Positions 1 to 64,000 of a stretch of 64,000 bases of DNA are shown piece after piece. A program made the position numbers and the translations under genes. The DNA comes from Dehalococcoidia bacterium. GTDB lineage: Bacteria; Chloroflexota; Dehalococcoidia; UBA2979. The DNA lies in assembly GCA_965262725.1 (NCBI GenBank), contig OZ253555.1, forward strand, positions 2,944,001 to 3,008,000, in the 5' to 3' direction. The notes beneath the pieces are model-generated. The model searched no databases and was not told where the DNA came from. It worked only from the letters and a program-made list of their open reading frames with translations. Each line of letters starts with the position of its first letter. Positions within the stretch are counted from its first letter, which is position 1.

Positions 1-1
1 C

Positions 2-904
2 ATGCACGAGCTCGCGCCGCGCGACCCCGAGCCCGGGGAACTGCTCGCCGTGCACGCGCCCGTGGCCCTCGGGCTCCTCGACGCGCTCGCCTCCTCGGGC
101 GGCGGCTGGCTCGATCCCGACACCTACGTCACGCCCCAATCGCCCGCCGCGGCTCGCCGCGCGGCCGGCGCTGTGCTCGCGGCGACGGCGGCCGTACTCG
201 CCGGTGAGGTGCGCTCGGCCTTCTGCGCCGTCCGTCCCCCCGGCCATCACGCCACCCCCGAGCGATCGATGGGCTTCTGCCTGCTCAACAACGTCGCGAT
301 CGCGGCGGCCCACGCCCTCGCGGCCGGCGTCGAGCGCGTCGCCGTCGTCGACTGGGACGTCCATCACGGCAACGGCACACAGCAGATCTTCGAGGCGGAG
401 AGCCGCGTGCTCTACGCGAGTACGCACGCGGCTCCCTTCTACCCTGGAACGGGCTTCGCCCACGAAGCCGGCTCGGGCGACGCGCGCGGGACGACGCTGA
501 ACCTGCCCCTCCCCGCCGGCACCGGCGATGTCGGCTTCGTCGCCTGCTATGAGCAGGTCGTGCTCCCCGCGCTGGAGCGCTTCCGGCCCGAGCTCGTGCT
601 CGTTTCCTGCGGCTGGGACGCGCACGCTCGCGATCCGCTCGCCCCGCTCCGGGTGAGCACGGCTGGCTACACGCACGTCGCCCGCCTCGTCGTCGAGGGC
701 GCGGAACGGTTCGCGGAGGGCCGCCTCGTCGTCGCGCTCGAGGGGGGCTACGACGAGCACGCCCTCGCGTGGTGCGCAAGCGCTCTCTGCGAGCTGTTGC
801 TCGGCGAGGAGCCGACTCCGGACCCGAGACCGACGGCCCCCGGGCCGGAGCCGGACGTCTCGTCCGTCATCGCGACCGCGCGACGGGTCGCGGGGCTCGA
901 CTGA
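2..904 (+). CDS. Histone deacetylase family protein (AcuC/AphA-like); 5' end probably outside the window
   Basis: Motifs RPPGHHA, GFCLLNNVAIAA, DWDVHHGNGTQ, LEGGY. Confidence 0.92.
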   Translation: MHELAPRDPEPGELLAVHAPVALGLLDALASSGGGWLDPDTYVTPQSPAAARRAAGAVLAATAAVLAGEVRSAFCAVRPPGHHATPERSMGFCLLNNVAIAAAHALAAGVERVAVVDWDVHHGNGTQQIFEAESRVLYASTHAAPFYPGTGFAHEAGSGDARGTTLNLPLPAGTGDVGFVACYEQVVLPALERFRPELVLVSCGWDAHARDPLAPLRVSTAGYTHVARLVVEGAERFAEGRLVVALEGGYDEHALAWCASALCELLLGEEPTPDPRPTAPGPEPDVSSVIATARRVAGLD

Positions 905-974
905 GCCCCACCCGGGGCCCGGGCGCTGTGATAGCGTGCGCACCGCCCGGGATGTGCGGGAGGGGGTCTCACAG

Positions 975-1817
975 ATGACGACGACACGGCAGAGGGTGAA
1001 GCGCGGCTTCGTGGAGACGCCGCACGGCGACCTCGAGTACCGCGAGGCCGGCGAGGGACCGGCCCTTCTGATGATGCACGCGACGCCGGCCTCCTCGGCC
1101 ACCTTCGAGCCCCACTTTCCGCTGATACCGGGCAGGCGGCTCATAGCGATGACGACGCTCGGCTACGGCGAGTCCTCGCGCCCCCCCGAGCCCTACACGA
1201 GCGTCGAGCAGTACGCGCAGTCGGTCGCGTGGTTCCTCGATGGACTCGGGCTCGACCGCGTCGACCTCTTCGGCACGCACACCGGCGGCGTGATCGCCGT
1301 CGAGGTTGCCGCCGCGTTCCCCGAGCGCATCGGCTCCCTCGTGCTCGACGAGGTCGGGAACTACGCCAACCCGGCGGGGCTCGAGCTGCACAGCGGTATT
1401 CACCGCTACTACGAGGAGCGCCCGGACGGCTCGCACCTGCTCGAGATCTGGAAGCGGATGGGCGGCGACCGGCCCGGGGCGGATTTCGAACACGTGACCC
1501 AGCGACTGATCGACAACCTCCGCGTGAACTCGGTGGCGGGATGCGAGGAGGCCTACGGCCACATGGGCTGGGAGGGCGCCGGGCCCTACGCCATCTGCCG
1601 CTACGACACCGAGGAGAACGCGCCGCGCATCGAGGCGCCCACGCTCCTGGTCTACGGCGAGAGCAGCAAGCTGCGTCCGGTGGGCGAGGAGCTCGACCGG
1701 CGGATCCCGCGCTCACGCCTCGCGCTGCTCCCGAGCGACGGAATGTTCAGCATCGACCAGGGGCCGGAGCTCTGGGGCGCCGCGGTGTGCGACTTCCTGG
1801 GCGACCCCGGCGTCTAG
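975..1817 (+). CDS. Alpha/beta fold hydrolase
   Basis: LLMMHATP, GYGESSRP, nucleophile elbow GTHTGG (Thr in place of Ser), APTLLVYG; ATG at 975 after AGGGGG. Confidence 0.82.
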   Translation: MTTTRQRVKRGFVETPHGDLEYREAGEGPALLMMHATPASSATFEPHFPLIPGRRLIAMTTLGYGESSRPPEPYTSVEQYAQSVAWFLDGLGLDRVDLFGTHTGGVIAVEVAAAFPERIGSLVLDEVGNYANPAGLELHSGIHRYYEERPDGSHLLEIWKRMGGDRPGADFEHVTQRLIDNLRVNSVAGCEEAYGHMGWEGAGPYAICRYDTEENAPRIEAPTLLVYGESSKLRPVGEELDRRIPRSRLALLPSDGMFSIDQGPELWGAAVCDFLGDPGV

Positions 1818-1865
1818 GCGCCGCAGCGAGGAGCGGGCCGGGCCCGCGGGAGCGAGGAGGCGGAG

Positions 1866-2270
1866 ATGAGTTCGGGCGTGCGTATCGGCGGAGTCGTACA
1901 CGCCGTGGCGGATATGGACGACGCGATCGAGCAGTACAGCACGATCCTCGGCGTTGACCCGGAGTTCACCAGCGAGAACGAGGACACCGGGCTGCGCGTG
2001 GCGATGTTCCGCACCGGCCCGACCTTCGTGGAGATCTGGGCGCCCACGCGCGAGGGCCCCATCAAGAGCTGGGTCGATTCCCACAACGGCGGCGGTCTCT
2101 ACCTGCTCTCCTTCCACGTGAGCGACGTGCCGGCCACCGTCGAGCGGCTGCGCGGCGCCGGCGTCCGGATGATCGGCGACCCCGGACCCGGCAACCCCAT
2201 CGAGGGGATGGTCTACGTGCACCCCCGGGAGTTCTCGGGCGTGCTCGGCCTGCTCTACCCGCACGACTAG
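1866..2270 (+). CDS. VOC/glyoxalase family protein (methylmalonyl-CoA epimerase-like)
   Basis: HAVADMDDAIEQYSTILG, VEIWAP, GGGLYLLSFHV, YVHPREFSGVL. Confidence 0.82.
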   Translation: MSSGVRIGGVVHAVADMDDAIEQYSTILGVDPEFTSENEDTGLRVAMFRTGPTFVEIWAPTREGPIKSWVDSHNGGGLYLLSFHVSDVPATVERLRGAGVRMIGDPGPGNPIEGMVYVHPREFSGVLGLLYPHD

Positions 2271-2294
2271 CGCACGGCGGTCGGGGCTGCCGGG

Positions 2295-2684
2295 ATGCTG
2301 CTCGAGCTGCGGATCTACACGGCGAAGCCGGGGCGGCGCGCCGACTTCGTGCGGTGGTTCCACGCGCGGTCCATCCCGGCGATGGAGGCGGCGGGGATGC
2401 GCATCCTCGGCGAGCGTGCCGAGACGGGCACGCGGCGCTTCATCTGGCTGCGCTCCTTCGCCGACGAGGAGGAGCGCCGGCGGCAGTACGACGCCTTCTT
2501 CCTCGGTGCCGCGTGGCTGGGGGGGCTGCGCGAGGAGGCCTACGAGATGCTCGATCATGTCGACGTGCACACGATGCGGATCGACGGGCACGCCACGCCC
2601 GAGGCGTGGCGTGAGCTCGCCGCCGAGCTGATCCCGGAGCTGGTGCCCCCCGGCCGGACGGCGGAGAGCGGGGGGGGCGGCTAG
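2295..2684 (+). CDS. NIPSNAP family protein
   Basis: ELRIYTAKPGRRADF...FIWLRSFADEEER. Confidence 0.82.
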   Translation: MLLELRIYTAKPGRRADFVRWFHARSIPAMEAAGMRILGERAETGTRRFIWLRSFADEEERRRQYDAFFLGAAWLGGLREEAYEMLDHVDVHTMRIDGHATPEAWRELAAELIPELVPPGRTAESGGGG

Positions 2685-2745
2685 ACAGAGCGGCCCGAGC
2701 GCGGAGGGAGCGGGCAGCCCCGGGGCGGGCCCCCGCGCAGAGGAG

Positions 2746-3558
2746 GTGTCCCCGGTGTTCTTCCACATCCTGCTCTGGAACCTCTACCAGGACGCCCGGC
2801 CCGAGGACGTCGCCGAGGGGATGCGCCGGATGCGGCGGGAGAACCCGGAGGACATGAAGCGCCTCACCTTCGGGCGACGCCTCGATGTCGCCCCGCCCGC
2901 GCCCGGCTCCTCGGGCGAGTTCACGCGACCCTCCGGCCCGGACGGTCCGCTGGAGCGTACCGGCGAGCCCTTCGACTACTTCTTCGCGATGGACTTCGAG
3001 GACGCCGAGGCGTACCGGCGCTACGTCACGTCGCCCTCGCACGACGATCCGGCCGCCACCCACCCCGAGCCCGGCTTCGCGTGGGAGAGCTGCGCGGCGC
3101 GGTGGTCCGAGTTCCTCTCCTCCGATCACCACCACGAGGAGGGGACCGCCTGGCGCCCGGCAAGCGTGCGCGGACCCGGCTCGCTCCTCCACATCGTGCT
3201 GTGGGACGTCCGGGAAGATGCCGCCGAGCTCCGCGTGGAGGAGATGTTCGCCGCCCTCGAGGAGCTGCCTCAGGCGATCCCGGAGGTGTTCTCCTTCTCC
3301 TTCGGCCGCAGCTTCCGCCCGACCTGGGGCGGCCACAGCATCGTCGACCGCTCACTGCTCGTCCCGCGCGGCAGCGGCCCGCTCCCCTACCGGCGTGTGG
3401 GCGACCAGCCCCGGTTCGGCCTGCTCGCGGAGTTCGCCGATCTCCAGGGGCTGCGCACCTACCTCGCACACCCGGCGCACACGGCCTTCGTGCAGCAGCA
3501 CGTCCAGCCGCTGTGGACGCGGCTGTCGCGACAGGAGATGGAGATCGAGGAGGGGTAG
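2746..3558 (+). CDS. Tandem Dabb (stress-responsive A/B barrel) domain protein
   Basis: Two HI(L/V)LW...F.D...Y..(S/H)P.H units. Confidence 0.7.
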   Translation: MSPVFFHILLWNLYQDARPEDVAEGMRRMRRENPEDMKRLTFGRRLDVAPPAPGSSGEFTRPSGPDGPLERTGEPFDYFFAMDFEDAEAYRRYVTSPSHDDPAATHPEPGFAWESCAARWSEFLSSDHHHEEGTAWRPASVRGPGSLLHIVLWDVREDAAELRVEEMFAALEELPQAIPEVFSFSFGRSFRPTWGGHSIVDRSLLVPRGSGPLPYRRVGDQPRFGLLAEFADLQGLRTYLAHPAHTAFVQQHVQPLWTRLSRQEMEIEEG

Positions 3559-3751
3559 GGCGCAAGCGCCGGCCCCGGGCGATCACCCCGCCGGCGGACA
3601 TCCGACGCCCGCGAGCCTCCTCGCTCCCGGCCGGGATGGGCAAACGGCACCAGCGGCGGCCCCGACCGCGGAACCAGGCCCCGGGCGCGGACGTCCTATC
3701 GGGTAGCAACCGGATGTCGCGGAGCGACGCGCGCACCCAGGAGGCGCCGGG

Positions 3752-4912
3752 ATGGGGAGCCCCCGAAGAATCGCGCTTCTCCTCGCCGCGGCAATCGCTA
3801 TCGCGCTGCCGGCGGCCGCGGCCTGTGGCGGCGAGCCCGCTCCTGCCGCCGGCACGATCGAGATCCCGTCCGGCCGGGAGCGCGACGCGTCGGTGCGGGG
3901 CACCGTGACCTACCGGGAGCGGATCCCGCTGACCGCGGGGGCGAGGCTCGTCGTCGAGCTCAGGGAGACCTCCTACGCCGACGCCCCGGCCCCCCTCATC
4001 GCCCGCCAGACCATCGCCGACCCCGGCCAGGTCCCGATCACGTTCCGGGTGGGATACAGCCGCGACGACATCGACCCGCGGGGGAGATACTCAATACAGG
4101 CCGACATCATCGAATCCGACGGCCGTCTCGCCTTCACCAACGACACCGCGTACGAGGTCGTGACCCGCGGCAATCCCGACAGCGTCGAGATGCTGCTCGT
4201 GCTGGTCAAGCCTCCGCCCGAGCTCCTCGGCGCCGCCGGCCCGGACTGGCGGAGCTGGGTCGGGGTCCCGGCCTTCGTCACGGGGGCGAACCTGATCCCG
4301 GGCGAGGCCGACCCCCTGCTTCGCATCTCCTACCACCAGTCCACGGTCGAGGGCTGCGCTCGCCCCGGGAACCAGAGCGTGAGGCTCGACGGCGACGACA
4401 TCGTCGCCCGCGTCACGCTGATGCAGCCTCCGCCGACCCCGTGGGCGATCGCCTGCGACGAGCAGGTCGTCGAGCTCGAGGCCGTGGAGCCCGTCCCGGG
4501 GACCCTCGAGCGCGGGCGGACGTATCGTGTGGTCGTGAACGACCGGGTGAGTACCACCTTCACGCTGCCCGCGCCCGGCCTCGGGCATACCGCCGTCGCC
4601 GAGTCACCGATCGAGAGCGCGGAGATCGAGGCCGGCGGTGGCGCGCCGACCGACTACCGGCTGCTGGTGGTCTCCGGCCTCCCGCGGGGCAGCAGCTGCT
4701 CGCAGGTCAACGGCTACGAGATCCGGCGGAGAACGCCGCACGACCTCGAGGTCGTGATCACGCACCACGAGGTCGCCGACCCGTCGGGCGTGTGCACCGC
4801 CGACTACCCCGTCGTCGAGACAACCGTCCCGCTCGGCTCCGAGTTCGAGCGTGGGGCGGAGTACACGGTGGAGGTCAACTCCGAGATCACCCGCTCCTTC
4901 ATCGCCCGCTAG
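3752..4912 (+). CDS. YbaY/YscW-family lipoprotein with two C-terminal Cys-containing beta domains
   Basis: Signal peptide + AAAC lipobox; VRGTVTYRERIPL...GQVPITF YbaY signature. Confidence 0.8.
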   Translation: MGSPRRIALLLAAAIAIALPAAAACGGEPAPAAGTIEIPSGRERDASVRGTVTYRERIPLTAGARLVVELRETSYADAPAPLIARQTIADPGQVPITFRVGYSRDDIDPRGRYSIQADIIESDGRLAFTNDTAYEVVTRGNPDSVEMLLVLVKPPPELLGAAGPDWRSWVGVPAFVTGANLIPGEADPLLRISYHQSTVEGCARPGNQSVRLDGDDIVARVTLMQPPPTPWAIACDEQVVELEAVEPVPGTLERGRTYRVVVNDRVSTTFTLPAPGLGHTAVAESPIESAEIEAGGGAPTDYRLLVVSGLPRGSSCSQVNGYEIRRRTPHDLEVVITHHEVADPSGVCTADYPVVETTVPLGSEFERGAEYTVEVNSEITRSFIAR

Positions 4913-5027
4913 GCCGGCCTCCCGCACGCCCCCGGCGGGAGATGGATCAGGGGGCCCCACGCGCGGCAGGCGGGAGCCGCCGGCCCGCCCGCGTGGCGTG
5001 GTCGCCGGCTCCCGCCTGCCTACCGTG

Positions 5028-6020
5028 TCAGGGCGCGCCCGTCTGGGCGCCCCCGTCAGGGCGCCCAGCGAGAGCGACTGCATCCGCTGCACTTCCTCGT
5101 CGGTCATGCACTCCCATGTCTTGAGGCCGTCGTCGGCGATCTCCGCGAGCTCGTCCGCGCTCATCGTCGAGGCATCGTAGGCGTGGGCATTGATGAGAGC
5201 GGTGTAATGCGGATGATCCCTGGCGAAGTCCGCGAGGCAGCTCGCGGTGCCCTCGGTCAAGGTCCCGCCGGTCGACACCGTGATGGCGACGAAGGCCTGG
5301 ACGTAGCCCTCCGGCGAGACGCACTCGGCCACCGTGTCGGAGACATCGAACGCCCCGTGGACGGTGGAGACGAGGATCGCCTGGTACTCCGCCTCTGTCG
5401 TGCCCCCGCGAATGCACGCGACGTCGGAGTCGGGGAGCGCGGCGATGAGGTCCCGCTCGGCGGACGTGATGCTGTCGATCACCTCCTGGAAATTGAGGAG
5501 GAAGCCGACCTTCTCCTGCGCCGACAGGCAGTTGTAGAGCTCAATGGTGTATGGATGCGCCGCGGCGGCCTGAGACGCCTCGCCCGACGTCATCCCCATG
5601 CTGAGGAGGACGGCTTCGGCGTGCTCCCTGCCGACGCCGATCATGCACGCGCGCGTGTCGGGCTCCCATCCGCCGGCCTGCGCCTCGATGAACGAGATGC
5701 CCATGACGACGATGCTGTCGATGGCGAGGCACCCGAACAGGGGTGCCGCGGACGCAGCATCGGTGCCCGCGCCCAGCAGCGGCGTCTGGAGCAGGAGCCC
5801 GAAGAAGACGTCGCCGAAGGTGCTCTTGAGGCACGCCCTCTCGTCCTCGGAGATCCGGTCGACGAGGGGGTGATCACGAGATCCTCGAGCGAGCCGGCCG
5901 ACACCGGCGCGGCGGTCGGCTCGGGCGTGGGCGTGGGCGTGGGGGTCGGCGTCGGGGTCGCAACCGCAGCCTGCGTCGCGGTCGGAGTGGGCTCGGGGTC
6001 ATCGCCCCCGAAACAGGCCG
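5028..6020 (-). pseudogene. Degraded Pro/Thr-linker, Cys-rich lipoprotein
   Basis: AACFGGDDPEPTPT...LEDLVITP in one frame continues as LVDRISEDERACLK... in another (shift near 5865); no start codon or hydrophobic signal before the lipobox; no nearby in-frame stop. Confidence 0.55.
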
Positions 6021-6144
6021 CGGGACCGCGGGGCGGATTCTCGTCTCGGCCTGGCCGCCGGATTGTAGCGCGGGGTCCGGCGCGCAGGCGCCGCCGGGGC
6101 GGTCTGGACCACCGGCCGGGGCGTGCCGCGACGGTGAGCCGGAG

Positions 6145-7680
6145 CTAGCCCCGCCAGCGCATGCGCGCGAACGGGAGACGATTCTCCGGAAGCCAGCGGT
6201 AGCCATCGAGCTCGCGGTCGTGCGCCACGTAGTAGCGCTGTCCACAGAGCGGGATCATCACCGCGTCTGCGTTGTGCAGCCGCTGCACGCGCCGTACGGC
6301 GTCCTCCCACGGCGCGCCGTGGCCGGCCTCCGGGATCGCCCGCAGCGCCTTGAAGAAGTCCTCGTTGTCGTAGCGGAAGGGGAAGAGCCGCATCCGGCCC
6401 GGACCCCAGTCGTGGTAGTAGGCGTAGAGCGGCTCGGCGACCCGCTGCCCGCGCCCGTCCGCGGAGGCCCGTACCATGATCGGGGCCAGGTTTCCCTCGG
6501 TGCGCACGCGGCCCTGGCGGTCGCGGCCGCGCGGCTCGAGTTGGACGTCGGCCTCGATGCCGAGCCGGGCGAGCCGCTCCGCGAGCAGCTCCGCCACTGC
6601 CCGCAGCCCCTCGCCCGGGAGCGCGAGGATCGTCGTTGAGAAGCCGCCCGCCCCCTTCGAGGCGGCGAGCAGCGCCCGCGCCCGACCGATGTCCTCGGCG
6701 TAGGGCCACGAGGCCGGGTCGTAGCCGGGGCTCTCCGGCTTCACCCAGCTGTACCAGCGCTCGACGCCGCCGGCGTAGACCGACGCGAGCACGGCCCGAT
6801 ACGGCGTCGCGTGCGCGATCGCCTGCCGGACGAGCGGATCGTCCAGGGGCTCGGCACCGGGATCGAGGTGCAGGAAGACCCCGGCGGTGGAGGCGGCCGG
6901 CGTGATGCGCAGGCGCCGCTCCGAGCGCACCCTCGGCAGCATCGACCACGGCACGCCCGTCACCAGATCGATCTCACCCGCTAGCAGCGCCTCGGCCGCC
7001 TCCTCCGTCGACGCGTAGCGTCTGGCGACGACCTCGCCGATGGCGGGGGGGCCCTGGTGGTAGTGCGGGTTCGCCTCGATCTCCGTGACCCCCTCGCCGT
7101 CGGCCTGAACGAGCCGGTAGGGCCCGAAACCCGACGGGCGTGCCGCGAGCAGGGAGCTGGCCCACGGGTCCTCCGGGCTCTGCCCGTCGCGCGCGACCGC
7201 CGAGTCGTAGACGTTCGGGGTCCCCTGGGCCATGGTGCGCGGAAGGGCCGGGTTCGGCGCGCGCAGGTGGAAGGCGACCGTGCGCGGGTCGACCACCTCC
7301 ACGTCGGTCGCCTCCTGCACCGAGGAGATGCGCGCGACCCACTTCCCCACGTCGCGCATCCCGAAGGAGCGCTCCCAGCTCCAGCGCACGTCCTCGGCGG
7401 TGAGCTCGTTGCCGTCGGCGCTCAGCGCGCCGGCGCGCAGCCGGAAGGTGCACGTGCGCCCGTCCTCCGAGAACCACCACCCCTCGGCGAGCTGCGGCTC
7501 GAGATCGCGCCACGTGACCCGCCACACGCCGTCGTCGCCCAGGACGGGGCGCGGCCCGGTGAGCTGCTCGTAGATGGACGACGAGATGTCCGAGCCGACG
7601 CTGTCGCCGAAGGCCGCCGGCTGCTCCATGTCGAAGTTGGTCGGCGCCGACTCGACGCCCACGACCAGCGCTCGCGGCAC
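6145..7680 (-). CDS. ABC transporter substrate-binding protein, family 5 (OppA/DppA-like)
   Basis: LEPQLAEGW, TFRLR, ELTAEDVRWSWER, GFGPYRL, VRQAIAHA; GTG 7680 after GGGGAGG. Confidence 0.88.
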   Translation of the reverse strand: MPRALVVGVESAPTNFDMEQPAAFGDSVGSDISSSIYEQLTGPRPVLGDDGVWRVTWRDLEPQLAEGWWFSEDGRTCTFRLRAGALSADGNELTAEDVRWSWERSFGMRDVGKWVARISSVQEATDVEVVDPRTVAFHLRAPNPALPRTMAQGTPNVYDSAVARDGQSPEDPWASSLLAARPSGFGPYRLVQADGEGVTEIEANPHYHQGPPAIGEVVARRYASTEEAAEALLAGEIDLVTGVPWSMLPRVRSERRLRITPAASTAGVFLHLDPGAEPLDDPLVRQAIAHATPYRAVLASVYAGGVERWYSWVKPESPGYDPASWPYAEDIGRARALLAASKGAGGFSTTILALPGEGLRAVAELLAERLARLGIEADVQLEPRGRDRQGRVRTEGNLAPIMVRASADGRGQRVAEPLYAYYHDWGPGRMRLFPFRYDNEDFFKALRAIPEAGHGAPWEDAVRRVQRLHNADAVMIPLCGQRYYVAHDRELDGYRWLPENRLPFARMRWRG

Positions 7681-7796
7681 GCCTCCCCCTCTCCGCCGGC
7701 CGCCCCGCATCCGCGGGGCAGAGCGCCGCACGGGACGAAGGCGAGGATAGCAGCGCCCCTTGCGCCGCGGAGGCGGGGCGGGGGACGCGGCCAGCG

Positions 7797-8945
7797 CTAC
7801 CAGAGATCGGCGGAGGCGAGGCGGGCGCCCTCCACGAGCGCGCCGAGCTTCCGCCAGGCGATCTCACCGGACACCTGAACGCGCCCCGCGAAGGTGCCGA
7901 GCCCGCAGTCGGTGCCGGCCAGCACGCGCTCGCGTCCCACGACCTCTGCGAAGCGCAGGAGGCGATCGGCGACGACCCGCGGGTGCTCGATGATGTTGGT
8001 GGTGGTGTCGACGGCGCCGACGATCAGGAGCTTGTCCCCGAGGTCGCGCCCGCGCCACGCGCGCCACTCGTGCTCGTGGCGCCCGTTGGACGCGGGGAAG
8101 GCGAGCGCCTGCGGGCGCGCGGCCAGCACGAGATCCGCGATCTCCTCCATCGGCACGTCGCGGTGGTGGGGACCCTCGGTCGAGCCCCAGCATATGTGCA
8201 TCCGCATCCGCTCCGGCGCGATGTTCCGCGTCGCCTCGTTGAGCGCCTCCACGTGCTGGCGGGCGATGTCGCGGAAGTCGTCGAGCTCGCGCTCGGCGAA
8301 CTGCTGGTGGCGCCCCAGCGCGAGATCGGGGCAGTCGAGCTGCAGCAGGAAGCCGGCATCGACCACCGCCTCGTACTCGCGGCGCATCACGTCGGCGAGC
8401 GCGAAGACGTACTCCTCGTGGCTCGCGTAGTACTGGTTCTCGAGGAAGCGGGCGATCTGCCCGGGCGAGGCCGCGGTGAGGAAGACCTCCTCCGCGCCCG
8501 CCGCCTCGGCCGGCTGCCGCAGCGTCGCCAGGTCGCGCTCCACCGCGGCGAAGTCCCGCCACCCGACGGGGCCGGTGCAGGCCGGGCGGCGGCCGAAGGG
8601 CGAGCTCATCCGGCGCAGAACCTCCGCCCACTCCGGGAACTCCTCGACGTCCGGGTTGCGCAGGACGCCGCTCCGCCCGCCGAAGCCCTCGAGGCGCTCG
8701 GCGACGTAGACCGTGTAGTCCACGCGCCCCATCTCCCCGTCGTTGACCACGTCGATCCCGAGGTCGACCTGCCGCCTCACCGCGGCCGCGACGGCTGAGC
8801 GCACCGCCGCCTCGAAGGGCGCCCGGGCGGAGAGCTCGCCCCGCTCCTTCGCGACCATCAGGTCGAGCAGTGGCCCGGGCCTGGGCAGGCTCCCGGTGTG
8901 GGTGACCCGGATCCGATCCTCGCTCGAACGCACCTGAGCCCTCAC
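7797..8945 (-). CDS. Cobalamin-independent methionine synthase II family (MetE C-terminal-like)
   Basis: THTGSLPRP, VNDGE, LQLDCP, Zn ligands HICWG and DCG. Confidence 0.88.
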   Translation of the reverse strand: MRAQVRSSEDRIRVTHTGSLPRPGPLLDLMVAKERGELSARAPFEAAVRSAVAAAVRRQVDLGIDVVNDGEMGRVDYTVYVAERLEGFGGRSGVLRNPDVEEFPEWAEVLRRMSSPFGRRPACTGPVGWRDFAAVERDLATLRQPAEAAGAEEVFLTAASPGQIARFLENQYYASHEEYVFALADVMRREYEAVVDAGFLLQLDCPDLALGRHQQFAERELDDFRDIARQHVEALNEATRNIAPERMRMHICWGSTEGPHHRDVPMEEIADLVLAARPQALAFPASNGRHEHEWRAWRGRDLGDKLLIVGAVDTTTNIIEHPRVVADRLLRFAEVVGRERVLAGTDCGLGTFAGRVQVSGEIAWRKLGALVEGARLASADLW

Positions 8946-9859
8946 TCCCCGGAGCGGGCGCCGCCCGCCGAATCGCTCCCGTAGCGCTCGTCGAGCGCGC
9001 GGTACTCGCCGAGACCCACGATCTCGTCTCGTTCGGCGAACGTCGCGAGGCGATGGTCGAGGGCGGCGGCGTTGCCGTCGCGACCGATCGCCTCGAGCGT
9101 CTCCTGCATCGCCCGGATCGCGGCGCGCTGCAGGTCGGAGGGGAGGATCGCGACGCGGTAGCCAAGCTCGGCCAGGCGCTCGCGGGGGAGGAGCGGCGTC
9201 TTTCCGCCGCGGAAGACGTTGATGAGCTTCGGCCCCGGCAGCCGCTCGGCGATGGCCTCGACCTGCGCCTCGCTCTCCGGCGCCTCCACGAAGAGAACGT
9301 CGGCGCCGGCCTCCCGGTAGGCCTCGGCGCGCGTGAGGGCGGCGTCCAGGCCCTCGACCGCGATGGCGTCGGTGCGGGCGATGATCACGAGGTCAGGGTC
9401 GCGCCTGGCCTCGAGCGCCGCGCGGAGCTTCCCCAGCATCTCATCGGTCGGCACCAGCCTCTTCCCCTCGTAGTGCCCGCAGCGCTTCGGCGACTCCTGG
9501 TCCTCCAGGTGCAGCGCCGCCACGCCGAGCCGCTCGAAGGCGCGCACGGTGCGGCGGACGTTCAGCGCGTTCCCGTAGCCGGTGTCGGCGTCGGCGATGA
9601 CGGGGATCCCGACCGCCTCGGTGATCTGGCCGAGCCTTCCGAGCACCTCGCCGACGCCCAGGAGCCCGAGATCCGGGTAGCCGGCCGACCGCGCGATCGC
9701 ACCCCCGGAGGCGTAGACGGCCTCGGCGCCCGAGCGCTCGGCGAGGCGGGCCGAGAGCCCGTCGAAGACGCCCGGGGCCACCAGCAGCTGCTCGCGCGCA
9801 AGCAGGCGGCGGAGGTGCGCGGCCGGCGGGCGCGGGGCGGGAACGGCGGGCTCGCTCAT
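8942..9859 (-). CDS. Isocitrate lyase/PEP mutase family enzyme (PrpB/2,3-dimethylmalate lyase-like)
   Basis: DADTGYG, LEDQ, PKRCGH, IARTDA. Confidence 0.88.
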   Translation of the reverse strand: MSEPAVPAPRPPAAHLRRLLAREQLLVAPGVFDGLSARLAERSGAEAVYASGGAIARSAGYPDLGLLGVGEVLGRLGQITEAVGIPVIADADTGYGNALNVRRTVRAFERLGVAALHLEDQESPKRCGHYEGKRLVPTDEMLGKLRAALEARRDPDLVIIARTDAIAVEGLDAALTRAEAYREAGADVLFVEAPESEAQVEAIAERLPGPKLINVFRGGKTPLLPRERLAELGYRVAILPSDLQRAAIRAMQETLEAIGRDGNAAALDHRLATFAERDEIVGLGEYRALDERYGSDSAGGARSGE

Positions 9860-9906
9860 CGCCGCGATGCTAGCGGATCGCCCGCGGGGCGGGGCGCCAC
9901 CACGCC

Positions 9907-10473
9907 TCACGTCACCGTGAGCGGAACGCCCGCCGAGCAGAGCCGGCAGGCGGCGGGATCGACACTCTCCATCTCCACCTCGGTCGCCGCGAAGAAGGGA
10001 AGGCCGAAGTCGAAGGCGCCGCCCGATCGGTCGACGAGCACCGCGACGCCCACGGGATCCCCCCCGGCCGCGCGCACCGCCTCGATGGTCTCGCGCACCG
10101 ACCCGCCCGTGGTGAGCACGTCGTCGACCACCAGCGCGCGCTCGCCGGCCCGCAAGCGGAATCCACGCTGCAGCGCGCGCCCAGTCCCGTCGGGCCGGCG
10201 CTCCGCGATCACGCCGCGAAGCCCGAGCTGGCGCGCCACCTCGTAGGAGAGGATCACGCCGCCGGTGGTCGGGCCAGCGACGAGCTCGGGGCGGGTGTGG
10301 CTGAGCGCTGCGGCCATCTTGCGGCAGACCACCTGGGTCTGCGGCGGCCATTGCAGCAGGTTGAACTTCTCAAGGTAGCGGTCGGAGTGGCGGCCAGAGG
10401 CGAGCTGGAAGTGGCCCCGAAGGAAGGCCCCCGCCTGCTCGAGCGCGGCGACTACCTCACGATCGACGGCGAT
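9907..10473 (-). CDS. pyrE: Orotate phosphoribosyltransferase; putative AUC start
   Basis: FLRGHFQLASGRHSDRYLEK N-terminus in frame upstream of the tracked ORF; VVDDVLTTGGS PRPP loop; GGAGGT 6 nt before ATC at 10473. Confidence 0.9.
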   Translation of the reverse strand: MAVDREVVAALEQAGAFLRGHFQLASGRHSDRYLEKFNLLQWPPQTQVVCRKMAAALSHTRPELVAGPTTGGVILSYEVARQLGLRGVIAERRPDGTGRALQRGFRLRAGERALVVDDVLTTGGSVRETIEAVRAAGGDPVGVAVLVDRSGGAFDFGLPFFAATEVEMESVDPAACRLCSAGVPLTVT

Positions 10474-11354
10474 CTCGACACCTCCGGCCCCACGGCGCGC
10501 GGCTGCCGCACGTGATCGACGCCGCCGACGGCGGAGGGCGGCCAGTAGCGAAACTCGGCACGCCCGATGATCCGGGACGCCTCGAGCATACCCCAGGAGT
10601 GGGAGTCGAAGGAGTTGTTGCGGTTGTCCCCGAGGACGAAGACGGAGCCCTCCGGCACCAGCTGCGTCTCAAGCCCGTAGGTCGGCGGCTCGGAGACGTA
10701 GGGTTCTATGAGCCGGACGCCGTCGACGTAGACGGAGGAGTCCTCGACGCGGACCGTCTGCCCCTCCACGGCCACAACACGCTTGATGAAGTCGCGCTCC
10801 CGCTCGCCCGGGAAGCGGAAGACGATGATGTCGCCCACGGCCGGCTCCCCGAAGGGGCGCCACTCGTCGCCCTCCACCCCGGGCAGCCACGCAAGATCGA
10901 TCCCCGCGTAGGCGAGCTTGTTCACGATCAGGAGCTCGCCGTGGGCGAAGGTCGGCTCCATCGAGCGACCGTCGACGATGAAGTTCTGGGCCACGGCGCG
11001 AACGGCGAGGAACATCAGTAGCGCGAGCGCCACCACCTCGAGCGTCTCGGAGAGGCCGCGGAGGCCCCACGGCCAGAGCGCCGCGCCCGGGGCCGGCTCC
11101 CGCGGCGCCGCCCGCGGCCCGGGAGCCGGCGGCGGCGGCCACCATTCAGGGGGCGCGCCGGGGGCGTGCGGTCGCGCGCGAAGCCGCCTCTCGCCGGGGG
11201 CGCGGCTGACGCGGCGCGGCGGCGCGTTCGGCGCATGCGGCAACACGGCGGCGCCGCCTGGTGCGGGAAGGCGCGCGGACGTTGGTTCGGCGGGCGGCCG
11301 CGGAGCGCCGGGCAGATCCGGGTGCGCGGTCCCCGGGGCGAGGTTCGGCTCCAC
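10452..11354 (-). CDS. lepB: Signal peptidase I with long Pro/Arg-rich N-terminus
   Basis: GRSMEPT (Ser), FIKRV (Lys), VLGDNRNNSFDSH. Confidence 0.92.
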   Translation of the reverse strand: MEPNLAPGTAHPDLPGAPRPPAEPTSARLPAPGGAAVLPHAPNAPPRRVSRAPGERRLRARPHAPGAPPEWWPPPPAPGPRAAPREPAPGAALWPWGLRGLSETLEVVALALLMFLAVRAVAQNFIVDGRSMEPTFAHGELLIVNKLAYAGIDLAWLPGVEGDEWRPFGEPAVGDIIVFRFPGERERDFIKRVVAVEGQTVRVEDSSVYVDGVRLIEPYVSEPPTYGLETQLVPEGSVFVLGDNRNNSFDSHSWGMLEASRIIGRAEFRYWPPSAVGGVDHVRQPRAVGPEVSRSPSIVR

Positions 11355-11388
11355 GACCCCAGTATACGCCGCACCGGCCCGCGACCCA

Positions 11389-12231
11389 CTAGCGGGCGGA
11401 GGCCGCGGCTCCCAGCCAGCCGATGCGCGCTCTGGCGACGGCCGCGACCTCGGCCCGCGCGTCGTGAAGAGCCGGCCGCGGGTCGTCCCCGTGGTCCCGG
11501 AGGGAGCCGGCGAGCGCGCGCGCGACGGCCCGGTGGATCTCGCGCGAGATATTGACCTTGCGCACGCCGGCCGACACTGCGGCGGCGAGAGCCGGCGGCG
11601 CCACGCCGGAGCCGCCGTGCAGCACGAGCGGCAGGCCCTCGGTCCGGCGGCGGATCTCGCGGACGAGCGGGATGCTCACCTCGCCCGCGCGCCCGTGCGC
11701 CGTCCCCACCGACACCGCGAGCGCGTCGACGCCCGTCTCGGCGACGAAGCGGGCCGCCTGGCGCGGATCGGTGAGATCCGTCTCGGAGGTCACCACCCCT
11801 GGCTCGCTTCCGCCGACGTGGCCGAGCTCCGCCTCGAGCGCGACGCCGGCCGCGGCCGCGATCGCCCGGGCCGCCCGCGTCTCGCGCACATTCTGCTCAT
11901 AGGGAAGCGTGGAGCCGTCGAACATGACCGAGGTGCATCCCGCGGCGACCGCGCGGCGGAGCGTCGAGGCGTCCGCGCCGTGGTCGAGGTGAAGGCCGAC
12001 CGGCACGTTCGCGCCGCGCGCGAGAGCAAGCAGGTACGCCGCCGCCGGTTCCAGCCCGCCCATCGCGTCGAAGTTCCCCGAGTTGAACTGGAGCAGCACC
12101 ACGGCGTGGAGCGCCTCCGCCGCGTCGAGGACGCCGAGCGCCATGCCGGGCGTGGAGACGTTGAAGGCGGGGAGCGCGAAGCCTCCCCGCTCCGCCGCGG
12201 CGAGCAGATCGCGGGCCGCCGCGACCGGCAT
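11389..12231 (-). CDS. Class II fructose/tagatose-bisphosphate aldolase
   Basis: HLDHG, EAELGHVGG, GTAHG, LVLHGGSG, KVNI. Confidence 0.9.
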   Translation of the reverse strand: MPVAAARDLLAAAERGGFALPAFNVSTPGMALGVLDAAEALHAVVLLQFNSGNFDAMGGLEPAAAYLLALARGANVPVGLHLDHGADASTLRRAVAAGCTSVMFDGSTLPYEQNVRETRAARAIAAAAGVALEAELGHVGGSEPGVVTSETDLTDPRQAARFVAETGVDALAVSVGTAHGRAGEVSIPLVREIRRRTEGLPLVLHGGSGVAPPALAAAVSAGVRKVNISREIHRAVARALAGSLRDHGDDPRPALHDARAEVAAVARARIGWLGAAASAR

Positions 12232-12329
12232 CGTGCCCTCCCCGCGCTTCGGTTCGCTCGTGCCGGGCCGATGCTACGCTCGCGGCCGGCGGCCGCGCGA
12301 GCGGCGGAGGCGGAGGGGATGGGCGGCGG

Positions 12330-13001
12330 ATGTCCCATCGCGGCGGCGCAACCGGGCCCGCTGGCGGCGACGCGCCCGCGGCGGAGGCGGCCGCCGCGGA
12401 GGACGCGGAGCTGATTCGGCGCGCGCAGGGAGGAGACCTCGCGGCCTTCAACAGCATCGTGCTCCGGCACCAGGACGCTGTCTACGGGCTCGCGTTCCGC
12501 TTCCTGAGCGAGCGCGGGGCGGCGGAGGACGCAGCCCAGGAGGCATTCCTGCGCGCCTACCGCTCCGCGGGGCGCTTCCGGGGCGGCTCGGTGCGCTCCT
12601 GGCTCCTCACGATCGTCGCGAACCTTGCGCGCGACGAGCTGCGCCGCCGCGGACGCCGCCGCGAGCGATCGCTTGAGGCCGACCGGGAGCGCCTCCCCGC
12701 CCGGCCCGAGCCCACCGACGGAGGACCCACGCCGGAGGAGCACGCCGTTGCGACCGGCCGGCGCGCGGAGCTCCGCGCCGAGCTCGAGGCGGCGCTCGCC
12801 ACCCTCCCCGAGGAGTGGCGGATGACCGTCCTGCTCGCCGATGTCCACGGGCTGCGGCACGAGGAGGTGGCGAGGGCGACCGGCGTCGCCCCGGGCACGG
12901 TCAAGTCGAGGCTCTCCCGTGCGCGCGCCCGGTTGCGCGACATCCTGCTCTCACCCGGGGAACCCGGAGCGGCTCCGCGTCGTCTGGAGGAGTGGAGATG
13001 A
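12330..13001 (+). CDS. ECF sigma-70 factor
   Basis: AAEDAAQEAFLRAY, SWLLTIVAN, GTVKSRLSRAR. Confidence 0.92.
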   Translation: MSHRGGATGPAGGDAPAAEAAAAEDAELIRRAQGGDLAAFNSIVLRHQDAVYGLAFRFLSERGAAEDAAQEAFLRAYRSAGRFRGGSVRSWLLTIVANLARDELRRRGRRRERSLEADRERLPARPEPTDGGPTPEEHAVATGRRAELRAELEAALATLPEEWRMTVLLADVHGLRHEEVARATGVAPGTVKSRLSRARARLRDILLSPGEPGAAPRRLEEWR

Positions 13002-13780
13002 TGCGCGGGTGGTGGTGGCGGCGGCGAGGGATGCCGGCGCGGGGAGGGGATCTTCCCGCGGGGGCGACCGTCTCCGAGATCCGCGACGAGCGGCTCTCGC
13101 TCTACCTCGACGGCGACCTCCCGGAGGGGGAGCAGGAGGCTTACGAGCGCGAGCTCGCCTCAGACGCGGGGAGCCGCGCCGCCCTGGAGGGGATGAGGGA
13201 GGTGACGGAGGCGCTGCGCGCTCTCGGCGCCGGCGAGCTCGGGGAGCTCCGGGCGCCGCGCCCCTTCACCCTCGCCGCTCCGACCGCCCGCCGGGGCCTG
13301 ATCCGCACGCCCGGGGTCCTCGGCGAGCCCTCCGCGCGCCTCGGAGCGCTCGCCGCCGCGCTCGCGGCCGTCGCGCTCGTCGCGGTGGTCGGCATCGGCG
13401 TGGGTCCCGGCTTTGACGGGCGCGAGGCGCAGGAGGAGGCGGCCGCGGTGGAAGTCGCCGCGAGCGCGCCCGGCACCGCGGAACGCGCCGACGCCGCGTC
13501 GGCCGGGGCCGAACCGCCGATCACCGCCGCCGACTCGTCGGCCGGGAGCGACCAGCGGGACGCGGGACGCGTGACGGGAGCGCGGGTCGATGCGGACGAC
13601 GGCGCGCCGGGAGAGGGTGCGGCGGTGGACGGACGGCCCGAGCCGGAGCCGACGCGCAGAGGCGAGACGGCGCCTGATGGGCCCACCGCGCTGCTCGTGG
13701 TCGCGCTCACGGCGGGGGCGGGGGTGCTCGCCCTGGCGGCACTCGCCGCCTGGCGTTCGATCGGGCGCCGGCGAGTCTGA
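12998..13780 (+). CDS. Putative membrane anti-sigma factor
   Basis: ATGA overlap with sigma; ERLSLYLDGDL anti-sigma-like segment (no HxxxCxxC), PRPFTL, TM helices. Confidence 0.7.
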   Translation: MMRGWWWRRRGMPARGGDLPAGATVSEIRDERLSLYLDGDLPEGEQEAYERELASDAGSRAALEGMREVTEALRALGAGELGELRAPRPFTLAAPTARRGLIRTPGVLGEPSARLGALAAALAAVALVAVVGIGVGPGFDGREAQEEAAAVEVAASAPGTAERADAASAGAEPPITAADSSAGSDQRDAGRVTGARVDADDGAPGEGAAVDGRPEPEPTRRGETAPDGPTALLVVALTAGAGVLALAALAAWRSIGRRRV

Positions 13781-13819
13781 CGGGAGGAGGGCCGCGAACC
13801 CCGCGAGCGGGTAACGGCG

Positions 13820-14584
13820 ATGGACGAGGGGAGTGAAGCGATGACAGCGACGATGGGATCCCGGGCGAGGCGGGCCGTCGGGCTGGTGGCGGCCGCCGGC
13901 CTGCTCGTGTTTGCGGCGGGGGGCTGCGTCGAGGCGACCACCAGCAGCAACGACGCGGCGTCGAGCGGGATATCGGTGACCGGCACGGGGAGCGTTGCAG
14001 TCGTCCCCGACGTCGGCGTGCTGAGCATCGGCGTCGAGGTCACCGCCGAGACGGTGGGGGAGGCGCGCGCCGACGCCGCCCGCACGATGGAGGCGATCGG
14101 GGAGGCGCTGCGTGCCAGCGGCGTCGACGACGGCGACGTCGCGACGCGCTCCTTCAACATCTACCCGCAGTACCAGTACGAGGAGGGGAAGGCGCCGACG
14201 ATCACCGGCTTCACTGTCAACAACCAGGTCACGGTGAAGGTGCGTGATATCGACCGCCTCCCGTCGACGCTCGACGACGCGATCGCGGCCGGGGGCGACT
14301 TCGTCCGCGTCAACAACGTCTCCTTCGCCGTCGACGAGCCGGAGCGCTTCTTCGCGGAGGCGCGCGAGAAGGCGGTCGCCGACGCCGGCGAGCGAGCCGC
14401 CCAGCTCGCCGCGCTCGCCGGCGTGGAACTCGGGGATCCCCTCGTCATCACCGAGTCGACCGGGGGCGCGCCCTCGCCCTTTCCCGCCGCCTTCGCGGAC
14501 TCGGCGCGGGTGAGCGCCACGCCGCTGCAGCCGGGTGAGGAGGAGATCACTATCGCCGTCTCGGTGACCTACGCCATCCGGTAG
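13820..14584 (+). CDS. SIMPL/DUF541 (YggE-like) lipoprotein
   Basis: ISVTGTGSVAVVPD, AREKAVADA..RA.QLA.LAGVELG, PLQPGE. Confidence 0.88.
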   Translation: MDEGSEAMTATMGSRARRAVGLVAAAGLLVFAAGGCVEATTSSNDAASSGISVTGTGSVAVVPDVGVLSIGVEVTAETVGEARADAARTMEAIGEALRASGVDDGDVATRSFNIYPQYQYEEGKAPTITGFTVNNQVTVKVRDIDRLPSTLDDAIAAGGDFVRVNNVSFAVDEPERFFAEAREKAVADAGERAAQLAALAGVELGDPLVITESTGGAPSPFPAAFADSARVSATPLQPGEEEITIAVSVTYAIR

Positions 14585-14700
14585 CGACCGGGGCTAGGGT
14601 AGGATGGCGGCACCCGCTCCCGCTCAGGAGGCGAGCCCGTGGCTCTGAGCGACCGAACGATCACGGAAGCCCGGGCGACCGCCGGCCGGCGGCATACCGG

Positions 14701-15867
14701 GTGAGCGCGAGCACGCCGGGGAGCTCGGAACAGCCCTCCGCGCCGATGCGCGAGGCGCTCGCGGCCGCGGAGCGAGCCCGCGGCTGGAGTTCGCCGAACC
14801 CGCCGGTCGGCGCGGTTCTCGTCTCCGACGGCCGCATCGTCGGCCGCGGCCACACGAAGCCGCCCGGGGGCGATCACGCGGAAATCGTCGCGCTCGCCGA
14901 GGCCGGCGGCCTCGCGCGCGGCGCCACCGCCTACGTCACGCTCGAGCCCTGCGCGCACCACGGGCGCACGCCCCCCTGCGCGGAGGCGCTGATCGCCGGC
15001 GGGATCCGGCGCGTCGAGTACGCGCTCGCCGACCCCGACCCGCGGGTCGACGGCCGCGGCGCCGAGAGACTCCGCTCGGGCGGCATCGAGGTCGGCTCCG
15101 GCGACGGGGCTGAGGCCGCCACGGAGCAGCTCGCCGCCTATCTCACCCACCGCCGGACGGGACGGCCGCGGGTGATCGCGAAGTTCGTCGCCTCCCTCGA
15201 CGGGCGGATCGCCTCGGCCACGGGCGACTCGCGCTGGCTCTCGGGCCCGGAGACCCGCGAGTGGGCGCACCGCGAGCGACCGACTTTCGATGCGATCGTG
15301 GTCGGATCCGGGACCGTCGTCGTGGACGATCCCGAGCTGACGGCGCGGCCCGGCGGCAGCACCGCGGGGGCGCACCAGCCACTGCGCGTCGTCGTCGACA
15401 CGCGCGGGCGCACGCCCGCTGCGGCACGCGTGATCGCCGGTCCCTCGCCGACGCTCGTCGCAACCTCCGAGCGCTCGGCCCGGGCGTGGCGGGAGGGAAT
15501 GCAGGCGGCGGGCGCCGATGTGGTGCTCCTCCCGGAGGCCGGCGGCCACGTCGATCCGGCGGCGCTCCTCGACGAGCTCGGACGCCGCGGAGTGCTGGCG
15601 GCGATTGTGGAGGGGGGCGGGATCCTGCTCGGGACGCTCTTCGACCGGCGACTGGTCGACTACGTGCACGCCGTGCTCACGCCGCTCATCGTCGGCGCGG
15701 AGAAGGCGCCGGCGGCGGTGGCCGGCCGCGGAGCTCAGCGCCTCGCCCACGCTCCTCGCCTCTCCGCGGTGCAGGTGGAACAGCTCGGACCGGATGTCCG
15801 GATATCCGGCGTCCCGGTGTGGCCGGAGGCCGCCGGGACGGCGGGACAGGGCGGGGAGGAGCGCTGA
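14701..15867 (+). CDS. ribD: Riboflavin biosynthesis deaminase/reductase
   Basis: PNPPVGAV, HAE, TLEPCAHHGRTPPC, SLDGRIA, VEGGG. Confidence 0.95.
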   Translation: MSASTPGSSEQPSAPMREALAAAERARGWSSPNPPVGAVLVSDGRIVGRGHTKPPGGDHAEIVALAEAGGLARGATAYVTLEPCAHHGRTPPCAEALIAGGIRRVEYALADPDPRVDGRGAERLRSGGIEVGSGDGAEAATEQLAAYLTHRRTGRPRVIAKFVASLDGRIASATGDSRWLSGPETREWAHRERPTFDAIVVGSGTVVVDDPELTARPGGSTAGAHQPLRVVVDTRGRTPAAARVIAGPSPTLVATSERSARAWREGMQAAGADVVLLPEAGGHVDPAALLDELGRRGVLAAIVEGGGILLGTLFDRRLVDYVHAVLTPLIVGAEKAPAAVAGRGAQRLAHAPRLSAVQVEQLGPDVRISGVPVWPEAAGTAGQGGEER

Positions 15868-16466
15868 TGTTCACCGGTATCGTCGAGGAGGTCGGAGTCC
15901 TCCTGGGGCGGGAGGGCGGCGAGCTCGTGGTCGGCTGTGGGGTCGTGCGCGAGGGGACGCGCCTCGGGGACTCCATCGCCGTGAACGGCGTCGACCTGAC
16001 GGTGCGGCGAATGGAGGAGGGCGCGCTCTTCTTCGACGTGATGCCGGAGACCTTCCGGCGCTCGAACCTCGGAGAGCTTCCCCCGGGCTCGCCCCTCAAC
16101 CTCGAGCGCTCGGTAAGGCCGAACGACCGGCTCTCGGGACACCTGGTGCGGGGGGTAGTGGAGACCATCGCCCGGCTCGAGAGCCTCACGCCGGAGGGGG
16201 AGGCGTTGATCGCGCGCTACCGGGTCCCCGAGCCCTACATGCGCTACATCGTCGAGAAGGGTCCCGTCTGCGTGGACGGCGCATCGCTCACCGTGGTCGC
16301 CCGGGACGATACCGGATTCGCCGTCTCGCTGGTGCAGTACACGCAGCAGCACACAAACCTGACGCGCCGGAGCCCCGGTGATAGCATCAACCTCGAGACC
16401 GACATCATCGCCCGCTACGTCGAGCAACTCGCGCTGCCGCTGCTCGAGGAGCGGGAACGCGCGTGA
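15867..16466 (+). CDS. ribE: Riboflavin synthase alpha chain
   Basis: MFTGIVEEVG N-terminus, GDSIAVNGV, NLETD. Confidence 0.95.
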   Translation: MFTGIVEEVGVLLGREGGELVVGCGVVREGTRLGDSIAVNGVDLTVRRMEEGALFFDVMPETFRRSNLGELPPGSPLNLERSVRPNDRLSGHLVRGVVETIARLESLTPEGEALIARYRVPEPYMRYIVEKGPVCVDGASLTVVARDDTGFAVSLVQYTQQHTNLTRRSPGDSINLETDIIARYVEQLALPLLEERERA

Positions 16467-17758
16467 CGGTCGAGGGCAGAGGGGCGATCGTGGCGGAGCC
16501 TCGCACCAGCGGACGGACGGCGGCGACGCGGCGGCCGCTCCGCATCGGCGTCCCCGAGGCAATCGAGGAGTTCCGCGCCGGGCGGCCGATCATCATCGTC
16601 GACGACGAGGACCGCGAGAACGAGGGCGACATCGCCGTCCCCGCGCAGTTCTGCACGCCCGACATCGTCAACTTCATGGCGACGCACGCGCGCGGGCTGA
16701 TCTGCGTGCCGCTCGCCGACGAGTCGGTGGACCGGCTGAGGCTCCCGATGATGACGCGCCGCAACACGAGCTCGCTCGGCACGGCCTTCACCATCAGCGT
16801 CGAGGCGGCGCGCGGGATCACCACCGGGATCTCCGCGCGCGACCGGGCTCGCACCATCGAGGTGCTCGCCGACCCCACGTCGCAGCCGGCCGACCTGGTG
16901 AGGCCGGGCCACATCTTCCCGCTGCGCGCCCGCACCGGCGGCGTTCTGGTCCGCGCCGGCCAGACCGAGGCCTCGGTCGACCTCTGCCGGCTCGCCGGCC
17001 TCGAGCCGGCCGCCGTGATCTGTGAAGTGATGCGAGCCGACGGCGAGATGGCACGCATGCCCGATCTCCAGCGCCTCGCGCGGCGCCACGACCTCAAGAT
17101 CATCACCGTCGCCGACATCATCGCCTACCGGATGGAGAACGAGCGGCTCATCGAGCGGGTCGACGAGGCGGTGCTCCCGACGGCGTTCGGCGACTTCCGC
17201 GCGGTCGCCTTCCGCACGCTGATCGACCAGAAGGAGCACATCGCCCTGGTCATGGGCGAGATCGCTGCCGACACGCCTCTCCTGGTGCGCGTCCACGACC
17301 AGTGCGTGACCGGCGACGCCTTCGGATCGCAGCGCTGCGACTGCGGCGAGCAGCTCGAGTTCGCGATGCGCACGATCGCGGAGGCGGGGCACGGCGTCTT
17401 CCTCTACATGGACCAGGAGGGGCGCGGTATCGGGCTGCACAACAAGATTCGCGCCTATCGCCTGCAGGACGAAGGCCTCGACACGGTGCAGGCGAACGAG
17501 GCGCTCGGCCTTCCCGTCGACCGCCGCGACTACGGCATCGGTTGCCAGATCCTCGTCGATCTCGGAGTCCGGCGGATGCGGCTGATGACGAACAACCCGC
17601 AGAAGCGCGCAGGGCTCGAGGGATACGGACTCGTGGTCGAGCAGCGCGTGCCGATTGAGATCGAGCCCAACGCCCACAACCTCCACTACCTCAGGACGAA
17701 GCGCGACAAGATGGGCCACTTGCTCGCCGAGCGGCTCGGCAGCGACCGGCCCGGCTAA
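16463..17758 (+). CDS. ribBA: DHBP synthase / GTP cyclohydrolase II
   Basis: DDEDRENEGD, RPGHIFPL, GSQRCDCG, QEGRGIGL, LMTNNP. Confidence 0.96.
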   Translation: MTVEGRGAIVAEPRTSGRTAATRRPLRIGVPEAIEEFRAGRPIIIVDDEDRENEGDIAVPAQFCTPDIVNFMATHARGLICVPLADESVDRLRLPMMTRRNTSSLGTAFTISVEAARGITTGISARDRARTIEVLADPTSQPADLVRPGHIFPLRARTGGVLVRAGQTEASVDLCRLAGLEPAAVICEVMRADGEMARMPDLQRLARRHDLKIITVADIIAYRMENERLIERVDEAVLPTAFGDFRAVAFRTLIDQKEHIALVMGEIAADTPLLVRVHDQCVTGDAFGSQRCDCGEQLEFAMRTIAEAGHGVFLYMDQEGRGIGLHNKIRAYRLQDEGLDTVQANEALGLPVDRRDYGIGCQILVDLGVRRMRLMTNNPQKRAGLEGYGLVVEQRVPIEIEPNAHNLHYLRTKRDKMGHLLAERLGSDRPG

Positions 17759-17759
17759 C

Positions 17760-18284
17760 ATGCCCGCCCCCGGACAGGAGAACGCCGCGCTTCGCCTCGC
17801 CCTCGTCGTCTCGCGCTACCACGAGGCGGTGACGAGCGCGCTGCGCAGAGGCGCGGAGGCGGCGGCCCGGGAGCGCGGCGTCGCGCCCGAGGCGCTCTTC
17901 GTGGTGGAGGTGCCCGGCGCCTTCGAGCTCCCCGTCGCCGCGCGCCGACTCGCCTCCAGCCGCTGCTACGAGGCGATCGTCTGCGTCGGCGCCGTGGTGC
18001 GCGGCGGAACGCCTCACTTCGACTACGTCGCCGGCGAGGCGGCGCGCGGCATCGCGGAGGTGGCGCGCGACTTCACGCTCCCGGTAACGTTCGGGCTCAT
18101 TACCGCCGACACGGCGCGGCAGGCACGCGAGCGTGCGCGCGGTGCCGGGAGCGGGTGGACGGGCAACAAGGGGCACGAGGCGATGGGCGCCGCCATCGAG
18201 ATGGCGCTCTTCTTCCGGGAGATCGACGCAGCGGCCGGAAGACGAGCGCTGAGCGCTCCCGAGCCCGCCGGGGAGGACCGCTGA
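17760..18284 (+). CDS. ribH: 6,7-dimethyl-8-ribityllumazine synthase
   Basis: VPGAFELP, GAVVRGGTPHFDYV, GNKG.EA. Confidence 0.95.
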   Translation: MPAPGQENAALRLALVVSRYHEAVTSALRRGAEAAARERGVAPEALFVVEVPGAFELPVAARRLASSRCYEAIVCVGAVVRGGTPHFDYVAGEAARGIAEVARDFTLPVTFGLITADTARQARERARGAGSGWTGNKGHEAMGAAIEMALFFREIDAAAGRRALSAPEPAGEDR

Positions 18285-18703
18285 TGAACTGGTGGTCGCG
18301 CAAGGACGCGAGCGGCGGCGAAAGCCTCGATCACACGGCGCACGACGCCGTGCGGCTCGCCCACCGCGCGCTGGAGCGTTTCCCCCTCGTCGTCGCCCGC
18401 CACCGTTACGTGGCCGGCGGTGCGGCCATCTCCTCCGCGCTCGTCGTGCTCGCCGGCGTCGCCATCGCGCGCCGCATGCGTGCCGGCCAGAGCGCCGACG
18501 AAGCGATCGCGACTCTGACCGAGGACGAGATCGAGGGCCGCACGCGCTACCGCCTCGAGGACGACGTCGCCGAGGCGCTCGAGCAGGCCGGCGCCGACGA
18601 GGCGCTGCCGGCCGACGGCGCGGAGGAAGCGTTGGCGAAGCCCCCCGGGACCGCGCTGGACGAGGCACCGAGCGCCGAGCCGGCCGCAGAAGCCCCTCGC
18701 TAG
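18284..18703 (+). CDS. Hypothetical protein with one hydrophobic segment and acidic tail
   Basis: TGATG coupling to ribH, GGGGAGG RBS, coding-like codon use. Confidence 0.6.
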   Translation: MNWWSRKDASGGESLDHTAHDAVRLAHRALERFPLVVARHRYVAGGAAISSALVVLAGVAIARRMRAGQSADEAIATLTEDEIEGRTRYRLEDDVAEALEQAGADEALPADGAEEALAKPPGTALDEAPSAEPAAEAPR

Positions 18704-18757
18704 AGACGCGGCATCCGGCCGTTGAGGGGCGCCGGCCGGACGCCCGAGGATCCCGCC

Positions 18758-20077
18758 ATGCCGGAGCGAGGCGGAAGGCGGACCGGGGCCGCGAGCCCGG
18801 CCGCGCCGCGCCTTCCGCGCCGCGTCGCGCACGTCGATCTCGACACGTTCTTTGTCTCGGTCGAGCGCGTGAGGGACCCCTCGCTCTCCGGCAAGCCGGT
18901 GCTCGTGGGCGGTGCGGGCGGGCGTGGCGTGGTCGCAAGCGCCTCCTACGAGTCGCGCCGCTACGGCTGCCGCTCGGCTCAGCCGATGGTGCAGGCGCTC
19001 CGCCTCTGTCCCGATGCGATCGTGGTGCCCCCCCACCCCGACCTCTACCGGGAGGCGTCCGAGGCCTTCCACGCCATCCTGCGCGACTGCTCTCCGCTCG
19101 TGGAGTCGGCGGGCCTCGACGAGGCCTACCTCGACCTCACGGGCATCGGCGGGCCGGGGACGGAGGTCACGGGCGAGCGCTTCGCGATCGCGGGTGCCTG
19201 CGCGCGTGTCCGCGGCGAGCTGCGGCTTCCGGTTTCCGCCTGCGTCGCCGGGAGCCGCACGGCGGCGAAGGTCGGCTCCGACCGCGCGAAGCCCGACGGC
19301 CTCGTCGTTGTGGAGCCGAACGGGGACGCCGCCTTCCTCGCCCCGGTTCCGGTGCGCGAACTGCCGATGGTGGGGCCGCGGATGGCTGAGGAGCTGGCAG
19401 CGAGCGGTGTGGTGACGATCGGCGAGCTCGCCGCCCTCGACAGGCGCTGGCTCCAGCTTCGCTTCGGTCGGGTCGGCGCGGCGGTGCACGACCGCGCGCG
19501 CGGCCTCGACCCCGCGCCGGTCCGCGGCGACCGCCGACCGGCGCGCTCCATCTCCCGCGAGGTCACCTTCGGCACCGACGTCCTCGATCACGCCACGCTC
19601 CGCCGCACGATCGCACGGCACGCCGAGCGGGTGGGGCACGACCTCCGCACCGGCGGCCGGCGCGCCCGCACCGTGACGCTGAAGCTCCGCTGGAGCGACT
19701 TCCACACGCTCACCCGCAGCCGCACGCTGGAACGACCCACACACGCGACGCGCGCGCTCGCTACGGCCGGCGAGGAGCTGCTGGACGGCATCCTGGCGCA
19801 GCAGGGGCGCCGGGGGGTGCGGCTCATCGGCCTCGCCGCGAGCAACCTCGTCGGCGAGGAGCTCCAGCTCGGATTCGACGACGTAGACGAGGCCGCCGCC
19901 GCACCGGGTGCGGCCTCCGCCCGCGAGGAGCAACTCGACCGCGCGCTCGACGCCATTCGCGGCCGCCACGGCGACTCCGCCGTGACGCGCGGCCTACCCC
20001 CAGACGACGGCGCGGGCGAGCAGGGTCCCGGCGGCGCGCGGCCCGGGCACCCCGACGCGAGCGGCGCCCGCGGATGA
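18758..20077 (+). CDS. dinB: DNA polymerase IV (Y-family)
   Basis: HVDLDTFFVSVE, VASASYESR.YG, LDEAYLD, TVTLKLR. Confidence 0.94.
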   Translation: MPERGGRRTGAASPAAPRLPRRVAHVDLDTFFVSVERVRDPSLSGKPVLVGGAGGRGVVASASYESRRYGCRSAQPMVQALRLCPDAIVVPPHPDLYREASEAFHAILRDCSPLVESAGLDEAYLDLTGIGGPGTEVTGERFAIAGACARVRGELRLPVSACVAGSRTAAKVGSDRAKPDGLVVVEPNGDAAFLAPVPVRELPMVGPRMAEELAASGVVTIGELAALDRRWLQLRFGRVGAAVHDRARGLDPAPVRGDRRPARSISREVTFGTDVLDHATLRRTIARHAERVGHDLRTGGRRARTVTLKLRWSDFHTLTRSRTLERPTHATRALATAGEELLDGILAQQGRRGVRLIGLAASNLVGEELQLGFDDVDEAAAAPGAASAREEQLDRALDAIRGRHGDSAVTRGLPPDDGAGEQGPGGARPGHPDASGARG

Positions 20078-20188
20078 TCCGCGGGTGACCGGGGGCGCCG
20101 GTCCCGGCCCTCCGCCACCGCCGTTGTCGACGCCCGCGGCAGCGAAGTAAGGTGAATCTCTCACCCGCCCGGGAGATTTGAGAGTTTC

Positions 20189-21307
20189 ATGGTCGAGCGA
20201 CGGCGCGGTCCCGGCTCGCAATCGACGGATCCTCCGGGGCCGGGCGCGGCGTCCGGCCAGGACGCGGGTCGCGACCGGGAGGAGCGCCTCCCCGCGACGC
20301 GCTGGGTGAACGTCGCGCGCGCCTGCGAGGTGCTCGGCGTCAACGAGTCGACGGTGCGCCGCTGGGCCGACGCCGGACAGATCCGCTGCTTCCGCACGCC
20401 GGGCGGCCACCGCCGCTTCTCGGAACGCGAGCTCCTCGACCTCGTGGAGGGAGGGAGCAGCGGCCGACGCCGCGATCTCAAGGAAGCCGCGGTCAGCCGT
20501 ATCCGCCGCGAGCTCTCCTCCGGGCACCGCGACGCCGGCTGGTACGAGGAGATGGCGACGGACGAGCGCGAGACGCTCCGGCCGCTCGGCCGCCGGCTCG
20601 TCGAACTCGTCGACGACGACATCGCCCGCCGCGCCCCGCACGCGGAGATCGAGCGCGAGGTCGACGCCATCGGCGAGCGCTACGGCCAGGTGCTCTTCGA
20701 GCGCGGGATGCCGCTCTCGCAGGCGATCGAGGCCTTCACCTTCTTCCGCCGCTCACTCGACGAAGCGGCGAAGCGACTCGCCGAGCGGCAGCGCATGGGC
20801 GCCTTCGAGGCCGCCCGCGCCCGCGAGCAGATCGCCCAGCTCGCCGACCGCGTGCTGCGCGGGGTCAGCGCCGCCTACGACGACGCAAGGGTCGCCCCCT
20901 CCCGTCGACCGCGGGGAGGCGCGGCGGATGAGCCCGCCGGCGCGGCGCGCGAGCCGGTCTCCTCCCACGCGATCTTCCTGGAGCTTCGCGGCCGGCGCGT
21001 GCTGCTCGTGGGAGGAGGCCGCGCCGCCGCCGAGCACGTGGGGACGCTGTGGGACGCCGGCGCCGACGTGACCATCCTCGCGCCCGAGATCGATGAGACG
21101 CTGGGGAGCCACGTGCGGGAGGGGCGCGCCCGGTGGACACCACGGGCGTTCGCGCCGGGCGACAGGGCGGGCTTCGACGTGGTGATGGTCGTCGACGACG
21201 GTGCGGTTGATGCAGGTGTGGCGGTCGAGGTGCGATCCCTCGGCATCTGGGTGAACGCGGGCGGCGTCGCAGCCGACGACCCGGCCGCCGTTCGGGAGGA
21301 ACGCTGA
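20189..21307 (+). CDS. Excisionase/MerR-like HTH regulator fused to a CysG-like NAD-binding domain
   Basis: LGVNESTVRRWADAG...RTPGGHRRF; C-terminal IFLELRGRRVLLVGGGRAA...AGADVTILAP. Confidence 0.75.
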   Translation: MVERRRGPGSQSTDPPGPGAASGQDAGRDREERLPATRWVNVARACEVLGVNESTVRRWADAGQIRCFRTPGGHRRFSERELLDLVEGGSSGRRRDLKEAAVSRIRRELSSGHRDAGWYEEMATDERETLRPLGRRLVELVDDDIARRAPHAEIEREVDAIGERYGQVLFERGMPLSQAIEAFTFFRRSLDEAAKRLAERQRMGAFEAARAREQIAQLADRVLRGVSAAYDDARVAPSRRPRGGAADEPAGAAREPVSSHAIFLELRGRRVLLVGGGRAAAEHVGTLWDAGADVTILAPEIDETLGSHVREGRARWTPRAFAPGDRAGFDVVMVVDDGAVDAGVAVEVRSLGIWVNAGGVAADDPAAVREER

Positions 21308-21309
21308 GC

Positions 21310-22284
21310 ATGGCCCGAAGGGCGTCGGCCGGGAGGCCCGCCCCGGCATTCCCCGGTCCGCCGGCGAGGCGCGAACCGCTGCGCATCGCCTCCCCCAGAT
21401 CGCGCCTCGCCCGGGCGCGGGCAGAGGTCGGCGCCGCGGCGCTGGCCCGGGCGTCCGATCCGGTGTCCGCCACGATCGTCACCATCGAGACCGGGTGCAA
21501 CCGCGACCGCACCGCGCCCCTCGCCGCGGACGGGGACTGCGGCCTCCACGTGCAGGCGGTGCGGCAGGCCCTGCTCGACGGACGCGCCGACCTCGCCGTG
21601 CACTCGATTACAGAGGCCGCCGAACCCGCCGCCCCGATCGCGCTCGGCGCCGTCCTGCCGCGCGGCGACCCCCGCGACGCGCTCGTCGCCTCCGGGGGCC
21701 GGCGCCTCGCCGAACTCCCGGCGGGCGCCCGCGTCGGGACCGGCTCGCGTCGAGGCGCCTCGCTGCTGCGGGCGCTCCGGCCCGACCTCGTGACCGTCGA
21801 CGCGCCGGGCGATGTCGACACCAGGCTCCGCCTCGTCGCGGAGGGACGCTACGACGCGATGCTGCTCGCGCTCGCCGGGCTCGTGCTCGTCGGCCGGGCG
21901 GGGGAGGCGACGCAGATCTTCGACGCGAGCGAGTTCGTGCCGGCTCCGGGGCAGGGCGCGATCGCGATCGAGTGCCGCGCCGACGATCTGCGCGTGCTTG
22001 AGCTGCTCGCCCCCCTCGACCACCCGGCGACCAGGGCCGCCGTGGCGGCGGAGCAGGGCGTGGTGGAAGCGCTGGGGGGCGGCGGCGTCCTCCCTGTCGG
22101 CGCGCTCGCCACCGTGGAGGGCGAGCTCGTCTCGCTGCGGGCGATGCTCGCCGACACCGAGGGCGCACCTCCGCTCGTCGGCGACGCCGCCGGCCACGCG
22201 GCGGAGGCCGCTCAGATCGGGCGGGGCCTCGGCCGGCAACTGCGTGAGGCCGTCGACATGCGCGGCTCGGCGGCCAAGCGGTGA
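21310..22284 (+). CDS. hemC: HemC (porphobilinogen deaminase)-like protein lacking catalytic residues
   Basis: ADLAVHS, DPRDAL, VGTGS, DTRL, PAPGQGAIAIECR; cofactor Cys and catalytic Asp are substituted. Confidence 0.8.
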   Translation: MARRASAGRPAPAFPGPPARREPLRIASPRSRLARARAEVGAAALARASDPVSATIVTIETGCNRDRTAPLAADGDCGLHVQAVRQALLDGRADLAVHSITEAAEPAAPIALGAVLPRGDPRDALVASGGRRLAELPAGARVGTGSRRGASLLRALRPDLVTVDAPGDVDTRLRLVAEGRYDAMLLALAGLVLVGRAGEATQIFDASEFVPAPGQGAIAIECRADDLRVLELLAPLDHPATRAAVAAEQGVVEALGGGGVLPVGALATVEGELVSLRAMLADTEGAPPLVGDAAGHAAEAAQIGRGLGRQLREAVDMRGSAAKR

Positions 22285-22479
22285 ACGGCGAGGGAGAGGC
22301 TACCGCGGCCTCCGCCAACTGCGGGCGCATCTCTCCGGTCCGAGCGGAGTCCGCGGCAGCCCCGGATCCTCGAGATGGGGGGACCTCCGAACGGACCGGG
22401 GCGGGGCTGGTCGCCGCGCTCGGGTCCTCCCTACACTCTGCGGGGCCGTGATCAGCGGCCGCGCGAAGGAGGCAAGACG

Positions 22480-23271
22480 GTGGCCGCGCAGGCGGTGAGC
22501 GAGCTCACCCCCCTCGGCGACGGCGCACCGATCCGCGCCGTCGTCTTCGACGCCTACGGCACGATCTTCCGCTTCTCGGACACGGAGCACCGCCTGCTGG
22601 TCGCCTCGCTCCTGGCGGAGCAGGGCCTGGAAGCGGATCTCGACGCCTTCGTCGAGAGCCTGACGAAGTCCTTCCACCGCGTCGGCCCCTGGGCGGAGCA
22701 CACGCGCAAGGACGGCTCGGCCGACCGCGACCAGATGGTTGCGGGCCCCCTCCCCCCGTGGATCTCAACGTGGGAGATCTGGCGGCGCCAGTACGAGCAC
22801 GCATTCCGGGAGCACGGCCTCGCAGGGAACGCCGCGGCCGCCGCCGATCGGCAGCGCCTCCTCCTCACCGAGGCCGACCCGTACGCGGACGCGCACGCCG
22901 CAATCGAGGACCTCGCGGCGCGGGGGCTGCTGGTGGGTCTTCTCTCCAACGCGGACGATGACTTCCTGCAGAGCGCGATCACGCGCGCGAGGCTCCGGTT
23001 CTCGGTGATCGCGTCGTCCGAGTCGCTCGGCGCCTACAAACCCCACCGGGCGGTCTTCGACGCGCTCTGCGAGCGCCTCCGCTGCGCCCCCGCCGAGGTG
23101 CTCTACGTCGGCGACTCGCCGCATGCCGACGTCCACGGCGCGAAGCATGCAGGGCTTCGCGCGGCGTGGGTGCGGCGCGCCACGGTTTCCGAGTACCCGG
23201 AGGGCATCCCGCGGGCCGACGTCGAGCTCGGCTCGCTGCGCGAACTGTCGGACCTTGGGGGCCTCGCGTAG
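22480..23271 (+). CDS. HAD family hydrolase (haloacid dehalogenase-like)
   Basis: VFDAYGTI, LSN, YKP, YVGDS..DV.GA; AAGGAGG before GTG. Confidence 0.88.
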   Translation: MAAQAVSELTPLGDGAPIRAVVFDAYGTIFRFSDTEHRLLVASLLAEQGLEADLDAFVESLTKSFHRVGPWAEHTRKDGSADRDQMVAGPLPPWISTWEIWRRQYEHAFREHGLAGNAAAAADRQRLLLTEADPYADAHAAIEDLAARGLLVGLLSNADDDFLQSAITRARLRFSVIASSESLGAYKPHRAVFDALCERLRCAPAEVLYVGDSPHADVHGAKHAGLRAAWVRRATVSEYPEGIPRADVELGSLRELSDLGGLA

Positions 23272-23423
23272 GCACGCGGCGGCGCGGCCAGACACGCTGC
23301 CGGGGCGATTCGGGGAGGCGAGGCGAGGCGTGCGTGTCGTTGCGACGCACTTGTGCCTGCCCCTATACTCAGGGATGCTCGCGAAAGCGCGCATGCGCAT
23401 GAGCGAATAGACCGAGGCGCACG

Positions 23424-24560
23424 ATGCGACTCAGTTGCCAGCAGGAAGATCTCAACCGGGGGCTCTCTGCGGTCTCCCGAGCGATTCCGGCGCGCACGAC
23501 ACTGCCCATCACGAATCACATCCTGCTCGAGGCGAAGGACGACTCGATCACGCTCAGCGCGACCGACGCCGAGACGATCGCGATCACGTACACGATCCGC
23601 GGGGAGGTCCTCTCGCCGGGATCGCTGACCCTCCCCTCACGGCTGCTCTCGGAGTTTGTCGGTTCACTCCCTGCGTCGCGGATCGACATGACACTCGCCG
23701 AGCGCTCGCGGCAGGTGCACCTCTCGTGCTCGAGGAACGAGGCGTCTATCGGCGGCATGGACCCCGAGGAGTTCCCTCCGATCCCGCCGGTCTCCGACCT
23801 GCCGGCACTTCGCATCCCGGCGGCAGGGCTGCGGCGCGCCCTTAGCCAGGTGGTCTTCGCTGCCGCCACCGACGACGCGCGTCCCGTGTTGACGGGCGTC
23901 CAGCTCGCCATCAGCGGCAAGAAGATCTTGCTCGCTGCGGCCGACGGCTTCCGGCTCTCCGTCCATACCCTCGATCTTCCCGAGGAGACCGAGGAGCGCA
24001 CGGCGATCGTGCCAGCCAGAGCCCTCGGCGAGTTGCTGAGGTTGCTGCCGGAGGCCGGCGACGAGACGGTGGCCGTGACCTTCAACACGTCTGGCCGTCA
24101 GGCGCAGTTCGATCTCGGTCATGCCACCCTCGTCGCGCAGCTCATCGAGGGCACGTTCCCGAACTACGAGCAGCTGATCCCGCCGAACCACAACACGCGC
24201 ACCGAGGTGCTGCTGGACGAGTTCATGCGTGAGGCGCGCATCGCCTCCATCTTCGCGCGAGACGGCTCGGGCATCGTGCGGCTGGTCGCCAGCGAGGGGG
24301 AGCACGGGCAACCGGGGCGCCTCCTGATCAGCGCCCGCGCCGAGGAGATCGGCACGAATGAGGGCGAGATCGATGGAATAGTCGAGGGCGACGAGGCGAA
24401 GATCGCCTTCAACGGCCGCTACCTCACTGACATTCTGCAGGTGGTCGGCACGGAGCGGGTCGCGCTCGAGACCTCATCCCCATCCAGCCCCGGCGTGTTC
24501 CGCCCGGTCGGCGACGACTCCTTCGTCCACGTCGTCATGCCTATGTTCGTGCAATGGTGA
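23424..24560 (+). CDS. dnaN: DNA polymerase III beta sliding clamp
   Basis: SATD, EEFP, RPVLTG, ADGFRLS, LIEGTFPNY, IAFNGRYL, VVMPM; TATACT -10 upstream. Confidence 0.96.
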   Translation: MRLSCQQEDLNRGLSAVSRAIPARTTLPITNHILLEAKDDSITLSATDAETIAITYTIRGEVLSPGSLTLPSRLLSEFVGSLPASRIDMTLAERSRQVHLSCSRNEASIGGMDPEEFPPIPPVSDLPALRIPAAGLRRALSQVVFAAATDDARPVLTGVQLAISGKKILLAAADGFRLSVHTLDLPEETEERTAIVPARALGELLRLLPEAGDETVAVTFNTSGRQAQFDLGHATLVAQLIEGTFPNYEQLIPPNHNTRTEVLLDEFMREARIASIFARDGSGIVRLVASEGEHGQPGRLLISARAEEIGTNEGEIDGIVEGDEAKIAFNGRYLTDILQVVGTERVALETSSPSSPGVFRPVGDDSFVHVVMPMFVQW

Positions 24561-24999
24561 TTATGTCTAGTAGACTGGCTTGCCCCCCACTGCCCGACGA
24601 CTCACGAACCGCCCCCCCCCGCCCTGGGTATGACCGCGCCGACGACCCGAGCGCCCGCGATGTGCGGGGCGCTGGCCGCGTACGCCTGGGCAATGAGGTT
24701 CGCGCAGAGACAGACAGCGCCAGCACCGCTTTCGAATGGTCGGATCGGGGTGGAGGCCCGCCCCGGAAGGACGCAGAGCAGCGTCCACCAGCATGCTGTA
24801 GAGGCGGAAGCCCCAAGCCCGCGACAGATATCCGGCGACAGCTTCTTCTGACAGCGGACCAGTACGCCCAATCGGCGTCCCAACCGAGGTCGTAGAGCAG
24901 GGCCTAGCCGTGCAAGTCGGCCGGGTCTCGGGGCTGGCCGAGCGCCTTGAGGAGGGCCGGGTCCTGCGAGACTCTCTTCGTGCTCCCAGCCGCTGGATT

Positions 25000-25015
25000 G
25001 ATGTAGACTTACATC
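25000..25015 (+). promoter_or_regulatory. Probable vapBC operator overlapping a leaderless promoter
   Basis: Perfect inverted repeat GATGTA-gact-TACATC abutting the ATG; TAGACT -10 is 6 nt before the ATG. Confidence 0.6.
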
Positions 25016-25267
25016 ATGAGTCATCGCACGCAGATCACGCTGACCGATGAGCAATATGCGCGGCTACGCGAGGAGTCCCGGCGCTCCGGCCTCGGCCTCG
25101 CGGAACTCGTTCGGCGGGCGCTTGAGCGCAACTACGGGACGTCTTCCAGTGCGGAGGTGCTGAGCGCCCTCGACGCGAGCTTCGACTCCTGGGCGGACCG
25201 CGACTTTGACGGCGCGAGCTACGTCGAGGGGCTTCGTCGCGGCATGTCTCGCCGACGGGCGGGCTGA
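25016..25267 (+). CDS. vapB: Ribbon-helix-helix (CopG-type) antitoxin
   Basis: RTQITLTDEQYARL...ELVRRAL; TGATG overlap with the PIN gene. Confidence 0.85.
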   Translation: MSHRTQITLTDEQYARLREESRRSGLGLAELVRRALERNYGTSSSAEVLSALDASFDSWADRDFDGASYVEGLRRGMSRRRAG

Positions 25268-25647
25268 TGGCGATCATCGTCGACACGTCGGTGCTGATCG
25301 ACCACCTGCGAGGTGAGGAAGCGGCTCGCGCAGCGCTTCGCGGCGCCACGGCCGCCGGCGAACGGCTCGCGGCTTCCGTACTCACCAAAGTCGAGGTGCT
25401 GGCCGGGATGCGAGTCCCGGAGGAGCGCGCCACGCGTCGCCTGTTGGACAGCCTCGACTGGATCGAAGTCGATGACGAGCTCGCCGAACGCGCCGGCGTG
25501 CTGGCCAACCGGTTTCTGCCGTCGCACCCCGGGGTCGATCCGGTCGACTACGTGATTGCCGCGACCGCCGAACTCCTCGACGCCCGGCTCTGGACCCGCA
25601 ACGTCCGCCACTTCCCGATGTTCCCGCAGCTCGAATCTCCGTACTGA
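25267..25647 (+). CDS. vapC: PIN-domain toxin
   Basis: IVDTSVLIDHLRG, EVLAG, DYVIAATA, LWTRNVRHF. Confidence 0.92.
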   Translation: MAIIVDTSVLIDHLRGEEAARAALRGATAAGERLAASVLTKVEVLAGMRVPEERATRRLLDSLDWIEVDDELAERAGVLANRFLPSHPGVDPVDYVIAATAELLDARLWTRNVRHFPMFPQLESPY

Positions 25648-25769
25648 GACGTTGTTCGGCGATCCCCCGAGTCTGCCCGTTGAGGCGTGCTCGTGTGGAC
25701 CGAGGAGGTTCAAGAGGCGCAGATCTTCGAAACGGGGGAAGAAGCACAGCTCACCTCCGATCCCGCGTG

Positions 25770-26129
25770 CTCCGGGCGCTTCTCCGCTCCCTGGTAGCCG
25801 GCATCGCCCCACACCTCCGTCTCGCCGCCGTGTAACAGGCGATGCGCCTCGGTCACGTCGGAGACGTTCGCCGCCGTCGTGCTCACGCTGTGGACCAGCC
25901 CCGTCCGCGCATCCGTGCCGGTGTGCAGCTTCATCCCGAAGGACCACTGCCGGCCCTTCCTGGTCTGATGCATCTCGGGCTCGCGCTCATGCTCCTGATT
26001 CTTCGTCGATGACGGCGCGCTGATGGTCATGGAGTCCACGATCGTCCCCTCGCGCACCAGCAGACCGCGCGCTGCGAGGTGCGTGTTGATCGTGGCAAAC
26101 AGCGCCGTTCCCAACTGGTGACGCTCCAC
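25770..26129 (-). mobile_element. IS5-family transposase fragment (InsH-like)
   Basis: GTIVDSMTISAPSSTKN, MHQTRKGRQWSFGMKLH, WGDAGYQG; both termini missing. Confidence 0.85.
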
Positions 26130-26237
26130 CGCGGACGGAATAATGGCACCGCCCAGGGTGCCAGTTCTCCCCGCGAGGTCCGGCGGCTCTACTGAAGTAA
26201 TGAGGGCGAGTTCCTCCTCAGCCCGTCTGCGGCACGC

Positions 26238-27416
26238 CTACGAGCGGCTGCTCTCCGATCGCTCCAGCACCCCGGCCAGTCCCGAGAGCGACACGACCTC
26301 GCAGTCGCTGCGGAGCTGACTCTCGGCGCCGCCGTACACCACGGTCTTGCCGGACACGCCCGGAAGCAGGTCGCCAACGCGGTTGATCGAGGTGAAGTAG
26401 TCGGAAGCCACCGTGGCACCGGACCTAATCTCGATCGCGCTGACGCCGCTCCCGGTCTCGTAGAGGAGGTCGCACTCCAGTCCCCTCGAGTCGCGGAAGA
26501 AGGAGAGGTTGGGCTGGAGCCCCTGATTGAAGCGATGCTTCAACGCTTCCGCCACGACCACGTTTTCGAAGAGCGCTCCGCGCAGCGGATGCGTCGCCAC
26601 CTGCTGCGGGCTCTCGATGCCGAGCAGATAGCTGGCCAGCCCCACGTCATAGAAGTAGAGCTTCGGCGACTTGACCAGGCGCTTGCGGATGTTGGCGTGG
26701 AACGGCGGCAGCTGGAAGACGACATAGCTCGTCTCGAGGACTGTGACCCACTCACGCGCGGTGGTGTGGGATACGCCCGCGTCGGACCCGACCGCGCTCA
26801 GGTTGAGTAGTTGGCCGACGCGTCCCGCGCAGAGACGCACGAAGAGCCTGAACGCCGAGAGGTTGCGGATCCCACCCAGCCGGCGCACGTCGCGCTCGAC
26901 GTAGGTCTCGAAGTAGTCGCCGAGCGCCTGCCGCGGCTCCAGCCCCTGGTCGTGAATCCGGGGGTAGAACCCCGAGTAGATGATGTCGTCTATCGCCTCG
27001 CTCGCACCCGTGCGGCGTCGCTCCGCGAGAGAGAACGGCAGCAGGCGGAGCAGCGCGGTGCGCCCGGCCAGCGACTGGCTGATGGCGTCGGAGAGCCGGA
27101 ACTGCTCGCTGCCGATGAGCACGAACAGGCTATTCCGTCCGCGTTCGTCGGCGAGGACCTGGAGGTACGACAGGAGCTGGGGAACATGCTGGACCTCATC
27201 GATGATCGCGCCCTCGCCCAGTTGCGCGAGGAAGCCGCGGGGGTCCGACTCGGCGAAGTCGCGCTGGTCGGGCGCCTCTAGATTGGCGTACTGCAGGTCG
27301 GGGAAGGCCGCACGGCAGAGGGTCGTCTTGCCGGACTGGCGCGGACCGGTCACGGTCACGAAGGGGTATTGTCCGAACAGCGCGGTCAGCCGGTCCGTGA
27401 TGTCACGCTCGATCAT
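26238..27416 (-). CDS. AAA_14 ATPase with DUF4143 domain
   Basis: GPRQSGKT, IDEVQ, SLAGR, KSPKLYFYDVGL, GALFEN, RDSRGLECD. Confidence 0.9.
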   Translation of the reverse strand: MIERDITDRLTALFGQYPFVTVTGPRQSGKTTLCRAAFPDLQYANLEAPDQRDFAESDPRGFLAQLGEGAIIDEVQHVPQLLSYLQVLADERGRNSLFVLIGSEQFRLSDAISQSLAGRTALLRLLPFSLAERRRTGASEAIDDIIYSGFYPRIHDQGLEPRQALGDYFETYVERDVRRLGGIRNLSAFRLFVRLCAGRVGQLLNLSAVGSDAGVSHTTAREWVTVLETSYVVFQLPPFHANIRKRLVKSPKLYFYDVGLASYLLGIESPQQVATHPLRGALFENVVVAEALKHRFNQGLQPNLSFFRDSRGLECDLLYETGSGVSAIEIRSGATVASDYFTSINRVGDLLPGVSGKTVVYGGAESQLRSDCEVVSLSGLAGVLERSESSRS

Positions 27417-27550
27417 AGCGTCACAGTATGGGCGATGCCGTACAAACTGCAAGTACTACTTGCAGTTTGTCCCACCGGTGAGTGTCGCAGCCCGAGGGCG
27501 CGCGCATGCTCTACGACAACCTCTCCGTCGCGGCGCCTCGCTGCGCGAGC

Positions 27551-27601
27551 TGGTCGAACAACCCGCAGGAGCGCCTGAACAAGGAGATCCGCCGGCGCAC
27601 C
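27551..27601 (+). mobile_element. IS256-family transposase micro-remnant
   Basis: Translates to WSNNPQERLNKEIRRRT, the IS256 catalytic-Glu motif. Confidence 0.7.
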
Positions 27602-27639
27602 ACAGAGATCGCCTCATCGTGAGTCTTCCGGAGCCAGGG

Positions 27640-27893
27640 CTACTGAGGGGCGCTGCGGGCAACCGCTTCGCGCGGAAGCGCGGCCTCCCAGAGCTCGATG
27701 TAGGGCACCAGTGGCGGCGACCGCTCCGCGAGCCACGCGTGCGGCGCAAGCTCGGACTCGGAGGAGAAGTTGGCGGTGATTTCAGTCCAGCGGCCGTCGA
27801 TGCGCTCCCACTGTGCGTAGGTGTACGAGATGGCGCCGCTGGGCTGGAACGCGGCGGGTGGCGTGCCGTAAACGAGCTCGCCGGTCTCGATCT
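27640..27893 (-). pseudogene. 3' fragment of an unknown gene truncated by IS21
   Basis: Open coding-like frame IETGELVYG...ARSAPQ* starting exactly at the IS21 left end. Confidence 0.5.
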
Positions 27894-28050
27894 TGTGAAT
27901 CGCCAGGATCTATAGACCAGCAAACGGCGAGATCGCCAGGGTCTATGTGCCACTTCGCCAAGGTCATTGAGCCACCCCTCCGGGGGGTCTGACCACTCGG
28001 GCCGCCGGTACGGCCACCATCGCCTGCATCCCCAGCGGAGGGGAGCAGCG

Positions 28051-29631
28051 ATGGCCTACCGGGAGGTACACGGGGTGGAGATCCAGGAGATCATTCGTCG
28101 CTGGCAGGCGGGGCTCAGCCAGCGCCGCATCGCCAGCGGGATGGGGTTGTCGCGTCAGACGGTCCGCCGCTACATCGACGCGGCCGAAGCGGCCGGCCTC
28201 ACACCTGACGGTCCCGAGCCGAGTGAGGAGCAGCTCGCCGCGCTGGCGACGCTGAGCCTCTCCGGCCCGCGGCAGGTCGAGGCGCCGAGCGAGGAGCTGC
28301 TCTCGCCCTGGGCGGAGCAGATCGAGCGCTGGCTTGAGACCGACCGCCTGCAACTGACGCGCATCCAGGAGCTCCTCGCCGGACGAGGCTGCGAGGTCTC
28401 CTACACCACGCTGCGGCGTTTCATCCGGCGCCGCGGCTGGCGCCACCGGCTGCCGTCGACCGTGCGCATGGACGACGGGCCGCCGGGCGAGGTGGCGGAG
28501 ATGGACTTCGGCCGCCTCGGCTTCATCCGGGACCCCGAGAGCGGCCGCCGGCGCGCGGTGTGGGCGCTGGTCGTCGTCTGGCGCTACTCACGCCACTGCT
28601 TTGTGTGGCCCACCACCAGCCAGAAGCTGGACGCTGTGATCGAGGGCCTGGAGGAGGCCTGGGCCTTCTTCGGGGGAGTGCCCCGCTACCTCGTCATCGA
28701 TAACTTCCCGGCCGCCGTCGCCGGGGCCGACGCGCTGCACCCGCGCTTCACGCGGGGCTTCCTCGAGTACGCCCGCCACCGCGGCTTCATCACCGACCCC
28801 GCGCGCGTGCGTCATCCCCGCGACAAGCCGCGCGTCGAGCGCAGCATCCCCTACGTGCGCGAGCGCCTCTTCAAGGGCGGCGACTTCCGGGACGTCGTCG
28901 ACCTGCGCTCCGCCGCCCGCAGCTGGTGCCTGGAGGTGGCGGGACAGCGCATCCACGGCACGACACGCCGGCGCCCGCTCGAGGTCTTCCGGGAGGAGGA
29001 GCTCCCTCTCCTCGCTCCCTGGGACGGCGAGCCCTACGAGGTCCCCGACTGGCGGACCGCCACGGTCCATCCCGACCACCACATCGCCTGCCAGTACGCG
29101 CTGTACTCGGTGCCGTCCACGGCCTGCCCGCCCCGCCAGAAGGTCGAGGTGCAGCTCGGCTCGAAGCTGGTGCGCATCTACCACCGCGGTCAGCTCATCA
29201 AGGTCCACCCGCGCCAGCGCCGGGGCGGCCGGGCCACCGACCCGAACGACTACCCGGCCGAGCTCACCCCCTACACCAGGCGGGCGCCCGACTGGATACA
29301 GCGCCGCGCCGCCGAGCTGGGGGAGGCCGTGGGCGCCTACGCCGAGCGTCTCTTCGAGGGCTCCCTGCCCTGGGCGAAGCTGCGGCAGGGCCACAAGCTG
29401 CTGCGCCTCGCCGAGCGCTACTCCCCGGACCGCCTCGACGCCGCCTGCCGCCGCGCGCTCGAGGTCGACCTCATCGACGTGCGCCGCCTCGAGCGCATCC
29501 TCGTCGAGGCCCTCGACCAGGAGAGCACCCCAGACCAGCCCGAGCTGCCGCCGCCTCCGGGGCGCTTCGCCCACTCGGGCTCCGTCTTCGCACAGTCCCG
29601 CACGCAGACCCCGACAGGAGCACCACGATGA
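28051..29631 (+). CDS. istA: IS21 transposase
   Basis: N-terminal HTH; DDE motifs EMDFG, VIDN, KPRVER. Confidence 0.93.
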   Translation: MAYREVHGVEIQEIIRRWQAGLSQRRIASGMGLSRQTVRRYIDAAEAAGLTPDGPEPSEEQLAALATLSLSGPRQVEAPSEELLSPWAEQIERWLETDRLQLTRIQELLAGRGCEVSYTTLRRFIRRRGWRHRLPSTVRMDDGPPGEVAEMDFGRLGFIRDPESGRRRAVWALVVVWRYSRHCFVWPTTSQKLDAVIEGLEEAWAFFGGVPRYLVIDNFPAAVAGADALHPRFTRGFLEYARHRGFITDPARVRHPRDKPRVERSIPYVRERLFKGGDFRDVVDLRSAARSWCLEVAGQRIHGTTRRRPLEVFREEELPLLAPWDGEPYEVPDWRTATVHPDHHIACQYALYSVPSTACPPRQKVEVQLGSKLVRIYHRGQLIKVHPRQRRGGRATDPNDYPAELTPYTRRAPDWIQRRAAELGEAVGAYAERLFEGSLPWAKLRQGHKLLRLAERYSPDRLDAACRRALEVDLIDVRRLERILVEALDQESTPDQPELPPPPGRFAHSGSVFAQSRTQTPTGAPR

Positions 29632-30401
29632 CCGCCACCACCTCAGACCTCCGTCCGCTGCTCAAGCGCCTCAAGCTCGGCCGTATGCTCGACACCCTGC
29701 CCGAGCGCATCGCCCTCGCGCGGCGCGACCACCTCGACTACGCGGACTTCCTGCAGATCCTGCTCGTCGACGAGGTGAGCCGCCGCGACCACGGGCGGTT
29801 GGAGCTGCGCCTGCGCCAGGCCGGCTTCGAGCAGCTCTGCCGCCTCGAGGACTTCGACTGGGCGGCCGCCATCCGGCTCGACCGCCGCCTGCTCGACGCC
29901 GCCTTCTCGCTGCACTTCCTCGATCGCCGCGAGCACGTCCTGCTCGTCGGCCCCGTCGGCGTCGGCAAGAGCTTCTTAGCCCAGGCGCTCGGCTACTCAG
30001 CCGTCCGCTCCGGACGCAGCGTCCGCTTCGCCCCGGCCGACCACTACTTCCGCGAGATGGCGCAGGCCCGCGTCGACCACTCGGCCGAGAAGGTCTTTCG
30101 AAGCTTCCTCGCGCCCGACCTGCTCATCCTCGACGACCTCGGGCTCCATCGCCTCAGCGCGCAGCAGTCCATCGACCTCTACGAGCTGGTCATCGGGCGC
30201 CACCGCAGCTCCAGCTTCGTCATCACCTCGAACCGCGCCGTAGAGGAATGGCTGGGTCTCTTCGACGACCCGATCCTCGGCAACAGCGCCCTCGACCGCC
30301 TCGCCAACGCCAGCTACCAGATCGTGATCGAGGGCGATAGCTACCGCCAGCGGCTCTCGCCGCACCGCGCCCTGCTCGAGGCGCAGACGGGAGGTGATTG
30401 A
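29628..30401 (+). CDS. istB: IS21 helper ATPase
   Basis: GPVGVGKS, LILDDLG, ITSNR, ALDRL; ATGA overlap with istA. Confidence 0.94.
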   Translation: MTATTSDLRPLLKRLKLGRMLDTLPERIALARRDHLDYADFLQILLVDEVSRRDHGRLELRLRQAGFEQLCRLEDFDWAAAIRLDRRLLDAAFSLHFLDRREHVLLVGPVGVGKSFLAQALGYSAVRSGRSVRFAPADHYFREMAQARVDHSAEKVFRSFLAPDLLILDDLGLHRLSAQQSIDLYELVIGRHRSSSFVITSNRAVEEWLGLFDDPILGNSALDRLANASYQIVIEGDSYRQRLSPHRALLEAQTGGD

Positions 30402-30490
30402 CGCGCTAGTGTCCTGATTCGTAATAGCGACAGATAACGGGTATGGTGGCACAGCGGGGTTTTGCCCCATGGGGCAGACTCTGGAGTGTC

Positions 30491-33400
30491 ATGAGCACCC
30501 GAATCGGACGGCCGACGGTCGCGATCGTCCTGAGCGACGAGGAGCGTGAGACGCTGGAGCGGTGGGCGCGCCGGCCGACATCGGCCCAGGCGCTGGCGCT
30601 GCGCTGTCGCATCGTCCTGGCAGCGGCCGAGGGGACATCGAATAAAGCGATCGCCGCGGCGCTCGATTGCCATCCGGTCACCGTCGGCAAGTGGCGCCGG
30701 CGCTTTGCGCAGGGGCGGCTCGATGGGCTACAGGATGAGCCGCGCCCCGGGGCGCCGCGCACGATCGCCGATGCACAGGTGGAAGCGGTGATCGTCACGA
30801 CGCTGGAGGAGCAGCCTCCCAACGCGACGCACTGGTCGACCCGATCGATGGCAGCCGCGGTCGGGATGTCGCAGTCGGCGATCTTCAGGATCTGGCGCGC
30901 CTTCGGCCTGAAGCCGCACCTCGTGGAGAGCTTCAAGCTGTCGCCCGACCCGCAGTTCATCGACAAGGTGCGCGACGTGGCCGGGCTCTATCTCAACCCG
31001 CCCGACGCGGCGGTTGTGCTGTGCGTGGACGAGAAGACCCAGATCCAGGCACTCGACCGCACCGCGCCGACGGTGCCGATGATGCCCGGCGTCCCCGCCC
31101 GCCAGACGCACGACTACATCCGTCACGGCACGACGAACCTCTACGCGGCGCTCGATGTCGCCTCGGGATGCGTGATCACGGAGATGACCCCCCGGCACCG
31201 GGCTCGGGAGTTCCAGCAGTTCCTCGCCCTCATCGACCAAAGCGTTCCCCGTGAGCTGGCGGTGCATGTCGTGCTCGACAACGTCTCCACGCACCGCACG
31301 CCCGCCATCCAGCGCTGGCTCCAGCGCCATCCCCGCTTCACCTTCCATTTCACGCCGACCTACAGCTCCTGGATGAACCTCGTGGAGCGCTGGTTTGCAG
31401 AGCTCACCAGCAAGTGGCTCCGGCGCGGCACGCACCATAGCGTCCCTGATCTGATCCGCTCAGTGGAGATGTGGGTCGCCAGCTGGAACGAGAATCCGAG
31501 GCCCTTCATCTGGCACAAGTCCGCGGACCAGATCCTTGAGTAGGGTCAGGGGCTGGCGCGGTGCGAGCCGTAGGCGGTGGCGCATATTGCCAGGCCGGTT
31601 TCCCGGTGGCGCCCATCTCCACAGCCGTAGCATCGTCCGTCTCCAGCCCCTGCCGCCTCGAACCGGACGTGAGGTTTTCCCTCATCCGGCTCACCGATGC
31701 CCTTCACCGGGCGGCATGCGGGGTGCCCCGCCACGGTCGATATGGCCGTGGTGCCACGACGCGCTGTCCAGCTAGCGAGATGAGCCCCAGACGGTCGGCG
31801 ACGGGAAACGGGTGCCCGCGATGGCGTCGCCGCCAACGCAACCGCTTCCCCAGCCAGAGTTTGAGTCTCCACATGGCAAACCAGTGCAGGACGTCGAACG
31901 CCCTCGCCGAGTTGCCGTAGCGGAAGTAGCTCATCCAGCCGCGGAGGTAGCGATTGACTTCCTCCACGACCTGCCGGGGACTCAGCAGCAGACGCAACCG
32001 CGCCGTGATTTCACGGATGCGGTCCCGCGCCCGCTGCATCGCTCGCCGTGAGGGCCAGCGTGCGAGGAACTGGATATTCTTGTTGCGCTTCGCACGTACC
32101 CAGCGATGCTCGAAGCCGAGGAACTCCAGCCCCTCGCCTCCCTCCCGCAGGTGCACGATGCGCGTCTTCTCCGCCTTGAGCTCCAGTCCGAGCTCACCCA
32201 GCAGGTCACGCAGCAGGGCCAACGCCCGCTCCGCTTCCTCCCGGCTCCGGCAGAGCACCACGAGGTCATCCGCATAGCGCACCAGCACGCCATCACCCTT
32301 CGCCTCCCAGTCCCGGTCCAACCGGTGCAGGTAGACATTGGCCAGCAGCGGGGACATCACCCCGCCCTGCGGCGTACCCGTCGCGCTGTGCTGCACGACC
32401 CCCGACTCCATCACACCGGCACGCAGCATCGCCCGTACCAGCTTCAGGAGATTGCGGTCGCATATCCGTTCCTCGACGGCCGTCATCAGACGGTCGTGTA
32501 GGGTCAGGGGCTGGCGCGGTGCGAGCCGTAGGCGGTGGCGCATCAGTTCCAAGCCGGTTTCCCGGTGGTGCCCAACTCCACGGCCATAGCAGCGTCCGTC
32601 TCCAGCCCCTGCCACATCGAACCGGACGTGAGGTTCTCCCTCATCCGGCTCACCGATGCCCTTCACCAGATGGCATGCAGCGCTCCCCACAACGTGGGTC
32701 GTGCCTTGGCCAGCCGGTACAGCATGTGCGGAGAGCCTCGAACCCTACCAAGTGGTTGCTAGCCCCGAGGGGCACTCACCAGTCCACACCCCCAGCAACA
32801 TGCACGGACAAAGTAGGGGTCCTTCCCATCACCGGCGGTTATGTTGTCCGTCCGGCTCCAGCGGTACTACGACCCCCTCCGCCACCCTTCCGGCTGGCTG
32901 TCCACTTCCCGGCTCTGACCGGTTATAGGACGCCTCGCTCCGACGCCCTCTCACAGGGTGCCGGGCCGGGGAGGGCTTCTCCGGTTCCCGTCGCTACCTT
33001 CCGTACGTTCCACGTCCCATACGCCGGGAGGTTTCTTGAGGCTGCATTCCAGGATCTTCACCTCGTCCATGGCCTTCGCCCTGACCACCCGGGCTCGGCT
33101 CCTCCTTGGTCCTGTCAATAGACAGGCGAGTCTCACGGCGCGGCAGACTTCGCGTCATGCTGCGGACCGCACGTTTGCTCCCCCTCATAGGGCTCTTGAC
33201 GTCGGGCTTCGACGCAGACCGTTTCCCGTCCACGCCGCCGACCTGCTAACGGGCCTCCTGACAGTTACCCGTGCCGGACTCTCACCGGCTGGCAGCAACG
33301 AGCATGTCTCCGGACCGGTCACGTCATCACGTCACCACCCCTTCGACTTCCGGACGCACGCGGTATCGACTCGAAACACGAGGCGATGTCCGTCTCCACT

Positions 33401-34521
33401 ACCCACCGCCTGCCCCGCCACGCCTCGTCAATGAGGACCTGCAGGGCGTCATGGGCCGAACGCTTCGGGCGGAAGCCGAAGCTGCATGGCAGGAAGTCGG
33501 CCTCGAAGACCGGCTCCGTCACGAGCTTCAGCGACGCCTGCACGATGCGGTCGCGGACCGAAGGAATCGAGAGCGGGCGCTCTTCCGACCGACCGGGCTT
33601 GGGTATCCAGACCCGGCGGCTCGGCTGCACCCGGTATCTTCCCTCCTTCAGTTCCGTGGCCAGTTCATCCAGCAGGCGCTCCACGCCGTAGCGCTCGACC
33701 TCGGCGAGCGTGACGCCGTCGATACCGGCTGCGCCGCGATTGCGACGCACCTGCTCCCACGCGCGCTCCAGAATGTCTCTGCGATAAACCTTGTCGTAGA
33801 GCGCATGAAAGCGTCTATTGGGGTCGGCCTTGGCCGCCCGGTAAAGCGTGCGTTGTAGTGTTCGGACCTTGTCTTGGATGGAGTTAGCCGCTTGGGCACT
33901 CACCGATTCATCCCTACTCCCCACGCGTGAGCAAAGCAGGGGTCCTTCCCATCACCGGCGGTTGTGTTGTCCGTCCGGCTCAAGCGGTACTACGACCCCC
34001 TCCGTCACCCTTCCGGCTAGCTGCCCACTTCCCGGCTTTGACCGGTTATAGGGCACCTCGCTCCGACACCATCTCGCAGGGTGCCGGGCCGGGGAGGGCT
34101 TCTCCCGTTCCCGTCGCTACCTTCCAAACGTTCCACGCCCCTTACGCCGGGAGGTTCCTTGAGGCTGCAGCGCAACGCGCATTCAGGATCTTCACCTCGT
34201 CCATGGCCTTCGCCCTGAATTGCCGGGCTCGGCTCCTCCACTATCCGTTAACGACGCGGCAGGCTTCGCTTGATGCTGCGGACCGCCTGGTTGCTCCCCC
34301 TGATAGGGCTCTTGACGTCGGGCTTCGACGTGGACCGTTTCCCGTCCGCGCCGCCGACCTGCTAACGGGCCTCCTGACAGTTACCCGTGCCGGACTCGCA
34401 CCGGCTGGCAACGACGAGCATGTCTCCAGACCGGTTACGTCATCACGTCACCCGCCCTTCGACTTCGGGACACACCAACCTCACCGGATATCTCAATCGC
34501 ATTTCCAATTCAGGACACTAG
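30491..34521 (+). CDS. IS630 transposase, split: join(30491..31539,34476..34521), 364 aa
   Basis: CVDEK, VLDN, SWMNLVERWF; removing 31540-34475 gives ...ADQIL-D-NLTGYLNRISNSGH*. Confidence 0.92.
31704..33903 (-). CDS. ltrA: Group II intron RT/maturase, no En domain, split: join(33903..33360,32497..31704), 445 aa
   Basis: RRFHALYDKV, GAAGIDG, IPKPG, RDRIVQ, SFGFRP, DIASCFESIP|HDRL, GTPQGG, YADD, FLGF, domain X GWMSYF. Confidence 0.93.
32498..33359 (-). mobile_element. Inner ORF-less group II intron (862 nt)
   Basis: 5' GTGCG, 3' CCCTAC; domain V at 32619-32651; domains I-III closely similar to the outer intron; removal restores the RT frame. Confidence 0.93.
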
Positions 34522-35802
34522 CAGGGTGCTGAAGAAGCTCCTTCCGGGGGCCTCGGAGCGGTGCCGGGCGGCTTGAGAGGCCACGTCCGGCTTCGTGATC
34601 GCCGTCTCCTGACCTGCCCCCGGCGGCCTCGGAGGGCTCCTGGACCGGCCGTAGGGCGCAGTGCGCCCTACGCCGTGGCAGCCTCGAGCCTGGCCATGCG
34701 CACCAGGTTGTAGGCGGCGGCGGTGAGCTCCAGCCAGCAGCGGTTGCGCTCGCGGCCCACGAAGCGCAGCTTGCGCCCGCCGCCCACGGTCTTCATCCAG
34801 CCGAAGACCTGCTCCACGATCGTGCGTCGCTTCTGACTCTGCCTGTAGCCGCGATGCCGCGTGGTGCGCCCGTCCACGGCGCTGCGGCGGCGGCGATCGT
34901 GCTGCGCCACGCCGCGCCCGCGCAGTTCCGCCACGAAGTCGCGCGTGTCGTAGCCGCGGTCGGCGCCCAGCGTCCCGCAGCCGCTCACGCTGCGCTCCAG
35001 CATCGTGACCGCCGCCTCGCGCTCGGCGTACCCGTTCGCCTCGGTCAGCTCCAGGTCCAGCACCAGACCATGACGGTTCTCGGTGAGCAGGTGGCCCATG
35101 TAGCTCAGTCTCGCCGTCTGCCCCGACCCTTTCGTGTACAGCCGCGCCTGCGGGTCCGTGCCGGAACTATGCGTATCGCGGCGGCGGCGCCGCCCCCGGA
35201 AGTCGACCTCCGGGTTGCGCCCGCCCGGGGGTGTCCTGCTCGTCGCGCGGGCGGTAGCTCTTGAGCGAGGCCCAGGCCTCCAGCAGCGTCCCGTCCACGG
35301 TGAAGTGGTCGGCGGAGAGCAGCCGACGCCGCCTGGCCTCGGCCACCACCTCGGCGAAGAAGGCGCGCGCGACATCGGCAGCGAGCAGGCGCTCGCGATT
35401 CTTCGAGAAGCTGGAGGCGTCGAACGGCTCGTCTGAGATGTTGAGGTCGAGGAACCACTTGAACAGCAGGTCGTAGCGCAGCCGCTCGCAGAACTGGCGC
35501 TCGCTGCGGATCGAGTAGAGCGCGATCAGCAGGCTCGCCTTGAGCAGGTGCTCGGGCGGGATCGAGGGCCGGCCGCTCTTGCTGTACATCGTGCCGAACA
35601 GCGGTGAGAGCCGCTGCAGCGCGGAATCGACGATCGGTTTGATGCGGCGGATCGGGTGGTCGTCCGGGATGAAGGCGTCCGGCGTCACCGCCAGCAACAT
35701 GTTGGTCTGACGCTCAGCGTCGCCTCGCATGGGGCGCCTCCAGGCTACGCCCCCGCCGCCTTCGCTATCCTGCCAGACGGCTGACCCTTTTTCAGCACCC
35801 TG
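34522..35802 (-). mobile_element. IS5-family element with frameshifted transposase (35730->34668)
   Basis: IRs CAGGGTGCTGAA flanked by CTAG direct repeats; GRPSIPPE, RSERQF, VDGT, ADRGY, IVEQVFGWMK; frameshift near 35225. Confidence 0.88.
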
Positions 35803-36651
35803 CTAGCGGTCGACCGCGGCGGCAATCGCGCGGTTGGTGAAGACCCGCGTCATCGACCGCCGGTACGCCTCCGAGCCAGCCAGATCCGCATTGATGTCCC
35901 CCAGAGCGTCGGCCGCCTCGGAGGCGGCCGCTATCGTGTCGGCGTCTAGCACCGAGCCGGCCAGCGCCTGCTCGACCGCCCCGAGCCGCTGCGCGTGCGT
36001 CGAGGCGCCCGTCACCGCTACGCGGGCACGTGTGCAGACGCCGTTCTCGACGGTCAGCGAGGCAGCCACTCCGACGATCGCGAAGTGTGAGGCGGGGTGG
36101 CGGAGCTTCGCATACGCCGCCTGCGTCGGGGCGTCGAAGCTCACCGACGTGATCAGTTCGTCCTCCCCGAGATCGACTTCGAAGAGCCCGCTGAAGAAGT
36201 CCCCGGCGCCGACCGCGCGCTCGCCGGCAGCACCGACGATGTGGATCGTCGCGCCAAGCGCGACGGCGATGGCCGGCAGATCGGCCGCCGGGTCGGCGTG
36301 CGCCAGGCTGCCGCCGATCGTGCCGCGGTTGCGCACCTGCTGGTCTCCGATCTCGCTTGCCGCCTCGGCGACGACGGGAGCGGACGCAAGGAGCACCGGG
36401 TCGGACTCCAACTCGGCATGCGTGGTGAGGGCGCCGATCGAGATGCGCCCTCCGTCCTCGCTGACCCCGGAGAGCCCGGGGATTCGACTGATGTCGATCA
36501 GTGAAGTCGGCTCGGCGAGGCGCAGCTTCATCAGCGGGATCAGGCTGTGCCCCCCCGTGATGAAGCGAGCGTCGCCCCGGGCCTGCTGCTTGAGTGCGAT
36601 CGCCTCCTCGACGGAGCCGGCGCGGTGGTACTCGAACGCTGAGGGGATCAT
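35803..36651 (-). CDS. coxM: Xanthine/CO dehydrogenase family FAD subunit
   Basis: GGHSLIPLMKLR, QVRNRGTIGGSLAHADPAAD. Confidence 0.9.
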   Translation of the reverse strand: MIPSAFEYHRAGSVEEAIALKQQARGDARFITGGHSLIPLMKLRLAEPTSLIDISRIPGLSGVSEDGGRISIGALTTHAELESDPVLLASAPVVAEAASEIGDQQVRNRGTIGGSLAHADPAADLPAIAVALGATIHIVGAAGERAVGAGDFFSGLFEVDLGEDELITSVSFDAPTQAAYAKLRHPASHFAIVGVAASLTVENGVCTRARVAVTGASTHAQRLGAVEQALAGSVLDADTIAAASEAADALGDINADLAGSEAYRRSMTRVFTNRAIAAAVDR

Positions 36652-39023
36652 GCGGCGCCTCCATGAATCAGGCGCCAGAGCTTCTCCGGGCGCAGCATCA
36701 TGTCGATGTGTTCCACGCCGAGCCCACTGAGGGCGTCGACGGCGGCGTTGACGATGCTGGGTGTGGACCCGATCGTGCCGGCCTCGCCGATACCCTTTAC
36801 CCCCAGCGGGTTGAGTGGAGAGGGCGTAACGGTGTGGTCCAGCTCGAAGCGCGGCAGATCGCGCGCCCGCGGGATCGCGTAGTCCATGAACGAGGCCGTC
36901 AGGAGCTGGCCGCTCTCCTCGTCGTACACCGCCTCCTCGATCATCGCCTGGCCGACGCCCTGCGCGATTCCGCCGTGGATCTGGCCGGCGACGATCAGCG
37001 GGTTCACGACGTTGCCACAATCGTCCACGCCGACGAAGCGCTGAAGTTCGAGCTCCCCGGTGTCGCGGTCGATCTCCACCTGAGAGATGTAGCAGCCGAA
37101 GGGCCACGTGAAGCCCTCGGGCTCCCAGAACGCCTCCTCGCTCAGGCCCGGCTCGGTGTCCGGCGGCAGCGGGATCGGGACGTAGGCGAACGCTGCCACG
37201 TCCGCGAAGGCGACGCCGGTTTCCTCCCGCCCGGTGGGGCCGATCATCCCGTCCTTGAAGGAGAGATCGGAGGGCTGCAGCTCCAGCATCGGAGCGGCGA
37301 AGCGGCGCATCTTCTCCTGCACCTTCGACGCTGCGAGGAGTAGGGCCGTGCCGCCCACGACCTGAGAGCGGCTTCCGAAGGTGCCCGTGCCGCCGCGTAC
37401 CTGCCCCGTGTCGCCGTGGACAATGACGATGTCGTCCATCGGGATGCTGAACTCATCGGCGACCATCTGCGCGAACGTCGTCTCGTGGCCCTGGCCGTGC
37501 GAGGAGACGCCGGTCGTCGCCCGCACCTTGCCGTCGCGCTCCACGCTCACGCTCGCGTGCTCCCAGAGCCCCACCGTCGGCATTGCCGCCGAGGGACCGA
37601 AGCCGCAGATCTCGGTGTAGAAGGAGAGCCCGAGGCCGACCAGGCGCCCTTCCGCACGGGCCGCGTCGCGGTCCGCCTTCATCTGCTCCCAGTCGGCGTT
37701 CGCGAGCGCCATGTCAAGCGCGCGCTCGTACTCGCCGGAGTCGTAGACCATCCCGCCCGCGGTTGTGTACGGGAACTGGTCCGGCTGGATGAAGTTGCGC
37801 CGGCGGACCTCCGCCGGGTCCATCCCCAGCTTGGCCGCGAGCATGTCGATCCCGCGCTCGAGGAAGTAGATGCCCTCCGGACGTCCGGCTCCGCGGTAGG
37901 CGTCGGTCGGCATCTTGTTCGTGAAGACCTCGGTCAGGTCGCAGCGCACGACGCCGATGTCGTAGACACCGCTGATCATGAACGCGACCAGCGTGGGGAT
38001 GGCGGCGGTGAGCACCATCTCGTAGGCGCCGATGTCGGCCACGAGCCGCATCTTCACGCCCAGGACCTTGCCCTCGGCGGTCGCCGCCAGATCGAGGTAG
38101 CAGATCACGTCGCGGCCATGGATCGTTGTCATGAACGCCTCGGAGCGATCCTCGATCCACTTGACCGGCAGGCCGAGCCGGCGCGAGATCGCCGCCGCGA
38201 CAAAATCCTCCCCGTAGACGTTGATCTTGCTGCCGAAGCCTCCGCCCACGTCGGGTGCGATCACGCGCACCTGGTGCTGGCCCATCCCGAGGATCGCCGC
38301 GAGCAGCGTGCGTGCGATGTGCGGATTCTGGGTCGTCGACCAGACTGTCAGCTCGTCGTTGCCCGGCTCGAAGCGCGCGATCACGCCGCGCGGCTCCATC
38401 GCGTTGGGGACCAGACGCTGGCTGACCATGCGCTGCGAGACGACCACGTCCGCCTGCTCGAACGCGTCGTTGAGCGCCGACTCGTCCTCGATCTCGAGCG
38501 TCACCGGGTTGACGCCGGTTCCGGCCGGGGCCAGCGGCACGGCGAGATTGTTCTCGAACGCCTCGTGGATGACGGCCGGCTCGCCGTTCATCGCCCTCTC
38601 GGGGTTGACCACGGCGGGCAGTTCCTCGATCTCGACGACGATCGCGTCGGCGGCGTCGGTCGCGGCGTAGCGGTCACTCGCCACCACGACGGCAACCGGC
38701 TCCCCTACATAGCGGACGCGGTCCGGCGTGACGGAGTGGTGGTCCGGCGCCGGGAACGGCGTGGCGACGGGCATCGGCGGGATCATCTCGGCGAGCTGAG
38801 CGCCGGTGAGGACCAGCTCGACGCCGGGCATCGCCTCGGCCGCGCTCGTGTCGATGGAGCGGATGATCCCGTGTGCCACGTCGCTGCGCTTGAAAGCGAG
38901 GTGCAGCATGCCCGGCAGCTTCATGTCGTCGACGTAGTTTCCCCGGCCCTTCACCAGGCGTGGGTCCTCGCGACGGCGAACGCGCTGCCCGACGAGCTTG
39001 CCGGGGGTCGCCTGCATGGTCAC
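36648..39023 (-). CDS. coxL: Molybdenum hydroxylase large subunit, form II CoxL-like
   Basis: RREDPRL, GGGFGSK, AYRGAGR, GQGHET, GQIHGG, KGIGEAG. Confidence 0.9.
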
Positions 39024-39487
39024 CTGGCACCTCCTGCCGCGCTTCGGACGGCGTTGATGATGTGCTCGTAACCGGTGCAGCGGCAGAAGTTGCCGTCCAG
39101 ACCCCGGCGTATCTCGTCCTCCGAGGGGTTCGGGTGGCGCTCGAGCAGGTCGGCGCCCGACATGATCATGCCCGGCGTGCAGTACCCGCACTGGAGCCCG
39201 TGCTCGTCCCAGAACGCCTGCTGCAGCGGGTGCATCTCACCTTCCGCCGCGAGTCCCTCGATGGTGGTGATCGCGACGCCGTCGGCCTGCACCGCGAAGA
39301 CGGTGCAGGCCTTGGCGGACGCGCCATCCACCAGCACGGTGCACGCGCCGCACTGGCTGGTGTCGCAGCCCACATGCGTGCCGGTCAGGTTCAACTCCTC
39401 CCGCAGGAGATGGACCAACAGCATGCGGGGCTCGACCTCCAGTTCGTGAAGCCGTCCGTTCACGGTCACCGCAATCGGTACGGTCAT
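39020..39487 (-). CDS. coxS: 2Fe-2S small subunit
   Basis: [26 protein letters not shown]. Confidence 0.93.
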
Positions 39488-39945
39488 CTCGCCACGCCCC
39501 CTCCTGCGGCCGCCATCGCCGCTCGTTCGATCGCATCAAAGAACTGCCGCGCCATGGTGCGGGCCGACGCGGTCAGCAGTCGGCCGCCGACGCGCGCCAC
39601 GGGCCCTCGAACGGTGACGTCGGCCTCGTAGCGGAGATGGGTCCCGGCGCCGTCATCCGTGAGTTCGATCGCGGCCTCGCCCGACCCGGCCCCCGGGCGG
39701 CCCTGGCCCGAGGCGACCAGCGTGTAGCGAGTCTCCGGCTCCCGGTCGCGGAGCTCCACTCGACCCCGGAAGGTCCCGCGCACGGGACCTACGCCCAGCT
39801 CGGCGATGAGCTCCCACGCGTTGGGAGCGACCTCGTCGAACGCCGTGAGGCCCGGGATCGCCTGCTGCAGCGAGGTGGGGTTCTGCAGGTGCTCCCACAC
39901 CACGGACCGGCGGAGCTCGAAGCGATGTTCGCCGTCGATACGCAC
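39484..39945 (-). CDS. coxG: CoxG (SRPBCC) protein
   Basis: [34 protein letters not shown]. Confidence 0.85.
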
Positions 39946-40277
39946 AGCCCACCCCTCACAAGCCGGGCGGATGATAGCACCGATGATCCGGGCCATGGCG
40001 ACCCCGCGCGAGTGACGGCTCAGGCTTGCGGCGCCGCCCGACGTGGCGAGGCCCCGGCCCGGTCCCGGGTCCGGCGACCGCGCCCCCCGTGCGCGAGTTG
40101 CGACAGAGCCTGATCGGGCGGTGGATCAGGCCTCTCGGTCGCCCGCCGCGTCGGTCGGGCCCACGGCGCGTGCGCGCCCGGTGTTGGCGACTCCCCGCCA
40201 GCCAGGCACACCCGGATGCTAGGGTGCGACCGTCCGGGCAGGTGGCCCGCGGGCCCCAGCGACCGAGAGGTCCGCGC

Positions 40278-41975
40278 ATGCAGCTCCGCTCCATCGGTGA
40301 GCTCTCCCCGGAGCAGCGGAGGCGGATCCGAGCCTGGTGCATGTACGACTGGGCCAACTCGGCGTACGCAACCACCGTCGCCGCCATCGCGCCCGTCTAC
40401 TTCGTCTTCCTCTTCAAGGAATCCGTCGGCGAGAACGGGACGGTTCTCGGCATCTTCACGGGCAGCTCGATGTGGGGCCTTGGCGTTGCTCTCTCGACCG
40501 CCGTGGTCGCCTTCTCGAGCCCCGTGCTGGGCGTTCTCTCGGATCGCATCCCGATCCGCCGGGCACTGCTGGCGGCGTACACCGTGCTCGGGTCGCTCTT
40601 CGCGGCGCTGGCGTTCTTCGCACCCTGGGCGCCCATGCCGTGGCTGTGGATCTTCGCGACCTACTCGCTCGCGAACGTCGGCTTCGCCGGCGGTCTCATC
40701 GTCTACAACTCGTTCCTGCCACACCTCGGGCCGAGACACCTCCTGGACAAGATCAGCAGCCGCGGCTTCGCCTACGGCTACCTGGGCGGCGGTCTCCTGC
40801 TTATGGTGCACCTCTCGCTCGTGCTCGCCACGCGGGACAGCGACGCCGCCGACCTCGCCACCCGCCTCGCCCTCGCCTCCGTGGGGGTGTGGTGGCTGGG
40901 GTGGGCGACCTGGACCTTGCGCGTCGTGCCCGAGCCGCCCGTGGTGCGCTCCAGTCAGCGCATGACGGCGACCTCCGCCGCCGCGATCGGCATCCGCGAG
41001 CTTGGCCAGACCCTCCGCGAGCTGACGCGGTTCCGGGTGGTACTCGTCTTCCTGGCGGCCTACGTGCTCTTCAACGACGGCGTGCAGACGGTGCTGGCGA
41101 TAGCCGGCGCCTACGCTGCCGACACGCTCGGCATCCCGCTCGCCTTCAACATGGGCACGATCGCGACCATCCAATTCGTCGCGGTGCCCGGGTCGCTCGC
41201 CTTCGGTTGGCTCGCGGACCGCATCTCGACGAAGCGCGCGCTCACCGTCTCGCTCGCCGCCTGGGCGGGGATCGTCCTGCTCGGTGTCTCGCTGGCGCCG
41301 CTGCCGCCGAGCGCCCACGGCGACTTCGACATCAGGCTCGCCTACCAGGAGGGATCCGACGACTACCTGGTCGAGTCGGCACCGGACCTCGACGATCCCC
41401 TTGAGCTCAGCCGGGGTGGCTCCACCTGGCGCATCGAGGAGGGACACACCTTCCGGCCGTCGGCGGCCTCGGACCTCGCCGACGCGGTACGGGAGGGGCA
41501 CGAGGTCGAGTACTCGCTCTCGCTCCGGGGCGGCCCACTCGACGGCGCGTCCGCCGTGGGCTCGGCCCACCCGTCGGTACTGGGCGAGGGTCCTCTCGAC
41601 TGGTGGCCCTCGCTGGTGAGGGAGCGGGTGTGGCAGCCGCTCGGACTCGGCGTGGGGCCGCAGTGGCTCCTCCTCGGGATGATGGTGGGGTGGGTGATCG
41701 GGGGGAGCCAGGCCCTCGCCCGCAGCCTTTTCGCGCAGATCACGCCCCACAGCCGCAGCGGCGAGTTCTTCTCCTTCTTCGGTTTCATCGGCCGGGCGTC
41801 GTCGATCTTCGGCCCGATGGTCTACATCGCGGCGACCGCGCTCTTCGACACGCGCGTCGCCGTCACGTCCATCCTCGTCATCATTCTCGCCGGCACCGTC
41901 GTGCTGAGGTGGGTCGACGTCGCCGAGGGTGCCCGCGTCGCGGCCGCCGAGGACGCGCGCACCGGCGTGTCCTGA
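40278..41975 (+). CDS. MFS transporter, Atg22/UMF1 family, with inserted loop domain
   Basis: AWCMYDWANSAY, ISSRGFAYGYLGG, NDGVQT, GGSQALARS, GEFFSFF. Confidence 0.88.
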   Translation: MQLRSIGELSPEQRRRIRAWCMYDWANSAYATTVAAIAPVYFVFLFKESVGENGTVLGIFTGSSMWGLGVALSTAVVAFSSPVLGVLSDRIPIRRALLAAYTVLGSLFAALAFFAPWAPMPWLWIFATYSLANVGFAGGLIVYNSFLPHLGPRHLLDKISSRGFAYGYLGGGLLLMVHLSLVLATRDSDAADLATRLALASVGVWWLGWATWTLRVVPEPPVVRSSQRMTATSAAAIGIRELGQTLRELTRFRVVLVFLAAYVLFNDGVQTVLAIAGAYAADTLGIPLAFNMGTIATIQFVAVPGSLAFGWLADRISTKRALTVSLAAWAGIVLLGVSLAPLPPSAHGDFDIRLAYQEGSDDYLVESAPDLDDPLELSRGGSTWRIEEGHTFRPSAASDLADAVREGHEVEYSLSLRGGPLDGASAVGSAHPSVLGEGPLDWWPSLVRERVWQPLGLGVGPQWLLLGMMVGWVIGGSQALARSLFAQITPHSRSGEFFSFFGFIGRASSIFGPMVYIAATALFDTRVAVTSILVIILAGTVVLRWVDVAEGARVAAAEDARTGVS

Positions 41976-42043
41976 CGGCGCCAGGAGTCGGGGAAGCGGC
42001 GGGCGAGGCCTCCGAGCGCCGCCGCCCGTGATGGCGGCATCCG

Positions 42044-42589
42044 TTGGAGGGGGACGTCACCGTCGACGCCGCGCTGATCGCCCTCGTTGTTGCCCTCAAG
42101 TACCTGCTGCCGCTCCTGCTGATCCCCTTCCCCTTCCTCGCGGGCTGGGGGAACTTCGTCCTCGACAGCGTGGACGGCGACATCCTGATCCCGCTCGGCC
42201 TGGCCGAGGGGATCTACCAGGACGTCGACAAGTCGGCCGACTACGTCACCTACATCTGCATGGTGATCGCCGCGTGGCGCTGGCCGCTGCGGCGCGTGGT
42301 CATCGCCCTCTTCGCGCTCCGCACCGTCGGACAGGCGCTCTTCTTCATCACCGACGATGAGATCGTCTTCTTCCTCTTCCCGAACTTCCTCGAACCGCTC
42401 TTCCTCGCGTACGCGAGCATCGCGTTCGTGAAGCGGTCGGAGGCACCGGCGTTCTTCGCCCGGCACGCGATCGTGATCTGGCTCGTCGTCGTCGTCTACA
42501 AGCTGCAGGACGAGTACGTCACCCATGTCGGGAACATCGATCGGACGGATCTGGTCGGGGAGCTCGTCGGTCGCCTCCTGGGCGGCTGA
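42044..42589 (+). CDS. Hypothetical membrane protein (DxxDG motif)
   Basis: Multiple TM segments; LDSVDGD...YQDVDKSAD. Confidence 0.7.
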   Translation: MEGDVTVDAALIALVVALKYLLPLLLIPFPFLAGWGNFVLDSVDGDILIPLGLAEGIYQDVDKSADYVTYICMVIAAWRWPLRRVVIALFALRTVGQALFFITDDEIVFFLFPNFLEPLFLAYASIAFVKRSEAPAFFARHAIVIWLVVVVYKLQDEYVTHVGNIDRTDLVGELVGRLLGG

Positions 42590-42759
42590 GCGCCGCGACC
42601 CGCGCGGAGATCGCCGACGGCGGCGACGTGAGGCGAGATGTGTCGTCTCGCACGTAACGCATATGCACTCGATCATATGATGATGGCGCAGCAGGCCCCG
42701 AGGACTATGCCTCTCGATGCAACGCGGCCGATCCGGGGCGCGGGAACGGCGCGGCCGGC

Positions 42760-44265
42760 GTGATGCGGTGGCTGCTGCTCCCCGCGCTGCTGGTCGCGGC
42801 GATCGCCAGTGCGATCGCCGCCCCGCCGCTACCGGCGGATGCGTCGGATCCGCTCGAGGCCGGGCAACAGGCCGTCGTGAGCGCCGACGGCGACCCCCTG
42901 AACCTGCGCACGGCGCCGACCCTGCGCGCCGACGTCATCAGGCGCCTCCCCGACGGGTCCACCGTCACGGCCGTGGGCGAGCAGCGGCAGGCCGACGGCT
43001 ACGCATGGGAGCAGGTCGACGCCGACGGCGACCGCGGTTGGGTGGCAGCCCTCTACCTGGAGGCCGTGGACGCGGCGAACGACGGCGGTGACCCTCCGAC
43101 GTCGACGGAGGCGTCAGACTCCCTCCAGGCCGGAGAGCAGGCCGTCGTCAGGGCCGACGGCGACTGCCTCGCGATGCGCACGGAGCCGGCCCTGAGCGCC
43201 GCCAGTGTCAGCTGCCTCGCCGAGGGGACGACCGTCACGGCCCTCGGCGAGCAGCGGCAGGCGGACGAGCTCACCTGGGAGCGGGTCGCAGGCGACGGGC
43301 GTCAGGGCTGGGTGGCCGCCCTCTACCTGAAGGCGGTGGACGGGGAGGACAACGGAGACACGACGGCTCCCACAACCGGAGCCCGACTCCTGCCGGTTCC
43401 ACCCCGCGGAGGGCTGACCCTCGGCATCGCCGACACGTCCGATGTGGAGGCCCTGATCGCCGCGCAGACCTTCAGGGTCTCAAGCGTCTGGCTCTACCGC
43501 ATTGCGACGCAGGACTACCTGCGGTACATCCCCAACGCTCCCGCGATGGTGAACACGCTCGATTCCTCTTCGCTCACGCCGGAGAGCATCGTCATGCTGA
43601 GGCGGAGCGGCGAGCGGGCCGACCAGAGCGTCGAGCGTCCTGCGGCGCCCGACGAGGCGGTCCGCGGCACGCCAAATGTGCTGCCCTCGCCACCGTCCGA
43701 GGGACTGACGGTGGGCATCTCCGGCACGAACGACCCGGTCGCCCTCGCCGACGCGCAGCCCTTCGAGGTGCGCATGGTCGCGTTCCTGCACGTGCCCACC
43801 CAGCTGCAGCTCGTGTACATCCCCGGCGCACCGGCCTTCGTGCAGTCGCTCGCGCGCGGCGTGCTCGAGCCCGACTCGGTGGTCTGGATGCGAGCGGGAA
43901 GCGTCCCGCCGGCCCCCGGGTCAACGCCGCCGACGAGCGGAACGGTCGTCGACGCCACGTTCAGCTACTTCTACTGCAACCAGGGGACGATCGAGGCCGG
44001 CATCGGCGACGGCGGCGGCTGGTGCGGCGCTATGGCGAACGGCCAGATCGTCTACGCGGGAGCCGCAGCCTGCGCGCGGGAAAACCTCGGGCAGCGCTTC
44101 CGCATCCTCGGCGACCCGCTGGATCGGACCTACACCTGCGCCGACACCGGCAGCGCCGTACACGGCAACCACCGCGACATCTGGTTCGACAACAGCGACG
44201 ACGGGCTCAACTGGGTCCGGCAGGTGGGCGAGAGCGGCCGCATCGAGATCCTCCCCGAGGAGTAG
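42760..44265 (+). CDS. Secreted protein: 2x SH3b + 2x unknown repeat + 3D (MltA-like) domain
   Basis: Signal peptide; LNLRTAP...GWVAALYL repeated; C-terminal CADTGSAV...DIWF. Confidence 0.8.
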   Translation: MMRWLLLPALLVAAIASAIAAPPLPADASDPLEAGQQAVVSADGDPLNLRTAPTLRADVIRRLPDGSTVTAVGEQRQADGYAWEQVDADGDRGWVAALYLEAVDAANDGGDPPTSTEASDSLQAGEQAVVRADGDCLAMRTEPALSAASVSCLAEGTTVTALGEQRQADELTWERVAGDGRQGWVAALYLKAVDGEDNGDTTAPTTGARLLPVPPRGGLTLGIADTSDVEALIAAQTFRVSSVWLYRIATQDYLRYIPNAPAMVNTLDSSSLTPESIVMLRRSGERADQSVERPAAPDEAVRGTPNVLPSPPSEGLTVGISGTNDPVALADAQPFEVRMVAFLHVPTQLQLVYIPGAPAFVQSLARGVLEPDSVVWMRAGSVPPAPGSTPPTSGTVVDATFSYFYCNQGTIEAGIGDGGGWCGAMANGQIVYAGAAACARENLGQRFRILGDPLDRTYTCADTGSAVHGNHRDIWFDNSDDGLNWVRQVGESGRIEILPEE

Positions 44266-44307
44266 CGGCCGAGGAGCAGCGCGGCCCCGGGCCCGCCCGG
44301 CCGCCGG

Positions 44308-44502
44308 CTACTCGAGGACTCGGAGCGTCCCCGGGATGTCCATCCTCCGCAGCCTGCGCACGGTGAGGGGTGGGGGCGAGGCTCACCACGGCGCTACCGC
44401 CGCCAGCAGCGCGGCCATCGGCGGCGCGTCGATGGAGAGGATGACACCCATGTCGGGGTAATTCTCCGAATCGCTCCGGCCGATGACGGCTCGCCGCGAC
44501 AT
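44308..44502 (-). pseudogene. Remnant C-terminus of an ABC (FtsX-like) permease
   Basis: Frameshifted ...ALLAA/AVVSLAP/LTVRRLRRMDIPGTLRVLE*. Confidence 0.4.
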
Positions 44503-44588
44503 CGGCCGACGCCCCGCCCGCGGGTGCAGCGCACGCGCGGCGGGGGAGAGGCGGAATCACGAGCGCGCCGGAGGGGAAGTCCGCGCGG

Positions 44589-45053
44589 TCAGAGCCGGGG
44601 CGGGTTGCGCGAGTAGGTGATCTCCATCGGGCTCTGCGTCAGCGTCCGCCGCCGTCCGTCGTCGAAGTCATCGATCTCCACGCGCAGCCAGTGCACGCCC
44701 TCGAGCTCGATGCGTATGCGGGCCCGGAGCACGATGCGCTGGCCCCTGTGCGGGGCCTCCCACGTGACGTCGTACTTCCCCAGCTCCTGGACATCCCCGC
44801 TCGGCTTCTCCAGCGAGAGGTGCACGGTCGAGCGGCCCAGCGCGTCGCCGGCCACCATCCCGACGACGATGCCGAACTCGTGGTCGAACGGCTCGAGCGC
44901 CCCCGGCGCGTCCGGCCGCACGACGTGGTGGGCGACCCGGTCGACGGCCCGGACGTAGGTGAAGACGCCGTCCTTCCCCTCGATGGCGGCGTCGCAGAAG
45001 AACGCCTCGCGCACCCACGGTCCGCCGCGTCGTGATCCTCCCGAGGTCACCAC
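44589..45053 (-). CDS. Hypothetical beta-sandwich protein (DUF6941-like)
   Basis: GPWVREAFFCD...DGVFTYVRAVDR...EGVHWL; GGAGGAGG RBS. Confidence 0.65.
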   Translation of the reverse strand: MVTSGGSRRGGPWVREAFFCDAAIEGKDGVFTYVRAVDRVAHHVVRPDAPGALEPFDHEFGIVVGMVAGDALGRSTVHLSLEKPSGDVQELGKYDVTWEAPHRGQRIVLRARIRIELEGVHWLRVEIDDFDDGRRRTLTQSPMEITYSRNPPRL

Positions 45054-45130
45054 CCGCCTCCTCCGCCCGGCCGCGATGCTACACCGGCGCCGCGGTGCGG
45101 GGGCGGCGCGACGGAACCAGGCGCGGGCGA

Positions 45131-46438
45131 TCAGCCGATGCGGACGGCGGCCTCCGGGTAGCGCAGGAGGTTCTCCGAGCGGTCCGGCACCGAGAGCGCG
45201 ACCAGGAGCGACCCGAGCCGCCCGAGGAACATCAGCGCCACCACCACGAGAGCGCCCCCCTCGGAGAGCCCGGCCGTGACGCCCTGCGACCAGCCGACGT
45301 TCGCGAGCGCGGACATCGCCTCGAAGAGCAGCCTCAGGAACGCGACGTCGTTCTCGGTCAGCGCCAGGAGCCACGTCCCGGCGGCGTGCGTCGCGAAGGC
45401 GATCATCGTGATGGCGATGGCCCGTGAGACGATCGCGGGCGGGATCTCGCGGCCGAAGGCCCGCGGCCGATCGTGGCCGCGCACCGTCGAGAGGACGACG
45501 ACCACGCTCACCATGAACGAACCGACCTTGATGCCGCCGGCAGCCGATGTCGACGCGCCGCCGATGAACATCAGCACCAGGAGCGCCGCCGTTGTCGAGT
45601 CCTGCAGCGCCGACATGTCGACGGTGGCCATCCCGGTCGTGCGGTTCACCGAGAGGAAGAAGGCGTTGGCGAGCGCCGACACCACGCCCTGACCCTCCAG
45701 CACGCGGCCCGGGGCGAGCTCGCCTGCGAGCAGGACAACCATCCCCACGAGCAAGAGCCCGCCCATCCCGTAGGCGACCAGCCTGGTGTCGAGCGACCAG
45801 CGGCCGGGGGCGCGCCTCAGGTTGAGGACGGTGATGAAGGAGAGGCTCCCGACGAACGCCGAGATGCCCATCACGACGAGCAGGTAGCCGCTTTCGGCGT
45901 GCGCCGCCATGCTCCGCCCGCCGCCCATCAGGTCGAACCCCGCGTTGTTGAAGGCCGAGATCGCGTGGAAGGCCGCCCGCCAGACGCCCTCCCGCAGGCC
46001 GTCCTCGGCGAGAAACCACGGGAGCAGCAGGAGGAACGTCGCCCCCTCGACGACGATCACGAAGCGCATCACGCGGCGCAGGAGCACGCGGACATCGTGC
46101 ACGGCGACATCCTCGAGCTCGATGCCGAAGAACTGCCGCTCGCTCAGCCCGAAGCGGCGGCCGAGCACGAGCAGGAGCGCGCCAGCGTACATCGTGACAC
46201 CGAGCCCGCCCGCCTGGATCAGGAGCGCGATGACCACCTCGCCGAAGGCGCTCCAGTGGTCGGCCGTGTCGACGCGCACGAGGCCGGTCACGCAGATCGC
46301 GGAGGCGGAGGTGAAGAGCGCGACGGAGCCCCTCGTCCACTCGCCCGACTCGGTCGCGAACGGGAGCGAGAGGAGCCCGGCACCTAGCAGGATCGCCGCC
46401 GCGAACGCCGCCGGCACCATCCACAGCCGCAGACGCAT
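45131..46438 (-). CDS. ktrB: Trk/Ktr-type K+ transporter membrane subunit; start uncertain, possibly 46564
   Basis: SAICVTGL, IQAGGLG, FHAISAFNNAGF, GGIKV, FEAMSALANVG. Confidence 0.88.
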   Translation of the reverse strand: MRLRLWMVPAAFAAAILLGAGLLSLPFATESGEWTRGSVALFTSASAICVTGLVRVDTADHWSAFGEVVIALLIQAGGLGVTMYAGALLLVLGRRFGLSERQFFGIELEDVAVHDVRVLLRRVMRFVIVVEGATFLLLLPWFLAEDGLREGVWRAAFHAISAFNNAGFDLMGGGRSMAAHAESGYLLVVMGISAFVGSLSFITVLNLRRAPGRWSLDTRLVAYGMGGLLLVGMVVLLAGELAPGRVLEGQGVVSALANAFFLSVNRTTGMATVDMSALQDSTTAALLVLMFIGGASTSAAGGIKVGSFMVSVVVVLSTVRGHDRPRAFGREIPPAIVSRAIAITMIAFATHAAGTWLLALTENDVAFLRLLFEAMSALANVGWSQGVTAGLSEGGALVVVALMFLGRLGSLLVALSVPDRSENLLRYPEAAVRIG

Positions 46439-46624
46439 CGGCCGCCGTCTGCGCACGACGACGTCGATGATCGCCGTGCGGCGCCGCCCGCGGCGCACGC
46501 GGACATCGCCGGGACGCTGGCCGACCCTCCGCACCGCGCCTCCCCTCGGCACCGCCTCCGCCACTCTACCGTCGCCAATCCCCGGGGACGACGCGGAGGC
46601 TCACGCTCGCCGCCGGGGCCGACC

Positions 46625-47461
46625 TCAGGCCCGGGTCCCACCCTCCCCCTCCGGGCCGCGACCCCGCGTGCGCCCGGCGCGGATCGAGCGCGAGTCCTGC
46701 GGCATCGCCAGGGAGACGACCGAGGAGCGGCCGACCTGGCCGCGCCGGTCGAAGAGCGCGCACTCGGCCGTCGCGATCCCCTCGGCGCTGCCGCGGGCCG
46801 CGACCTGCATGCAGAGCCACTCGCCCTCGGGCGGGCGGTGCAGGTAGAGCGTGACGTCGCCGTTGATGAAGAAGAGCCCGCGGTCGCTGCGGTTGGCGCT
46901 GGGGTTGGTCATGTCGGCGGCGGCCGCGGTGCGCTCGAGCGGCGAGACGGCCTCCCCGGAGAGAAGCGGCAGCAGCATCCGCACCCAGCGCGTCGCCGGC
47001 TCGCCGGGGGAGGGAGCGGGAAGCGAGCGCCGCTCCCACGAGCCCTCGAGCAACGGAAAGGTCTCCGGGTCGAGCGGAACGATCTCGGGCGGCGGGGGAG
47101 GCGGGGCCGGTACCTCGGCGATGCGGCCCGGGGGCTCTTCGCTCGGGCGCAGCAGGAGGGCCGAGGCGCGGCTGACGACTCGCCCCTCGTGCTCGAGCCA
47201 GGCGTCGAGCGCGTGGAGCCGCCTGCCGGCGCGGACGACCTTCGTGCGCACCGAGAGCGGCGCCCACGGCACGGCCCGGAAGAGGTCGACGGTGAGCCGC
47301 GCGACGTGGAAGTCCGGGGGTCGCTCCCGCTCCACGCCGTGCGCGAGGAGCGCCGCGATCATCGATCCGGAGAGCTGCCCCTCGTCCCACGGGCCGTGCG
47401 AGCGATCCGTGGGACGGTAGCGATCACCCTCCCTGACGAAGAACGACGCGGCGCCGTCCAT
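46625..47461 (-). CDS. Acyl-CoA thioesterase-like (double hotdog) protein
   Basis: GPWDEGQLSG, RLTVDLFRAVP, FINGDVTLYLHRPP.GEW. Confidence 0.82.
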   Translation of the reverse strand: MDGAASFFVREGDRYRPTDRSHGPWDEGQLSGSMIAALLAHGVERERPPDFHVARLTVDLFRAVPWAPLSVRTKVVRAGRRLHALDAWLEHEGRVVSRASALLLRPSEEPPGRIAEVPAPPPPPPEIVPLDPETFPLLEGSWERRSLPAPSPGEPATRWVRMLLPLLSGEAVSPLERTAAAADMTNPSANRSDRGLFFINGDVTLYLHRPPEGEWLCMQVAARGSAEGIATAECALFDRRGQVGRSSVVSLAMPQDSRSIRAGRTRGRGPEGEGGTRA

Positions 47462-47628
47462 GGACCCCCGGATCCCGCGGGCGGCCGCGCTGAGGTCCGC
47501 CCGGGAGAACCGTCGCAGAGCACGTCCGTGGGGGCAACGGCTGAGACCGCGCCCCGCAGGAGACTCGTGTAGAGTCGGCCCGCCGGAGGCGGCCGGCTGG
47601 CGGCGCCCGCCGGGACAGGGAGGCGGGC

Positions 47629-48534
47629 GTGCGGGTCGCGCTCTTCGGGCAGGCGGCGTTCGGGCGCGACGTGCTCGGCGCGCTGCGCGAGGCGGGGGAG
47701 CGGGTGGTCGGCGTCTCGGCGCCGGTAGCCGTAGGCGGCGCCTCCGATCCGCTCGGCGAGGCCGCCTCCGAGGCCGGCATCCCCGTCCTCGACACGCGCT
47801 CCCTGCGCCATCCGGAGCCGCTTGCGGCGCTCCGCGCCTGGGAACCGGATCTGCTGGTCTTCGCCTTCGTCACGGAGATTGTGCGGCCCGACGTGCTCGC
47901 CGTCCCGCGCCGCGGGACGATCCAGTACCACCCCTCGCTGCTCCCGCGTCACCGCGGGCGCTCGGCGATGAACTGGGCGATCGCCGCGGGCGAGACGGTC
48001 ACCGGGCTCACCATCTTCTGGGTGGACGAGGGCGTGGACACCGGGCCGATCCTGCTTGCGCGGGAGGTCCCCATCGGCCGCGACGACACCGTCGGATCCC
48101 TCTACTTCGAGCGCCTCTACCCGATGGGGGTCGAGGCGCTGGTGGAGGCGGGGGCGGCGCCCCGCACCCCGCAGGAGGAGGTGCTTGCGACCTACGAGCC
48201 GGCGATGGGGCCCCGGCACGCCGCCGTCGACTGGTCAAGGGCCGCGCGTCCCCTCTACGACCACATTCGCGGCTGCGACCCGCAGCCGGGTGCGAGCGCC
48301 CTGCTCGGCGAGAGCGAGATCCGCCTCTTCGACGCGGCGCTGCGCCCTGCCTCAGACCGCACCCCGCCCGGCACGGTGCTCGCGCACACGGATGCGGGCG
48401 CGGTCGAGGTGGCCGTGATCGGAGGCGTGCTCACGGTCGAGCGCGTGCAGCGCGCCGGCGAGCGCAAGCGCCCCGCCGCGGAGCTGCTCGCACCCGGCGA
48501 TCGCCTCGCCCGGGCGGAGACGCCCAGGTCGTAG
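47629..48534 (+). CDS. Formyltransferase (Fmt / 10-formyl-THF hydrolase-like)
   Basis: YHPSLLPRHRG, IFWVDEGVDTGPIL, IRGCDPQPGA. Confidence 0.85.
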   Translation: MRVALFGQAAFGRDVLGALREAGERVVGVSAPVAVGGASDPLGEAASEAGIPVLDTRSLRHPEPLAALRAWEPDLLVFAFVTEIVRPDVLAVPRRGTIQYHPSLLPRHRGRSAMNWAIAAGETVTGLTIFWVDEGVDTGPILLAREVPIGRDDTVGSLYFERLYPMGVEALVEAGAAPRTPQEEVLATYEPAMGPRHAAVDWSRAARPLYDHIRGCDPQPGASALLGESEIRLFDAALRPASDRTPPGTVLAHTDAGAVEVAVIGGVLTVERVQRAGERKRPAAELLAPGDRLARAETPRS

Positions 48535-48567
48535 CTCCCGACCCGGAGCGGTGAGAGCGCGCGCGGC

Positions 48568-49428
48568 CTAGAGCGGCGCGCCCTGGATGTTCGGCCCGCC
48601 GATCTCCATGAAGACGCCGTGCGTGGAGAGCGGGTGCACGAAGAAGCGCCCGCCCGGATCGCCCGTCGGGATGATGCGGCCGCCCTCCGCCTGCACGCGC
48701 TCGGCGAGCGCGTGCGGATCGCTCGCCCCCCAGATCGACATGAAGACGCCCTCGCCGTGGGGGTTCTGCTCGTCGCGGTTGCGCGCCATGTGGCGCTCGA
48801 CGGTGCCCGGCCCGGGCTTCGGCTGGATGATAGTCAGCCACTGCCGCCCGTCTATGCCCCAGGGCGAGGCGATGAAGTTGCCGTCCTCGCTCTCCCAGCG
48901 CGGCGACGTCGAGCCCATCCCGAAGAGGCGAGCGTAGGTCGCCTCAGCCGCGTCGACATCGTGCACCGCGATCCCCATGTGCGAGAGGCGCAGCGGGCGC
49001 TCGCCCTCCGCAGCGGGGCGGGAGGGCTGCACCTCCCACAGCACGCAGTGCGTGGAGAGCGGGTGCACCAGGAACATGCCGCCGGGCTCATTGGAGGGGA
49101 CGGTGCGCCCACCTGCCCCCTCGATCCCCTTCGCCACGGCCGGCGGGTCGTCCGCCTGGCAGACGACGAGCTGCACGCCCTCCCCGTGCGGATTCCGCTC
49201 GTTCGCGCGGAGCTTCATCATCCGCATGAGGTTGGTGTCGTCTCGCGTCGGCGCCATCAGGAGCAGGGTCCGCTCGCCCGCATAGCCGAGCTCCGCCGAG
49301 GCGAAGCCGCCCCACTCCTGCTCGCCACGACCCTGATCCTGTAGCCCGAAGAGCCGCCCGTAGGTCTCGACGGCCTCATCGAGGTCGTGAACCGCGACCG
49401 CGTAGTGGGAAAGCATGAAGCGCGGCAC
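48568..49428 (-). CDS. Two-domain VOC/glyoxalase protein
   Basis: Duplicated LSH..(V/I)AVHD...NPHGEGV...VHPLSTH.V..E. Confidence 0.85.
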   Translation of the reverse strand: MPRFMLSHYAVAVHDLDEAVETYGRLFGLQDQGRGEQEWGGFASAELGYAGERTLLLMAPTRDDTNLMRMMKLRANERNPHGEGVQLVVCQADDPPAVAKGIEGAGGRTVPSNEPGGMFLVHPLSTHCVLWEVQPSRPAAEGERPLRLSHMGIAVHDVDAAEATYARLFGMGSTSPRWESEDGNFIASPWGIDGRQWLTIIQPKPGPGTVERHMARNRDEQNPHGEGVFMSIWGASDPHALAERVQAEGGRIIPTGDPGGRFFVHPLSTHGVFMEIGGPNIQGAPL

Positions 49429-49618
49429 GCTGGACCCCTCTCGCGGCGGACGCCCACCGGCGCCCCCGCCCCCGCCCCCGCCGCCACATCCTGAGGCGGC
49501 CGACTGCCCTTATAGCAAAGTGGCGTGGCTTCCGTCGCGCGCCGGAGCGCCCTCCCGGATGAGGCCCCGACTCGCCCCGCTGGTCCGGCGCCGCCTGCGG
49601 CCGAGTATCCCGGGAGGC

Positions 49619-50902
49619 TCAGTGCTTCCCGGGGACGCCGGGGATCCCGGACGGTGGCCGCGAGGGATGGGCGGAGCCCTCGGTCACGTGCGGACGGGCG
49701 GCCTCCGCGCGAAACGCGCCCGGCCACACGTAGGCCAGGGCGAGCCCGGCGAGGGTGACCAGAGCCGAGAGGTAGAAGACGGCTCCGATGCCCCACCACT
49801 CGGCGACGGCACCGGAGAGGGCCGGCCCCGCGAACATGCCGACCGAGTAGGTCGCCTGGTAGACCCCCATCGCCGTCGCCATCTCGGTCCGCGGCGCGGC
49901 GCGCAGGGCGAGGCTCATGAGCAGGGTTGTCAGGATCCCACGCCCGACTCCGGCGGGGATCTGGAGCACCGCGATGAGCTCCCAGGAGGCGGTCGCCGGC
50001 AGCGCCGCGAGCGCGGCCGCGCTCGCGACCGACGCCGCGAGCAGGGTGCCGCGCACGCCGATGCGATCAACGAGGACGGGCGTGAGTAGCACGCCGGGGA
50101 GGGCCGCACCCACCGCCGCCGTCGCCACCCAGCCGACCTCGACCGTCCTCGCGCCGCGCTCCTCGGCCAGCAGCGGAAGGAAGCCGAAGGTCGTGGCGAA
50201 CGTGACGAAGATGAGCGAGATGGCGGCGAGCGAGACGACCCAGAGATCCGTTCGCCTGACCACGCGCGCAAAGGTCGCCGCCGAGTAGCGCGCGCGGGCG
50301 ACAGGCGGTTCGGGCGCGGCCGCCAGCAGCGCCATGCCGACGGCCGCCACGCAGGCCGCCGTCAGGAAGCTCGTGCGCACGTCCCAGAGATCGGCGATCG
50401 TCGCGCCGATCGGGGTCGCAATCAGGATGCCGACCGTGTTCGCCCCCATCATCGCCGAGGTGGCGCGCGTCGCGCGCTCCGGCGGGTAGTAGGCCGCGTA
50501 GAGCACGCTGATCACCACCCAGCCGGCTGCCGCGAGCCCCGTCAACGAGCGCGCCCAGAAGAGAGCCCACGGGTCGGACGCGACCGCGAGCCAGAGCGCC
50601 GCCACGCCCGAGAGCGCGAGGCTCGCCAGCGCGAGCGGCCGCCGGCGTCCGATCAGGTCCGCGGAGACGCCGATCGGGATGCGGAGCAGAAGCTGCGCGA
50701 TGGCGTAGGAGGCGACGATCGCGCCGACCATCGAGAGTGAGGCCCCGAGATCCGCAGCGTGCAGCGGGAGCACCGGCACGTAGAGGTAGAGGGATATCCA
50801 GAAGCAGGCGATCGCCGCCGTCGCGAGCGGCAGCGCCCGCGCCGGCGGCGCGGCGGGCGCAGAGGGATCGAGGGCGGAGGAGGGGCCGGCCGCGGCGCTC
50901 AT
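49619..50902 (-). CDS. MFS transporter
   Basis: About 12 TM segments, GVSADLIGRR motif. Confidence 0.88.
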   Translation of the reverse strand: MSAAAGPSSALDPSAPAAPPARALPLATAAIACFWISLYLYVPVLPLHAADLGASLSMVGAIVASYAIAQLLLRIPIGVSADLIGRRRPLALASLALSGVAALWLAVASDPWALFWARSLTGLAAAGWVVISVLYAAYYPPERATRATSAMMGANTVGILIATPIGATIADLWDVRTSFLTAACVAAVGMALLAAAPEPPVARARYSAATFARVVRRTDLWVVSLAAISLIFVTFATTFGFLPLLAEERGARTVEVGWVATAAVGAALPGVLLTPVLVDRIGVRGTLLAASVASAAALAALPATASWELIAVLQIPAGVGRGILTTLLMSLALRAAPRTEMATAMGVYQATYSVGMFAGPALSGAVAEWWGIGAVFYLSALVTLAGLALAYVWPGAFRAEAARPHVTEGSAHPSRPPSGIPGVPGKH

Positions 50903-51022
50903 GCGGAAAGCCTACGCGACGCGCCCGTCTCGGACGCTCGCGGATCCGTATGATCGCGCCATGCTGGCCCTCCACACCCGATACCCCGCCCCGCGCCGCG
51001 CCGGCGCGGGGCGGCCACAGCG

Positions 51023-51769
51023 ATGAGCGCACAGCCCCGGGCGAGAGCCACCCCCTCGCTCGCGGACTTCGACGCGACCGCCGCGCTCGACGCGCGCGCC
51101 TACCGCCGGCGCCTCCGCACCGCGCGGCTCGAGCTGCTCGAGCTGCAGAACCGCATGCGAGACGAGCCGTCCTGCGCCCTGGTCGTGGTCTTCGAGGGGA
51201 TCGACGCCGCGGGGAAGGGCGGGGCGATCCGCCGGCTCACCGGCCGCCTCGACCCCCGCGGGCTGCGCGTCTACCCGGTAGGCGCGCCGGGCGGCGAGGA
51301 GGCCCGGCGGCACTACCTCTGGCGCTTCCACGTCCGGATGCCGCCGCCCGGTCGCATCACCATCTTCGACCGCTCCTGGTACGGGCGCGTGCTCGTGGAG
51401 CGGGTGGAGGGGTTCGCCACGCGCGCGGAGTGGGAGCGCGCCTACGACGAGATCTTCGCCTTCGAGCACTCGCACGCGGCTGCCGGCATCGCGATCATCA
51501 AGTTCTGGCTGCAGGTCACGCCGGAGGAGCAGCTGCGCCGCTTCGAGCAGCGAGCCGCCGACCCCTTCAAGAGCTACAAGCTCACCGAGGAGGACTGGCG
51601 CAACCGCGCGCGCTGGGACGACTACCAGGCGGCCGCCGAGGAGATGCTGCGTCGCACGCACTCCGAAGAGGCGCCGTGGCTGCTCGTCTCGGCCAACGAC
51701 AAGTACCACGCCCGCGTGCAGGTGGCGGAGGCCGCCGCCGCCAGGCTGCGCCGACAGCTCGACGGCTAG
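51023..51769 (+). CDS. ppk2: Polyphosphate kinase 2 family protein
   Basis: FEGIDAAGKGG, FDRSWYGRVLVERV, KFWL, DWRNR. Confidence 0.92.
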   Translation: MSAQPRARATPSLADFDATAALDARAYRRRLRTARLELLELQNRMRDEPSCALVVVFEGIDAAGKGGAIRRLTGRLDPRGLRVYPVGAPGGEEARRHYLWRFHVRMPPPGRITIFDRSWYGRVLVERVEGFATRAEWERAYDEIFAFEHSHAAAGIAIIKFWLQVTPEEQLRRFEQRAADPFKSYKLTEEDWRNRARWDDYQAAAEEMLRRTHSEEAPWLLVSANDKYHARVQVAEAAAARLRRQLDG

Positions 51770-52074
51770 GGACGACGGAAGCCGAGCGCCCTCTCCAGGT
51801 TGGTGAGGTAGTCGGAGAATGCGCGGCGCCCGGCCTCGGTCGCTTCAACCCACGTGCGCGGCCTCCGGTCTCGGAACTCCTTGGTGATGACGAGAAAGCC
51901 CGCATCCTCGAGCCGGCGCAGGTGGGTGGTCAGGTTCCCGCCGGTGAGATCGAGCGCGTCCTGGATGAAGCCGTAGGCGAGCCGGTCGCCCTCGGTCTGC
52001 GAGACCAGGAGGGTCATGATCCGGAGCCGGGTCGACTGGTGGATGGTCTCGTCGAGGACGATGGCCCGGTCGAT
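51766..52074 (-). CDS. Winged-helix transcriptional regulator (HTH_34-like); putative AUC start
   Basis: LDETIHQSTRLRIM, LTGGNLTTHLRRLEDAG, RPRTW..T.AGR.AF. Confidence 0.85.
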   Translation of the reverse strand: MDRAIVLDETIHQSTRLRIMTLLVSQTEGDRLAYGFIQDALDLTGGNLTTHLRRLEDAGFLVITKEFRDRRPRTWVEATEAGRRAFSDYLTNLERALGFRRP

Positions 52075-52706
52075 TACACAGATCCCCTCGAGTGAATCCA
52101 CGCGGCGCCGAGCGCGGCGACGGCGAGCGTCGCCAGGGACGAGACCGCGAGCGCGAGGTCGCCCGCGAGGTAGCTCGGGAGGTAGAACGCCGCGGCGATG
52201 CCCGCGCCCACCACCGCAATCACCGGCCGTGTGACGATGCCGAAGAGAACGTACCCGAGCGCCACGATGCCGATCGAGACGCGGGGGATCGCGGCGGCTT
52301 CGTCGGCCGCCCCCAACCCCCCCGCCGCCGGGATGAGAAAGGCCGCCAAGACGACCGCGAGCCAGAAGAAGAAGACGCGGATGCCGGCCGCGCGGGCGGC
52401 GACGCCCTCCGCTTTCTCGCGGCCCGCGCGATGCCCGACGAACGCGCTGCCCGCCATGCCGGCCGCGACAAGGAGGCCCCACAGCGGCGCGTGGATCCAC
52501 GGGTGTGCGGCCTCGAGATCTTCCGCCAGAGTCGCGAGGGCGTACTCAGCGAGGTACCCCAGCGAGGCGATCACCCCCCAGAGCAACAGGATCGGCGTGG
52601 TCCCGGCGACGTAGAGGGAGCTCCGGGCCCTCTCCATGGTCGCGTGGATGGCGCGCCGGCTCTGCTCGGGCGTGAGCGCTCCCGCGTCGTGGTCGGACTG
52701 GTGCAT
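52074..52706 (-). CDS. Hypothetical membrane protein cotranscribed with the wHTH regulator
   Basis: About 6 TM segments, GAGGAG RBS. Confidence 0.75.
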   Translation of the reverse strand: MHQSDHDAGALTPEQSRRAIHATMERARSSLYVAGTTPILLLWGVIASLGYLAEYALATLAEDLEAAHPWIHAPLWGLLVAAGMAGSAFVGHRAGREKAEGVAARAAGIRVFFFWLAVVLAAFLIPAAGGLGAADEAAAIPRVSIGIVALGYVLFGIVTRPVIAVVGAGIAAAFYLPSYLAGDLALAVSSLATLAVAALGAAWIHSRGSV

Positions 52707-52728
52707 GACGGCGCTCCTCGCGAGGTAT

Positions 52729-52745
52729 ACTTTGTCTTACAAACA
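52729..52745. promoter_or_regulatory. Probable operator of the wHTH regulator
   Basis: TTTGT-ctt-ACAAA palindrome in an AT-rich patch 23-39 nt upstream of 52706. Confidence 0.55.
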
Positions 52746-52801
52746 TATTTGCAGTCCTGAAGAGCGCTGTCAAGCCCGGGAGCGCGGGGAGCCGGCGCCG
52801 G

Positions 52802-55282
52802 CTAGCTCGGGGCGGTCGGGCCCGAGAGCGAGGGGATGAAGAGCGCGAGGTCGGCGGGCCTGTCCTTGACGACGCCCCGCTCGCGGAGCGAGACGATCTC
52901 CTCTTCGGTGAGGCCGTTCTCTGCGAACACCTCGTCGGAGTGCTGACCCAGGAGCGGGGCGGGGCCGTGCTCCCGGTCGGGAAGCCGCGAGAGCCGCCAC
53001 GGAAGCCCCTCCCAGCGCTCGACCCCCGTCTCCGGGTGGACGAGCTCCACCCAGTAGCCCCGCTCGTAGAGGTGCGGGTCGGAGACGATCTCCCAGTTCG
53101 CGAGCACGGGCGCCGCGGGGACGCCCGCCTCCTGCAGGAGCTCCGCGGCGCGCACGTGGTCGACGTGCTCGCTCCACTCCGTGATCGCCCGGTCGATCGC
53201 GTCGTGCGCGTCCCGGCGTGCGGCGAGATCGGGGCAGCGCGCGGCGAGCTCCGGGCGCCCGATCACCCGGGCGAGCGCGATCCACTGCTCGTCCTCCTCC
53301 ACCCCGATCGCGACCCAGCAGTCGTCGCCCGCCGTGCGGTAAGCACCCTGCGGCGCGATGCGCGGGGAGCGGTTGCCGCGAGGCTCGGCGACGCGCCCGG
53401 AGAGCCGGTAGTCCAGCAGCGACTCGACGAGGAAGGAGGCGCCGCACTCGAGCAGCGAGACGTCGACGTGCTGGCCGCGGCCGCTCCGCTCGCGCTGGGA
53501 GAGCGCCGCGAGTGTGGCGAGGGCGCCGAGCGTCCCGCCGATGGGGTCGGCGTGAAAGGACCCCGTCGCGTAGCGCTCGCCCGGGCCGTACCCGGTCTGG
53601 GCGACCAGCCCGCACGATCCCTCGATGTTGGAGCCGAGCGCCGTGTAGTTCGCCTCGGGGCCGCTCGCCCCGAAGGCTGAGATCGAGCAGAGCACGATGC
53701 GCGGGTTGCGCTCGGCGAGCTGCTCGTAGCCGATCCCGAGCGAGGACATGACGCGCGGGCTGTTGTTCTCGAGCACGACGTCGGCCCTCTCGGCGAGGCG
53801 CAGGAAGGCACCCCGCCCCTCCGGAGCCTTGAGGTCGAGCACGATCGCGCGCTTGTTGCGGTTGAGCATGTTGTAGGAGGAGCCCCGGTTGTAGAAGCCC
53901 GGCCACATCTGGTCGCCGCCCGGGAAATGCTGCGAGCGCGTCGACTGCACGATCGCGCGCTCGATGACCACGACGTCGGCGCCGAGGTCGGCGAGGTGGC
54001 GGCCGGCGAGCGGCCCGGCCCAGGCGTTGGTCACCTCGATCACGCGGAGACCCCTGAGGGGGAGGGCCGGCTCATCCGCCGCCGGCCCGGTCTCGACCGG
54101 GCGGCGCTCGGGCAACGCCAGCTGCGCGTGCTCGCCGAGGAGCGGCGCCGGCCGACTCGGACCGGAGGGGGCACCCGAGAGGCGCCACGGCGGGCCCGGC
54201 ACCTCGACCGCGCCGGCTCGCGGGTGGTCGAGGGAGCGCCACCAGCCGCGCGCGCGGAGCTGCGGGGACTCGTCGAGATCGGAGACGGTGTTGACCGGCG
54301 TCATCTTCAGGCCGAGGGCCTGCCCGACGTGGTAGAGCTCCTGCATCGGGTGGTCGGCCGCCCACTCGATGAGCATGCCGCGAACCTCGGGGAGCCACGC
54401 CAGCCATCCCTCCTGACTCTGGGCCCGCGGATCCTCCATCAGTTCGGGCCGGCCGATCATCAGGAAGACCTCGGGACCGGCGCGCCCCCAGATCACGGCG
54501 CCGTCCTGGCAGGGGATGAGGCCTGTGCCGCGGCGGCGCCACACCGCTCCCCCCCACTGCCAGGAGGAGCCGAGCCAGACCTGGTCGGAGATCATCGCCT
54601 CCTGCGCGGAAACCTCGACGCGCTGGCCGCGGCCGCTCGACTGAGCCTCGCGGAGCGCGGCGAGCGCGCCCAGGGCGAGGTGCATCCCGGCGTGCAGGTC
54701 CGCCTGGTAGCTGTGCACCATCAACGGCGCCCGCTCCGGATCGCCGCAGAAGTACATCGAGCCGCCCAGCGCGTAGTCGGCGATCTCGGAGGAGCGCCGC
54801 ACGGCGTGCGGGCCCTCCCACCCGTACGCGGTCGCCGCGGCGTAGACGAGCGCGGGGTGCCGCGCCTCGAGCGCCTCGAGATCGACGCCACGCCGCGCGA
54901 GGTCGCCGGGAGAGTGCGGACCGATCAGGAGGTCGGCGCCGCGCGTCAGGGCGGCGAGCCGCTCGCGGCCCGGCTCGGAGTCGAGGTCGAGCGCGACGCT
55001 CTCCTTGCCGGCGTTGAGCGCGAGATGTAGACCTCCCTGCTCGAGGAGCTCCGCGCCGAGGGAGGAGGGGTCGGGGTACGGATCTTCGCCGGCGAAGGGG
55101 CCTAGCTGGCGGATTCGGCTCCCCGACGGCGGTTCGGCGAGGACGACGCGCGCGCCGAGATCGGAGAGCAGCCGGCCGGCGTAGGCGCCGGCCACGCCGC
55201 CCGCGAGTTCGATCACGACGACGCCCTGAAGAGCACCCGCCGCGTGCTGCTCCGGCGCCTGCGCCATGCGCACCCCCGTCAA
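52802..55282 (-). CDS. Family III CoA-transferase (CaiB/BaiF), tandem double domain
   Basis: Two units: L.DLGA.V, N.(G/N)K....LDL, AD...G, PLLG(E/Q)H. Confidence 0.9.
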   Translation of the reverse strand: MTGVRMAQAPEQHAAGALQGVVVIELAGGVAGAYAGRLLSDLGARVVLAEPPSGSRIRQLGPFAGEDPYPDPSSLGAELLEQGGLHLALNAGKESVALDLDSEPGRERLAALTRGADLLIGPHSPGDLARRGVDLEALEARHPALVYAAATAYGWEGPHAVRRSSEIADYALGGSMYFCGDPERAPLMVHSYQADLHAGMHLALGALAALREAQSSGRGQRVEVSAQEAMISDQVWLGSSWQWGGAVWRRRGTGLIPCQDGAVIWGRAGPEVFLMIGRPELMEDPRAQSQEGWLAWLPEVRGMLIEWAADHPMQELYHVGQALGLKMTPVNTVSDLDESPQLRARGWWRSLDHPRAGAVEVPGPPWRLSGAPSGPSRPAPLLGEHAQLALPERRPVETGPAADEPALPLRGLRVIEVTNAWAGPLAGRHLADLGADVVVIERAIVQSTRSQHFPGGDQMWPGFYNRGSSYNMLNRNKRAIVLDLKAPEGRGAFLRLAERADVVLENNSPRVMSSLGIGYEQLAERNPRIVLCSISAFGASGPEANYTALGSNIEGSCGLVAQTGYGPGERYATGSFHADPIGGTLGALATLAALSQRERSGRGQHVDVSLLECGASFLVESLLDYRLSGRVAEPRGNRSPRIAPQGAYRTAGDDCWVAIGVEEDEQWIALARVIGRPELAARCPDLAARRDAHDAIDRAITEWSEHVDHVRAAELLQEAGVPAAPVLANWEIVSDPHLYERGYWVELVHPETGVERWEGLPWRLSRLPDREHGPAPLLGQHSDEVFAENGLTEEEIVSLRERGVVKDRPADLALFIPSLSGPTAPS

Positions 55283-55356
55283 CCCGCTCCCCGCCCCGCG
55301 CGGCGCGGGCCGGGGCCGATTCTACCGACCATCGTCCAGCGCCGGACGACCCGCCC

Positions 55357-56166
55357 CTACCGGAAGCCCTCGGCCGCCTTGGCGGCTGGCTCGTGTGCGG
55401 CGCGCCGGCCGGCCTCGGGGTTGTGCGAGGGCTCGAGCGCGCGGGCGCGCGCGAGTGCGGACTCGGACGGCGAGCCGGGGACGATCTCGTAGCACTCGCC
55501 GACGGCGCGGAGCAGGGCATCGGCGACCGCCTCGACGCCGGTCCCGGGGCACTCCTCCGCAACCGCGCCCGTCGCTTCGGGGCTCCACGGCACGCCCAGC
55601 GCCTCGTAGACGGGGGCGAGCGCCTCGCGCACGCGCCGGGCGTCCTGGACGACGATCACCCCGCCCACGTGCGCGGCGTGGGCGAGTAGCCGCTGCCCGA
55701 CCCCCATCAGCTTCCGTTCCCCGCGGGCGCTCACCGAATAGGGGCCCGGGCAATACTCGCCGGGTACCTCGCCGACACGGGCGTCGACGCCGAGCGAGCG
55801 GAGCGCGGTCTCCACGAACGAGGAGAGCTCCTCGAAGCGGGCGCGGATGCCGAGCCGCGGCGTCCGCTCCGGCACGGCCCAGGCGAAGGCGAGCGTCCCC
55901 TCGTGGAAGACGGCGGCGCGTCCGCCGGCGAGCCGCTCGACCGCCGCGAAGCCGAGCCGGCGCGCTGCGCGCACGGCCTCGGGGTAGCCGCTCGCGGCGG
56001 TGTCGGCGGGGCCGAAGGCGACCTCGGGACGCGCACGGTAGAGGCGGAGCGTCTCCGGCTCCTCGCCCGCCGAGGCACGCTCCAGGAGAGCGCGGGAGAG
56101 CGCCGTGTCGAGGGCCGGCGCCGCCGTGCTCGCGTAGCTCCGCCTCAGCACGCGGATCGTCCGCAG
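55357..56166 (-). CDS. Lipoate-protein ligase A/LipL family protein; start uncertain (CTG 56166 or GTG 56151)
   Basis: ERLAGGRAAVFH, GEYCPG.YS, KLMGVGQR. Confidence 0.85.
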   Translation of the reverse strand: MRTIRVLRRSYASTAAPALDTALSRALLERASAGEEPETLRLYRARPEVAFGPADTAASGYPEAVRAARRLGFAAVERLAGGRAAVFHEGTLAFAWAVPERTPRLGIRARFEELSSFVETALRSLGVDARVGEVPGEYCPGPYSVSARGERKLMGVGQRLLAHAAHVGGVIVVQDARRVREALAPVYEALGVPWSPEATGAVAEECPGTGVEAVADALLRAVGECYEIVPGSPSESALARARALEPSHNPEAGRRAAHEPAAKAAEGFR

Positions 56167-56266
56167 CGCGCTCCCCCTGCCCGGCTTACCGTCGCGCGAC
56201 GGTCCCAACCAGCGTAGCGTACGCGCTCGCCGGCCACTCGTCGGGGGCGGCGGGCGGGGAGGGCTG

Positions 56267-57334
56267 GTGGCGCTGACGCTGGGCGTGGTGGACCAGTCGC
56301 CGATACGCCAGGGCGGCACGGCGCGCGAGGCGCTCGACGAGACCATCGAGCTCGCCCGCGCCTGCGATCGCCTCGGCTACCGCCGCTACTGGCTCGCCGA
56401 GCACCACGGCGCCGGCGGGCTCGCCAGCGCGAGCCCCGAGGTTCTGATCCCGCTCGTCGCGCGAGAAACGCGGCGGATGCGAGTGGGCTCGGGCGGCGTG
56501 ATGCTGACACACTACTCGGCGCTCAAGGTCGCCGAGCAGTTCCGGCTGCTGACCGAGCTCTTCCCCGCACGCATCGATCTCGGCGTGGGACGGGCGCCGG
56601 GGAGCGACCTGCGCACGGCGCACGCGCTCTCGCCGCTCGGCCGCCACGCCTCGGTCGATCGCTACCCGGAGCAGGTCGCGGAGCTCGTCTCGCTGCTCGG
56701 GGGGGACTATCCGCCGGGCCACCCGCTCCGGGGCGTTGGCGTCACGCCTCAGCCGGCGCGCGACGCGGACGGCACGCTCGCACCCGACGCGATGCCGGAG
56801 GTCTGGCTCCTCGGCTCCTCGACCGACAGCGCCGCCATCGCCGCCGAGCAGGGGCTCGCCTTCTCCTACGCCCAGTTCATCAACCCGGTCGCCGAGCTCG
56901 GTGAGCGCGCGGCGCGCCTCTACCGCGAGCGCTTCCGCCCCTCGCTGCTGCTCGACGAGCCCCGGCTCTCGGTCGCGGTCACGGCGCTCTGCGCCGAGAG
57001 CGAGGAGCGCGCGCAGCTCCTCTCCTGGAGCCGCTTCTGCTGGCGCTTCCGCCGCTCGCGGGGCGCGGGACGCGGGGGCGTCCCCCCGGTCGAGGAGGCG
57101 CTCGCCTTCGGCTACACCCCTGCCGAGCTCGAGTACATCGAGTACGCGCGCTCGCGATCGGCCGTCGGCGATCCCGATCAGGTGCGCGAGCAGCTCGAGG
57201 CCTTCTCGCGCGAGTACGGCACCGACGAGATGCTCCTGGTCACCATCACGCACGACTTCTCCGATCGCGTCCGCTCCTACGAGCTGGTGGCGGAGGCCTG
57301 CGGCCTCGCGCCCGCATCCACGGAGCGCGGGTAG
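56267..57334 (+). CDS. LLM-class flavin-dependent oxidoreductase
   Basis: RYWLAEHH, RVGSGGVML, RIDLGVGRAPG, WLLGSS. Confidence 0.92.
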   Translation: MALTLGVVDQSPIRQGGTAREALDETIELARACDRLGYRRYWLAEHHGAGGLASASPEVLIPLVARETRRMRVGSGGVMLTHYSALKVAEQFRLLTELFPARIDLGVGRAPGSDLRTAHALSPLGRHASVDRYPEQVAELVSLLGGDYPPGHPLRGVGVTPQPARDADGTLAPDAMPEVWLLGSSTDSAAIAAEQGLAFSYAQFINPVAELGERAARLYRERFRPSLLLDEPRLSVAVTALCAESEERAQLLSWSRFCWRFRRSRGAGRGGVPPVEEALAFGYTPAELEYIEYARSRSAVGDPDQVREQLEAFSREYGTDEMLLVTITHDFSDRVRSYELVAEACGLAPASTERG

Positions 57335-57398
57335 CGCCCGACCCTTGCGGCGGGGCGGGCGGTGAGCAATCCTCCCGGGGCGCCGCGAGGGGGCCACG

Positions 57399-58634
57399 AT
57401 GGATTTCGCCGACACGCCGGAGCAGTCCGCGTTCCGCGCCGAGGTGCGCGCGCTCATCGAGCGCAAGCTACCTCCCCGCTACCGCGAGCTCGCGGAGAAC
57501 GGGCGGCCCGAGACGGCCTTTCTCTGGGAGGAGGACCGCGCGTCGAGCGATCAGGCGAAGCGCGAGGCGTCGGCGAGCTGGGCGGAGTCGGTGCGCTCGC
57601 GGGGTTGGTTCGCGCCCGCGTGGCCGGCCGAGTACGGCGGCGGCGGCCTCGGCATGATCGAGCAGTTCATCCTGAAGCAGGAGATGGCGGTGGCCGACGC
57701 GCCCGCCCCGGGCTCGAACGTCGGCATCGACATGCTGGGGCCCGTGTTGATCATTCACGGCACCGAGGAGCTCCGGCGCACCCACCTCCCGCGCATCCTC
57801 GACGCCTCCGTCGTCTGGGCTCAGGGCTACTCGGAGCCGGGCGCCGGCTCCGACCTCGCCTCCCTGCGCACGCGCGCCGTGCGCGACGGCGACGACTACG
57901 TCATCAACGGGCAGAAGATCTGGACCACCCACGCCCATCAGGCGGACTGGATCTTCGTGCTCACCCGCACCGATCCCGACCAGCCGAAGCACCGGGGCAT
58001 CTCCTTCCTCTTGATGGACATCCGGACGGCCGGCATCACGGTGCGCCCACTCGTCAACATGGGCTGGCAGCACGAGTTCAACGAGACTTTCTTCGAGGAC
58101 GTGCGCGTGCCGGCCGAGCAGCGAGTGGGCGAGGAGCACCGCGGCTGGTACGTGGCGATGACGCTCCTCGACCACGAGCGCTCCAACGTGACGGGCGCGG
58201 TGGCAGCTCAGCGGCAGATCGGCCGCCTCGTCGAGTTCACAACCGGCGCCGGCCAGGAGTGTTCGCGCCTCGGCCGCGGCGGCGAGGGCAGGGCGCTACG
58301 CCAGCAGCTCGCGCAGCTCACGATCGAGTCGGAGGTGCTCCTCACCTTCTCGCTGCGCATCATCTCGATGCAGGCACGCGGCCAGGTGCCGAACTATGAG
58401 GCCTCGGTCTCGAAGATCTTCGCGGAGGCGCTGGACAAGGCCGTCGCGCGCACCGGGACGAAGCTCTTCGGGCTCTACGCCCATCTCTGGGACCCGGACG
58501 AGCCCCGCACGCCGATGATGGCGCGCCACACGCAGAACTACTGCTTCACGGTCGCGCGCTCCATCGGCGGCGGGACCTCGGAGATCCAGCGCAACGTGAT
58601 CGCGACGCGCGGCCTCGGCCTCCCCCGCGGGTAG
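57399..58634 (+). CDS. Acyl-CoA dehydrogenase family protein
   Basis: QGYSEPGAGSDLA, NGQKIWT, FNETFFEDV, IGGGTSEIQRN. Confidence 0.93.
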   Translation: MDFADTPEQSAFRAEVRALIERKLPPRYRELAENGRPETAFLWEEDRASSDQAKREASASWAESVRSRGWFAPAWPAEYGGGGLGMIEQFILKQEMAVADAPAPGSNVGIDMLGPVLIIHGTEELRRTHLPRILDASVVWAQGYSEPGAGSDLASLRTRAVRDGDDYVINGQKIWTTHAHQADWIFVLTRTDPDQPKHRGISFLLMDIRTAGITVRPLVNMGWQHEFNETFFEDVRVPAEQRVGEEHRGWYVAMTLLDHERSNVTGAVAAQRQIGRLVEFTTGAGQECSRLGRGGEGRALRQQLAQLTIESEVLLTFSLRIISMQARGQVPNYEASVSKIFAEALDKAVARTGTKLFGLYAHLWDPDEPRTPMMARHTQNYCFTVARSIGGGTSEIQRNVIATRGLGLPRG

Positions 58635-58657
58635 CCGCCGCGCCCGCCGGAGCCGGT

Positions 58658-58753
58658 GTGACGGGAGCAGGCAGGGTGACGGGAGCAGGCAGGGTGGCGG
58701 GAGCAGGCAGGGTGGCGGGAGCAGGCAGGGTGGCGGGAGCAGGCAGGGTGGCG
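58658..58753 (+). repeat. 18-bp tandem repeat, 5.3 copies, GTG(A/G)CGGGAGCAGGCAGG
   Basis: Units at 58658, 58676, 58694, 58712, 58730, plus a partial unit at 58748. Confidence 0.95.
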
Positions 58754-59416
58754 AGGCGGATCTACCTGGTTCGCCACGGGGCGACGGAGTGGACGGCCGC
58801 GGGGCGTTTGCAGGGCCAGACCGACGTGCCGCTCTCCGAGGAGGGCCGCCGCCAGGCCCGGGAGGCCGCGCGGCACCTCTCGAGCATCGCATTCGACGCC
58901 GCCTACACCAGCGATCTTTCGCGCGCGCTCACGACGGCCGAGACGATTCTCCGGGCGCAGCCCGGGGCCGCCCCGCTCACCACCCTCGAGGGCCTGCGCG
59001 AGATCTCGGACGGGATCTACGAGGGGTGGTCGGCCCAGGCCGCGGCGGAGGCGGAGCCGCGCATGACGCCAACGCCCGACGGATCGGCGTCGGCGCTCGA
59101 CTTCGCGGCGCCCGGAGGGGAGAGCATCCGAGATGTCTTCGTGCGCCAGCAGCAGGTGGCAGCGCAGCTGATCGCCGAGGACACCGGGCTCCGCATTCTC
59201 GTCGTCGCCCACAACTGGGCGCTCAGGCTGCTGGCGGCGGCCCTCACGGGTCGGGGTCCCGAGTGGTTCGGAGAGCTCGAATCACTCCGTCCGGCGAGCG
59301 TCTCGATCGTGGAGATCCGCGGCGGGGCGGGCTCGATCACGCTCTGGAACGAGACGGGGCCGCTCCCACCTGCGCACGTCCACGGCAGTGGCGCTTCTGC
59401 CGGCACCGAGGTTTGA
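58748..59416 (+). CDS. Histidine phosphatase family protein (GpmB/CobC-like)
   Basis: IYLVRHG, QGQTDVPLS, SDLSRA..TA, LREI, GGES, LVVAH. Confidence 0.9.
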   Translation: MARRIYLVRHGATEWTAAGRLQGQTDVPLSEEGRRQAREAARHLSSIAFDAAYTSDLSRALTTAETILRAQPGAAPLTTLEGLREISDGIYEGWSAQAAAEAEPRMTPTPDGSASALDFAAPGGESIRDVFVRQQQVAAQLIAEDTGLRILVVAHNWALRLLAAALTGRGPEWFGELESLRPASVSIVEIRGGAGSITLWNETGPLPPAHVHGSGASAGTEV

Positions 59417-59418
59417 TT

Positions 59419-60315
59419 ATGCCACGCACCCGGGGGGGGTCCGATCCTGTGAGGCTCCTGCGCGTACCGGCCGTGCTCCTCGGGCCGCCGGCCATCGTGG
59501 TTGGGGTCGCGGTCGCATTCCACCCGGATGTCCTAGGCACGGCCACCGCCGCGCCGGCCTACGTCGTGTTTCTCTACTGGATCTTCATCGTGTCGTGGAC
59601 CGTGATGGCCGCGCGGAGGTCCTCGCGTGGCCCGCTGCGGCTGCGCACCAGGCTCATGCTGGGGACCGCGGGCCTCGCGGCGATGTACATCCTTTTCGGG
59701 TTCGGCGGTCTCGGACTCGGCTCCGGTCTGCTGGTCGTGGCCGCCCTGCCGCGCGCGGACTGGATAGCGCCGCGTTGCCGCGTCGCGTCCGCGGCGGCGT
59801 GGATGGCCCTCGCGATGGCCTGCTGCGTCGGGCTCTGGCTGGGACTCGGCCCCGCCTACCACAGCGTGTCGGCGACGGCCTCGGTGTCGCCCGCGGGCGG
59901 CGTGCCCGTCGCGCCCGTCGCGCCCGCCGTGTCGGACTCCGGGGGCGACCCGGCCACCTCCACTCTCACTCTCGTCGACGTGAACGGCCTGGGGGTTATC
60001 TGGCTACTGGTCGTGCCCGTCCTGCTCGCGGTTCTGGCCGTTCTGACCGTTCACGCGACCACGCCCGGTGGATTGCTGCGCACGATGCTCCTGTGGGTGT
60101 TCGCCGTCTCGCTTTCGGTCTTGTCTCTCCTGACGAGCCTGTCGATCGGCATGCTCTACCTGCCCGCGTCGCTCGCGCTGCTGGGTGCCGCCGCCAACGC
60201 TTCCGCGGGGCGCCGCCCCGTCCGCGCCACCGCCGACGGCGTACCGCCCTCCGGTCGACGCGGAAAAGCCTCACGCGCCGGGGGCGTGACGTCCCGCGGC
60301 AGGACGCGGAGCTAG
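59419..60315 (+). CDS. Hypothetical multi-pass membrane protein
   Basis: Several hydrophobic helices; ATG 2 nt after the upstream stop. Confidence 0.65.
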   Translation: MPRTRGGSDPVRLLRVPAVLLGPPAIVVGVAVAFHPDVLGTATAAPAYVVFLYWIFIVSWTVMAARRSSRGPLRLRTRLMLGTAGLAAMYILFGFGGLGLGSGLLVVAALPRADWIAPRCRVASAAAWMALAMACCVGLWLGLGPAYHSVSATASVSPAGGVPVAPVAPAVSDSGGDPATSTLTLVDVNGLGVIWLLVVPVLLAVLAVLTVHATTPGGLLRTMLLWVFAVSLSVLSLLTSLSIGMLYLPASLALLGAAANASAGRRPVRATADGVPPSGRRGKASRAGGVTSRGRTRS

Positions 60316-60503
60316 GCCCGCGCGGAACCCTCACCCGGGCGCGCGCGGCGCGACTTCGATGCGCGGAGCGTCGGACGCGCCTCCGGCGCGAAGTGGCGGC
60401 TCGCGCCGCAGTTCGTGCAGGTGGCGGCCGTGCCGTCCGGTCCCGGCGCGGCGAGCATCCAGTGGTGGACGCAGTCGCCCCCATCCGCGGTCGATGGCGA
60501 CAT
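60312..60503 (-). CDS. Small putative Zn-ribbon protein (CxHHW...CxxC) with basic tail
   Basis: MSPSTADGGDCVHHWML...TCTNCG; GGGGGAG RBS. Confidence 0.65.
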   Translation of the reverse strand: MSPSTADGGDCVHHWMLAAPGPDGTAATCTNCGASRHFAPEARPTLRASKSRRARPGEGSARA

Positions 60504-60568
60504 TCGGCACTCCCCCCGCCCAACGTGCGCATGACAGGATACCCCGACGGCCCGCGCCCCGCTCGCGA

Positions 60569-60871
60569 TCACCCTGCTCCGCGCGCCTCCTCGCCCGGCG
60601 GAGCGGCGTCCGGGGCGAACGGAATCTTCTGGAGGATCACCTGCCGGTCCTGCACGCGCAGCAACCGATCGCCGGCGACGTCGTCCACGACCCGGACCAG
60701 GTCGTCCGCCTCGCGGATCGCGACATCGAGCGTGCGCAGCCGCCGGGGGGAGTGCTCGGGCCGCGCGCGCTCCTCCTCGCGCAGCTGCTCGAGCCGGGCG
60801 CGGTAGCCCTCCGCCAGCAGGAGCAGACGGTCCCACGCCGCGCGGATCTCGGCGACCTCGTCAAAGAGCAG
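60569..60871 (-). CDS. Helical hypothetical protein, 100 aa, putative CUG start; absent from the ORF track
   Basis: AAGGAGG + 6 nt + CTG; LFDEVAEIRAAWDRLLLLAEGYRARLEQL...; overlaps the selenoprotein stop. Confidence 0.6.
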   Translation of the reverse strand: MLFDEVAEIRAAWDRLLLLAEGYRARLEQLREEERARPEHSPRRLRTLDVAIREADDLVRVVDDVAGDRLLRVQDRQVILQKIPFAPDAAPPGEEARGAG

Positions 60872-61787
60872 CGGGCGCCTCCTTGCTCCCGTCGCCCGGC
60901 AGGCGGACGGAGGGCCGGGCCTCCCTGCGCCAGCGGTGCGGCAGCGTCACGATGCTCTCGGGCTCCGCGATCACCCAGGGCAGCCTTAGCAGGTCGCCGA
61001 GGATGACCCGCTGCTGTTCGGCCCGCCCCGCCTCGCCGAGCGGGTTCCCCTGCGGGAGACGCATCCGGGCCGCCCTCGGCGCGCGGATGTAGTGGGTGAT
61101 CTCGGGCTTCATCGTTGCCGAGATGGTCGTGATCCCCGCTTCCTCGATGACGTTTTGGATCAGTCCTACGGACCGATGGCAGAGCCATCACCCCGGGGTG
61201 AGCAGCACGAGGTCGACCTCGTCGGCGGCGAGCATCGCGGCGACCCGGGGCGCCGTTTCCGCAAGGAGATCCCCGGGGTCGGAGATGCAGCCCATCAACC
61301 CGACGTGGCGGGGCGCCACCTCGCCGACCTCGCCCGAGACGGCGAGATCATGCAGCCGGTCCAGCGGGAGCATGCAGTTCACGTCCCGGTCGGCGTCGGC
61401 GTGGTTGTAGTGGTCGTGGTCGATCGCGAAGTCACCGGCGCTCGCCGCCGCCGGAATCTCGTTCCACGCGGCGTCGGCGCGCTCGCAGTCAACCTCGTAG
61501 GTGGGCTGCGAGCGTAGCCGGATGCCGCCGGTCGAGAGGAGCGCCACCCGCGAGGCGGCGAGCGGATTCCGGGGCGGTGACCAGTGCACCGTCTCGTTGC
61601 GGACGAAGCGGAAGCGGGGATGGACGGAGGCCGCCATCACGACCCAGCGCGCGAACTTCTCCTCCCGATCGTCGGCGAACTCCTCGGGCGGGAGCCCGAA
61701 GGCCTCCTCCGAAGCGGCCTCGAGAGCGATCCAGCGCGCGATCTTCTCCTGAAGCTGGGCCCACGGAAGGGGCGGCTGGTCGGACAC
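60861..61787 (-). CDS. PrdB/GrdB-family reductase selenoprotein (Sec at UGA 61190-61188)
   Basis: RVALLSTGG, DRDVNCMLPLDRL, VDLVLLTPG-U-WLCHRSVGLIQNVIEEAGITTIS...PRA...GNPLG; hairpin after the UGA. Confidence 0.88.
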
Positions 61788-61906
61788 GGGCAACCTCCCC
61801 GGCGACTCTACCCCAGCGTCCTGCACGCCGCTCACCGGCCCGGGCGGCCGGCCTCGCGCGGGGGGTTGAGGCGTGGCAGACTCGCGCGGGGTCGAAGGGA
61901 GTGCCC

Positions 61907-63172
61907 GTGCCGCGTACCACCATCAGCTCGCCGCTCGTCTTCAGCACGCCGTGGCCGTTCTGCGCCGCGGTCCGAGCCGGCAATCTCACCTTTCTCTCGG
62001 GCTCGGTCGGAGCGGATCCGGCGACCGGAGCGCTCGCCGGCGGGCGTGCGGGCCACCCGGACGCCGCCGCGCAGACGAGGGCGACCGCCAAGATGCTCGA
62101 CGACGCGCTCACGGCGCTCGGCTCGCGTCCGGACGAGCTTGCAAGGCTCCTCACCTACCACGCGACGTGGTCGGGCTACGACCGCGTCGACGGCGTGCTC
62201 GGGGAGCACTACGGCGCCGGGCAGCCGGCGCGCTCGACGGTCGGCCACGGCCTCGTCTCGCCCGGCTACCTCGTCGAACTGGAGGGGATCGCGGTCTCCG
62301 GCTGCGAGCTCGAGCCGATCATCGTCCCCGGGGCGGGGGCTCCCGATGGGGTGCCGGCGGCGGTGCGCGCGGGGAACCTCCTCTTTCTCTCCGGCATGGC
62401 GGGCGTCGGCCCGGACGGCCGCGTGGTGGCGACGGGCGACATCCGGGCGCAGACCCGGCAGGCGCTCGAGAACACGCGCGCCGTGCTGGCTGCGGCCGGA
62501 GCAACGCCCCGCGACGTCATCAAGAACCACACCACGATCGTCGACTGGCGCGACTTCGACGCCTACAACGAGATCTACGCGGAGTTCTTCGGCCAGCCCT
62601 ACCCCGCGCGCGCCTCGATCCAGGGCACGCTCGCCGATCCCGATCGCCTGATCGAGTTCGAGATGACGGCCGTGCTCGACGGGGGCGATCGCACCTACGT
62701 CGACACGGGGAAGCTCGGCGCGTACCAGGACCGCGATCACTACGTCGTGCCCAGCGACCGCATCATCCTCGACGACCGCATGACGCCGGGCGTGGCGCCG
62801 CACTGCGCGGGCATCCGCTCGGGCGACCTCATCGCCGTCTCCGGGGTGGTCGCGACCGATTTCGAGGGGAAGCTCATCGGCCCCGGCGACGTCCGGGCGC
62901 AGACGCACGCCGTGCTCGACGGCATCGGCTACGCGCTGGAGAAGCTCGGCTCCGAGTTCGACGACGTCGTGAAGACGCAGGTCTCGCTCGTCGACTGGCG
63001 GCACTACGCCGCCTACAACGAGGTCTACGCCGAGTACTTCAGCCCGCCCTACCCGGCACGCGCCACCGTGCAGGGCGGGCTCGCGCAGTACGGGCTCCTT
63101 GTCGAGATCGAGGCGTACGCCGTCGTCGGCGCCGCCTCCTCCGCGACCGTGCTCGTCGGCGAGACCGGCTAG
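61907..63172 (+). CDS. Rid/YjgF protein with three tandem domains
   Basis: Three (A/I)(V)R(A/S)G..L...SG...AQT...PAR...(V/I)E.E units. Confidence 0.88.
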   Translation: MPRTTISSPLVFSTPWPFCAAVRAGNLTFLSGSVGADPATGALAGGRAGHPDAAAQTRATAKMLDDALTALGSRPDELARLLTYHATWSGYDRVDGVLGEHYGAGQPARSTVGHGLVSPGYLVELEGIAVSGCELEPIIVPGAGAPDGVPAAVRAGNLLFLSGMAGVGPDGRVVATGDIRAQTRQALENTRAVLAAAGATPRDVIKNHTTIVDWRDFDAYNEIYAEFFGQPYPARASIQGTLADPDRLIEFEMTAVLDGGDRTYVDTGKLGAYQDRDHYVVPSDRIILDDRMTPGVAPHCAGIRSGDLIAVSGVVATDFEGKLIGPGDVRAQTHAVLDGIGYALEKLGSEFDDVVKTQVSLVDWRHYAAYNEVYAEYFSPPYPARATVQGGLAQYGLLVEIEAYAVVGAASSATVLVGETG

Positions 63173-63188
63173 GACCGGGGCCGGCGCC

Positions 63189-63968
63189 GTGGAGCGCCGC
63201 CTCGAGGGCCGGGCCGGCGTCGTGACGGGGGCGGCCTCCGGCATCGGGCGCGCGACGGCGGCGCGGCTCGTCGCCGAGGGGGCGCGCGTGCTCCTGCTCG
63301 ACCTCCCGGGCACCGATCTCGAGGGCGCGCGCGCCGAGGCCGAGAGCGCGGCCCCGGGGGGATCGCCCGCGCCGCGCGCCCTTCAGCAGGCCGCCGACGT
63401 CTCCGTCGCGACCGAGGTCGAGGAGGCCTGCGCCCTCGCCACCCGCCGCTTCGGCGGCGTCGACCTCCTCGTCAACAACGCGGCGACGCTCGGCTTCGTG
63501 GGGCCGCCTCTCGACTACCCGGAGGAGCTCTTCGACCGTGTGCTCGCCGTGAACGTGAAGGGTCCGTGGCTGTGCCTGCGCGCCTGCGTCCCTTCGATGC
63601 GGGCACGGGGCGGCGGCGCCGTGGTGAACATCTCCTCCACGTCGGGGCTGGGGGGCGCGCCCTGGCACATCGCCTACGGCGCCAGCAAGCACGCCGTGCT
63701 CGGCCTTACGCGCTCGGCGGCGCTCGCGCTCGCACCCGACGGGATCCGCGTCAACGCCGTCGCCCCGGGCGCCGTCGAGACGCCGATCCTCGAGGAGCTC
63801 GAGCGCGGACTCGGCCGCTCTCGCACCGAGCGCGTGGAGCAGATCCCTCTCGGGCGCGCCGCCACGCCCGCCGAGGTCGCGGCGCTCGTCGCCTTCCTGC
63901 TCTCCGACGAAGCCGCCTTTATTACGGGGAGCGTGCACTCGATCGACGGCGGGACGCGCGCCCGGTAG
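63189..63968 (+). CDS. Short-chain dehydrogenase/reductase
   Basis: TGAASGIG, NNA, YGASK, IRVNAVAPG, IDGG. Confidence 0.93.
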   Translation: MERRLEGRAGVVTGAASGIGRATAARLVAEGARVLLLDLPGTDLEGARAEAESAAPGGSPAPRALQQAADVSVATEVEEACALATRRFGGVDLLVNNAATLGFVGPPLDYPEELFDRVLAVNVKGPWLCLRACVPSMRARGGGAVVNISSTSGLGGAPWHIAYGASKHAVLGLTRSAALALAPDGIRVNAVAPGAVETPILEELERGLGRSRTERVEQIPLGRAATPAEVAALVAFLLSDEAAFITGSVHSIDGGTRAR

Positions 63969-64000
63969 CCTCGGCCCCGGGAAGCGGGAGGCGCCATGCA

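Follow-up and report, generated by a model that had tools for sequence, protein, structure and literature searches.

A group II twintron in a Dehalococcoidia genome: an ORF-less intron within the reverse transcriptase gene of a related intron

Nested group II introns described so far and the present locus

The nesting of ORF-less group II introns within the ORFs of the intron-encoded proteins (IEPs) of related introns has already been described in Thermosynechococcus elongatus and Methanosarcina acetivorans. In T. elongatus, the IEP ORF of TeI4 was found to harbour the ORF-less intron TeI3 (Mohr, Ghanem & Lambowitz 2010, PMC2882425) and, to the extent of that description, several traits are shared with the locus analyzed here: the ORF-less intron arose from a related, ORF-containing intron whose ORF was deleted, it uses the IEP ORFs of kindred introns as homing sites, its copies are identical and those of the outer intron slightly variable, and other family members target insertion sequences, comparable to the IS630 home reported below. 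ORF-less copies were mobilized in trans in T. elongatus, and mobility in trans is also probable in the present case. In contrast, the T. elongatus insertion lies between the first two ATG codons, so that the IEP can be produced from the second ATG without splicing, whereas here codon 182 is split inside the RT domain (between RVT_1 positions 83 and 84) and therefore no bypass is possible. Moreover, two of the T. elongatus introns keep continuous ORFs, in comparison with none of the 15 cognate ORFs in this genome, which belongs to a different lineage, the Dehalococcoidia.

In M. acetivorans (Dai & Zimmerly 2003, as summarized in PMC4424553 and PMC2882425), ORF-less and RT-encoding introns have repeatedly homed, in a site-specific manner, into related introns or their ORFs, forming multi-level nests in which no host coding exon is involved. 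All these features were also observed here, including a three-level nest at genome positions 732582-737446. However, in that archaeon a few arrays reach as many as five levels, whereas here a two-level unit is repeated 12 times, always in IS630, and is accompanied by ectopic copies in host genes. Three traits described for RmInt1 of Sinorhizobium meliloti (PMC4238363, PMC8914252) were found as well: an IEP without endonuclease, a home in an IS630-family transposase gene (that of ISRm2011-2, IS630-Tc1 family, for RmInt1) and a preference for the lagging-strand template, together with a high copy number. Nevertheless, RmInt1 is sense-oriented, its splicing being needed for the transposase, and is not a twintron, while the intron studied here is antisense. 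A bacterial intron within an intron was also reported in Trichodesmium erythraeum, where sequential splicing was demonstrated (Pfreundt & Hess 2015, PMC4649490); according to that account, the inner intron has an IEP gene of its own, lies in domain I and belongs to a twintron interrupting a conserved host gene, in contrast to the ORF-less inner intron in domain IV, and the IS630 home, of the present case.

Literature searches for twintrons in Chloroflexota or Dehalococcoidia returned nothing beyond the known cases. Since the phenomenon is already documented, the value of the locus lies in a well-resolved case from an uncultured Chloroflexota lineage rather than in a new principle. It offers a clear natural case of one retroelement parasitizing another, in which a non-autonomous intron inserts into the gene for the enzyme on which it would depend, with every cognate copy saturated in one genome and leakage into host genes; related populations keep the uninvaded state and thus provide before-and-after material. 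The spread of ORF-less introns, the splicing-gated expression of a helper and the build-up of intron-in-intron nests could be addressed with it, all three questions bearing on models of intron proliferation.

Anatomy of the twintron and its IS630 home

The window, i.e. the whole stretch of DNA analyzed, spans 64,000 nt. Based on the sequence and on Rfam matches, its minus strand from 34475 to 31540 was identified as a group II intron of 2,936 nt with boundaries exact to the base (outer intron); a second, ORF-less intron is inserted within its domain IV ORF loop, leaving the ribozyme domains of the outer intron untouched (Table 1). A previous sequence-only reading had placed two complete minus-strand ribozymes at 34475 to 31540 and 33359 to 32498, and all of these coordinates were correct. 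In the covariance search that it had suggested, both group-II-D1D4-4 matches exceeded the Rfam gathering score (49 bits for RF02003), as did the outer domain V match (40 bits for RF00029), while the inner domain V match fell just below because the long domain VI was scored as an insertion. Inner positions 1-551 aligned to the outer intron at 86.3% over 562 columns and positions 666-862 at 89.3% over 197 columns; together with the Rfam matches, these alignments bear out the view that each intron carries its own domains V and VI and similar domains I-III.

Table 1. Features of the twintron and of the IS630-family element (positions in the window)
Feature	Position	Strand	Evidence or remark
IS630-family element, left part	30406..31539	+	NF033545 transpos_IS630 270.9 bits, DDE_3; limits by blastn vs genome
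IS630 left inverted repeat TAGTGTCCTGA...	in the left part	+	blastn repeat limits
IS630 transposase ORF	30443-31543	+	TAG stop supplied by intron end
Outer intron, 3' segment	31540..32497	-	RVT_1 84-204 + GIIM, TIGR04416 139-352, RF00029, fold
Outer 3' end ...CCCTAC	31540	-	sequence
Outer domain VI, long	31654-31544	-	bulged A at 31546 in fold
Outer domain V	31692-31660	-	RF00029 match 31694-31627, 41.5 bits
RT C-terminal half + X/maturase, codon 182 onward	stop 31704-31706	-	RVT_1, GIIM, TIGR04416
Inner ORF-less group II intron, 862 nt	32498..33359	-	RF02003, alignment to outer, genome copies, ectopic IBS test, fold
Inner 3' end	32498	-	sequence
Inner bulged A	32504	-	fold
Inner domain V	32651-32619	-	domain V match 32653-32498, 37.5 bits, just below gathering
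Inner EBS1 GTGGT	33088-33084	-	alignment, ectopic-site IBS test
Inner EBS2 GACTCG	33132-33127	-	alignment, ectopic-site IBS test
Inner D1-D4 core	33291-33155	-	RF02003 group-II-D1D4-4, 102.8 bits
Inner 5' end GTGCG	33359	-	sequence
Outer intron, 5' segment	33360..34475	-	RF02003, RVT_1 1-83, TIGR04416 2-137
Outer EBS1 CAATT	34222-34218	-	inner/outer alignment, pairing test
Outer EBS2 CGGATA	34247-34242	-	inner/outer alignment, pairing test
Outer D1-D4 core	34407-34271	-	RF02003 group-II-D1D4-4, 93.7 bits
Outer 5' end GTGTG	34475	-	sequence
IS630 right part	34476..34521	+	last 15 transposase codons, stop codon, right inverted repeat ...TCAGGACACTA

The termini of group II introns (5' GUGYG, 3' AY) were present in both elements (GTGTG in the outer, GTGCG in the inner, and ...CTAC ends), which share the same 3' end, ...CCCCTGACCCTAC. 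Domain V of group II introns is a hairpin of about 34 nt with an AGC triad and a 2-nt bulge, and domain VI carries a bulged branch-point A located 7-8 nt from the 3' splice site. Minimum free energy folding predicted a canonical domain V hairpin, GAGCCGGAUGAGG-loop-CCUCACGUCCGGUUC, in both introns, followed by an unusually long domain VI stem (about 110 nt) and a putative bulged A as the seventh nucleotide from each 3' end. The inner intron keeps domains I-III, a remnant of the first ~30 ORF codons, and domains V and VI, but has no ORF, a stop being reached after 6 codons; its positions 1-664 aligned at 83% to the intron of the sister species G003, first ORF codons included. This structure identifies it as an ORF-deletion derivative of a sister intron. 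Differences between the inner and outer introns were concentrated at the EBS1 and EBS2 loops, and the DIVa region, just 5' of the start codon, was also divergent. This is the region bound by the IEPs of studied introns, and therefore recognition of the inner intron by the IEP of family A, to which the twintrons belong, is not assured.

In silico removal of 32498-33359 left an outer intron of 2,074 nt with a continuous 445-codon RT/maturase ORF, opening the frame ...DIASCFESIPHDRLMTAVEE...; translation was set at the conserved GTG at 33903 (445 aa), an upstream GTG at 33924 giving 452 aa. The insertion splits His codon 182 of 445, whose first base lies at 33360, in the RT domain. The two ORF halves matched consecutive profile stretches (RVT_1 1-83 and 84-204, followed by GIIM; TIGR04416 2-137 and 139-352, summing to 389.9 bits against a cutoff of 300), indicating that the split is seamless. 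These results agree with the earlier proposal that excision of the inner intron rejoins an intact 445-aa ORF. The stop that it had noted at 33319 in the unspliced frame was also seen (33319-33321) and, with the insertion falling inside RVT_1, a whole IEP would be translatable only after inner intron removal, as had been stated. Domain profile searches of the IEP detected no endonuclease domain. A 328-aa ORF (31704-32690) stays open through inner domains V and VI, in DNA of 70% GC. An RT made of two fragments, an N-terminal 201-aa ORF plus this one, was considered and set aside, since frames open by chance are likely at such GC content.

The outer intron lies in the 3' end of the transposase gene, in antisense orientation. 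The 46-nt right end was identical in empty and filled IS630 copies, and the transposase C-terminus reads ...ILDNLTGYLNRISNSGH before the stop codon in empty copies and ...ILE in interrupted ones. The suggestion that outer intron excision restores the IS630 ORF therefore stands at the DNA level, as seen in the empty copies, but not for the mRNA: with the transposase on the plus strand and the intron on the minus strand, RNA splicing cannot restore the transposase message.

Copies, target sites and relatives

The genome contains 12 near-identical twintrons, all of them in IS630 copies. Cognate RT genes were split at the same site by an identical inner intron in 12/12 family-A and 3/3 family-B copies, and no uninterrupted family A or B RT site was found in this assembly allowing up to 6 mismatches in 35 nt (0/15 continuous). 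A total of 28 inner copies were detected, 24 full-length at 100% identity and 4 disrupted, 12 of them at ectopic sites outside family A/B RT genes. Families A and B are ~80% identical, yet share inner copies of 100% identity, which leaves no doubt that the inner intron is mobile by itself. Outer copies showed 3 variable sites and inner copies none, although the polishing of repeats to a consensus during metagenome assembly could contribute to this absence of SNPs. Further breakage by IS insertions or a tandem copy affected 6/12 family-A twintrons and 2/3 family-B copies; the other six twintrons showed no structural damage and kept their split ORFs intact, apart from a 1-nt deletion in domain I in one of them. 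Twintrons occupied at least 3 IS630 sequence variants, each also with empty members. A tandem inner-inner pair at genome positions 549500-551223 showed re-insertion at the same IBS boundary, and several ectopic inner copies were sense-oriented inside host genes (e.g. ABC-2 permease, RNase_T-type exonuclease). Other families contributed at least 12 continuous group II RT genes (a 10-copy family with 37.7% identity, a gene at 1683319 and a nested one at 734979). These RTs are only 38-40% identical; of the two such loci scanned, one was of the D1D4-6 type and the other, from the 10-copy family, gave no D1D4 hit.

Just 5' of the inner insertion point, the RT-coding sequence CGAGTC...ACCGC pairs with inner EBS2 (GACUCG) and EBS1 (GUGGU); for the outer intron, CAAUU and CGGAUA pair with GGUUG and UAUCCG, respectively. 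At the 12 ectopic sites, IBS1 pairing was 5/5 in 8 and 4/5 in 4 (background 3.6% for 5/5 and 20% for at least 4/5), and IBS2 pairing reached at least 5/6 in 10 (22% background). The EBS of the G003 intron co-varies with its own exon. Class C (IIC) introns have no EBS2 and insert after terminator hairpins. The EBS2/IBS2 pairing supported at the 12 ectopic sites speaks against that class, and the insertion targets, which are coding regions of the RT gene and of IS630, are unlike class C sites; the best PDB sequence matches of the IEP were IIC-type RTs (GsI-IIC 200.8 bits, LtrA 156, T.el4h 145). Relative to the replication landmarks of the genome (GC-skew minimum at 0.39-0.41 Mb, dnaA at 0.478 Mb, skew plateau at 2.41-2.66 Mb), 11-12 of the 12 ectopic inner copies lay on the lagging-strand template (p = 0.0005-0.006). 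The favourable orientation was found in 9-10/12 twintrons vs. 5/14 empty IS630 sites (Fisher p = 0.02-0.06), with two twintrons in the unfavourable one.

In the sister species G003, the same intron is uninterrupted (2,073 nt, collinear at 87%), and the predicted ligated FESIPHDRLM is the natural protein sequence (87% identity over 451 aa). Contigs from the public runs X8 and X11 join 33360 to 32497 exactly, reflecting either DNA polymorphism or splicing, as the library type is unrecorded; in X11, record 4 comprised 145 nt without differences plus 23 nt across the joint. In both samples the RT site was uninterrupted and the inner intron scarce or absent, which counts against the interrupted state being obligate, although X11 lacks coverage at 33005-33325 and X19 is partly uncovered, so that absence there is not evidence. 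A run from another study (X5) yielded an 842-nt contig extending from the RT C-terminal half 23 nt into the inner 3' end. The spliced joint was absent from the 3 short contigs of the RNA-labelled run X19, in which DNA carry-over is possible: one contig of 263 nt lies inside the inner intron (depth 2.9), and the other two are domain V look-alikes from other introns. A search of 40 relatives did not yield the ORF-less inner intron, and no twintron of the same type was present among the 5 loci returned for the RT C-half in genome contigs, 4 of them in two relatives. JGI metagenome contigs gave no exact match to the uninterrupted RT site (30 nt) or to the exon/inner 5' junction (29 nt), a result rendered uninformative by exact matching.

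Proposed mode of spread and alternative explanations

The locus is a true twintron. The preferred reading, to which a probability of about 0.6 is assigned, is that its inner intron, devoid of an ORF, spreads through the RT genes of its helpers and likely needs the same IEP. The inner intron would be a non-autonomous hyperparasite having the helper's own RT gene as homing site. It would propagate at replication forks, where it would reverse-splice into single-stranded DNA and the nascent lagging strand would serve as primer for cDNA synthesis, the known route for introns without endonuclease. All family A and B RT genes would have been filled before the intron spilled over to a dozen sites of similar sequence, host genes among them, and the outer ribozyme could still fold, since its domains are untouched. 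Dependence on the family A IEP is most likely, as suggested by the lack of an ORF in the inner intron, the splitting of all its nearest RT genes (0/15 continuous) and the distance of the other RTs. Such dependence would establish a self-reinforcing on/off circuit, for whose initiation a basal level of self-splicing, protein carried over or a maturase of foreign origin would be required, and a maturase feedback loop is plausible from the sequence. A self-gating retroelement, in which the helper RT is conditional on a splicing event that requires that RT (a bistable switch), is a tentative and fairly unlikely extension; if true, the family would be silent until ignited and then burst, and host genes carrying the inner intron (ABC-2 permease, RNase_T-type exonuclease) would likewise be at the mercy of this switch. 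Feedback would be missing if the inner intron self-spliced in vivo or were served by another continuous maturase, the IEP being merely delayed. The continuous RT genes of other families (at least 12) fit this possibility, and so do the reports that some T. elongatus IEPs mobilize non-cognate relatives (PMC2882425) and that self-splicing in vitro is common among group II introns (PMC4424553), but it is considered somewhat improbable: the other RTs are only 38-40% identical and, where scanned, associated with other ribozyme types, and the relaxed specificity described in T. elongatus concerned IEPs 87% identical.

It is also conceivable, albeit unlikely, that the inner sweep shut off all helper genes, so that no family A/B IEP is made and the copies are inert relics. 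This would account for the lack of continuous cognate RT genes (0/15), the further damage to 6/12 family-A twintrons and 2/3 family-B copies and the lack of spliced RNA in the 3 short contigs of X19, and the uninterrupted sites in X8 and X11 are as expected of a recent lineage-specific sweep. Yet six twintrons are clean with intact split ORFs (including the one with the 1-nt domain I deletion), the 24 identical copies indicate very recent activity, and the sense-oriented inner copies would knock out the ABC-2 permease and the RNase_T-type exonuclease unless spliced. An artefactual nest, produced by mis-joined repeats in a metagenome assembly, is extremely improbable despite the richness of the genome in identical repeats and the recording of relatives as MAGs, considering that this nesting recurs 12 times with differing flanking sequences, that the insertion is codon-exact and its removal restores a conserved RT motif, and that a contig of the independent run X5 crosses the inner 3'/RT junction with a 23-nt side. 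A doubtful but real possibility is that the twintron spreads as a whole, through an outer lariat with the inner intron unspliced, or by riding IS630 transposition. Composite mobility was named as a possibility by Mohr et al. (PMC2882425), and would be consistent with the presence of the inner intron in 12/12 family-A copies, the occupation of at least 3 IS630 variants, each with empty members, and the location of the insertion in the domain IV loop, the outer ribozyme domains being undisturbed. On the other hand, separate movement of the inner intron, as in the preferred reading, follows from its identity across families A and B (~80% identical), and the 12 ectopic insertions and the tandem pair imply an activity able to saturate perfect sites. 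The 3 variable sites of the outer copies, in comparison with none in the inner ones, match the pattern argued as independent invasion in T. elongatus, and a purely passive ride on IS transposition is countered by the difference in orientation between filled and empty IS630 sites.

Anatomy and boundaries of the nested introns

The sequence-only reading had proposed two complete ribozymes on the minus strand, closely similar in domains I-III, and the intron starts and ends that it named are present in the sequence (see table). Completeness was upheld by the covariance models (Rfam), with a complete group-II-D1D4-4 core in each intron (gathering 49) and a match to domain V in each (gathering 40, the inner match scoring just below it). 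The likeness was likewise borne out by alignment, as inner positions 1-551 are 86.3% identical to outer positions 1-544, and inner positions 666-862 are 89.3% identical to the 3' 196 nt of the outer intron; judged by sequence, the two introns are related. In the predicted fold, domain V of both forms a canonical bulged hairpin and a bulged A lies 7 nt from each 3' end (31546 in the outer, 32504 in the inner intron). Domain VI has a usual length of 30-40 nt, and in both introns it is an unusually long stem of ~110 nt (31544-31654 and 32502-32612), because of which Rfam put the 3' end of the outer intron at 31627; its actual position follows from the ORF that is restored and from naturally joined contigs.

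Features of the twintron and inner-intron copies in or near host genes (window positions unless marked genome)
Feature	Position	Strand or orientation	Detail
IS630-family element	30406-34521		inverted repeats TAGTGTCCTGA...
Outer intron, 5' end	34475	minus	GTGTG (sequence)
Outer intron, D1D4-4 core	34407-34271	minus	93.7 bits
Outer intron, domain V match	31694-31627		41.5 bits
Outer intron, 3' end	31540	minus	...CCCCTGACCCTAC (common terminus)
Inner intron, 5' end	33359	minus	GTGCG (sequence)
Inner intron, D1D4-4 core	33291-33155	minus	102.8 bits
Inner intron, domain V match	32653-32498		37.5 bits
Inner intron, 3' end	32498	minus	...CCCCTGACCCTAC (common terminus)
Inner EBS2/IBS2	RT exon -14..-9		GACUCG : CGAGTC
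Inner EBS1/IBS1	RT exon -5..-1		GUGGU : ACCGC
Outer EBS2/IBS2	IS630 exon		CGGAUA : TATCCG
Outer EBS1/IBS1	IS630 exon		CAAUU : GGTTG
Inner copy	genome 1853597	sense	inside ABC-2 permease gene
Inner copy	genome 317108	sense	inside RNase_T/ExoX-like exonuclease gene
Inner copy	genome 1822597	sense	inside 1,550-codon LRR/cadherin ORF
Inner copy	genome 1302815	sense	~20 nt upstream of NAD kinase start

In-silico removal of 32498-33359 yielded an open frame (...DIASCFESIPHDRLMTAVEE...), the insertion point being after the first base of His codon 182. From the conserved start, GTG at 33903 (GGTGAGTG being common to the outer intron, the inner ORF remnant and the relative in G003, a sister species), the RT/maturase (IEP) has the 445 aa previously claimed, or 452 aa from an upstream GTG at 33924. 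The two halves matched TIGR04416 (2-137 and 139-352; 172.4 and 217.5 bits, cutoff 300) and RVT_1 (1-83 and 84-204), followed by GIIM, while profile search of both halves detected no endonuclease domain. The expected stop of the unspliced frame was found at 33319, and in this genome a full-length family A IEP would be obtainable only from RNA with the inner intron removed.

Independent proof of the boundaries was provided by G003 and by contigs from public sequencing runs. An uninterrupted 2,073-nt intron of G003 (same genus) is 87% identical to the outer intron without its inner guest (2,074 nt) along the full length, with a continuous RT (...DIVSCFESIPHDRLMAAVEE...; 87% identity over 451 aa). 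The exact 32497|33360 joint is contained, with a 23-nt side across it, in contigs of runs X8 (depth 49.2) and X11 (depth 42.9); over 145 nt of the RT C-half, X11 record 4 does not differ from the window. The joined form may be spliced RNA, but is more likely DNA without the inner intron; the sole RNA-labelled run carries a sponge metagenome label. In X5, which belongs to another study, an 842-nt contig starts in the RT C-half and extends 23 nt past the junction into the 3' end of the inner intron; that run showed no skip. One X11 contig joins window position 33859 to 32802, directly linking an inner-like DIVa (to inner position 558) with a family-A-like ORF (outer position 617).

The twintron is thus real, exactly bounded and well resolved, and of a kind already known from other microbes. 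Neither this system nor any twintron from Chloroflexota turned up in the literature search. The closest parallels are T. elongatus, M. acetivorans and RmInt1. As in T. elongatus, where TeI3 lies within the TeI4 IEP ORF, the inner intron is ORF-less; TeI3, however, is located between two ATGs and has continuous ORFs alongside. Nested homing into ORFs of related introns is shared with M. acetivorans, and the lifestyle of the outer intron with RmInt1.

Genome-wide copies and target recognition

In the single 3.67-Mb contig that holds the window (70.6% GC), blastn located the outer intron (family A) 12 times at 99.8-100% identity, always at the same IS630 site, across at least three IS630 sequence variants, and always split at outer position 1116 by the inner intron; six copies have no further insertions, one of them with a 1-nt deletion in domain I. 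A second RT-intron family (family B, three copies, ~80% identical to family A) has this inner intron at the identical point of its RT gene. Empty IS630 sites numbered 14, and no uninterrupted RT site was found in the assembly when as many as 6 of 35 nt were allowed to mismatch. The uninterrupted state does occur elsewhere, as seen in contigs of X8 and X11, and the inner 5' part lacks cover in X11, so the all-filled state looks like a recent, lineage-specific sweep.

The inner intron is present in 28 copies (24 full-length and 100% identical, four truncated or split by other insertions), of which 13 lie in the 12 family-A introns, three in family B and 12 at ectopic sites. Four ectopic copies are in sense orientation relative to host genes, and in G003 the orthologous permease and exonuclease genes continue unbroken precisely at the junction; a fifth (genome 1524130) interrupts a distant RT gene.

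The greatest divergence between the two introns was found in two domain I loops (EBS1 and EBS2), and the G003 intron has different loops again, matching its own exon. The ectopic sites offer an independent test of the predicted inner EBS/IBS pairing: IBS1 had 5/5 pairs in eight and 4/5 in four (random genome positions: 3.6% for 5/5, 20% for 4/5 or better), and IBS2 at least 5/6 pairs in 10/12 vs. 22% at random.

One family-A intron, at genome 549500-551223, holds a head-to-tail pair of identical inner introns in its RT site, as would be expected if an additional copy had reverse-spliced at the IBS1 boundary already used, ahead of the resident one. A three-level nest (L022, G000:C1:732582-737446) comprises a family-B intron, the inner ORF-less intron and, in the domain V terminal loop of the latter (inner position 722/723), an RT-encoding D1D4-6-type intron (RT ~39% identical). 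Three D1D4-4-type introns of G008, from another genus (L012, L013, L014), carry a D1D4-6 intron of this kind at the equivalent position; together these nests indicate that, within this bacterial family, introns of one family home into domain V of introns of a second.

Probable dependence on the maturase

The inner ORF remnant keeps ~30 codons, with a stop after six, and every one of the closest IEP genes is interrupted by the inner intron, which probably needs the family A IEP; a maturase feedback loop may plausibly result. The other continuous RTs (38-40% identical) comprise a 10-copy family and two further genes, at 1683319 and, nested, at 734979. Two of these loci were scanned with Rfam: the 1683319 intron is of D1D4-6 type, and one member of the 10-copy family gave no D1D4 match. 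Recognition of the inner intron by the IEP is not assured, since the two introns diverge just upstream of the IEP start codon.

Mobility and the IS630 host element

Introns lacking an endonuclease prime at replication forks, according to PMC4424553 and PMC8914252. Cumulative GC skew had its minimum at 0.39-0.41 Mb and a plateau maximum at 2.41-2.66 Mb, with dnaA at 0.478 Mb. For terminus positions within the plausible range, the lagging-strand template held 11-12 of the 12 inner copies at ectopic sites (binomial p = 0.0005-0.006), and the corresponding orientation was found in 9-10/12 twintrons vs. 5/14 empty IS630 sites (Fisher p = 0.02-0.06) and in 3/3 family-B copies. This bias argues for RNA-mediated retrohoming as the probable route, over passive IS630 transposition.

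Families A and B are ~80% identical, yet their inner copies do not differ at all; together with the tandem pair and the ectopic copies, this shows independent movement of the inner intron. Sequence varies at three sites among the outer copies (189G>A; 839A>C, i.e. R89S, in three copies; a 1-nt deletion) and at none among the inner copies, an identity that repeat polishing of the assembly could inflate; from the same pattern in T. elongatus, Mohr et al. concluded that dispersed outer introns had recently been invaded independently (PMC2882425). The twintron may also be mobile as one composite unit, but the 15/15 occupancy is accounted for without it, since 12 ectopic hops lead to the expectation that all perfect sites are saturated.

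The IS630 transposase is encoded on the plus strand (NF033545, 270.9 bits), and the twintron is therefore antisense to it; the proposal that outer excision restores the IS630 ORF thus holds only at the DNA level, as the transposase mRNA cannot be restored by splicing. The C-terminus reads ...ILDNLTGYLNRISNSGH in empty and ...ILE in filled copies, the latter stop coming from the intron end. RmInt1, as described in PMC4238363, is instead sense-oriented in its IS630-family host. The left part of the element (30406-31539) shares 100% identity with copies that end, on the right, in a sequence variant other than that of 34476-34521, so the twintron flanks look chimeric. Homologous recombination between the 2.9-kb identical twintrons may account for this, and could also explain why two copies have the 'wrong' orientation relative to replication. 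On either side of the element, at 28926-30401 (plus) and 34668-35730 (minus), lie genes of other insertion sequences, namely an IstB-like ATPase ORF that recurs >15 times in the genome and a pair of DDE transposase-like ORFs, and the genome overall is very rich in identical IS copies.

What the first reader, a model, noticed from the sequence alone, without database searches (positions are those of the whole stretch)
33019..34222. Target-recognition sites of the two introns co-vary with their insertion sites
In the same hairpin loop, the outer intron has EBS1 CAAUU (34222-34218), pairing with its 5' exon end GGUUG. The inner intron has GUGGU (33088-33084), pairing with its exon end ACCGC. At the putative EBS3 position (GGCGUA-N-GGG), the outer has A (34142) opposite 3'-exon U, and the inner has U (33019) opposite 3'-exon A. 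This supports genuine retrohoming and shows the inner intron retargeted to a conserved RT-coding motif. It is a natural pair of guide-reprogrammed ribozymes.
Basis: partly seen in the sequence, partly recalled or inferred. Interest (0 to 1): 0.7.

Follow-up and report, generated by a model that had tools for sequence, protein, structure and literature searches.

The report
Nested self-splicing introns with matched guides

Summary
On the minus strand, a 2,936-nt group II intron (34475..31540) lies in the end of an insertion-sequence transposase gene. It carries an 862-nt ORF-less sister intron (33359..32498) inside its reverse-transcriptase (RT) gene.

- **Structure:** It puts the EBS3 base in a 3x3 internal loop, the coordination loop typical of IIB-like introns.
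- **EBS3:** This column forms a Watson-Crick pair with the first 3'-exon base in 13 of 13 lineages. It is the only one of 198 columns to do so.
- **EBS1:** It pairs with the 5' exon at 59 of 65 positions.
- **EBS2:**
- **Insertion sites:** The genome holds 28 identical inner copies at 14 distinct sites, and all fit the guides.
- **Empty sites:** Thirteen empty transposase sites confirm the outer boundaries.
- **RT genes:** All 15 cognate RT genes in the genome are split by the inner intron.

Close precedents exist in Thermosynechococcus elongatus and Methanosarcina acetivorans. Splicing was not shown, because no informative RNA data were found. Verdict: correct, a new member of a known kind, moderate interest.

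The parts
31540..34475 (-). Outer group II intron, 2,936 nt including the inner intron. It starts GUGUG and ends ...GACCCUAC.
   Evidence: Thirteen empty transposase sites join the flanks exactly. There are 12 copies in the genome.
32498..33359 (-). Inner ORF-less group II intron, 862 nt. It starts GUGCG and ends ...GACCCUAC.
   Evidence: There are 28 copies at 100% identity. Relatives' RT genes are contiguous across the site.
34218..34222 (-). Outer EBS1, CAAUU, in a terminal hairpin loop.
   Evidence: Columns 91-95 of alignment A3.
34476..34480 (-). Outer IBS1, GGUUG, the last 5 bases of the 5' exon.
   Evidence: 5 of 5 pairs, 2 of them G-U.
34242..34247 (-). Outer EBS2, CGGAUA, in the bulge 5' of the EBS1 arm.
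   Evidence: a 6-bp run with exon positions -15..-10.
34485..34490 (-). Outer IBS2, UAUCCG.
34142..34142 (-). Outer EBS3 (A), on the 3' strand of the coordination loop.
   Evidence: Column 173 of A3.
31539..31539 (-). Outer IBS3 (U), the first base of the 3' exon.
33084..33088 (-). Inner EBS1, GUGGU.
33360..33364 (-). Inner IBS1, ACCGC.
33127..33132 (-). Inner EBS2, GACUCG.
   Evidence: 6 of 6 pairs with exon positions -14..-9. The site consensus is T-CGAG at -15..-11.
33368..33373 (-). Inner IBS2, CGAGUC. T-15 lies at 33374.
33019..33019 (-). Inner EBS3 (U).
32497..32497 (-). Inner IBS3 (A).
34258..34258 (-). Outer delta' candidate (C, 5' strand of the coordination loop). It pairs with delta, G at 34223, next to EBS1.
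   Evidence: Columns 37 and 90 of A3: C-G in 15 rows and A-U in 2. The pair is reversed to G/C in Streptomyces relatives (read by eye).
33361..33909 (-). RT gene, 5' part. It ends ...FESIP plus the first base of the His codon at 33360.
   Evidence: RVT_1 profile positions 1-83.
31704..32497 (-). RT gene, 3' part: the rest of the RT domain and the maturase domain. No endonuclease domain was found.
   Evidence: RVT_1 positions 90-204 and GIIM.
31627..31694 (-). Domain V and the start of domain VI of the outer intron. The bulged branch-point A candidate is at 31546.
   Evidence: RF00029, 41.5 bits. Domain VI was read.
30406..34521 (+). Host insertion sequence with a DDE_3 transposase. The ORF runs 30443-31539 and continues after the intron at 34476. 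The outer intron lies antisense in its 3' end.
   Evidence: Terminal inverted repeats were read by eye.

Best explanation
This is a bacterial twintron made of two sister group II introns with IIB-like RNA and an RT/maturase that lacks an endonuclease domain.

- **How each intron finds its site:** Each recognises its DNA or RNA target by base pairing through three guides. EBS2 pairs with about -14..-9, EBS1 with -5..-1, and the single-base EBS3 with +1. A delta-delta' pair holds the EBS1 loop next to EBS3 in the coordination loop.
- **Outer intron:** Its guides direct it into the 3' end of an IS630-like transposase gene, in antisense orientation.
- **Inner intron:** It is an ORF-deleted derivative of an outer-like ancestor. 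Its three guides have changed so that it homes into the RT-coding sequence FESIP|HDRLM of its relatives.
- **Dependence:** The inner intron has no RT of its own, so it must be mobilised in trans. The cognate RT can be translated only after the inner intron has spliced out of the outer intron's RNA.

Shown here: the anatomy, the guide-to-flank complementarity, the structural position of the guides, many independent insertion sites, empty sites, and the replication-orientation bias. Inferred: actual splicing, which protein mobilises the inner intron, and current activity.
For: **Family membership.** Rfam RF02003 matches both introns (102.8 and 93.7 bits) and RF00029 matches the outer domain V/VI. 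Pfam finds RVT_1 and GIIM in the two RT halves.

**Structure.**
- The consensus of 17 introns places EBS1 in a terminal loop and EBS3 in a 3x3 internal loop.
- 96.9% of cells are paired, against 34.6-39.9% with slid partners. 26 of 44 pairs have compensatory changes, and 0 of 500 shuffles reach the observed covariation.

**Guides across lineages.**
- EBS1-IBS1 pairs at 59 of 65 positions in 13 lineages. Permutations give a mean of 28.9 and a maximum of 47.
- EBS3-IBS3 is Watson-Crick in 13 of 13 lineages, with three pair types. It is the top column of 198; the next best pairs in 9.
- It also holds in 6 of 6 held-out actinobacterial plasmid introns from 3 lineages (read by eye).
- EBS2: summed longest runs are 75, against a permutation mean of 53.9, and 0 of 5,000 permutations reach 75.

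**Inner intron sites.** Of 14 distinct sites, EBS1 pairs 5 of 5 at 10, EBS2 pairs at least 5 of 6 at 12, and +1 pairs with U at 11.

**Empty sites.** Thirteen for the outer intron, and relatives' contiguous RT genes for the inner.

**Replication orientation.**
- 11 of 12 non-RT inner sites are co-oriented with the fork (p = 0.003).
- 10 of 12 occupied transposase sites are co-oriented, against 5 of 13 empty ones (Fisher p = 0.041).
- This fits the replication-fork priming described for endonuclease-less introns (PMC4424553, passage read).

**T at -15.** It is present in 11 of 13 lineages' targets. The same position is critical for RmInt1 (PMC4075523, passages read).
Against: - Single-sequence minimum-energy folds of the EBS region do not reproduce the model and are no more stable than shuffles (z = -0.28 and -0.83). 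The structure therefore rests on covariation only.
- No spliced or ligated-exon junction for the inner intron was seen in the four public runs laid. Those runs are contigs only, and the one RNA contig covers 263 nt of inner domain I.
- Several relatives have 1-2 mismatches at -4 or -5 (fam3, L002, L005, L018).
- Three of the 14 inner sites do not pair at +1.
- The lineages compared are kin, so counts overstate the number of independent events.
- I placed the relatives' boundaries myself, from the GUGYG motif and the end of domain VI.
Confidence: 0.9

Rival explanations
1. The 12 twintron copies multiplied passively. They were carried by transposition of the host insertion sequence, or spread as composite units, rather than by separate homing of each intron. 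The guide-to-flank match at these copies would then be inherited from one event.
For: All 12 outer copies sit at the same position of one transposase family, and all carry the inner intron at the same site. Outer copies are 99.8-100% identical and inner copies 100% identical, so the order of events cannot be read from divergence. Composite mobility of twintrons is considered possible in T. elongatus (PMC2882425, passage read).
Against: - The inner intron also occupies 12 unrelated sites and the RT genes of a second intron lineage that is 79-82% identical, so it moves on its own.
- The outer intron sits in at least three diverged variants of the transposase end.
- Occupancy depends on orientation to the replication fork: 10 of 12 occupied sites against 5 of 13 empty ones. 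Transposition of the host element would not predict this.
Confidence: 0.3
2. The family is now dead. By splitting every cognate RT gene, the inner intron has cut off its own RT supply. The identical copies would be the trace of a recent burst that has ended.
For: 15 of 15 cognate RT genes (12 outer, 3 fam3) are interrupted at the same codon. The only contiguous group II RT genes, 12 of them, belong to another family at 36-46% identity. No joint across the inner intron was seen in public contigs.
Against: The 28 copies at 100% identity argue for very recent activity. The inner ribozyme keeps the GUGCG start, domain V and the bulged A. Splicing would restore an in-frame His codon and the motif FESIPHD seen in relatives.
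Confidence: 0.15
3. The 3' exon is recognised by another base, for example the neighbouring base at 34141/33018 or a IIA-type delta base next to EBS1, and the A/U difference at 34142/33019 is incidental.
For: Only two states (A:U and U:A) are seen inside this window itself.
Against: Column 173 pairs with +1 in 13 of 13 lineages. Its neighbour, column 174, pairs in 2 of 13, and no other column exceeds 9 of 13. The base 5' of EBS1 (column 90) instead co-varies with column 37 of the internal loop.
Confidence: 0.02

Closest known systems
Thermosynechococcus elongatus TeI3/TeI4 introns (Mohr, Ghanem and Lambowitz 2010, PMC2882425; passages read)
   Same: - One intron lineage proliferated in one genome.
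- Families differ in EBS sequences that retarget them.
- ORF-less derivatives with one shared deletion are mobilised in trans and outnumber ORF-containing copies.
- ORF-less introns sit inside ORF-containing ones as twintrons.
- Some copies insert into insertion sequences.
- Inner copies are identical.
   Different: - In T. elongatus the IEPs carry D and En domains, and the closest relative is EcI5. Here no En domain is found.
- There the inner intron sits between the first two ATGs and can be bypassed, and two introns keep continuous ORFs. Here it splits the RT domain itself, and 15 of 15 cognate RT genes are split.
- The hosts differ: a cyanobacterium there, and here a GC-rich genome whose nearest relatives found are Dehalococcoidia MAGs.
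Methanosarcina acetivorans nested introns (Dai and Zimmerly 2003, as summarised in PMC4424553 and PMC2882425; passages read, original paper not seen)
   Same: Repeated site-specific homing of ORF-less and RT-encoding introns into related group II introns, giving nested arrays. A three-level nest also exists in this genome.
   Different: Those are archaeal, with up to five levels and no coding exons around them. The details of their target motifs were not available to me.
RmInt1 of Sinorhizobium meliloti (class D; PMC4075523, passages read)
   Same: - An endonuclease-less RT/maturase.
- The natural home is an insertion sequence (the ISRm2011-2 name is partly recalled).
- EBS1, EBS2 and single-base EBS3 recognition.
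- A critical T at -15 just upstream of IBS2. Here T-15 is present in 11 of 13 lineages and in 10 of 13 inner sites.
- Use of the replication fork.
   Different: Membership in class D is not shown. The best plasmid-borne RT matches are Streptomyces (61%) and Rhodococcus jostii RHA1 (56%), not Sinorhizobium. RmInt1 is not reported as a twintron in the passages I read.
Variety g1 of endonuclease-less introns (Rh.js.I1, Ca.ac.I1; Toro and Martinez-Abarca 2013, PMC3552965; passages read, supplementary tables closed)
   Same: The RT lacks D/En. The 263-aa C-terminal part, including the maturase domain and its extension, aligns end to end at 56% identity with an RT on R. jostii RHA1 plasmid pRHL1.
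   Different: That the pRHL1 intron is Rh.js.I1 is my inference from the name. No phylogeny was run. The supplementary tables that list accessions could not be opened.
Trichodesmium group II twintron (PMC4649490; search listing and abstract only)
   Same: A bacterial twintron for which sequential splicing was examined.
   Different: It is a different intron class and host, and I read only the abstract.

Membership tests
Group II intron (ribozyme) | 5' GUGYG start; domain V; bulged A in domain VI a few bases from a 3' end in AY | tested here: met
   GUGUG and GUGCG starts, and ...CUG-A-CCCUAC ends. RF02003 matches both introns and RF00029 matches the outer domain V/VI. The inner domain V is identical to the outer at all but one aligned position.
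Group II intron, IIB-like exon recognition | EBS1 in a terminal loop of domain I pairing with the last bases of the 5' exon | tested here: met
   59 of 65 pairs in 13 lineages.
Group II intron, IIB-like exon recognition | EBS2 pairing with the exon stretch upstream of IBS1 (absent in IIC) | tested here: met
   runs of 4 to 7 bp per lineage, 5 bp or longer in 12 of 13, mostly at -14..-9. 0 of 5,000 permutations reach the observed sum.
Group II intron, IIB-like exon recognition | Single-base EBS3 in an internal (coordination) loop pairing with +1, together with a delta-delta' pair between the base next to EBS1 and that loop | tested here: met
   EBS3 pairs in 13 of 13 lineages and in 6 of 6 held-out introns. 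Delta-delta' is C-G in 15 rows and A-U in 2. The canonical layout of the loop is recalled from the literature, not compared with a reference structure.
Mobile group II intron (retroelement) | RT plus maturase ORF in domain IV | tested here: met
   RVT_1 and GIIM. The ORF is split by the inner intron and is in frame once the inner intron is removed.
Endonuclease-less intron classes (A, C, D, E, F, g1-g4) | No D/En domain after the maturase domain | tested here: met
   Pfam finds only RVT_1 and GIIM in the C-terminal 263 aa. The tail after GIIM is about 40 aa.
ORF class g1 or class D | Placement in the class clade by RT/X-domain phylogeny; class-specific C-terminal signature | not tested
   Only a 56% match to an R. 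jostii RHA1 RT and the shared T-15. No reference set was at hand, and the supplementary tables were closed.
Twintron | A complete intron inserted inside another, with exact boundaries | tested here: met
Twintron | Sequential splicing of the inner and then the outer intron | not testable with these tools
   Only contigs of public runs were available, and no joint was seen.

The most novel reading that the evidence does not exclude
Every cognate RT/maturase gene in this genome (15 of 15) is split inside its RT domain by the ORF-less intron. The family therefore faces a bootstrapping loop: no RT or maturase without inner-intron splicing, and possibly no efficient inner-intron splicing without maturase. 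Three escapes are possible.
- The inner intron self-splices in vivo.
- It borrows the maturase of the unrelated RF02005-type family.
- It is helped by a truncated product. An open frame (31704-32690) runs from the inner intron's 3' part into the RT4-7 and maturase portion.

Any of these would make a hyperparasite-gated, possibly bistable, switch on intron mobility.
Probability: 0.25. Interest if true: 0.6.

Novelty: new member of a known kind. Interest (0 to 1): 0.35.

Why it matters
- **A clean natural experiment in RNA-guided targeting.** Three sister ribozymes in one genome share about 80-90% of their sequence but carry different EBS1, EBS2 and EBS3. One of them has 14 independent insertion sites that display its targeting rules, including a protein-read T at -15.
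- **Possible practical use.** These rules could help design targetrons from an endonuclease-less intron family found in GC-rich bacteria.
- **An extreme case of a parasite of a parasite.** The ORF-less intron has invaded every RT gene it depends on.

None of this changes current understanding of group II introns. It extends known behaviour to a new lineage and host.

Tried and rejected
- **Single-sequence folding** of the 178-nt and 185-nt EBS regions gave other structures and z-scores of -0.28 and -0.83. It is no use as support.
- **Public sequencing runs.** 20 of the 24 runs listed hold the stretch or a part of it. The four runs laid gave contigs only. No contig joined across the inner or outer intron. 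One RNA-library contig covers 32946-33208, and DNA carry-over cannot be excluded. One contig shows the empty transposase site, but the genome also holds that as DNA. Nothing can be said about splicing.
- **Neighbouring base as delta' or a +2 reader.** The base next to EBS3 (column 174) pairs with +1 in 2 of 13 lineages. By eye it does not pair consistently with +2. Rejected.
- **A 3' extension after domain VI**, as in B.c.I4. Rejected. The long 3' region is an insertion inside a long domain VI stem, and the bulged A lies 7 nt from the end (read by eye).
- **Automatic boundary calling by regular expressions** failed for several relatives. I redid it and completed it by eye.
- **Rows dropped from the EBS counts:**
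  - L008: no boundaries found.
  - L012: ambiguous 5' start, 3' end outside the locus.
  - L013 and L003: 3' end outside the locus, so used for EBS1 only.
  - L001: 5' part replaced, so used for EBS3 only.
  - L009: only 1 exon base at the contig edge, so used for EBS3 only.
  - L004, L006 and L010: no domain I in the locus.
- **Earlier scan notes** for this genome concerned other elements and did not bear on this finding.
- **Paper PMC2525955** (Simon et al. 2008) is not held.
Full report
**Anatomy**

Reading the minus strand, an intron starts with GUGUG at 34475 and ends ...CCUGACCCUAC at 31540. Inside its reading frame, a second intron starts with GUGCG at 33359 and ends with the same 3' sequence at 32498.

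- Rfam's group II model RF02003 matches both introns (34407-34271 at 93.7 bits; 33291-33155 at 102.8 bits). RF00029 matches domain V/VI of the outer intron.
- The two ribozymes align with 91% (5' part) and 93% (3' part) mean column identity. Identity is 89.6% over domain I in ungapped columns.
- The inner intron has lost the ORF. The outer ORF is split as ...FESIP | H DRLM.... Its halves match Pfam RVT_1 positions 1-83, and positions 90-204 plus the maturase domain GIIM. No endonuclease domain was found.
- The outer intron lies antisense in the 3' end of a DDE_3 (IS630-like) transposase gene.

**Check of the observation**

The boundaries are independently fixed in two ways.

- Thirteen intron-less copies of the same transposase end in this genome read straight through the outer junction.
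- Uninterrupted RT genes of relatives read FESI[PS]HD across the inner junction, with 2 mismatches to the inner target.

**Copies in the genome**

The window lies in a 3.67-Mb single-contig genome. It holds the following.

- 12 outer copies, at 99.8-100% identity.
- 28 inner copies, at 100% identity.
- A third lineage, fam3, at 79-82% identity, with 3 full copies and one fragment.

The inner intron is distributed as follows.

- It sits in the RT site of all 12 outer copies, once as a tandem pair.
- It sits in the homologous RT site of all 3 fam3 copies.
- It sits at 12 other, unrelated sites.

All 15 cognate RT genes are therefore split. Twelve contiguous group II RT genes belong to a different family at 36-46% identity. 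That family is of the RF02005 type.

**Natural experiment on the inner intron**

The test covers 14 distinct sites, counting the two RT sites once each.

| Guide | Observed | Random genome position |
|---|---|---|
| EBS1 (GUGGU) | 5 of 5 pairs at 10 sites, 4 of 5 at 4 sites | P(5 of 5) = 0.036 |
| EBS2 (GACUCG, 33132-33127) | at least 5 of 6 pairs at 12 sites | 0.16, best of six offsets |
| +1 opposite EBS3 (U) | A at 9 sites, G at 2, C or T at 3 | not applicable |

The site consensus is T(-15) CGAG (-14..-11) ... CYGC (-4..-1) A(+1).

**Structure**

I aligned the EBS region of 17 introns.

- Outer, inner and fam3 from this genome.
- Five from the related-loci search: four from two Dehalococcoidia MAGs (L001-L003) and one from a Frankiaceae MAG (L005).

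RNAalifold and pair counts give the following model.

- Two stacked basal helices.
- A 4-bp helix (columns 31-34 with 175-178).
- A 3x3 internal loop (columns 35-37 and 172-174).
- A 6-bp helix.
- A bulge that carries EBS2.
- A 5-bp helix.
- The EBS1 hairpin, whose terminal loop holds columns 89-97.

On this model 96.9% of cells are paired, against 34.6-39.9% when partners are slid by 1-3 columns. 26 of 44 pairs show compensatory changes. 0 of 500 shuffles reach the observed covariation.

The base 5' of EBS1 (column 90) co-varies with column 37 of the internal loop: C-G in 15 rows and A-U in 2. I read this as delta-delta'.

Against the model, single-sequence minimum-energy folds do not reproduce it and are no better than shuffles.

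**Guides against exons across lineages**

I placed boundaries by the GUGYG start and the conserved end of domain VI.

- EBS1 pairs with -1..-5 at 59 of 65 positions in 13 lineages. Permuted exons give a mean of 28.9 and a maximum of 47, and 0 of 20,000 reach 59.
- Column 173 forms a Watson-Crick pair with +1 in 13 of 13 lineages (A:U, U:A and G:C). Permuted exons give a mean of 4.4 and a maximum of 11.
- Column 173 is the only one of 198 columns above 9 of 13. Its neighbours score 0 to 5.
- EBS2 runs also exceed all 5,000 permutations.
- One of the 13 lineages (L016) comes from a genome flagged as unpublished (G344). Without it the EBS3 count is 12 of 12, and I expect the other results to be essentially unchanged, though I did not re-run the permutations.
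- As a held-out check, six introns on actinobacterial plasmids (three lineages) all pair at this position (A:T, T:A and G:C, read by eye). The Streptomyces members reverse the delta-delta' pair.

Rows I dropped are listed under Tried and rejected.

**Mobility mechanism**

- Cumulative GC skew has its minimum near 0.40 Mb and its maximum near 2.51 Mb.
- Eleven of 12 non-RT inner sites are co-oriented with fork movement (p = 0.003).
- Ten of 12 occupied transposase sites are co-oriented, against 5 of 13 empty ones (Fisher p = 0.041).
- This fits the replication-fork priming described for endonuclease-less introns (PMC4424553, passage read). It argues against passive spread by the host element alone.
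- A caveat is that gene orientation also follows replication, and I did not separate the two effects.
- T at -15, just upstream of IBS2, is present in 11 of 13 lineages' targets and in 10 of 13 inner sites. In RmInt1 the same position is the critical protein-read base (PMC4075523, passages read).

**Comparison with known systems**

- The T. elongatus introns show the same set of behaviours: divergence of EBS families, a single ORF deletion followed by trans-mobilisation, twintrons with identical inner copies, and insertion into IS elements (PMC2882425, passages read).
- Methanosarcina shows homing into related introns (PMC4424553, passage read).
- The differences here are an endonuclease-less RT, an insertion point inside the RT domain rather than upstream of a second start codon, and invasion of every cognate RT gene.
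- The nearest plasmid-borne RTs are from Streptomyces (61%) and Rhodococcus jostii RHA1 (56% end to end). The latter may be Rh.js.I1 of variety g1 (PMC3552965, passages read). That link is my inference, and the class remains untested.

**What is not shown**

Splicing, lariat formation, the identity of the mobilising protein and present-day activity are not shown. Public runs that hold the sequence are available only as contigs and show no joint.

**Verdict**

The observation and its interpretation hold, and they extend to EBS2 and delta-delta'. This is a well-resolved new member of a known kind.

Noticed in passing
L037 (G000:C1:732500-737600), about 732582-737446: Three-level nesting. A fam3 intron contains the inner ORF-less intron in its RT site, and that inner copy is itself interrupted by an intron of another family (RF02005 type, 152.6 bits) with a contiguous RT.
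   Followed up: partly
G000:C1:549500-551223: Two inner-intron copies lie head to tail in one outer RT site. The 5' exon of the second copy is the 3' end of the first, so this is not a guide-directed site. It may have arisen by recombination or template switching.
   Followed up: no
G000 genome-wide (for example C1:1850342, 2476554, 3505816); L001/L003/L006 near 5310 or 7725; G000:C1:1875220: A second group II intron family has 13 RT loci at 36-46% identity to the outer RT, 12 of them contiguous. In the Dehalococcoidia relatives it is inserted inside domain V of the outer-type intron. In one fam3 fragment it sits right after the GGCGUAAG coordination-loop motif.
   Followed up: partly
window 31540-31660 and 32498-32617 (minus strand): Domain VI is a long stem with an internal insertion of about 85 nt (GGAGACGG...CACCGCGCCAG). 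Shorter versions of it are conserved in relatives, including those on actinobacterial plasmids. This is unusual for domain VI, and its function is unknown.
   Followed up: no
window 31704-32690 (minus strand): An open frame of 328 codons starts inside the inner intron's 3' part and runs in frame into the RT4-7 and maturase part of the outer ORF. It may be chance in GC-rich DNA, or a route to a truncated maturase without splicing.
   Followed up: no
window 27967-30401 (+) and 34668-35730 (-): The twintron-bearing element is flanked by an IS21-like pair of genes (a long transposase ORF, then an ATPase-like ORF). On the other side is a transposase-like gene in two overlapping frames, apparently frameshifted. 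The region is a pile-up of mobile elements.
   Followed up: no
G000 whole genome: Intron orientation switches at about 0.41-0.54 Mb and 2.54-2.56 Mb, matching the extremes of cumulative GC skew (0.40 and 2.51 Mb). The exceptions are the twintrons at 1453961 (-) and 3118904 (+).
   Followed up: yes
L040 and L043 (Streptomyces plasmids), intron 5' ends: These relatives appear to begin GCGCG instead of GUGYG, while keeping EBS1 and EBS3 complementarity to their flanks. The intron on Rhodococcus sp. WAY2 (L041) appears to begin GUAUG.
   Followed up: no
This may be an ectopic or rearranged site.
   Followed up: no
runs X1 and X5: Contig depth over inner-intron segments is about 2.5 to 4.5 times that over outer-only segments. 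This agrees with the 28:12 copy ratio in the assembled genome.
   Followed up: no
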